A DNA stretch of 64,000 bases, taken from the NCBI GenBank assembly GCA_002269645.1, contig NIVC01000169.1, positions 62,001 to 126,000 on the forward strand, written 5' to 3'. A program made the translations under genes and the position numbers. Shown here one piece after another: positions 1 through 64,000 of this stretch (within the stretch, counting starts at the first letter, position 1; each line of letters opens with the position of its first letter). The notes below the pieces were generated by a model that worked only from the letters and a program-made list of their open reading frames with translations, made no database searches and was not told where the DNA came from. Source of the DNA: Macrostomum lignano. Taxonomy: Eukaryota.

Positions 1-516
1 TCCGTCTGACTTTGACCTCTCCTTATTGCTCTCTCATTGGCTAAGCTGGGCCTGCCCCCCACCCCTAGGCCTAGTTTCGTCCGTCTGACCCTGACCTCTC
101 CAGCTCCTTGCTGCTCTCTCATTGGCTGAGCTTGATTTGGCCTTCCCCCAGTTTTCGTTTATCCTGCTCACTTGTATACATCGAGTTCAATGCTTGCTGT
201 TCATTTTTCGTTCCTGAGGCCACAAACTCCCGAGGAAGGAAAGGAAATTTCAAGCTGCTACATTAAATTTAAATGACACTACGCAGACAAACTACTGAGA
301 GCTTATATAACTTTTGACAACTTTAATTGCATAATTGCATAACATATCAGGTTTTTTTATCTATTAGCTGTGGCATCAAAATGCAGATTCACTTTTTCAA
401 GCAATTACTCGAATTTGGTTTCTAAGAATCTCAGGTAATTTAGCCCAAATCTTCATCTCAAATAAGTCCGCTCAATTGCAGAATATTTCGGTGCCAACCT
501 CTCTCCACTCCCTTAC

Positions 517-18578
<18,062 letters not shown>

Positions 18579-19417
18579 CGCAGCGGCTGTTGGAGCTTCG
18601 TGTCCGTAAATCAAAGCTTTCAAGACGTTTTTCTGTCTTTCTTCAATACCCCTTGATTGTCTGTAAATTATCTCAGATAAGTATAGTGTGCGTGGCGTTA
18701 GTATTCAAATACGATTCTCGTCAAAAAAGTAGTCCCTCTATTTTGCAAGTGAAAGACTAGCTATAGAAGCGTTTTATATACGAACCGCTGCGTTCATTCT
18801 CGGGGTACAGCTGTATATAGGATTTGCCCCTTGACGCCGCTTTGCCGCTTTTCGTCCAGGAGGGTACGAGAGGTGAAGAAAGGCGAATTTTGGGGTTTGG
18901 GTGGGTTGGAGGGAGACTTCGGGAAGGCCCCCCTGAAGGCTTAGCTTGGCGTATGCATGCAGTTGGTCCCTTTCTTATTTGCCCACCCTCCCAGCTGTAC
19001 AGAACTGCGCGCCTGCTACAAGAAGCAACCGGGGTTGGAATCGGTTCCGTCCTGCATGCGTTACGGCAATGCAACCAATTCAAGCGAAATTTCGCTTTAT
19101 GCACTGTTCGTTCCTCGGCGACGACCACCCCTGGCGCTCGCTCTCTCTCTCCCTTCTCGTTCGCTGTGCGTTAATCCTCTTTCGCATTTTCCTATTCCCT
19201 TCAGGTTGCATTTCCTTTTTCTTTCGTACAGGTTCGGATGCGTCCTTGCTGGTATTTTCCCTAGAGGGCAGCAGGCGCTACTGGCTGAATGGAGACTACA
19301 GATAGGGGAAAAAGGAAAAGAGCTTGTAGTAGGATACAGCTAAAGTATATACGAAGGCTTTGTCGGAGACCTCTGGATACATTGGACTGGAAACGGCCGC
19401 GGGCCGGCCGCACCAAA

Positions 19418-19500
19418 TCCATTTACACATGTAATTGGGTATCAAACTGCGACCTTCAAGTCGTGAGTCCGGTACGCTCTAACCATTAGGCTACAACCCC
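19418..19500 (-). mobile_element. tRNA-like SINE head (truncated copy)
   Basis: Reverse complement GGGTTGTAGCCTAATGGTTAGAGCGTACCGGACTCACGACTTGAAGGTCGCAGTTTGATACCC matches the heads of the copies at 34.4-34.7 kb and 35.7-36.0 kb. A-box-like sequence present, B-box degenerate. Confidence 0.6.
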
Positions 19501-20522
19501 TCCCCCGCCCAACGGAGGCAGACACGCTCTCACACAATCTTAACTGTTTTGAACTTTTGAAACAATACATACTTCTTGGCTTACAGGGTTTACTCCTTTT
19601 AATATTTTAATGAGGCATGGAAGTTTTGAAATAAAAAAATAAAGCCTACATGTAGGTGACAAAGCCCTTAATTGTGGAGCTCGATCGAGACCCAAACAAA
19701 AAAACAGAAATTAAAATAACATTCAATATATCATTATATCACTATACTGTCAAGTTAATTCATTCAACCACTGCTTGAAAATGCCACCTAAGAGCAGAAC
19801 CATATAACGCACAATTGATGTCGCATGGTACTCGTGTATTCCCATTTGCGTTGGTTGAGACGCAATGGCGTTTTGAGGGATACTTAACGTTGTGAATTGA
19901 GTCCAGATTTTTGCTCTTTTAACCTTTAACTTTTCCTTCAAAACAGGACTAGTTGCACTTTGAAGCAGTGATGCAACCAGAATTTCGGTGAGTGGGGCGG
20001 ATCATGGGGGGTTGGAGCTAGGGGGCCGGCGGCTTGTATTTTGGCGAAAATTCGCTTGACCCATGCATTATTATTTCCGGGTCTCGGCCGAACAGAGGCG
20101 GTTGCCCCTGCCTCCACCACTTGGTTTTACCACTGCTCTAGAGTTCGGTACGATCGCTAAACGCTACAGTCTACACATAATGGACTTACGTGCATACTAA
20201 GTATTTTTTCCAAAACGCGTATTTTAAATCCACCTTTTCTTCGAAATTGAGTATGGTCGGTAGGTGTCTGTCTTGTCTCGTATCTTCGAAAGTGTACCTT
20301 GCCCAATGACAAATCGGTCAAGCAGGCAGCAAATATATTATCATATTTAGGTTACGTATGATTCAAAAATTTTTAAACTTTAAGCTTTAGCTAAAAGTCA
20401 GTGTACAGTTGCTTCAATGTAGAAAGTTATACTATTTTGCCTTCCCTTACCTAGTAGGCCTACCCTAGATCAATCTCATTAATCAGTTTTTCAGTTACAC
20501 AACAAAGGCCTAATCAACAATT

Positions 20523-23500
20523 ATGATTGAACCAGAAACATTTCAAGAGGGTTTTATCTGTCCTATATGTGTTACAGATTGTTACAGTAGTGATAAGCTA
20601 TTAGAACACTTCCAAGCACAGCACAATGATACCACAGAAAGAACACACTATGATTTCAAACAGGATATTAAAGGTAAAGTTACTTTTAATAAAACTAAAA
20701 AACTAAACATTTATAGTTTTAGGAGAAAAAAGTAGGGTTTAGATTTTTATTATATTATATTTATGCCTTAAACTTAGTCTCTATTAATTATTAAATATAA
20801 TTTTATAATCTATCTTATTATTTACATTACAGATTAGAATTAGATTTATGCATTTTATAAATTAAATGGCTAAGTCTAAATGATTTATATAAAGAAAATC
20901 AAAGCATCTTTGTTTGAATTACAATTATAAAACTAATAATATTAGGCCTAATATTAAACAAAATATGAATAACTACATTTTATATTATAACTATATTCTA
21001 AATCTTAAAGTTTATTATTAAAAGCCTATGCCTCTATAATAAGATAATGATTAAAAGCATCAAAGCCTTTGGTAAGAAGGGATGTCAAAATAAACTACAT
21101 ATAACCTATATAGGTAAATATATTGTTATGCATTATAATTATATATATTCTCTACACCATAAAGGTTGGCTTTCATGGCTATGAATCATAGAGTCATAAA
21201 GATAATATACAATGGTAGCACAGAACCTTCAATTAGAAAGGCAATGGTTAAGTGGTTATTGCTTTTGTCCTAGCAACAAATTTTTAGAATTAAAGTAATT
21301 CACTATAATATTAAACTCTTACAAAAATTTATAACTAACTACATGGTACTTAACCAATGGCAGGATTGGAGGATAAGCACCTCCTAAGGGGATGGGAAGA
21401 TAGTCACTTAGGGCTATAGTCCCCTTTGCCCTTACCTATGCAATTATTAATAATAAAAAAAATAGTTTTTAACTTGTTCTCTTTCTAATGAACATAAATA
21501 ATTGGTTAATAAATAGAAATAAAATTAAACTTTTATTATTAGAAACTTTCTATTTTATAGTAAAACATTTGCTAATTTGATTATAACTCATCTTAGACAT
21601 GCTTTGCCTTAAAAACTAGAATTTATAATAATAAGCCTTTAATACTTTGCTTGTATGACTAATACAAATGATTATGTAGGTCTATTATGATATCTAGTGT
21701 ATATTTGACATGTTTTTGCTTTATTTAGTTTTTAAAAAATTGTTTTGCATTTGAAGCTACCTATAGCAACCAGCAAAGCATTTGCTTGGGGGGGGGGGGC
21801 AGAGCAGCTCAGAGGCAATTGTCTAATTGTTTTGTAAATTGTGCCATAACTCTTAGTTGGATGCTGTGTATGGTCAGACTAATTTGGGGGAGGGGGTGTT
21901 TTGCAATTGAGGGTCGACCCCTGAGGCACACAAAGTGTACATGCCTGACGATTAGAAAGTCAGGGCTGCTGTACACCCTGTGTGAGCGAGTGCGTCAGTG
22001 CATGCTTGGTTGTGAGAGGATGTGGAAGGCCTGCAACCCTCCTGTAATAATTATTATCATGTCTATAAGGCTATTACTAACTTTTTTGTTTCCAAATTGT
22101 TTATTTAAAACGCAGCGCTTCTTGGCAAGACAAAGACCCTATTTAGCAAGGAAGCGTCTCAACCTTCATCGTCTTTGTCTGGTAGCAGCCAGGCGTCGGC
22201 TAGACGCAGCGGGGCTGGCAGCAGCAGCTTGTCGCAGACCAACAGGCAGCAGCAGCAGCAGCAACAACAAAAAAAGTTTCCCTACTATGAAGATCCAAAC
22301 AGTTTTCAAGCGCCCGGCATTACTCGCCAACTGACCCGACAGTTTAAGGAGGCCCGCCTGGCCAAGATGACTAGCAAGGAGACGCAGACCAATAAACTAC
22401 TGCTGCGATTGGACAGGCTTATCAGCGAGGGGCCTTTGGATCCAAAGCAGCGAAAGGGTAAGGCTGGATTTGGCTGTGTTCATTTTTCTTCTATTTGTTA
22501 TTGTCTGGCCAATTTACACCCACCGGTTGCTACTGGCAACGTGTGCACTCGCATAATTCACTCTGTAAGAGAAAAATAATATTAAATACGAGCGTTTTAT
22601 TTAATTATTTAAGTCTGGCGCAGGGGAAGCACGAGAATTTCCCGTAGCAAGCTTTTCCCGCGAGAGGTTATCCTACAGGGGTTTCCAGTAGGAATTTCAA
22701 GTCAAATCCAGTCAGTAGACTATACTAGACTAAATTAGAGCTAGAATAGAATAGACTATAGCTATATTAGACTATATTAGAACTAGACTAGAATAGACTA
22801 GACTATACTAGACTAAATTAGAGCTAGAATAGAATAGACTATAGCTATATTAGACTAGATTAGAACTAGACTAGAATAGACTAGCCTATACTAAACTAGA
22901 TTAGAGCTAGAATAGAATAGACTATAGCTATATTAGACTAGATTAGAACTAGACTATAGCTATATTAGACTATATTAGAACTAGACTAGAATAGAATAGG
23001 CTATAGCTATATATAGCCTATTCTATAATATTTCTCTAATATTAATCTAGTTCAAATATTAGACTAGATTAGAACTAGACTAGAATAGAATAGACTATAG
23101 CTATATTAGACTATATTAGAACTAGACTAGAATAGACTAGACTATACTAGACTAGAATAGACTAGACTATACTAGACTAAATTAGAGCTAGAATGGAATA
23201 GACTATAGCTATATTAGACTAGATTAGAACTAGACTAGAATAGACTAGACTATACTAGACTAAATTAAAGCTAGAATAGAATAGACTATAGCTATATTAG
23301 ACTAGATTAGAATAGACTATAGCTATATTAGACTAGATTAGAATAGACTATAGCTATATTAGACTAGATTAGAATAGACTATAGCTATATTAGACTAGAC
23401 TAGAATAGACTATAGCTATATTAGACTAGATTAGAACTAGACTAGAATAGACTGGACTATACTAGACTAGAATAGAACTAGACTAGAATAGACTGGACTA

Positions 23501-26500
23501 TACTAGACTAGATTAGAACTAGACTAGAATAGACTATAGCTATACCTGTTTGCCTGTTTAACTGCTGTTTTTCTTGCTTGTCTATCTGTTTCTTGTTGTC
23601 TGGTTCTCATGACTCCTATGTCATATCTGGTCTGCCTGTTTCTGCCATTCCACCTGTCCCCATGTCCCTCACCTGGCAGAGTTCGAGCAGTCCATAGTCT
23701 ACTGGGCGCCAGACGTGGACGTGCCCCTGTGCCCGCATTGCGGCCTCCGGTTCCTGCCGCTGGCCCGTCGCCGACACCACTGCCGCCTGTGCGGCGCCGT
23801 CCTGTGCGCCGCCTGCAGCCTCTTCCTGCCCTACAAGCTGGCGCGAGTGCTCACTGCGCCACCCGCCGACGATGGCGACAGCGCTGATGCTGCCGCAGCC
23901 ACGGCTCCCGGGCTCGGCTTTATCCAACGATCTGGCTCCGAGTCGTCGCTTCACTCGCTGCTGACAGCGGCGGTTGTGAGCGGAGGCGGCGGCAGCGGCG
24001 GTAAGAAGCTGAGCTTCAGCAGAGCAACAGTTGGGTGTTTTCTTAATGTAAAAATGATGGTGTGGCTTCGGGAAGTAATAATCATAATTGCGGAAGGGCT
24101 GCGAGCACCTTGGCGCGCAATGATTTTGGCTATAACGCCTCATCTCGCTGAGTCCTGAGCACATGCACACGCTCACACGGGGTGTACATCGGCACTGACT
24201 TTCCAAACGTCAGTAATATCTAGACGGCACAAGATCTTATTAAGTCGCAGCAAAACAAAAGTGGATTAAGCCTCTCTGTGAATAATGATTCGCATTCCCA
24301 TGTCCAGTTTGAACCAATTAACTTGCACCATAGACTAACTGTACTGATCGACAGATGCTTCTTCAATAGCGATATAGCTGCATGGTTTGTATAGCCTGTT
24401 TTTTTTATCGTTATGGTTGTAGCTTAGCTAAAACAGTTAGTAACTCTTACTTATTTGCTGGCGAGGCAATTATTTTATTGAAGCAAGGTTAGGTTACTCC
24501 TGCCGTTTACCCTGCGATATAAAAATAATCAGGTTCGAATTCGTCTCGCGAAGCCCTTGTAATCCGCGTCTGTCCGGACTGTCGCGACTGTCTGGAGTTT
24601 CGCCGGCATCGGTCGGCAGCCAGGCAGCAATCAACTCTGATGCCGGCTTCTCCAATTAGCGAACTGTACAGACAGATGCGAGTTGCTTTGCTCAAGGCTG
24701 GCGATCTGTTGTCCGAGTACGAGCCAATGGCGGCTTCGCTTAGGCGAGGCGAAGATTCTTATAATTTGGCGCACGTGTCCGAGCTCAGGATGCAGATTAG
24801 GCAGCTGCTGGATCAGGTGAGCAGTCTGTAGCAGTAATGTAGATACTGTTCTGTAATCTAGATACTGTACTGTAATCTAGATACTGTACTGTAATCTAGA
24901 TACTGTACTGTAATCTAGACACTGTACTGTAATCTAGATACTGTACTGTAATGTAGATACTGTACTGTAATGTAGATACTGTACTGTAATATAGATACTG
25001 TACTGTAATATAGATACTGTACTGTAATTTAGATAGTGTACTGTAATGTAGAAACTGTACTGTAATCTAGATACTGTACTGTAATTTAGATAGTGTACTG
25101 TAATTTAGATACTGTACTGTAATGTAGATACTGTACTGTAATCTAGATACTGTACTGTAATGTAGAAACTGTACTGTAATTTAGATAGTGTACTGTAATG
25201 TAGAAACTGTACTGTAATGTAGATACTGTACTGTAATCTAGACACTGTACTGTAATGTAGATACTGTACTGTAATGTAGATACTGTACTGTAATCTAGAT
25301 ACTGTACTGTAATCTAGATACTGTACTCTAATTTAGATAGTGTACTGTAATTTAGATACTGTACTGTAATGTAGATACTGTACTGTAATCTAGACACTGT
25401 ACTGTAATGTAGATACTGTACTGTAATGTAGATACTGTACTGTAATCTAGATACTGTACTGTAATGTAGATACTGTACTGTAATCTAGACACTGTACTGT
25501 AATTTAGATACTGTACTGTAATGCAGATACTGAACTGTAATCTAGATACTGTACTGTAATGTAGATACTGTACTGTAATCTAGACACTGTACTGTAATTT
25601 AGATACTGTACTGTAATGTAGATACTGTACTGTAATCTAGATACTGTACTGTAATGTAGATACTGTACTGTAATGTAGATACTGTACTGTAATCTAGATA
25701 CTGTACTGTAATGTAGATACTGAACTGTAATCTAGATACTGTACTGTAATGTAGATACTGTACTTTAATGTAGATACTGAACTGTAATGTAATGTAGAGA
25801 CTAATGTAATGTAGATACTGTATTTTACATATAGATGCTCCTCTGTATATGTGGGCACAGCACTCTTCTCTATTATTCTCCGATACGGCATTTAACCTGG
25901 TGGTCCGTTCGAAACGCGCAAAATTTGTATGACTTGGTTCAAAAGTTGTTGCGTCATTCGTCAAAGTATAAATATATTCTTTCACCAAAGAAAATACGAA
26001 ACTCGCCTACTTTAAGTAGCATAGCTAGGATGCGTTAGCTAGCATTCTATCGTCTAAAATTGCTTTATTCCAAATTCGCACAGATCGACGCCGTCAGTCT
26101 GCGCATAGCCAGCCTGAGCGCCAGGGCGCAGACGCCGGACCCGGACGAGGCCTCGGACAACACGGCCGGCTTGCAAAAGCAGCTGCGCCAACAGCAATTG
26201 GCCAAGGAGGCTCGGGTTGAACGAGCAATCCGAGCCTATGCTGTTGCTTTTGTACGCGAAGGCCTCCTGATTGTCGCCTGCCTGCCGACCCCCGACCAGC
26301 TGCGGGAGCTGCGGGCTCAGCGGGCCGAGCAGCAGCGTCGGGAAGCCGAGGCCAGGCGCGCCGCCGCCGCCGCCAAGGAGCAGCAGCAGCGGTCACGTGC
26401 CGCTCCCCCGCCAGCGCCGCCTCCGCCACCGCCTCCGCAGGGCGCCTTCGTGGCGGCCACGGCGCGTCGCCGACCAGCAGCGGCCGTCGGGACCGGCGCG

Positions 26501-26824
26501 GACGAAGAAGCGGCGGACCCGCTGCTCGAGCAGATTGGCAACCTGCGCGACTTCATCGACCAGGCCAGGCAGGCCGGCCGCGCTGACGAGGTTCGCGCGC
26601 TGGAGGCCAACCTGGCTGAGCTGCTGGCCGAGCTGCACGCCAGGCAGGAGGCGGAGCGGCGACAGGCGAACGCCGCTGCCAACAAGCCGCCGGCCCCGCC
26701 GCCGCCGCCGCCGCCGAGGAATCCCTTCGAACCGGAAGTTCGCGTAGCCGCCAATCCCGGTTCAAACCCGTTCGAAACGGAAACAGACGAAGTTGAGTAC
26801 AGGGGCGTTAATCCATTCGATTAG
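20523..26824 (+). CDS. RBSN: Rabenosyn-5 (FYVE-domain Rab5/Rab4 effector), 5 coding exons, about 612 aa
   Basis: Exons 20523-20673, 22116-22457, 23680-24000, 24533-24816, 26084-26824, all GT-AG with matching phases. N-terminal C2H2 finger (EGFICPIC..LLEHFQAQH), TNKLLLRLDRL, FYVE (WAPD..CPHC..RRHHCRLCGAVLCAAC..RVCPDC), MAASLRRGEDSY, Rab-binding helix pair DPLLEQIGNLRDFIDQARQAGRADEVRALEANL, three C-terminal NPF motifs. Confidence 0.95.
21785..22030. mobile_element. Second (inverted, CpG-decayed) copy of the 15.6-kb dispersed repeat, in rabenosyn intron 1
   Basis: GGCACACAAAGTGTACATGCCTGACGATTAGAAAGTCAGGGCTGCTGTACACCCTGTGTGAGCG aligns to the reverse complement of about 15640-15715. Confidence 0.65.
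22713..23543. repeat. AT-rich degenerate pentamer satellite (ACTAG/AATAG/ATTAG with CTATAGCTATA palindromes)
   Basis: Direct reading; rabenosyn intron 2. Confidence 0.9.
24833..25822. repeat. Tandem minisatellite, 19-nt unit, about 51 copies
   Basis: Unit AGATACTGTACTGTAAT(C/G)T; starts about 17 nt after the donor at 24817. Confidence 0.97.
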
Positions 26825-27045
26825 GCAGATTAACTATAGCCGTGCGAATGAGTTGCTGGAAAAATCCAAATAATTATCGGTTAGAAATTCTTCCAAACTA
26901 AGAAAACCCTGAAAAAAACATTTAAAAGATTTAGCGTGTGAGCTTGTGTGGGAGTGCGTGCCTGTGTGCAGTACGTCTGTTTTGATTTTTTGTATGATCC
27001 AGTCACCAGTCCAGTCCAGTCCAGTAGTCCTGACCTCCCTGGTCC

Positions 27046-27700
27046 TTCAGTGACCCCCTCCACAGCCCCCTGATCTTTCAGTGACCCCCTTCCTCCATAG
27101 CCCCCTGATCTTTCAGTGACCCCCTTCCTCCACTGCCCCCTGATCTTTCAGTGACCCCCTTCCTCCACTGCCCCCTGATCTTTCAGTGACCCCCTTCCTC
27201 CACAGCCACCTTTTTTTCGTTGACCCCCTTCCTCCACTGCCCCCCGATCTTTCAGTGACCCCCTTCCTCCACAGCCACCTTTTTTCGTTGACCCCCTTCC
27301 TCCACTGCCCCCCCCCCCGATCTTTCAGTGACCCCCTTCCTCCACTGCCCCCCGATCTTTCAGTGACCCCCTTCCTCCACAGCCACCTTTTTTTCGTTGA
27401 CCCCCTTCCTCCACAGCCCCTGATCTTTCAGTGACCCCTTTCCTCCACTGCCCCCCTGATCTTTCAGTGACCCCCTTCCTCCACTGCCCCCCTGATCTTT
27501 CAGTGACCCCCTTCCTCCACTGCCCCCCGATCTTTAAGTGACCCCCTTCCTCCACTGCCCCCCCGATCTTTCAGTGACCCCCTTCCTCCACTGCCCCCGA
27601 TCTTTCAGTGACCCCCTTTCTCCACTGCCCCCGATCTTTCAGTGACCCCCTTTCTCCACTGCCCCCATACTTCAGTGACCCTTCCTCCACAGCTCCGATC
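27046..27700. repeat. Tandem minisatellite, about 34-36 nt unit
   Basis: Unit GATCTTTCAGTGACCCCCTTCCTCCACTGCCCCC. Confidence 0.92.
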
Positions 27701-28335
27701 CTTCAATTACCGCTTTTTGGTAGTCTTTCTACTTAAAGTAGCACTGAAGAAGATCTGTTAAAACAAAGGCAACAGGTCTTAACTATATCAAACATCAAAA
27801 AAGTTCATTCATATAGTTTGGATCTCTCTGTAGCGAAGATCACCCTCTCTCTGATGGATAGATTTTTATGAAATTAGTTCATTTGGCTATCGCATTGTAA
27901 ATTGCACTGCACTGTTTATTTGTGATTAATTTTCCTTATTATATATGCCTACATGTATATGCTCCTATAGAAACCTTAAAGCACAGTATTTCTGTCAGTC
28001 AATTCACATTTTATTCTTTATATACTATTTGGCAGATGTGATTTGAACAAAAATTGGTCATTATTACTCAAACATTTTAACGATTTTCTCTCAAAGTGTA
28101 TTCTAAATTTAACCAGTCAATGCGCCACCTCATCAAACTGATTATGCATGCTTTATGATAATTAGCAGGGCGCTGAATTCTTGCTTCTGTTAAAATTTGC
28201 TTACAGTTGCTTTCAATTTTTCTTAATTATACTACCAACACATGGCTAACAGTAAAGCTAAGTGACTTACTATCACTTTTAATACTTAGTCACAAGTAAA
28301 TGTACATGTAGTCACTTGGCGTTAGTCACTTATCT

Positions 28336-31300
28336 ACAACTGGGTCATAGATAACTGATGCTTCAATGACCACAACTGGGTCATAGATACCGATGCTACC
28401 ATGACCACAACTGGGTCATAGATACCCGATGCTTCAATGACCACAACTGGGTCATAGATAACCGATGCTTCAATGACCACAACTGGGTCATAGATACCCG
28501 ATGCTTCAATGACCACAACTGGGTCATAGATACCCGATGCTTCAATGACCACAACTGGGTCATAGATAACCGATGCTTCAATGACCACAACTGGGTCATA
28601 GATACCGATGCTACCATGACCACAACTGGGTCATAGATAACGATGCTTCAATGACCACAACTGGGTCATAGATAACCGATGCTTCAATGACCACAACTGG
28701 GTCATAGATAACGATGCTTCAATGACCACAACTGGGTCATAGATAACCGATGCTTCAATGACCACAACTGGGTCATAGATAACCGATGCTTCAATGACCA
28801 CAACTGGGTCATAGATAACCGATGCTTCAATGACCACAACTGGGTCATAGATAACCGATGCTACCATGACCACAACTGGGTCATTTAATAACCGATGCTA
28901 CCATGACCACAACTGGGTCATAGATAACCGATGCTTCAATGACCACAACTGGGTCATAGATACCGATGCTTCAATGATCACAACTGGGTCATAGATAACC
29001 GATGCTACCATGACCACAACTGGGTCAAAGATAACCGATGCTACCATAACCACAACTGGGTCATAGATAACCGATGCTACCATGACCACAACTGGGTCAT
29101 AGATACCCGATGCTACCATGACCACAACTGGGTCATAGATAACCGATGCTACCATGACCACAACTGGGTCATAGATACCCGATGCTTCAATGACCACAAC
29201 TGGGTCATAGATACCCGATGCTTCAATGACCACAACTGGGTCATAGATACCCGATGCTACCATGACCACAACTGGGTCATAGATAACCGATGCTACCATG
29301 ACCACAACTGGGTCATAGATAACCGATGCTACCATGACCACAACTGGGTCATAGATAACCGATGCTACCATGACCACAACTGGGTCATAGATACCCGATG
29401 CTTCAATGACCACAACTGGGTCATAGATAACCGATGCTTCAATGATCACAACTGGGTCATAGATAACCGATGCTACCATGACCACAACTGGGTCATAGAT
29501 AACCGATGCTACCATGACCACAACTGGGTCATAGATAACCGATGCTTCAATGACCACAACTGGGTCATAGATAACCGATGCTTCAATGACCACAACTGGG
29601 TCATAGATAACCGATGCTTCAATGACCACAACTGGGTCATAGATAACCGATGCTACCATGACCACAACTGGGTCATTTAATAACCGATGCTACCATGACC
29701 ACAACTGGGTCATAGATAACCGATGCTTCAATGACCACAACTGGGTCATAGATACCGATGCTTCAATGATCACAACTGGGTCATAGATAACCGATGCTAC
29801 CATGACCACAACTGGGTCATAGATAACCGATGCTACCATGACCACAACTGGGTCATAGATAACCGATGCTACCATGACCACAACTGGGTCATAAATAACC
29901 GATGCTACCATGACCACAACTGGGTCATAAATAACCGATGCTACCATGACCACAACTGGGTCATAAATAACCGATGCTACCATGACCACAACTGGGTCAT
30001 AGATAACCGATGCTACCATGACCACAACTGGGTCATAAATAACCGATGCTACCATGACCACAACTGGGTCATAGATAACCGATGCTACCATGACCACAAC
30101 TGGGTCATAGATAACCGATGCTACCATGACCACAACTGGGTCATAGATAACCGATGCTACCATGACCACAACTGGGTCATAGATACCCGATGCTTCAATG
30201 ACCACAACTGGGTCATAGATAACCGATGCTTCAATGATCACAACTGGGTCATAGATAACCGATGCTACCATGACCACAACTGGGTCATAGATAACCGATG
30301 CTACCATGACCACAACTGGGTCATAGATAACCGATGCTTCAATGATCACAACTGGGTCATAGATAACCGATGCTACCATGACCACAACTGGGTCATAGAT
30401 AACCGATGCTTCAATGACCACAACTGGGTCATAGATACCCGATGCTACCATGACCACAACTGGGTCATAGATACCCGATGCTACCATGACCACAACTGGG
30501 TCATAGATAACCGATGCTACCATGACCACAACTGGGTCATAGATACCCGATGCTTCAATGACCACAACTGGGTCATAGATAACCGATGCTTCAATGATCA
30601 CAACTGGGTCATAGATAACCGATGCTACCATGACCACAACTGGGTCATAGATAACCGATGCTACCATGACCACAACTGGGTCATAGATAACCGATGCTTC
30701 AATGATCACAACTGGGTCATAGATAACCGATGCTACCATGACCACAACTGGGTCATAGATAACCGATGCTTCAATGACCACAACTGGGTCATAGATAACC
30801 GATGCTACCATGACCACAACTGGGTCATAGATACCGATGCTACCATGACCACAACTGGGTCATAGATAACCGATGCTACCATGACCACAACTGGGTCATA
30901 GATAACCGATGCTTCAATGACCACAACTGGGTCATAGATACCCGATGCTACCATGACCACAACTGGGTCATAGATAACCGATGCTACCATGACCACAACT
31001 GGGTCATAGATAACCGATGCTACCATGACCACAACTGGGTCATAGATAACCGATGCTACCATGACCACAACTGGGTCATTTAATAACCGATGCTACCATG
31101 ACCACAACTGGGTCATAGATAACCGATGCTTCAATGACCACAACTAGGTCATTTAATATCCGATGCTACCATGACCACATCTGGGTCATTTGATAACCGA
31201 TACTACCATGACCACAACTGGATAATTTATTAACCGATGCTACCATGACCACAACTGGGTCATAGATAACCGATGCTACCATGACCACAACTGGGTCATA

Positions 31301-32858
31301 GATAACCGATGCTTCAATGATCACAACTGGGTCATAGATAACCGATGCTTCAATGACCACAACTAGGTCATTTAATAACCGATGCTACCATGACCACATC
31401 TGGGTCATTTGATAACCGATACTACCATGACCACAACTGGATAATTTATTAACCGATGCTACCATGACCACAACTGGGTCATAGATAACCGATGCTACCA
31501 TGACCACAACTGGGTCATAAATAACCGATGCTACCATGACCACAACTGGGTCATAAATAACCGATGCTACCATGACCACAACTGGGTCATAAATAACCGA
31601 TGCTACCATGACCACAACTGGGTCATAGATAACCGATGCTACCATGACCACAACTGGGTCATAAATAACCGATGCTACCATGACCACAACTGGGTCATAA
31701 ATAACCGATGCTACCATGACCACAACTGGGTCATAGATAACAGATGCTACCATGACCACAACTGGGTCATAGATAACCGATGCTACCATGACCACAACTG
31801 GGTCATAGATAACCGATGCTACCATGACCACAACTGGGTCATTTAATAACCGATGCTACCATGACCACAACTGGGTCATAGATAACCGATGCTTCAATGA
31901 CCACAACTGGGTCATAGATACCGATGCTTCAATGATCACAACTGGGTCATAGATAACCGATGCTACCATGACCACAACTGGGTCATAGATAACCGATGCT
32001 ACCATGACCACAACTGGGTCATAGATAACCGATGCTACCATGACCACAACTGGGTCATAGATAACCGATGCTACCATGACCACAACTGGGTCATAGATAA
32101 CCGATGCTACCATGACCACAACTGGGTCATAGATAACCGATGCTACCATGACCACAACTGGGTCATAGATACCGATGCTTCAATGACCACAACTGGGTCA
32201 TAGATACCGATGCTACCATGACCACAACTGGGTCATAGATAACCGATGCTACCATGACCACAACTGGGTCATAGATAACCGATGCTACCATGACCACAAC
32301 TGGGTCATAGATAACCGATGCTACCATGACCACAACTGGGTCATAGATAACCGATGCTACCATGACCACAACTGGGTCATAGATAACCGATGCTACCATG
32401 ACCACAACTGGGTCATAGATACCCGATGCTTCAATGACCACAACTGGGTCATAGATAACCGATGCTTCAATGATCACAACTGGGTCATAGATAACCGATG
32501 CTACCATGACCACAACTGGGTCATAGATAACCGATGCTACCATGACCACAACTGGGTCATAGATAACCGATGCTTCAATGATCACAACTGGGTCATAGAT
32601 AACCGATGCTACCATGACCACAACTGGGTCATAGATAACCGATGCTTCAATGACCACAACTGGGTCATAGATAACCGATGCTTCAATGACCACAACTGGG
32701 TCATAGATACCCGATGCTACCATGACCACAACTGGGTCATAGATAACCGATGCTACCATGACCACAACTGGGTCATAGATAACCGATGCTACCATGACCA
32801 CAACTGGGTCATAGATACCCGATGCTTCAATGACCACAACTGGGTCATAGATAACCGA
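28336..32858. repeat. Satellite, 36-nt unit, about 125 copies (4.5 kb)
   Basis: Unit ACAACTGGGTCATAGATAACCGATGCT(ACC/TCA)ATGACC; source of the VVVMVASVIYDP pseudo-ORFs. Confidence 0.98.
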
Positions 32859-33352
32859 AGCTGATTTTAAAGGATTAATTTATCGAAGTTGCCTAGGAAG
32901 CCTACATTATAAGTTAATCTTGTAGCTCAAGTATTTATGTGTAGTACATTTTTTTCTATTGAGAATTTCTCTCATGTAAGATACTTGATGCTACGTACAA
33001 CAGGTGCTGAAACTGCATTAAAAGTGCATCAGTAATTTTGCTGTGTGGAATTCGTTTTAAATGGATTGATCGATAGGCAATAATTAATACCCAAAATGAG
33101 GCAATATTCCATTTGATTCTTCCACTAAATTGCAACCTTAATCGATGCTTATTAGAAATGTATGCGCCCGACTAATGCATCCCCATCGCGTTGCAACAAA
33201 CAGTAATCGATGTATAGCAGCAGCAGCAATATGGCTGAGCACGTTTTCTTTATTTCATCGGATTGCACGGATGTTACAATAGTTAATGTGGGAATATTGG
33301 TACATTAGTAGAATTGTCCCCATTTCTAGTTTGTTCTCGCTTGCTTATTAGC

Positions 33353-34325
33353 TTAAAACACTGAGTTGCAGCGCAGCTTGCAGTGCTGGAAGCTGATCTC
33401 CTTCCGTTTGTAGCAATCCAGCAGGCACTTGCCGAACGAGTCTCGCTTCTCTGTTGGCAGGCTCTCCTCCCACGGTAGCCTGTTGGCGCCTGTGATTTTG
33501 GCATGTCCAGAAAAATCATACATCGTACATTAGTGTGCTGACTTTCCTACCCTTCAATGTAACATATTTGTGCTGACTTTCCTAGCCTTCTATGTACATC
33601 TGCGTGTTGACTTTCCTACCCTTCAATGTACATATTTGTGCTGACTTTCCTACCCTTCAATGTACATATTTGTGCTGACTTTCCTACCCTTCAATGTACA
33701 TATTTGTGCTGACTTTCCTACCCTTCAATGTACATATTTGTGCTGACTTTCCCACCCTTCAATGTACATATTTGTGCTGACTTTCCCACCCTTCAATATA
33801 CATATTTGTGCTGACTTTCCTACCCTTCAATGTACATATTTGTGCTGACTTTCCTACCCTTCAATGTACATATTTGTGCTGACTTTCCTACCCTTCTATG
33901 TACATCTGTGTGCTGACTTCTCACCCTCCAATGTACAACTGCGTGTTTATTGATTTCCTACCCATCAATGAACATCGGAACTGTTTTTTCTATCCTTCAA
34001 TGTACATCTGAAGATCACCCACTACGCGCCTCAGTCGTTTCTGCCCTTAATTAGTATTTGCAATAAAACAAAATTAATTCGGCATTCTACCATTTTCGGA
34101 CTCGAAGTCAATCGACGGTGTCTGGAATGATTTTATTTGGAATTGTTTGAAAGTTTTGTTAGATAGGACTCTTGAAAATGCTCGGGGGAGTTGAAAAAAT
34201 TAATTATTAAATACCATAATTACCTCGCACTGGACCACAGGCTGCAGAGCGAGAGCGCAGACGGCTACCAGCAGCAGCAGGGACAGCGACAGAGGCGGGC
34301 GACGGCTTGAAATTTCGACTGACAT
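33353..34325 (-). CDS. Small secreted prepropeptide (89 aa) with C-terminal 4-Cys peptide; absent from ORF track
   Basis: Exons 34325-34224 (34 codons, phase 0, GAG|GTAATT), 34121-34091 (31 nt, cattccag|..G|GTAGAA, phase 0 to 1) and 33489-33353 (atcacag|, phase 1, TAA). Product MSVEISSRRPPLSLSLLLLVAVCALALQPVVQC-ETPSIDFESENGANRLPWEESLPTEKR-DSFGKCLLDCYKRKEISFQHCKLRCNSVF*. Start context tcaaaATG, two TATAAA at 34372-34367 and 34383-34378, AATAAA at 33254-33249. Confidence 0.8.
33534..34010. repeat. Tandem minisatellite, 34-nt unit, inside intron 2 of the peptide gene
   Basis: Unit TGCTGACTTTCCTACCCTTCAATGTACATATTTG. Confidence 0.93.
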
Positions 34326-34441
34326 TTTGACTGAACTGGAAAAGTTTTGGAAGTTTTGTACAAGCGTTTATATCCGATTTATAATCATAGCCCGCTTTTT
34401 GGCTAAACTTTGGGGTTTTTAAATAATAATAAATAATTGAT

Positions 34442-34720
34442 TACACCTGCCCTAATGGCCAGATGTGCAACCGACAGCTCAGCCGCAGCTATTGCGCGGC
34501 GCATCTGAAGGCTGCGTACGGCTGTTCAGTCCAAGGACTGGGGGTCGCCACACCTAACCTCAGTTATCCCAGCTGGCACCCATTTTACAGCTGGGTGAAC
34601 TGAAGCAAGGCAGACTTAAGTGTCTTGCTCAAGGACACGAATTGTTCTAGTGGGATCGGTAATCGAACCCCTGACCCTTCAGTCATGAATCCGACGCTCT
34701 AACCACTAGGCTGGAACCCC
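34442..34720 (-). mobile_element. tRNA-derived SINE, full-length copy (about 280 bp)
   Basis: Near-identical inverted copy of 35724-36010: tRNA-like head, central GTCCTTGAGCAAGACACTTAA..CAGTTCACCCAGCTGTAAAATGGGT block reminiscent of conserved metazoan SINE cores, and a shared tail. Confidence 0.75.
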
Positions 34721-35723
34721 TACAAACCTTGGTTTATGCTAGCTACAATTAAATAATTAATTCCACTGCTGATTTACCTTCGGTTGCAAAATTTCTATTA
34801 AAATAGGTTTCGATTAAATGCAACAAAAAACTTCCGAAAAGATACCAGAGTCCAATCCCCGGTAAAATCATTCAGAATTTATAACTACCGGCGAACACCT
34901 ATCGAAATGTCTGCATGCACAGACACTTTCTTGCTGGCAACCAATGGGGGCTGGCGCGTCACGTCAGACCTGCATGATATGCTGCAGCGGGAAGCTGCGG
35001 TCCACTCCATCCCCAACTCCATCCGCCCCTGAAATGCTCCGACAGTCTGCTTGTCGGCTGGTGCTGACAATGTATTATTTAATTTGAATTTTAATAAAAT
35101 TATAACAAACACTACGTATTTTATGCCGGAGTTGCTGCTGCTTAGACAGACCGATTTGTCAATCGTGCTCTGAAAGCAATCAAAATAAAATGCTTTTGCA
35201 GACGTTTTGCGCTTCTGATTTCTGACTTATTTTATTAATGCATGCGCTGCACAGATATCCAACCGCGATTGCCAATCACGTGACAACTGCTCGGCTCGGT
35301 CTCTCGATTTTAAAAACGCCCACCAGCCCTCTCTGGTTCATCCACTTCAGCAGGAACTGCCTCGCAATTTCGCAATTTCAAATACGAAATTCTCGGCTGG
35401 AATATCCTTAGATGGCATGCAGGCTGGCGACATTCCCAGCAACACTCGGCAGCTCAGTGCGATATTGAATTCGTGCTCAGCTTGAGTGGCCCTTCTCAAA
35501 CCTGCATGGCTTGATGGGTTTTGGTCATTCCAGCTTATCCATCAGCTACCTGATCTGCTCAGCTCAATTCTCCTAATGGCAACTCAGAGCGCCATTGACA
35601 GGGAAACTATTTTTTTGGTCAGCGCTAGCTGTTGCTGGAGCTAGTCTAAATTGATGGAGAGAAGTGTTTTCGCCATAGCATATGCATTTAGCAGCTTTTG
35701 ATTTTCGAATTGAATTATAATAG

Positions 35724-36010
35724 GGAGTTGTAGTCTTGGGGTTAGAGCATCGGACTCACGACTGAAAGGTCGGGGGTTCGCTCCCGATCCCACTGGAACA
35801 ATTTGCGTCCTTGAGCAAGACACTTAACTCTGCATTGCTTCAGTTCACCCAGCTGTAAAATGGGTGCCAGCATTAGCTGGGGTAATTGAGGGTGTGTGTG
35901 GCAACCCCCCAGTCCTTGGACTGAACAGCCGTACGCAGCCTTCAGATGCGCCGCACAATAGCTGCGGCTGAGCTGTCGGTTGCACATCTGCCTATTAGAG
36001 CAGGTGTACA
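35724..36010 (+). mobile_element. tRNA-derived SINE, full-length copy (about 285 bp)
   Basis: Head GGTTAGAGCATCGGACTCACGACTGAAAGGTCGGGGGTTCGCTCCC with Pol III A/B-box-like motifs, followed by the core and tail shared with 34442-34720. Confidence 0.75.
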
Positions 36011-36631
36011 TAGTCAACTATATTATGGAGAACTCTTGCTCACATGAGTTATTGCTCATACGATCTTCCAACTTGATTTTCTTCTGTAAGACACTTGAGT
36101 AAGACTGCATACGAAATCATCATTTGTCTAGGACCAAATCGCTTCCCGTTTCAGCGTTTCAGTAGGCTTAATGTGTCCAAAAATCTTTTTATTGCGAACT
36201 AAATACAGAATGGGGTCGAAAACAAGATACGGTCTACCAGAATACGAATACCGTTAGCATTGGCTGAGATAGCATGGCTCTTTCTGTCTATGGCTAAACC
36301 TTAGAATCTTCGTGTCTTGAAAAAGCTAACTATCAAATTGTGGCTAAGATTAGATGTCCCTAATCTGAGATAGCATGAATGAAATGGGGGAGTTAAGCTA
36401 TTGATCGATACATTCATTATCTATGGCCCAAGAGGGGGTCTTTTAAGTGGTCACGTCAATTAGAGAACTCGGGCGCGCGCAATTTATCCTTTCCACCAGG
36501 GGCGCCGCCATGGATTTTATGGTGGGGGGGGGGGGTGACAAAGCCAAGAATTCAGCATGTACATGACTAAATTCCTACATGTCCATTATTTTGAGAATCG
36601 GTGTTGTCAGCGCTCATTTTTTGCACCACAG

Positions 36632-37180
36632 GCACTCATTTTGGCGCCGCAGACACTCATTTTAGCGCCCCAGACACTCATTTTAGCGCCTCAGACACTC
36701 ATTTTAGCGCCCCAGACACTCATTTTAGCGCCGCAGACACTCATTTTAGCGCCCCAGACACTCATTTTAGCGCCCCAGACACTCATTTTAGCGCCTCAGA
36801 CACTCATTTTAGCGCCCCAGACACTCATTTTAGCGCCGCAGACACTCATTTTAGCGCCCCAGACACTCATTTTAGCGCCGCAGACACTCATTTTAGCACC
36901 GCAGACACTCATTTTAGCGCTGCAGGCACTCATTTTAGCACCGCAGACACTCATTTTAGCGCCCCAGACACTCATTTTAGCACCGCAGACACTCATTTTA
37001 GCACCGCAGACACTCATTTTAACGCCGCAGGCACTCATTTTAGCACCGCAGACACTCATTTTAGCGCCCCAGACACTCATTTTAGCGCCTCAGACACTCA
37101 TTTTAGCACCGCAGACACTCATTTTAGCGCTGCAGGCACTCATTTTAGCACCGCAGACACTCATTTTAGCGCCGCAGGCA
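36632..37180. repeat. Tandem minisatellite, 21-nt unit, about 26 copies
   Basis: Unit (G/C)CAGACACTCATTTTAGCGCC. Confidence 0.95.
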
Positions 37181-37669
37181 CTTATAAGCTCATAAGCTCA
37201 ATTGGCTTATAAAATGCTATATTTACAGTATATAAATATATAATATACCAGTTGAGCTGACTATCAACGCCTTTATACTGTACTGTTGTAAGTTAGCATA
37301 GCGCCAAGTGAAGCTTTACCACAGGCGGGCGTGGTTGTCCCTGAACCGAGTAAGCTTGGTATTTCGGCCATCGACATTTCGGGTCTTCTGGCCATAGACA
37401 TTCTCGACTCTGGTCTTTTGTTCATAGACAGGTAAGGTAGAGACTTATTTGCATTTTTATACTTGTTTATAAATGGTAAATGCAAAGTCGGCTTTCTGCA
37501 GCAGTTAAACAAACTTCCATCCAAAGACCATCTGAAAACACTTTATTTTCGCCAAAATTGCAAGCATCAGTTTATTTGTATTTCATCCTACTTTCAGTAG
37601 GCAGTGTGACTAATATGTTTCCGGATATAATATAATATACAGATATACGCTGTTAGAGTTTTTTTTCTG

Positions 37670-38495
37670 TCACACCTGTGCCATGTCTATCACACCTCTG
37701 CTGTGTCTGAGTCTACCTGTGTTATATCTTTGTCTCATCTGTACTATGTCTCTGCCTTACATGTGCCCTCACTGTCTGTGTCACACTTGTGCCCTCTCTG
37801 TCTCACCTGTGCGATGTCTCTGTCACACCTGTGTGATGATTCTGTCACCTGTTCTTTGTCTGTCACACCTCTGTTGTCTTTGTCACACCTTTGATGTGTC
37901 TCTGTCTCACCTGCACTGTCTCTGCCACACCTGTGCTACATGTACATGTATGTCACTGTCACACCTGTGCCATGTCTCTGCCTCCCCTTTACTGTCTCTA
38001 CCTCACCTGTACTGTCTCTACCACACCTGTACTGTCTCTGCCACACCTGTACTGTCTCTGCCACACCTGTGCTATGTCTCTGCCTCACCTGTACTGTCTC
38101 TACCACACCTGTACTGTCTCTGCCACACCTGTACTGTCTCTGCCACACCTGTACTGTCTCTGCCACACCTGTGCTATGTCTCTGCCTCACCTGTACTGTC
38201 TCTACCACACCTGTACTGTCTCTGCCACACCTGTACTGTCTCTGCCACACCTGTACTGTCTCTGCCACACCTGTACTGTCTCTGCCACACCTGTGCTATG
38301 TCTCTGCCTCACCTGTGCTATGTCTCTGCCTCACCTGTACTGTCTCTACCACACCTGTACTGTCTCTGCCACACCTGTACTGTCTCTGCCACACCTGTAC
38401 TGTCTCTGCCACACCTGTGCTATGTCTCTGCCTCACCTGTGCTATGTCTCTGCCTCACCTGTGCTATGTCTCTGCCTCACCTGTGCTATGTCTGT
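37670..38495. repeat. Tandem repeat, about 20-nt unit (CACACCTGTACTGTCTCTGC), degenerate at left
   Basis: Direct reading. Confidence 0.9.
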
Positions 38496-38770
38496 CCCAT
38501 CTGAGAAAAAAAAGTAATCAGCACAGCGCACCTATACGGAACTTAAGTTCGACAGAGCTGTCACAAATTGCAAATTTTCAACCCTGTACCACAAGTGACA
38601 TTCCCGCACACGACGCGGCTTCAGCGGAATGCCATTAATGTTTGCTTAGACGATTAACTGGTGCGCTGAATTCTACATACTGTTTGCCAAGCAGCTCAGG
38701 CCGACTCAATACGTGACGAAGCGTGCGTTAAACTATTAGAGGTTACTTTCTCTATAGAGAAGAGACATGG

Positions 38771-40469
38771 TTAGTAAAGAGGTGCCCCTCTCGCCCCGTT
38801 TTGAGAATGTCTGCTCGTTGCGCTGCTTGAGTTGCCACTCTGATGAGTCTTCAAATAAGCCCGGGACTGTCTGGCGTACTGAACAAACTCTTTAAACCAG
38901 TGCTCGCAGGCTGTCAAATGCGCTGCTCTGCTGCACACTGAAAGTGCAGAATTTGTTCTACTGAGTCAGACCAGGCTCAGCTCTTCCCCCTCCACCCTTT
39001 CAACTTCATCTGCCAACGAACGCACTGTCGGCTGAAAGCTAAAGAATAAGAAAATATAATAAGAAAATTTAAGAAATTAATTTTCTCAGGCAAACAAAGG
39101 AGGCACCGTGTGAATTGGACACAAATTCGAGACTGCACTGTGTCAACAGCCTGTAGCGACTTTCATAGGCCGTGCAGTTGTACTGCTGTTTCTGCTGCTG
39201 CTGCTTCAGCCTTGCTGCGAAATTTCTACTTCTCTGTCACTTTCTCCATAGCTTTCTGTGCGCATGTTGCTGTTGGATGTAGCAAATAAGCCAATGCTCA
39301 GCAGGGTGTTCAGTAATAATAGCCATGACAAGAAATTACAAGCTATTTCACTAACTGGAAATTCCAACGCTTAGAAAGCTGCTCGGATCTTTCCTCAAAA
39401 TGTTTCTTAGATTTTTTATTTTTCAAGTTTGTGAAGCAGACTAAAAACTGGCGAGTCTTGGATAGCCACACGGAAGAACCGTAGACTCTGGAGTCTTAAT
39501 GTGGCAAATTTCTTAGTCATCTTATCCAGTTCATCTGCACTCGTCTCTGTTTTCTCTCCATGTCTGTTCAGTTCAATCTTGTTGTTTTTATCTCTCTCTC
39601 TCGCTGCTTTCTGATTGGCTCTTCAATCTCGCCTCTTTCCCCAGCCGCACACTCTACCCCTCCTTTTCTATCTGCACTCACAGTCAAATCCTCCTTTTCT
39701 TCTCTGCCCTCAACAGTCAACCCTCCTTTTCTTATCTGCACTCACAGTCAACCCTCCTTTTCTTATCTGCACTCAACAATCAACCCCTCCTTTTCTTATC
39801 TGCACTTAACACTACCCCTCCTTGTCTTATCTGCACTTAACACTCTACCCCTCCTTTTCTAATCTGCACACACCAGTCAACCCCTCCTTTTTCTTATCTG
39901 TACTCAACCCCCTCTAATTTAATGTGCTATATGCATTCCTATTTGTTTGGGCCCTGCGCCCCACTTACTGTTTTTAATTCCAATTAATCTATACTAATTT
40001 AAGTATACCAAATAATTGAATAGTATCTGATTTTTCTCCACAATTAGAGTAGAGAATGGTTTTCTCCCTACATCCGCCCCATTTTTTGTGCGGCAGGGGA
40101 ACAAAAGTTGCAAAAATTGACATATTTGCTAATGCTAACCTTCAAGGTCAAGGTCCACATTCCTAAGCTCAGTGTGCCGGTGTGCCTGCCACAGAGGATT
40201 ATACATGTGGTGCCTGCTGTGTTTGCCACAAACCAGTCTGAGCCAGAGAAGACACTTTCCAATGCGGCGGCGTAAGCAGTAATACAGGCAGCGTACTGGG
40301 TGTGAGCAAAATGCAAGAGAATTGCTGCAAAATCCTCCTCTTTGCGTCCCGGTGGCACCGCAGAGAGTTGCTATTGACAGCTAATCAGGGAAAGACAGCC
40401 GAGAATGGGTGGAGAGACTCTAAGACGATTGGCCCCTAGCAGCAGAGCTGACTCACTTGGCCGCCTCAT
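38771..40469 (-). CDS. Candidate orphan spliced gene (Cys/basic-rich, about 170 aa), uncertain
   Basis: Segments 40370/40380-40140, 39214-39107 and 38937-38771 have AG acceptors with pyrimidine tracts and GT donors. They join in consistent phase 1 into one open frame (..VDLDLEARLKQQQQKQQYNCTAYESRYRLLTQCSLEFVSNSHVCSRAAHLTACEHWFKEFVQYARQSRAYLK..PLY*). Possible first exon ATG 40469-40457 with strong donor CAA|GTGAGT. No homology recognised; the 39107 donor (GTGCCT) is weak. Confidence 0.35.
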
Positions 40470-41587
40470 CAATCCAGCATCACTCAGCCCTAGCCCCCCG
40501 CCAACCCTCCGACTTCCCCACCGCCCCCCCCTCACAGCCCGTCCCGTGCATTCTTCATCAGCAGCTCGCTTAAATTCTGCAGCATGCCGCCATGAGAACA
40601 GGAATGGGGAGTTGAGCTACTGCTCAACAGGATGAAGCCAGGAGAGTGGCGGGCTGTGGGAATGGCGATAGGAGGATGGGGAGGGAGTTGGCCTAAGCCG
40701 ATACAAGCTCCCGTACGGGTGCGCTTTGAGGCCTTTCTATTAAGGAGTAGACAGACAGGTGAAAAAAGCATCTTGCGGAACAACAGCCTGGAGTGTAGTA
40801 GATTGAAATTTCTGTGGTTAGTCTTCGTCACTTGAGCACAGGCCAACAACAGCACACTGCACTGCACTGACACAAAACTCGTCTCGTCAAAGGCTTAGAC
40901 AAGAAGTTAAAGCGAACAACTCGGGAGGTCTGCATGGCATTGCAAAATTTCATAGGCGTGTAGCGGACTCAGAAACTGTGCGACTGCACGCACTGAGAGA
41001 CGGAGAGAAAGAGATAAAGACAGAGTGAGAGAAGATATCAGAGCTCTAAGAAAGAGCAAGTCAAGTCCCCGGTGCGGCACCCAGCCCTAATAAGGCTGTC
41101 TTGAATGACTACAGTCACAACGAAAAGCTGAGAGCGCGACAGAGAAATAACCGTGAGATAGCGAGAAGCGAGGCAAGGAAAAAAGGAAAGGACAAAAGAA
41201 GAGAAGATTAAATTAGCTTGGTTTCACGTGCAGCCTGCAGTACCGCTGCCACTCGTACACCAGAAGAGCACTGCAGTCCAGCCGGCCCAATCAGAGACGT
41301 CAGAGGGCGGTACCGCGGCAGACCACCCGGCCTTCAACCCCTCCCTGGGCTGTGCTTGAGTCAGCGTGTAAACTGTCAGCACAGAGCCAGTGGGCGGCAG
41401 GGCAGCGTGTGCAAACAAGAGGCTTCGGCTCTCTCCCTGTCTTTTTTAAGCGCTTTTTTCCAGTCGGTTAGCTATTTACTCTGCGAACTGAGTCGCTTCT
41501 CGGCGGCCATCTTCGACTGTCAGTGGTCTGAGAGGATCTGACATCTGCTAAGCCAAAGCTCGCCAGGGTTTTAGCAGTGCAAGCAAT

Positions 41588-55466
<13,879 letters not shown>

Positions 55467-55844
55467 CGCAGTCGGCTCGGCGTTAAATTATCGAGCGGGA
55501 ATCCGGCTGGATACTCAACGCTGCTTCAACTTTTTCATTGTTTCGGTTTTTTCAATCGCATATGAAAATATTTCAAGCTTCGTAGCTTGCTACTCTGGGC
55601 AGTAGCTAATTGCGCTCAATCTTATTTTTGGAAGCTTCAGAAAATGCAAAACGTTGGTTAGAATGGCAAAATCTGAAAAATTAGTTTTAGAAAGCCTTGG
55701 AGTTACCACCTTTATTTTTTGTGAAAGTTTATTTTCTTTTTAAACCTTACCTGTAGAGCAGCTTTTATTAACATTTAATTTTAGCATTATGTTCAAAATG
55801 ATAAAAAGGCTACAATAGTAGCGGATTTCCCCATTTCCTTATCT

Positions 55845-56030
55845 CATCCCGATTGGCTGAGACATTGAAGGCTAAAAACAGCGAATTCCCCCGCCTCCTT
55901 CACTCATTACGATTGGCTGAGACACTGAAGGCTAAAAATAGCGCATTCTCCCAGCTCCTTCACTCATTCCGATTGGCTGAGACATTGCAGGCTAAAAATA
56001 GCGGATTCCCCCGGCTCCTTCACTCATTAC
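55845..56030. repeat. Three copies of an about 63-nt unit containing GATTGGCTGAGAC
   Basis: CGATTGGCTGAGAC..GGCTAAAAA..GC..ATTC..CTCCTTCACTCATT repeated three times. Confidence 0.8.
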
Positions 56031-56589
56031 TTTTGTTTTATCGTCCCGGACTCGAAGTACTGAACTGCTCTATAATATTCGATAGCATCAAAGCTTTTAT
56101 GCTTTGCTTTTTCATCCGTGCTCGGCTGTCTATATAACCATTTAATACATACAATTGCTATTAATAAATATATATTTATGTTTGCGTTGTGCTAAATTAG
56201 ATTAAATAAATATATATATTATTAATATTATGAGCATAATTAAATTGCTTTCCCAGAGTCTGCATGAACAGGTGCAGAGTCGTAAGTTTTAAATACCTTT
56301 CTGACTGAAACTTTATATCTAATATCTTTGTCTTGGCAAGACTCTGGGATCACCATCACTTTAATATGATAATCCCATTCAAAGAATTCCAAGCAGTTAA
56401 TACTTACAAAGTAAATAATAATAAACCTTTTACCGGTCAAAGGCAAATAAAGATACTCGGAGACCCATCGAGACATTCAGAGGCAGCCCAGTAAACGGCA
56501 ATAAGACACCTACAGATACCCGAAGAAACCCATAGACAATCAGAAACACCCAGAGACACACTCGAAGACACCCAGAGACTTGTAGAAAT

Positions 56590-56952
56590 CCAGGCTGTTC
56601 CCATCCGGAGACACTCGAAACATCCGGAGACACTCGAAACACCCGGAGACACTTGAAACACCTGGAGACACTTGAAACACCCGGAGACACTCGAAACACC
56701 TGGAGACACTCGAAACACCCGGAGACACTTGAAACACCCGGAGACACTTGAAACACCCGGAGACAATCGAAACACCCGGAGACACTCGAAACACCCGGAG
56801 ACACTTGAAACACCCGGAGACACTTGAAACACCCGGAGACAATCGAAACACCCGGAGACACTCGAAACACCCGGAGACACTTGAAACACCCGGAGACACT
56901 TGAAACACCCGGAGACACTCGAAACACCCGGAGACACTCGAAACAGCCGGAG
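56590..56952. repeat. Tandem repeat, about 19-nt unit (GAAACACCCGGAGACACTY)
   Basis: Direct reading. Confidence 0.92.
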
Positions 56953-57409
56953 AATTCGACATGTATGATCGAGTATATTTACAAAACACGAATTATCATA
57001 GATTATATTGAATTCGTTTAACATTTAATGTACAAAATAGCCTCGAAGCAGACGAACAGAGCAGACTTTACAGGTGATGCTCCCCGCCATCGACAAACAG
57101 CAGCGGACCATGACGCCATTGGTGACGATGGCGAAGAGTCACAATTGAGCAATTTAGCAGGCTTTTTGAGCAGGCATTGCTGGTACAGTTTCGCGTAGCT
57201 AAAATGTACAAGCAAGAATTTAGCACCAATTTAGGTGCGTCGTCAAAGAAGAAAAAATACAGAAAATTACGCATCACATTGAATGAAAGTAAGATTAAAA
57301 TAACACAACTGATATTTCGTCTTTAAGCTAATCAGTGGGTGGTACAATCTAGCTTTTTATAGCAGCTGCGATGCTCTCGATGCACTGGAGGTACTCTGCG
57401 ATGCTCTCG

Positions 57410-60400
57410 ATGCACTGCAGGTACTCTGCAATGCTTAAACACTACAGGTACTCGGTGATTCTTAAACACTACAGGTACTCGGTGATGCTTAAACACTACA
57501 GGCACTCGGTGATTCTTAAACACTACAGGTACTCGGTGATGCTTAAACACTACAGGTACTCGGTGATTCTTAAACACTACAGGTACTCGGTGATGCTTAA
57601 ACTCTGTGATTCTTAAACACTACAGGTACACTGTGATTCTTAAACACTACAGGTACTCGGTGATGCTTAAACTCTGTGATTCTTAAACACTACAGGTACA
57701 CTGTGATTCTTAAACACTACAGGTACTCGGTGATGCTTAAACACTACAATTACTCGGTGATGCTTAAACACTACAATTACTCGGTGATGCTTAAACACTA
57801 CAATTACTCGGTGATTCTTAAACACTACAGGTACTCGGTGATGCTTAAACTCTGTGATTCTTAAACACTACAGGTACACTGTGATTCTTAAACACTACAG
57901 GTACTCGGTGATGCTTAAACTCTGTGATTCTTAAACACTACAGGTACACTGTGATTCTTAAACACTACAGGTACTCGGTGATGCTTAAACACTACAATTA
58001 CTCGGTGATGCTTAAACACTACAATTACTCGGTGATGCTTAAACACTACAATTACTCGGTGATTCTTAAACACTACAGGTACTCGGTGATGCTTAAACTC
58101 TGTGATTCTTAAACACTACAGGTACACTGTGATTCTTAAACACTACAGGTACTCGGTGATGCTTAAACTCTGTGATTCTTAAACACTACAGGTACACTGA
58201 GATTCTTAAACTCTACAGGTACTCGGTGATGCTTAAACACTACAATTACTCGGTGATGCTTAAACACTACAATTACTCGGTGATGCTTAAACACTACAAT
58301 TACTCGGTGATTCTTAAACACTACAGGTACTCGGTGATGCTTAAACTCTGTGATTCTTAAACACTACAGGTACACTGTGATTCTTAAACACTACAGGTAC
58401 TCGGTGATGCTTAAACTCTGTGATTCTTAAACACTACAGGTACACTGTGATTCTTAAACACTACAGGTACTCGGTGATGCTTAAACACTACAATTACTCG
58501 GTGATGCTTAAACACTACAATTACTCGGTGATGCTTAAACACTACAATTACTCGGTGATTCTTAAACACTACAGGTACTCGGTGATGCTTAAACTCTGTG
58601 ATTCTTAAACACTACAGGTACACTGTGATTCTTAAACACTACAGGTACTCGGTGATGCTTAAACTCTGTGATTCTTAAACACTACAGGTACACTGTGATT
58701 CTTAAACACTACAGGTACTCGGTGATGCTTAAACACTACAATTACTCGGTGATGCTTAAACACTACAATTACTCGGTGATGCTTAAACACTACAATTACT
58801 CGGTGATGCTTAAACACTACAATTACTCGGTGATGCTTAAACACTACAATTACTCGGTGATTCTTAAACACTACAGGTACTCGGTGATGCTTAAACTCTG
58901 TGATTCTTAAACACTACAGGTACACTGTGATTCTTAAACACTACAGGTACTCGGTGATGCTTAAACTCTGTGATTCTTAAACACTACAGGTACACTGTGA
59001 TTCTTAAACACTACAGGTACTCGGTGATGCTTAAACACTACAATTACTCGGTGATGCTTAAACACTACAATTACTCGGTGATTCTTAAACACTACAGGTA
59101 CTCGGTGATGCTTAAACTCTGTGATTCTTAAACACTACAGGTACACTGTGATTCTTAAACACTACAGGTACTCGGTGATGCTTAAACTCTGTGATTCTTA
59201 AACACTACAGGTACACTGTGATTCTTAAACACTACAGGTACTCGGTGATGCTTAAACACTACAATTACTCGGTGATGCTTAAACACTACAATTACTCGGT
59301 GATGCTTAAACACTACAATTACTCGGTGATGCTTAAACACTACAGGTACACTGTGATGCTTAAACTCTGTGATTCTTAAACACTACAGGTACACTGTGAT
59401 TCTTAAACACTACAGGTACACTGTGATTCTTAAACACTACAGGTACACTGTGATTCTTAAACACTACAGGTACTCGGTGATGCTTAAACTCTGTGATTCT
59501 TAAACACTACAGGTACACTGTGATTCTTAAACACTACAGGTACTCGGTGATGCTTAAACTCTGTGATTCTTAAACACTACAGGTACACTGTGATTCTTAA
59601 ACACTACAGGTACTCGGTGATGCTTAAACACTACAATTACTCGGTGATGCTTAAACACTACAATTACTCGGTGATGCTTAAACACTACAATTACTCGGTG
59701 ATTCTTAAACACTACAGGTACTCGGTGATGCTTAAACTCTGTGATTCTTAAACACTACAGGTACACTGTGATTCTTAAACACTACAGGTACTCGGTGATG
59801 CTTAAACTCTGTGATTCTTAAACACTACAGGTACACTGTGATTCTTAAACACTACAGGTACTCGGTGATGCTTAAACACTACAATTACTCGGTGATGCTT
59901 AAACACTACAGGTACACTGTGATTCTTAAACACTACAGGTACACTGTGATTCTTAAACACTACAGGTACTCGGTGATGCTTAAACACTACAATTACTCGG
60001 TGATGCTTAAACACTACAGGTACACTGTGATTCTTAAACACTACAGGTACTCAGTGATGCTTAAACACTACAATTACTCGGTGATGCTTAAACACTACAG
60101 GTACTCTGTGATTCTTAAACACTACAGGTACACTGTGATTCTTAAACACTACAGGTACTCGGTGATGCTTAAACACTATAATTACTCGGTGATGCTTAAA
60201 CACTACAGGTACTCGGTGATGCTTAAACACTACAGGTACACTGTGATTCTTAAACACTACAGGTACACTGTGATTCTTAAACACTACAGGTACTCAGTGA
60301 TGCTTAAACACTACAATTACTCGGTGATGCTTAAACACTACAGGTACTCGGTGATGCTTAAACACTACAGGTACACTGTGATTCTTAAACACTACAGGTT

Positions 60401-62728
60401 CACTGTGATTCTTAAACACTACAGGTACTCGGTGATGCTTAAACACTACAATTACTCGGTGATGCTTCAACACTACAGGTACTCGGTGATGCTTAAACTC
60501 TGTGATTCTTAAACACTACAGGTACTCGGTGATGCTTAAACACTACAGGTACACTGTGATTCTTAAACACTACAGGTACTCGGTGATGCTTAAACACTAC
60601 AATTACTCGGTGATGCTTAAACACTACAGGTACTCTGTGATTCTTAAACACTACAGGTACACTGTGATTCTTAAACACTACAGGTACTCGGTGATGCTTA
60701 AACACTATAATTACTCGGTGATGCTTAAACACTACAGGTACTCGGTGATGCTTAAACACTACAGGTACACTGTGATTCTTAAACACTACAGGTACACTGT
60801 GATTCTTAAACACTACAGGTACTCAGTGATGCTTAAACACTACAATTACTCGGTGATGCTTAAACACTACAGGTACTCGGTGATGCTTAAACACTACAGG
60901 TACACTGTGATTCTTAAACACTACAGGTACACTGTGATTCTTAAACACTACAGGTACTCGTGTGATGCTTAAACACTACAATTACTCGGTGATGCTTCAA
61001 CACTACAGGTACTCGGTGATGCTTAAACTCTGTGATTCTTAAACACTACAGGTACTCGGTGATGCTTAAACACTACAGGTACACTGTGATTCTTAAACAC
61101 TACAGGTACTCGGTGATGCTTAAACACTACAATTACTCGGTGATGCTTAAACACTACAGGTACACTGTGATTCTTAAACACTACAGGTACTCAGTGATGC
61201 TTAAACACTACAATTACTCGGTGATGCTTAAACACTACAGGTACTCGGTGATGCTTAAACACTACAATTACTCGGTGATGCTTAAACACTACAGGTACAC
61301 TGTGATTCTTAAACACTACAGGTACTCGGTGATGCTTAAACACTACAATTACTCGGTGATGCTTAAACACTACAGGTACACTGTGATTCTTAAACACTAC
61401 AGGTACTCAGTGATGCTTAAACACTACAATTACTCGGTGATGCTTAAACACTACAGGTACTCTGTGATTCTTAAAAACTACAGGTACTCAGTGATGCTTA
61501 AACACTACAACTACTCGGTGATTCTTAAACACTACAGGTACACTGTGATTCTTAAACACTACAGGTACACTGTGATTCTTAAACACTACAGGTACTCGGT
61601 GATGCTTAAACACTACAATTACTCGGTGATGCTTAAACACTACAGGTACTCGGTGATGCTTAAACACTACAGGTACACTGTGATTCTTAAACACTACAGG
61701 TACACTGTGATTCTTAAACACTACAGGTACTCAGTGATGCTTAAACACTACAATTACTCGGTGATGCTTAAACACTACAGGTACACTGTGATTCTTAAAC
61801 ACTACAGGTACTCGGTGATGCTTCAACACTACAGGTACTCGGTGATGCTTAAACTCTGTGATTCTTAAACACTACAGGTACTCGGTGATGCTTAAACTCT
61901 GTGATTCTTAAACACTACAGGTACTCTGCAATGCTTAAACACTACAAGTACTCGGTGATGCTTAAACACTACAGGTACTCGGTGATGCTTAAACTCTGTG
62001 ATTCTTAAACACTACAGGTACTCGGTGATGCTTAAACACTACAGGTACTCTGCAATGCTTAAACACTACAGGTACTCTGCAATGCTTAAACACTACAGGT
62101 ACTCTGCAATGCTTAAACACTACAGGTACTCTGCAATGCTTAAACACTACAGGTACTCTGCAATGCTTAAACACTACAGGTACTCTGCAATGCTTAAACA
62201 CTACAGGTACTCTGCAATGCTTAAACACTACAGGTACTCTGCAATGCTTAAACACTACAGGTACTCTGCAATGCTTAAACACTACAGGTACTCTGCGATG
62301 CTTGAACTCTGTGATTCTTTAACACTACAAGTACACTGTGATGCTTAAACACTACAGGTACTCTGCAATGCTTAAACACTACAGGTACTCGGTGATGCTC
62401 AAACACTACAGGTACTCTGCAATGCTTAAACACTACAGGTACTCTGCAATGCTTAAACACTACAGGTACTCGGTGATGCTTAAACACTACAGGTACTCTG
62501 CAATGCTTAAACACTACAGGTACTCGGTGATGCTTAAACACTACAGGTACTCTGCAATGCTTAAACACTACAGGTACTCTGCAATGCTTAAACACTACAG
62601 GTACTCTGCGATGCTTGAACTCTGTGATTCTTTAACACTACAAGTACACTGTGATGCTTAAACACTACAGGTACTCTGCAATGCTTAAACACTACGGGTA
62701 CTCTGCAATGCTTAAACACTACAGGTAC
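57410..62728. repeat. Satellite, 27-nt monomer plus 16-nt deletion monomer, with a 248-bp higher-order repeat in the left part (5.3 kb)
   Basis: Monomer CTTAAACACTACAGGTACTCGGTGAT(G/T), short form CTTAAACTCTGTGATT. Pseudo-ORF starts at 57676, 57924, 58172, 58420 and 58668 are spaced exactly 248 bp (8x27 + 2x16). Confidence 0.97.
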
Positions 62729-63163
62729 TGCTGTGGTGCTCTGCGAGCCAATCATTTCCCCAAGAAAAGTTTTGCCTCTCGGTCGCTAGGTGGTGTTGGT
62801 TACTTCAGAATTGGTTTGACCTTCAGCTGATCCTGGGAAGCTGCAGCCCGTCTGCGGAGCCTGAATTCGGTGCCTGCTTTGGGTCCGCATCTGTAAAGGT
62901 TGATTTGAATTTTACAAGTTAAATCAGAAATGAAACTGTTGACAGAATCACTATCCATGGTCATATTTGACCTATATTTATCTATGTACGAGTATCCCTG
63001 TACCATGTATAAATGTGCCATGTATTCCTGTCCCGTGTTTCCTTGTGCCATATATCCCTTCCCATGTATTCCGCTCCCATCCATCCCTGTCCCAACCATC
63101 CTTGTCCCATCCGGGTCTACGAAATTTGTCAGCGGGCAAACTTCGGCGGACAAACGTCGTGCT

Positions 63164-64000
63164 CCTGTCCCATCCATCCCTGTCCCATCCACTCCTGTCC
63201 CATCCATCCCTGTCCCATCTATCCCTGTCCCATCCATCCCTGTCCCATCCATCCCTGTCCCTTCCATCCCTGTCCCATCCATCCCTGTCCCATCCATTCC
63301 TGTCCCATCCATTCCTGTCCCATCCATCCCTGTCCCATCTACTCCTGTCCCATCCATCCCTGTCCCATCCATCCCTGTCCCATCCATCCCTGTCCCATCC
63401 ATTCCTGTCCCATCCATTCCTGTCCCATCCATCCCTGTCCCATCTACTCCTGTCCCATCCATCCCTGTCCCATCCACTCCTGTCCCATCCATCCCTGTCC
63501 CATCCACTCCTGTCCCATCCATCCCTGTCCCATCTATCCCTGTCCCATCCATCCCTGTCCCATCCATCCCTGTCCCATCCATCCCTGTCCCATCCATCCC
63601 TGTCCCATCCATTCCTGTCCCATCCATTCCTGTCCCATCCATCCCTGTCCCATCTACTCCTGTCCCATCCATCCCTGTCCCATCCATCCCTGTCCCATCC
63701 ATCCCTGTCCCATCCATTCCTGTCCCATCCATTCCTGTCCCATCCATCCCTGTCCCATCCACTCCTGTCCCATCCACTCCTGTCCCATCCACTCCTGTCC
63801 CATCCACTCCTGTCCCATCCATCCCTGTCCCATCCATTCCTGTCCCATCCACTCCTGTCCCATCCATCCCTGTCCCATCCATTCCTGTCCCATCCACTCC
63901 TGTCCCATCCACTCCTGTCCCATCCATCCCTGTCCCATCCACTCCTGTCCCATCCACTCCTGTCCCATCTACTCCTGTCCCATCCATCCCTGTCCCATCC
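63164..64000. repeat. 15-nt satellite (CTGTCCCATCCATCC)n running off the window end
   Basis: Direct reading; source of the DGTGM pseudo-ORF. Confidence 0.97.

Follow-up and report, generated by a model that had tools for sequence, protein, structure and literature searches.

An annotated but uncharacterised three-exon gene of Macrostomum lignano encodes a predicted precursor of a secreted two-helix peptide

The minus strand of the window (the whole 64-kb stretch of Macrostomum lignano DNA analysed here) carries a genuine and transcribed three-exon gene, annotated yet uncharacterised, which most likely produces a small secreted, disulfide-stapled two-helix peptide. A signal, an acidic pro-region, a dibasic Lys-Arg and a C-terminal peptide with four cysteines follow one another in its 89-residue product. 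This layout had been proposed by a sequence-only reading of the window and is present in the sequence. We lean towards the view that the product is a prepropeptide that is processed and secreted as a hairpin peptide. In kind it is unremarkable: a lineage-restricted gene for a secreted peptide of a known fold type.

Splicing at GT-AG sites, with one intron of phase 0 and one of phase 1, joins the three exons into a 270-nt coding sequence, the product of which is MSVEISSRRPPLSLSLLLLVAVCALALQPVVQCETPSIDFESENGANRLPWEESLPTEKRDSFGKCLLDCYKRKEISFQHCKLRCNSVF, followed by a stop codon. Exon 1 (34325–34224, minus strand, as for all features below; 102 nt) runs from the ATG to GAG/GTAATT and encodes residues 1–34, comprising the start codon, an n-region that contains R8 and R9, and a hydrophobic core at L12–L27. 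Intron 1 (34223–34122; 102 nt, GT..AG, phase 0) leads to a micro-exon of only 31 nt (34121–34091), which is bounded by TTCCAG/ACACC and AAAATG/GTAGAA, encodes residues 35–44 and the first base of codon 45, and contributes part of the acidic pro-region. Intron 2 (34090–33490; 601 nt, GT..AG, phase 1) contains a 34-bp minisatellite of 11.9 copies (33534–33937). Exon 3 (33489–33353; 137 nt including the TAA stop) opens at ATCACAG/GCGCC and encodes the remainder of the pro-region, K59-R60 (33448–33443) and a 29-residue cysteine-rich peptide. Retention of either intron introduces a premature stop, and skipping of the 31-nt exon leads into the frame APTGYRGRR. The start codon is the first in-frame ATG downstream of a stop; an extension of the reading frame to a more upstream ATG was ruled out by this in-frame stop, 16 codons upstream. 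All coordinates of the model put forward by the sequence-only reading were verified, and the spliced 270-nt frame reproduces the 89-residue product that it had written out.

The gene had been described as hidden. It has, however, been part of the GenBank annotation of the M. lignano Mlig_3_7 assembly since 2017, as a "hypothetical protein" identical over all 89 residues (PAA67969.1; BOX15_Mlig008733g1, Mlig008733.g1). The PAA67969.1 model equals ours, micro-exon included. In GenBank, the syntenic contig NIVC01001435.1 codes for the identical 89 residues, and the same three exons are used by an independent, but chimeric, UniRef model. The GenBank annotation of this assembly derives solely from RNA-seq transcripts with TransDecoder open reading frames (PMC5730564), and the transcript support for the gene lies in this way of making the published annotation. 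In the full-text literature, no paper matched the gene identifier or substrings of the peptide. The searched supplementary tables of published M. lignano studies likewise contained no entry for Mlig008733.

Comparison with a second genomic copy shows an apparent purifying constraint acting on the exons. Between the two copies, 41 of 1689 flanking and intronic sites (2.4%) differ, compared with none of the 270 coding bases. Zero differences in the 270 coding bases alone has a P value of 0.0013, in a test that is weak because the two copies are near-identical duplicates or alleles. Exon 3 is identical at all 137 positions. Intron 1 has two mismatches and four gap columns between identical exons, and the minisatellite of intron 2 differs in copy number (135 gap columns). 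The proximal and core promoter and the 3′ untranslated region through the AATAAA are also invariant.

The flanking signals noticed earlier were borne out. TATAAA is present twice (34383–34378 and 34372–34367), as candidate TATA boxes that precede the ATG by 58 and 47 nt; the second copy conserves both motifs fully (100%), and we infer that they act as promoter elements. An AATAAA polyadenylation signal (33254–33249) lies 98 nt 3′ of the stop codon, where about 100 nt had been given. Two candidate AG acceptors, TTCCAG (34341–34336) and TTCAG (34335–34331), lie between the TATAAA motifs and the ATG, close to the latter; they may serve either for trans-splicing of a spliced leader or as a cis-acceptor of the 5′ untranslated region. 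TTCCAG agrees with the motif [T/C]TNCAG of trans-splice acceptors in M. lignano (PMC8629364); the chimeric UniRef model splices upstream exons onto the second AG.

The N-terminal segment is predicted to be a secretion signal peptide. Its hydropathy peaks at residues 16–26 (maximum Kyte–Doolittle 11-mer, 3.21), a heuristic check found two n-region arginines and a 16-residue h-region, and the AlphaFold2 model of the full-length protein has a helix at residues 14–26. Cleavage at VVQC/E, as suggested by the sequence-only reading, is plausible, but this site (C33/E34) is one of two that fit the (−3, −1) rule, the other being ALA/LQ (A26/L27). A cut at A26 would leave a fifth cysteine, C33, in the pro-region.

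The pro-region has a net charge of −6 and a pI of 4.05. K59-R60 separates this acidic piece from a C-terminal peptide of net charge +3. Processing at this site is inferred; the residue after the dibasic pair is Asp and P4 is Thr, so that K59-R60 does not have the form of a furin site, which counts against processing. In the mechanism that we propose, the hydrophobic signal would direct the precursor into the endoplasmic reticulum and be removed after A26 or C33, and the acidic pro-region may mask or chaperone the basic C-terminal part. A subtilisin-like proprotein convertase (M. lignano has a PC2 homologue) would then cleave after K59-R60. The released 29-residue cationic peptide would fold into antiparallel helices stapled by C66–C85 and C70–C81, a cysteine-stabilised α-α hairpin, and would be secreted and work extracellularly.

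The predicted mature peptide, DSFGKCLLDCYKRKEISFQHCKLRCNSVF (33442–33356; 29 residues), has the arrangement C66-LLD-C70-x10-C81-KLR-C85, that is, C-x3-C-x10-C-x3-C. Its pI is 8.9 and its monoisotopic mass with two disulfides is 3462.65 Da. The proposed two-helix hairpin is what AlphaFold2 predicts from single-sequence input: helices span residues 2–13 and 19–29 of the isolated 30-mer (pLDDT 86.3), and a helix-loop-helix occupies residues 60–72 and 78–88 of the full protein (pLDDT 65.6). The mature peptide is thus predicted to be a helix-loop-helix with one CxxxC per helix. The pairing C66–C85 and C70–C81 (C1–C4 and C2–C3) is assumed by analogy with the fold class. The hydrophobic moment is 0.54 for helix 1 and 0.18 for helix 2; the latter is weakly amphipathic and in this respect poorly suited to a membrane-active peptide. 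By itself the cysteine motif is nothing unusual: when the window was scanned in all six frames, one other C-x3-C-x10-C-x3-C outside repeats came up, at 46748–46801.

Searches for relatives returned only the protein itself, both with a word-indexed search of 5.8 × 10^9 proteins and with an exhaustive phmmer search of 1.84 × 10^9 representative proteins, the latter in agreement with the lineage restriction that had been claimed. Pfam gave no match at E values up to 10, PDB sequence searches with a 55-mer and with the 30-mer brought no meaningful match, and the Foldseek output for the full-length model (pLDDT 65.6) was noise throughout. No paralogue was found in the 64-kb window or in the second copy by tblastn and a cysteine-pattern scan; a weak tblastn match at 11146–10988 lacks cysteines and was judged to be due to chance.

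Peptides of the α-hairpinin or cysteine-stabilised α-α (CS-α-α) class have the signature XnC1X3C2XnC3X3C4Xn, with bonds C1–C4 and C2–C3 (PMC7191063). The flatworm peptide has this cysteine signature, and in prediction only it also has the two helices. Among animal toxins, the κ-KTx peptides of scorpions (κ-hefutoxin 1, OmTx1–3) and the Conus framework XIV peptides vil14a and flf14a–c share C-x3-C-xn-C-x3-C within 22–29 residues, and both groups form two antiparallel helices with one CxxxC each, as predicted for the flatworm peptide. A Lys after Cys3 is common to the flatworm peptide, hefutoxin and vil14a. By contrast, the flatworm peptide has a loop of x10 between the motifs, as opposed to x9 for hefutoxin and x11 for the vil14a family, with no significant sequence similarity, and the source is a non-venomous flatworm in which disulfide pairing and channel activity are only putative.

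Sequence similarity was assessed against 2000 cysteine-preserving shuffles per comparison. The spacing had been taken as that of κ-hefutoxin 1 (PDB 1HP9, GHACYRNCWREGNDEETCKERC), but the latter is C-x3-C-x9-C-x3-C, one residue off, and the similarity is at chance level, with 242 of 2000 shuffles equalling the score against 1HP9. The aromatic residue after Cys2 and the Lys after Cys3 had also been seen as shared with hefutoxin. The Lys corresponds (K82, as hefutoxin Lys19); the Tyr of the functional dyad of hefutoxin (Tyr5), however, follows Cys1, where the flatworm peptide has Leu, its own Tyr (Y71) following Cys2. Membership of the scorpion κ-KTx family was rejected on the lack of a PDB sequence match, the shuffle-level score and the difference between x9 and x10. 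The score against vil14a (GGLGRCIYNCMNSGGGLSFIQCKTMCY; PMC9897318) was reached by 15 of 2000 shuffles, with short local matches (G-basic-C and SF..CK). This is probably a best-of-four chance result, because other members of the vil14a family lack similarity: the scores against VilXIVB and Vil14.9 were reached by 867 and 1071 of 2000 shuffles, respectively. With x10 against x11 and vil14a alone beating the shuffles, membership of the Conus R-superfamily framework XIV was also rejected.

Plant α-hairpinins (EcAMP1, MBP-1, Tk-AMP-X2, Luffin P1, VhTI and BWI-2c, the last two being trypsin inhibitors) have the same signature, a helix-loop-helix and a cationic character, and a basic residue of the flatworm peptide sits four positions past Cys2, the place that P1 Arg takes in the two inhibitors. 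They differ in their plant origin, their longer loop and the lack of sequence homology to the flatworm peptide. Precursors of plant α-hairpinins are vicilin-derived or multi-unit, unlike the flatworm precursor with its one peptide copy and acidic pro-piece. The order of signal, acidic spacer, Lys-Arg and basic C-terminal peptide is that of amphibian skin antimicrobial precursors and of many invertebrate toxin and neuropeptide precursors; this anionic-propiece layout is convergent across many unrelated families and so does not define one. Mitochondrial small Tim proteins share twin C-x3-C motifs on two helices with the flatworm peptide, but they lack a signal peptide, and their motifs stand further apart. 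An identity as a small Tim (twin Cx3C, zf-Tim10_DDP) was rejected on the lack of a Pfam match and the presence of a signal-like N terminus.

The best Foldseek match of the peptide in the PDB is to conotoxin Mu8.1 (TM score 0.71, r.m.s.d. 1.2 Å over 27 columns, 37% identity), with a non-significant E value of 3.8. The first domain of this saposin-like macro-conotoxin is a helical hairpin stapled by C18–C34 and C22–C30 (PMC10478764). It shares the C1–C4 and C2–C3 pairing assumed here, with the spacing C-x3-C-x7-C-x3-C in place of x10, and Mu8.1 is an 89-residue, ten-cysteine, four-helix dimer, whereas the flatworm peptide is a single hairpin.

With regard to function, we tentatively favour a role as a fast-evolving host-defence or effector peptide. 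It would be a cationic, amphipathic peptide preceded by an anionic pro-piece, in the manner of antimicrobial precursors from amphibians and elsewhere and of the plant α-hairpinins. A cationic amphipathic peptide behind an anionic pro-piece is what is expected of a cationic antimicrobial precursor, and the activity is only putative. The heuristically detected signal and dibasic convertase site are also those of prohormones, and a peptide hormone or neuropeptide precursor, of neuronal or neuroendocrine origin, cut by PC2 at the Lys-Arg in dense-core vesicles and acting on a receptor or channel, is possible, although we would not expect it. The classic prohormone order (signal, acidic spacer, dibasic Lys-Arg and C-terminal peptide) speaks for such a precursor, as does the M. 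lignano PC2 homologue, which is specifically expressed in the nervous system and required for development (PMC4490696), but an amidation glycine is missing, the peptide is present in a single copy, and no homologue was found in another flatworm or animal, though many flatworm neuropeptides are themselves lineage-specific. A reproductive or gland secretion (prostate seminal fluid, shell or cement gland, pharyngeal or rhabdite) under rapid sexual or ecological selection seems rather unlikely. It would fit a short secreted orphan product and a TATA-type promoter, which is usual for secretory genes with high, tissue-specific expression, and Macrostomum reproduction-related genes are described as evolving fast (PMC7336406). 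Against it, the searched supplementary tables on positional and reproductive genes do not list the gene, although they may be cut short or use other identifiers.

Macrostomum lignano grazes on diatoms and is not known to have a venom apparatus, which makes it hard to see the product as a toxin-like Kv-channel blocker, a functional analogue of κ-hefutoxin and the κ-KTx peptides or of vil14a. The type of cysteine framework, the predicted fold, the correspondence of K82 to hefutoxin Lys19 and the vil14a score all point towards such a blocker; the chance-level similarity to hefutoxin with its x9 spacing, the dissimilarity of the other vil14a-family members and the fact that activity is not predictable from the cysteine pattern alone (PMC7191063) point away from it, and we consider it very unlikely. 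Only slightly more credible, again by analogy, is an α-hairpinin-type inhibitor of trypsin-like proteases with K72-R73-K74 as its reactive loop. In VhTI (Arg15 after Cys11) and BWI-2c (Arg19 after Cys15), P1 lies four residues past Cys2 (PMC7191063), as K74 does past C70, but the x10 loop is shorter than their x13 and x12, and the likeness is confined to this one position, with no sequence similarity. Equally improbable is a bolder proposal, that this is the first flatworm cysteine-stabilised α-α hairpin, independent and possibly arisen de novo in Macrostomum, acting as a neuroactive channel modulator or, by way of a second cut at KRK, as a two-chain, insulin-like disulfide-linked peptide. Finally, the frame might be spurious, belonging to a transcript that is non-coding or expressed at a low level, with coincidental protein features: it is short and orphan, without homologues, it lies among minisatellites, and its cysteine motif recurs once by chance in the window. 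This we regard as highly improbable, as the frame stays open over two introns, including a 31-nt exon, the exons are invariant where the introns differ between copies, and a signal peptide, the Lys-Arg, four regular cysteines and a confident helix-hairpin prediction occur together. The reading that we prefer is that of a processed and secreted hairpin peptide.

Orphan secreted peptides of similar size are common in animal genomes, and the gene touches on no long-standing question. Should the worm produce the peptide in the predicted form, the CS-α-α (α-hairpinin-like) scaffold, which already serves designer Kv-channel blockers, would reach the Platyhelminthes. An independent origin of the hairpin in Macrostomum, if true, would be the fourth for this scaffold, after those in scorpions, cone snails and plants. 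Transcript-annotated "hypothetical proteins" can conceal recognisable peptide precursors, and as M. lignano is amenable to transgenesis and RNA interference, the gene offers a workable case of a lineage-restricted secreted peptide.

The gene lies on the minus strand at 34325–33353 and is made up of exon 1 (34325–34224, 102 nt, donor GAG/GTAATT), a 31-nt micro-exon (34121–34091, acceptor TTCCAG/, donor ATG/GTAGAA) and exon 3 (33489–33353, 137 nt, acceptor ATCACAG/). Both introns are canonical GT..AG, with phases 0 and 1, and the spliced open reading frame (ORF) of 270 nt encodes exactly the 89-aa product proposed by the sequence-only reading. Retention of either intron results in an early frame stop, and skipping of the micro-exon leads into the APTGYRGRR frame. 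The start codon is the first in-frame ATG downstream of an in-frame stop. The flanking signals reported earlier are present as well: two TATAAA motifs are located 58 and 47 nt 5' of the ATG, and AATAAA 98 nt 3' of the stop codon.

The gene had been described as hidden. However, a protein search returned PAA67969.1, which is 100% identical to the 89-aa product over its full length and whose gene lies on contig NIVC01001435.1 (assembly GCA_002269645.1); together with the re-derived coordinates, this match upholds the three-exon model. Synteny with that contig, at about 94–99% identity, shows the window to be a further copy, an allele or a different assembly of the PAA67969.1 locus. M. lignano is a hidden-polyploid flatworm. 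The assembly was annotated with a genome-guided RNA-seq transcriptome as the sole source, using STAR, StringTie and TACO, followed by TBONE for gene boundaries and TransDecoder for ORFs (PMC5730564), so the exon structure of the gene rests on transcripts. Neither the gene identifier nor the peptide sequence has a match in searchable literature full text, nor does the identifier in the searchable supplements of five M. lignano papers; the gene is annotated, but still uncharacterised. An older public model (UniRef A0A1I8I5I3, 856 aa, "Translation initiation factor IF-2") has the 89 residues of the precursor as its C-terminus. This model is a chimera of two minus-strand regions, 42874–43919 and 34325–33353, and its name is misleading; its upstream part was rejected as a real protein, as the long repeat is a minus-strand translation of the 14-bp minisatellite at 42874–43919.

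Comparison with the GenBank copy reveals no differences among the 270 coding bases, whereas flanks and introns differ at 41 of 1689 aligned sites (2.4%), a rate at which zero coding differences would have P = 0.0013. Nor do the copies differ in the 125 nt 5' of the ATG, where both TATAAA motifs lie, or in the 3'UTR up to and including AATAAA. Invariant exons, promoter and 3'UTR next to differing introns point to constraint on the mature transcript, as far as two near-identical copies can indicate. We regard the three-exon gene as transcribed and constrained. The 135 gap columns of intron 2 fall in the region of its 34-bp minisatellite (33534–33937, 11.9 copies), which occupies most of the intron; the intron is longer in the GenBank copy by 135 bases, about four units, between identical flanking exons.

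The 5' end of the transcript may be either that of a capped mRNA driven by the TATAAA motifs, with a leader of 10–20 nt, or a spliced leader joined at TTCCAG (34341–34336, minus strand). The start codon is preceded by two AG acceptors, at distances of 10 and 5 nt (34331–34341, minus strand), and the first of these, TTCCAG, matches the M. lignano trans-splice acceptor motif [T/C]TNCAG (PMC8629364). The spliced leader ends in ATG, which would not share the reading frame of the precursor if joined at either acceptor.

About 27.8 of the 64 kb (43%) consists of minisatellites, in more than 20 distinct arrays whose units measure 10–89 bp, for example at 1261–2774, 13656–15454, 16055–17602, 53549–55080 and 57413–62729. 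Pfam matches to GLTT (53450–54748) and HC2 (50295–51353) were rejected as genes, being repeat translations, as were ORFs such as 29690–30817 inside a 36-bp-unit array (28336–32862; 4.5 kb, 125.8 copies, 94% matches) that starts 491 bp past the stop codon. That array also occurs in the GenBank copy, in a different register or length. The plus-strand ORF at 42593–43945 (450 aa) begins with 90 codons matching the Bestrophin N-terminus (Pfam E = 2.1e-21), and its remainder is a 14-bp repeat (42874–43919, 74.7 copies, 99% matches); it therefore probably joins the first coding exon of a bestrophin gene to an array in the following intron. This exon is divergent from the peptide gene and about 8 kb away. 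Another plus-strand ORF, at 26060–26821, carries a Rabenosyn Rab-binding domain (PF11464, E = 6.9e-13) and probably represents one exon of a Rabenosyn-5-like gene, with no gene call at this position among those recorded for the GenBank contig. With these as its nearest recognisable neighbours, the peptide gene looks isolated rather than operonic.

The precursor is predicted to be secreted. Its first 11 residues include R8 and R9, and its hydrophobic core, L12–L27, is 16 residues long, shorter than a membrane anchor typically needs. The proposed signal cleavage at VVQC/E, after C33, fits the (-3,-1) rule, but so does ALA/LQ, after A26, making it one of two candidates. The rest of the proposed prepropeptide layout was borne out: the pro-region to E58 is acidic (net charge -6, pI 4.05), and K59–R60 precedes a 29-mer, DSFGKCLLDCYKRKEISFQHCKLRCNSVF, of net charge +3 and pI 8.9, with the motif C-x3-C-x10-C-x3-C. 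With Thr at P4, K59–R60 does not qualify as a furin site, but as a dibasic site of the PC1/PC2 type it is standard. A nervous-system PC2 homologue is present in M. lignano, and its knock-down is lethal in juveniles (PMC4490696). We infer cleavage at KR, formation of two disulfides and extracellular action. Speculatively, a cut at the internal KRK, in the predicted inter-helix loop, would yield a two-chain disulfide-linked peptide.

AlphaFold2, run without an alignment, placed helices at 60–72 and 78–88 of the full-length precursor (mean pLDDT 65.6). For the isolated R60–F89 30-mer it predicted helix 2–13, a five-residue loop and helix 19–29 (mean pLDDT 86.3), each helix carrying one CxxxC, in line with the two-helix hairpin envisaged before. 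A Foldseek search of the PDB with this model produced no significant hit, which is to be expected at 30 residues; the best was conotoxin Mu8.1 (7PX2; TM 0.71, r.m.s.d. 1.2 Å and 37% identity across 27 columns; E = 3.8, not significant), the first domain of which is a helical hairpin stapled by C18–C34 and C22–C30 (PMC10478764). The alpha-hairpinin or CS-alpha-alpha class has the pattern XnC1X3C2XnC3X3C4Xn, two antiparallel helices and C1–C4 and C2–C3 bonds, although the cysteine pattern by itself is insufficient for classification (PMC7191063). The 29-mer is thus predicted to be a helix-loop-helix agreeing with this class, and we assume the same disulfide pairing.

No relatives of the precursor were found. 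A word-indexed search of 5.8e9 proteins gave three candidates, PAA67969.1 itself being the only significant match, and exhaustive phmmer against 1.84e9 representative proteins gave only the self-match. The precursor matched nothing in Pfam and nothing meaningful in PDB sequence searches, and no paralogue occurs in the window or in the 21-kb GenBank locus. The sole other non-repeat C-x3-C...C-x3-C match in a six-frame scan of the window (46748–46801, plus strand) is without signal or processing context and is taken as a chance occurrence. The spacing is not identical to that of kappa-hefutoxin 1, as had been stated: the checked sequence (1HP9) has x9 between the cysteine pairs, against x10 here. 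Local alignment scores were compared with 2000 shuffles of the 29-mer with cysteines held in place, and the observed score was reached by 242 shuffles for kappa-hefutoxin 1, 15 for vil14a (sequence from PMC9897318), 1071 for VilXIVB and 867 for Vil14.9. With four comparators tried and no likeness in vil14a's own relatives, we read the vil14a likeness as chance or convergence; membership by descent in the kappa-hefutoxin or vil14a families was rejected by this test, leaving scaffold likeness only.

The anionic pro-piece and cationic peptide, the orphan gene and the TATA-type promoter guide our ranking of roles, and the orphan status suggests that the gene is probably fast-evolving. On this basis we tentatively place a host-defence or effector peptide at the head. 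A hormone or neuropeptide is a less probable alternative, and a reproductive or gland secretion ranks lower still. An alpha-hairpinin-type protease inhibitor appears improbable, with in its favour K74, four residues past Cys2, at the position of the P1 Arg in VhTI and BWI-2c. A Kv-blocking toxin-like peptide and a spurious ORF share the last place, barely behind and likewise improbable. The 29-mer is a new but still hypothetical representative, from a new phylum, of an already known structural class.
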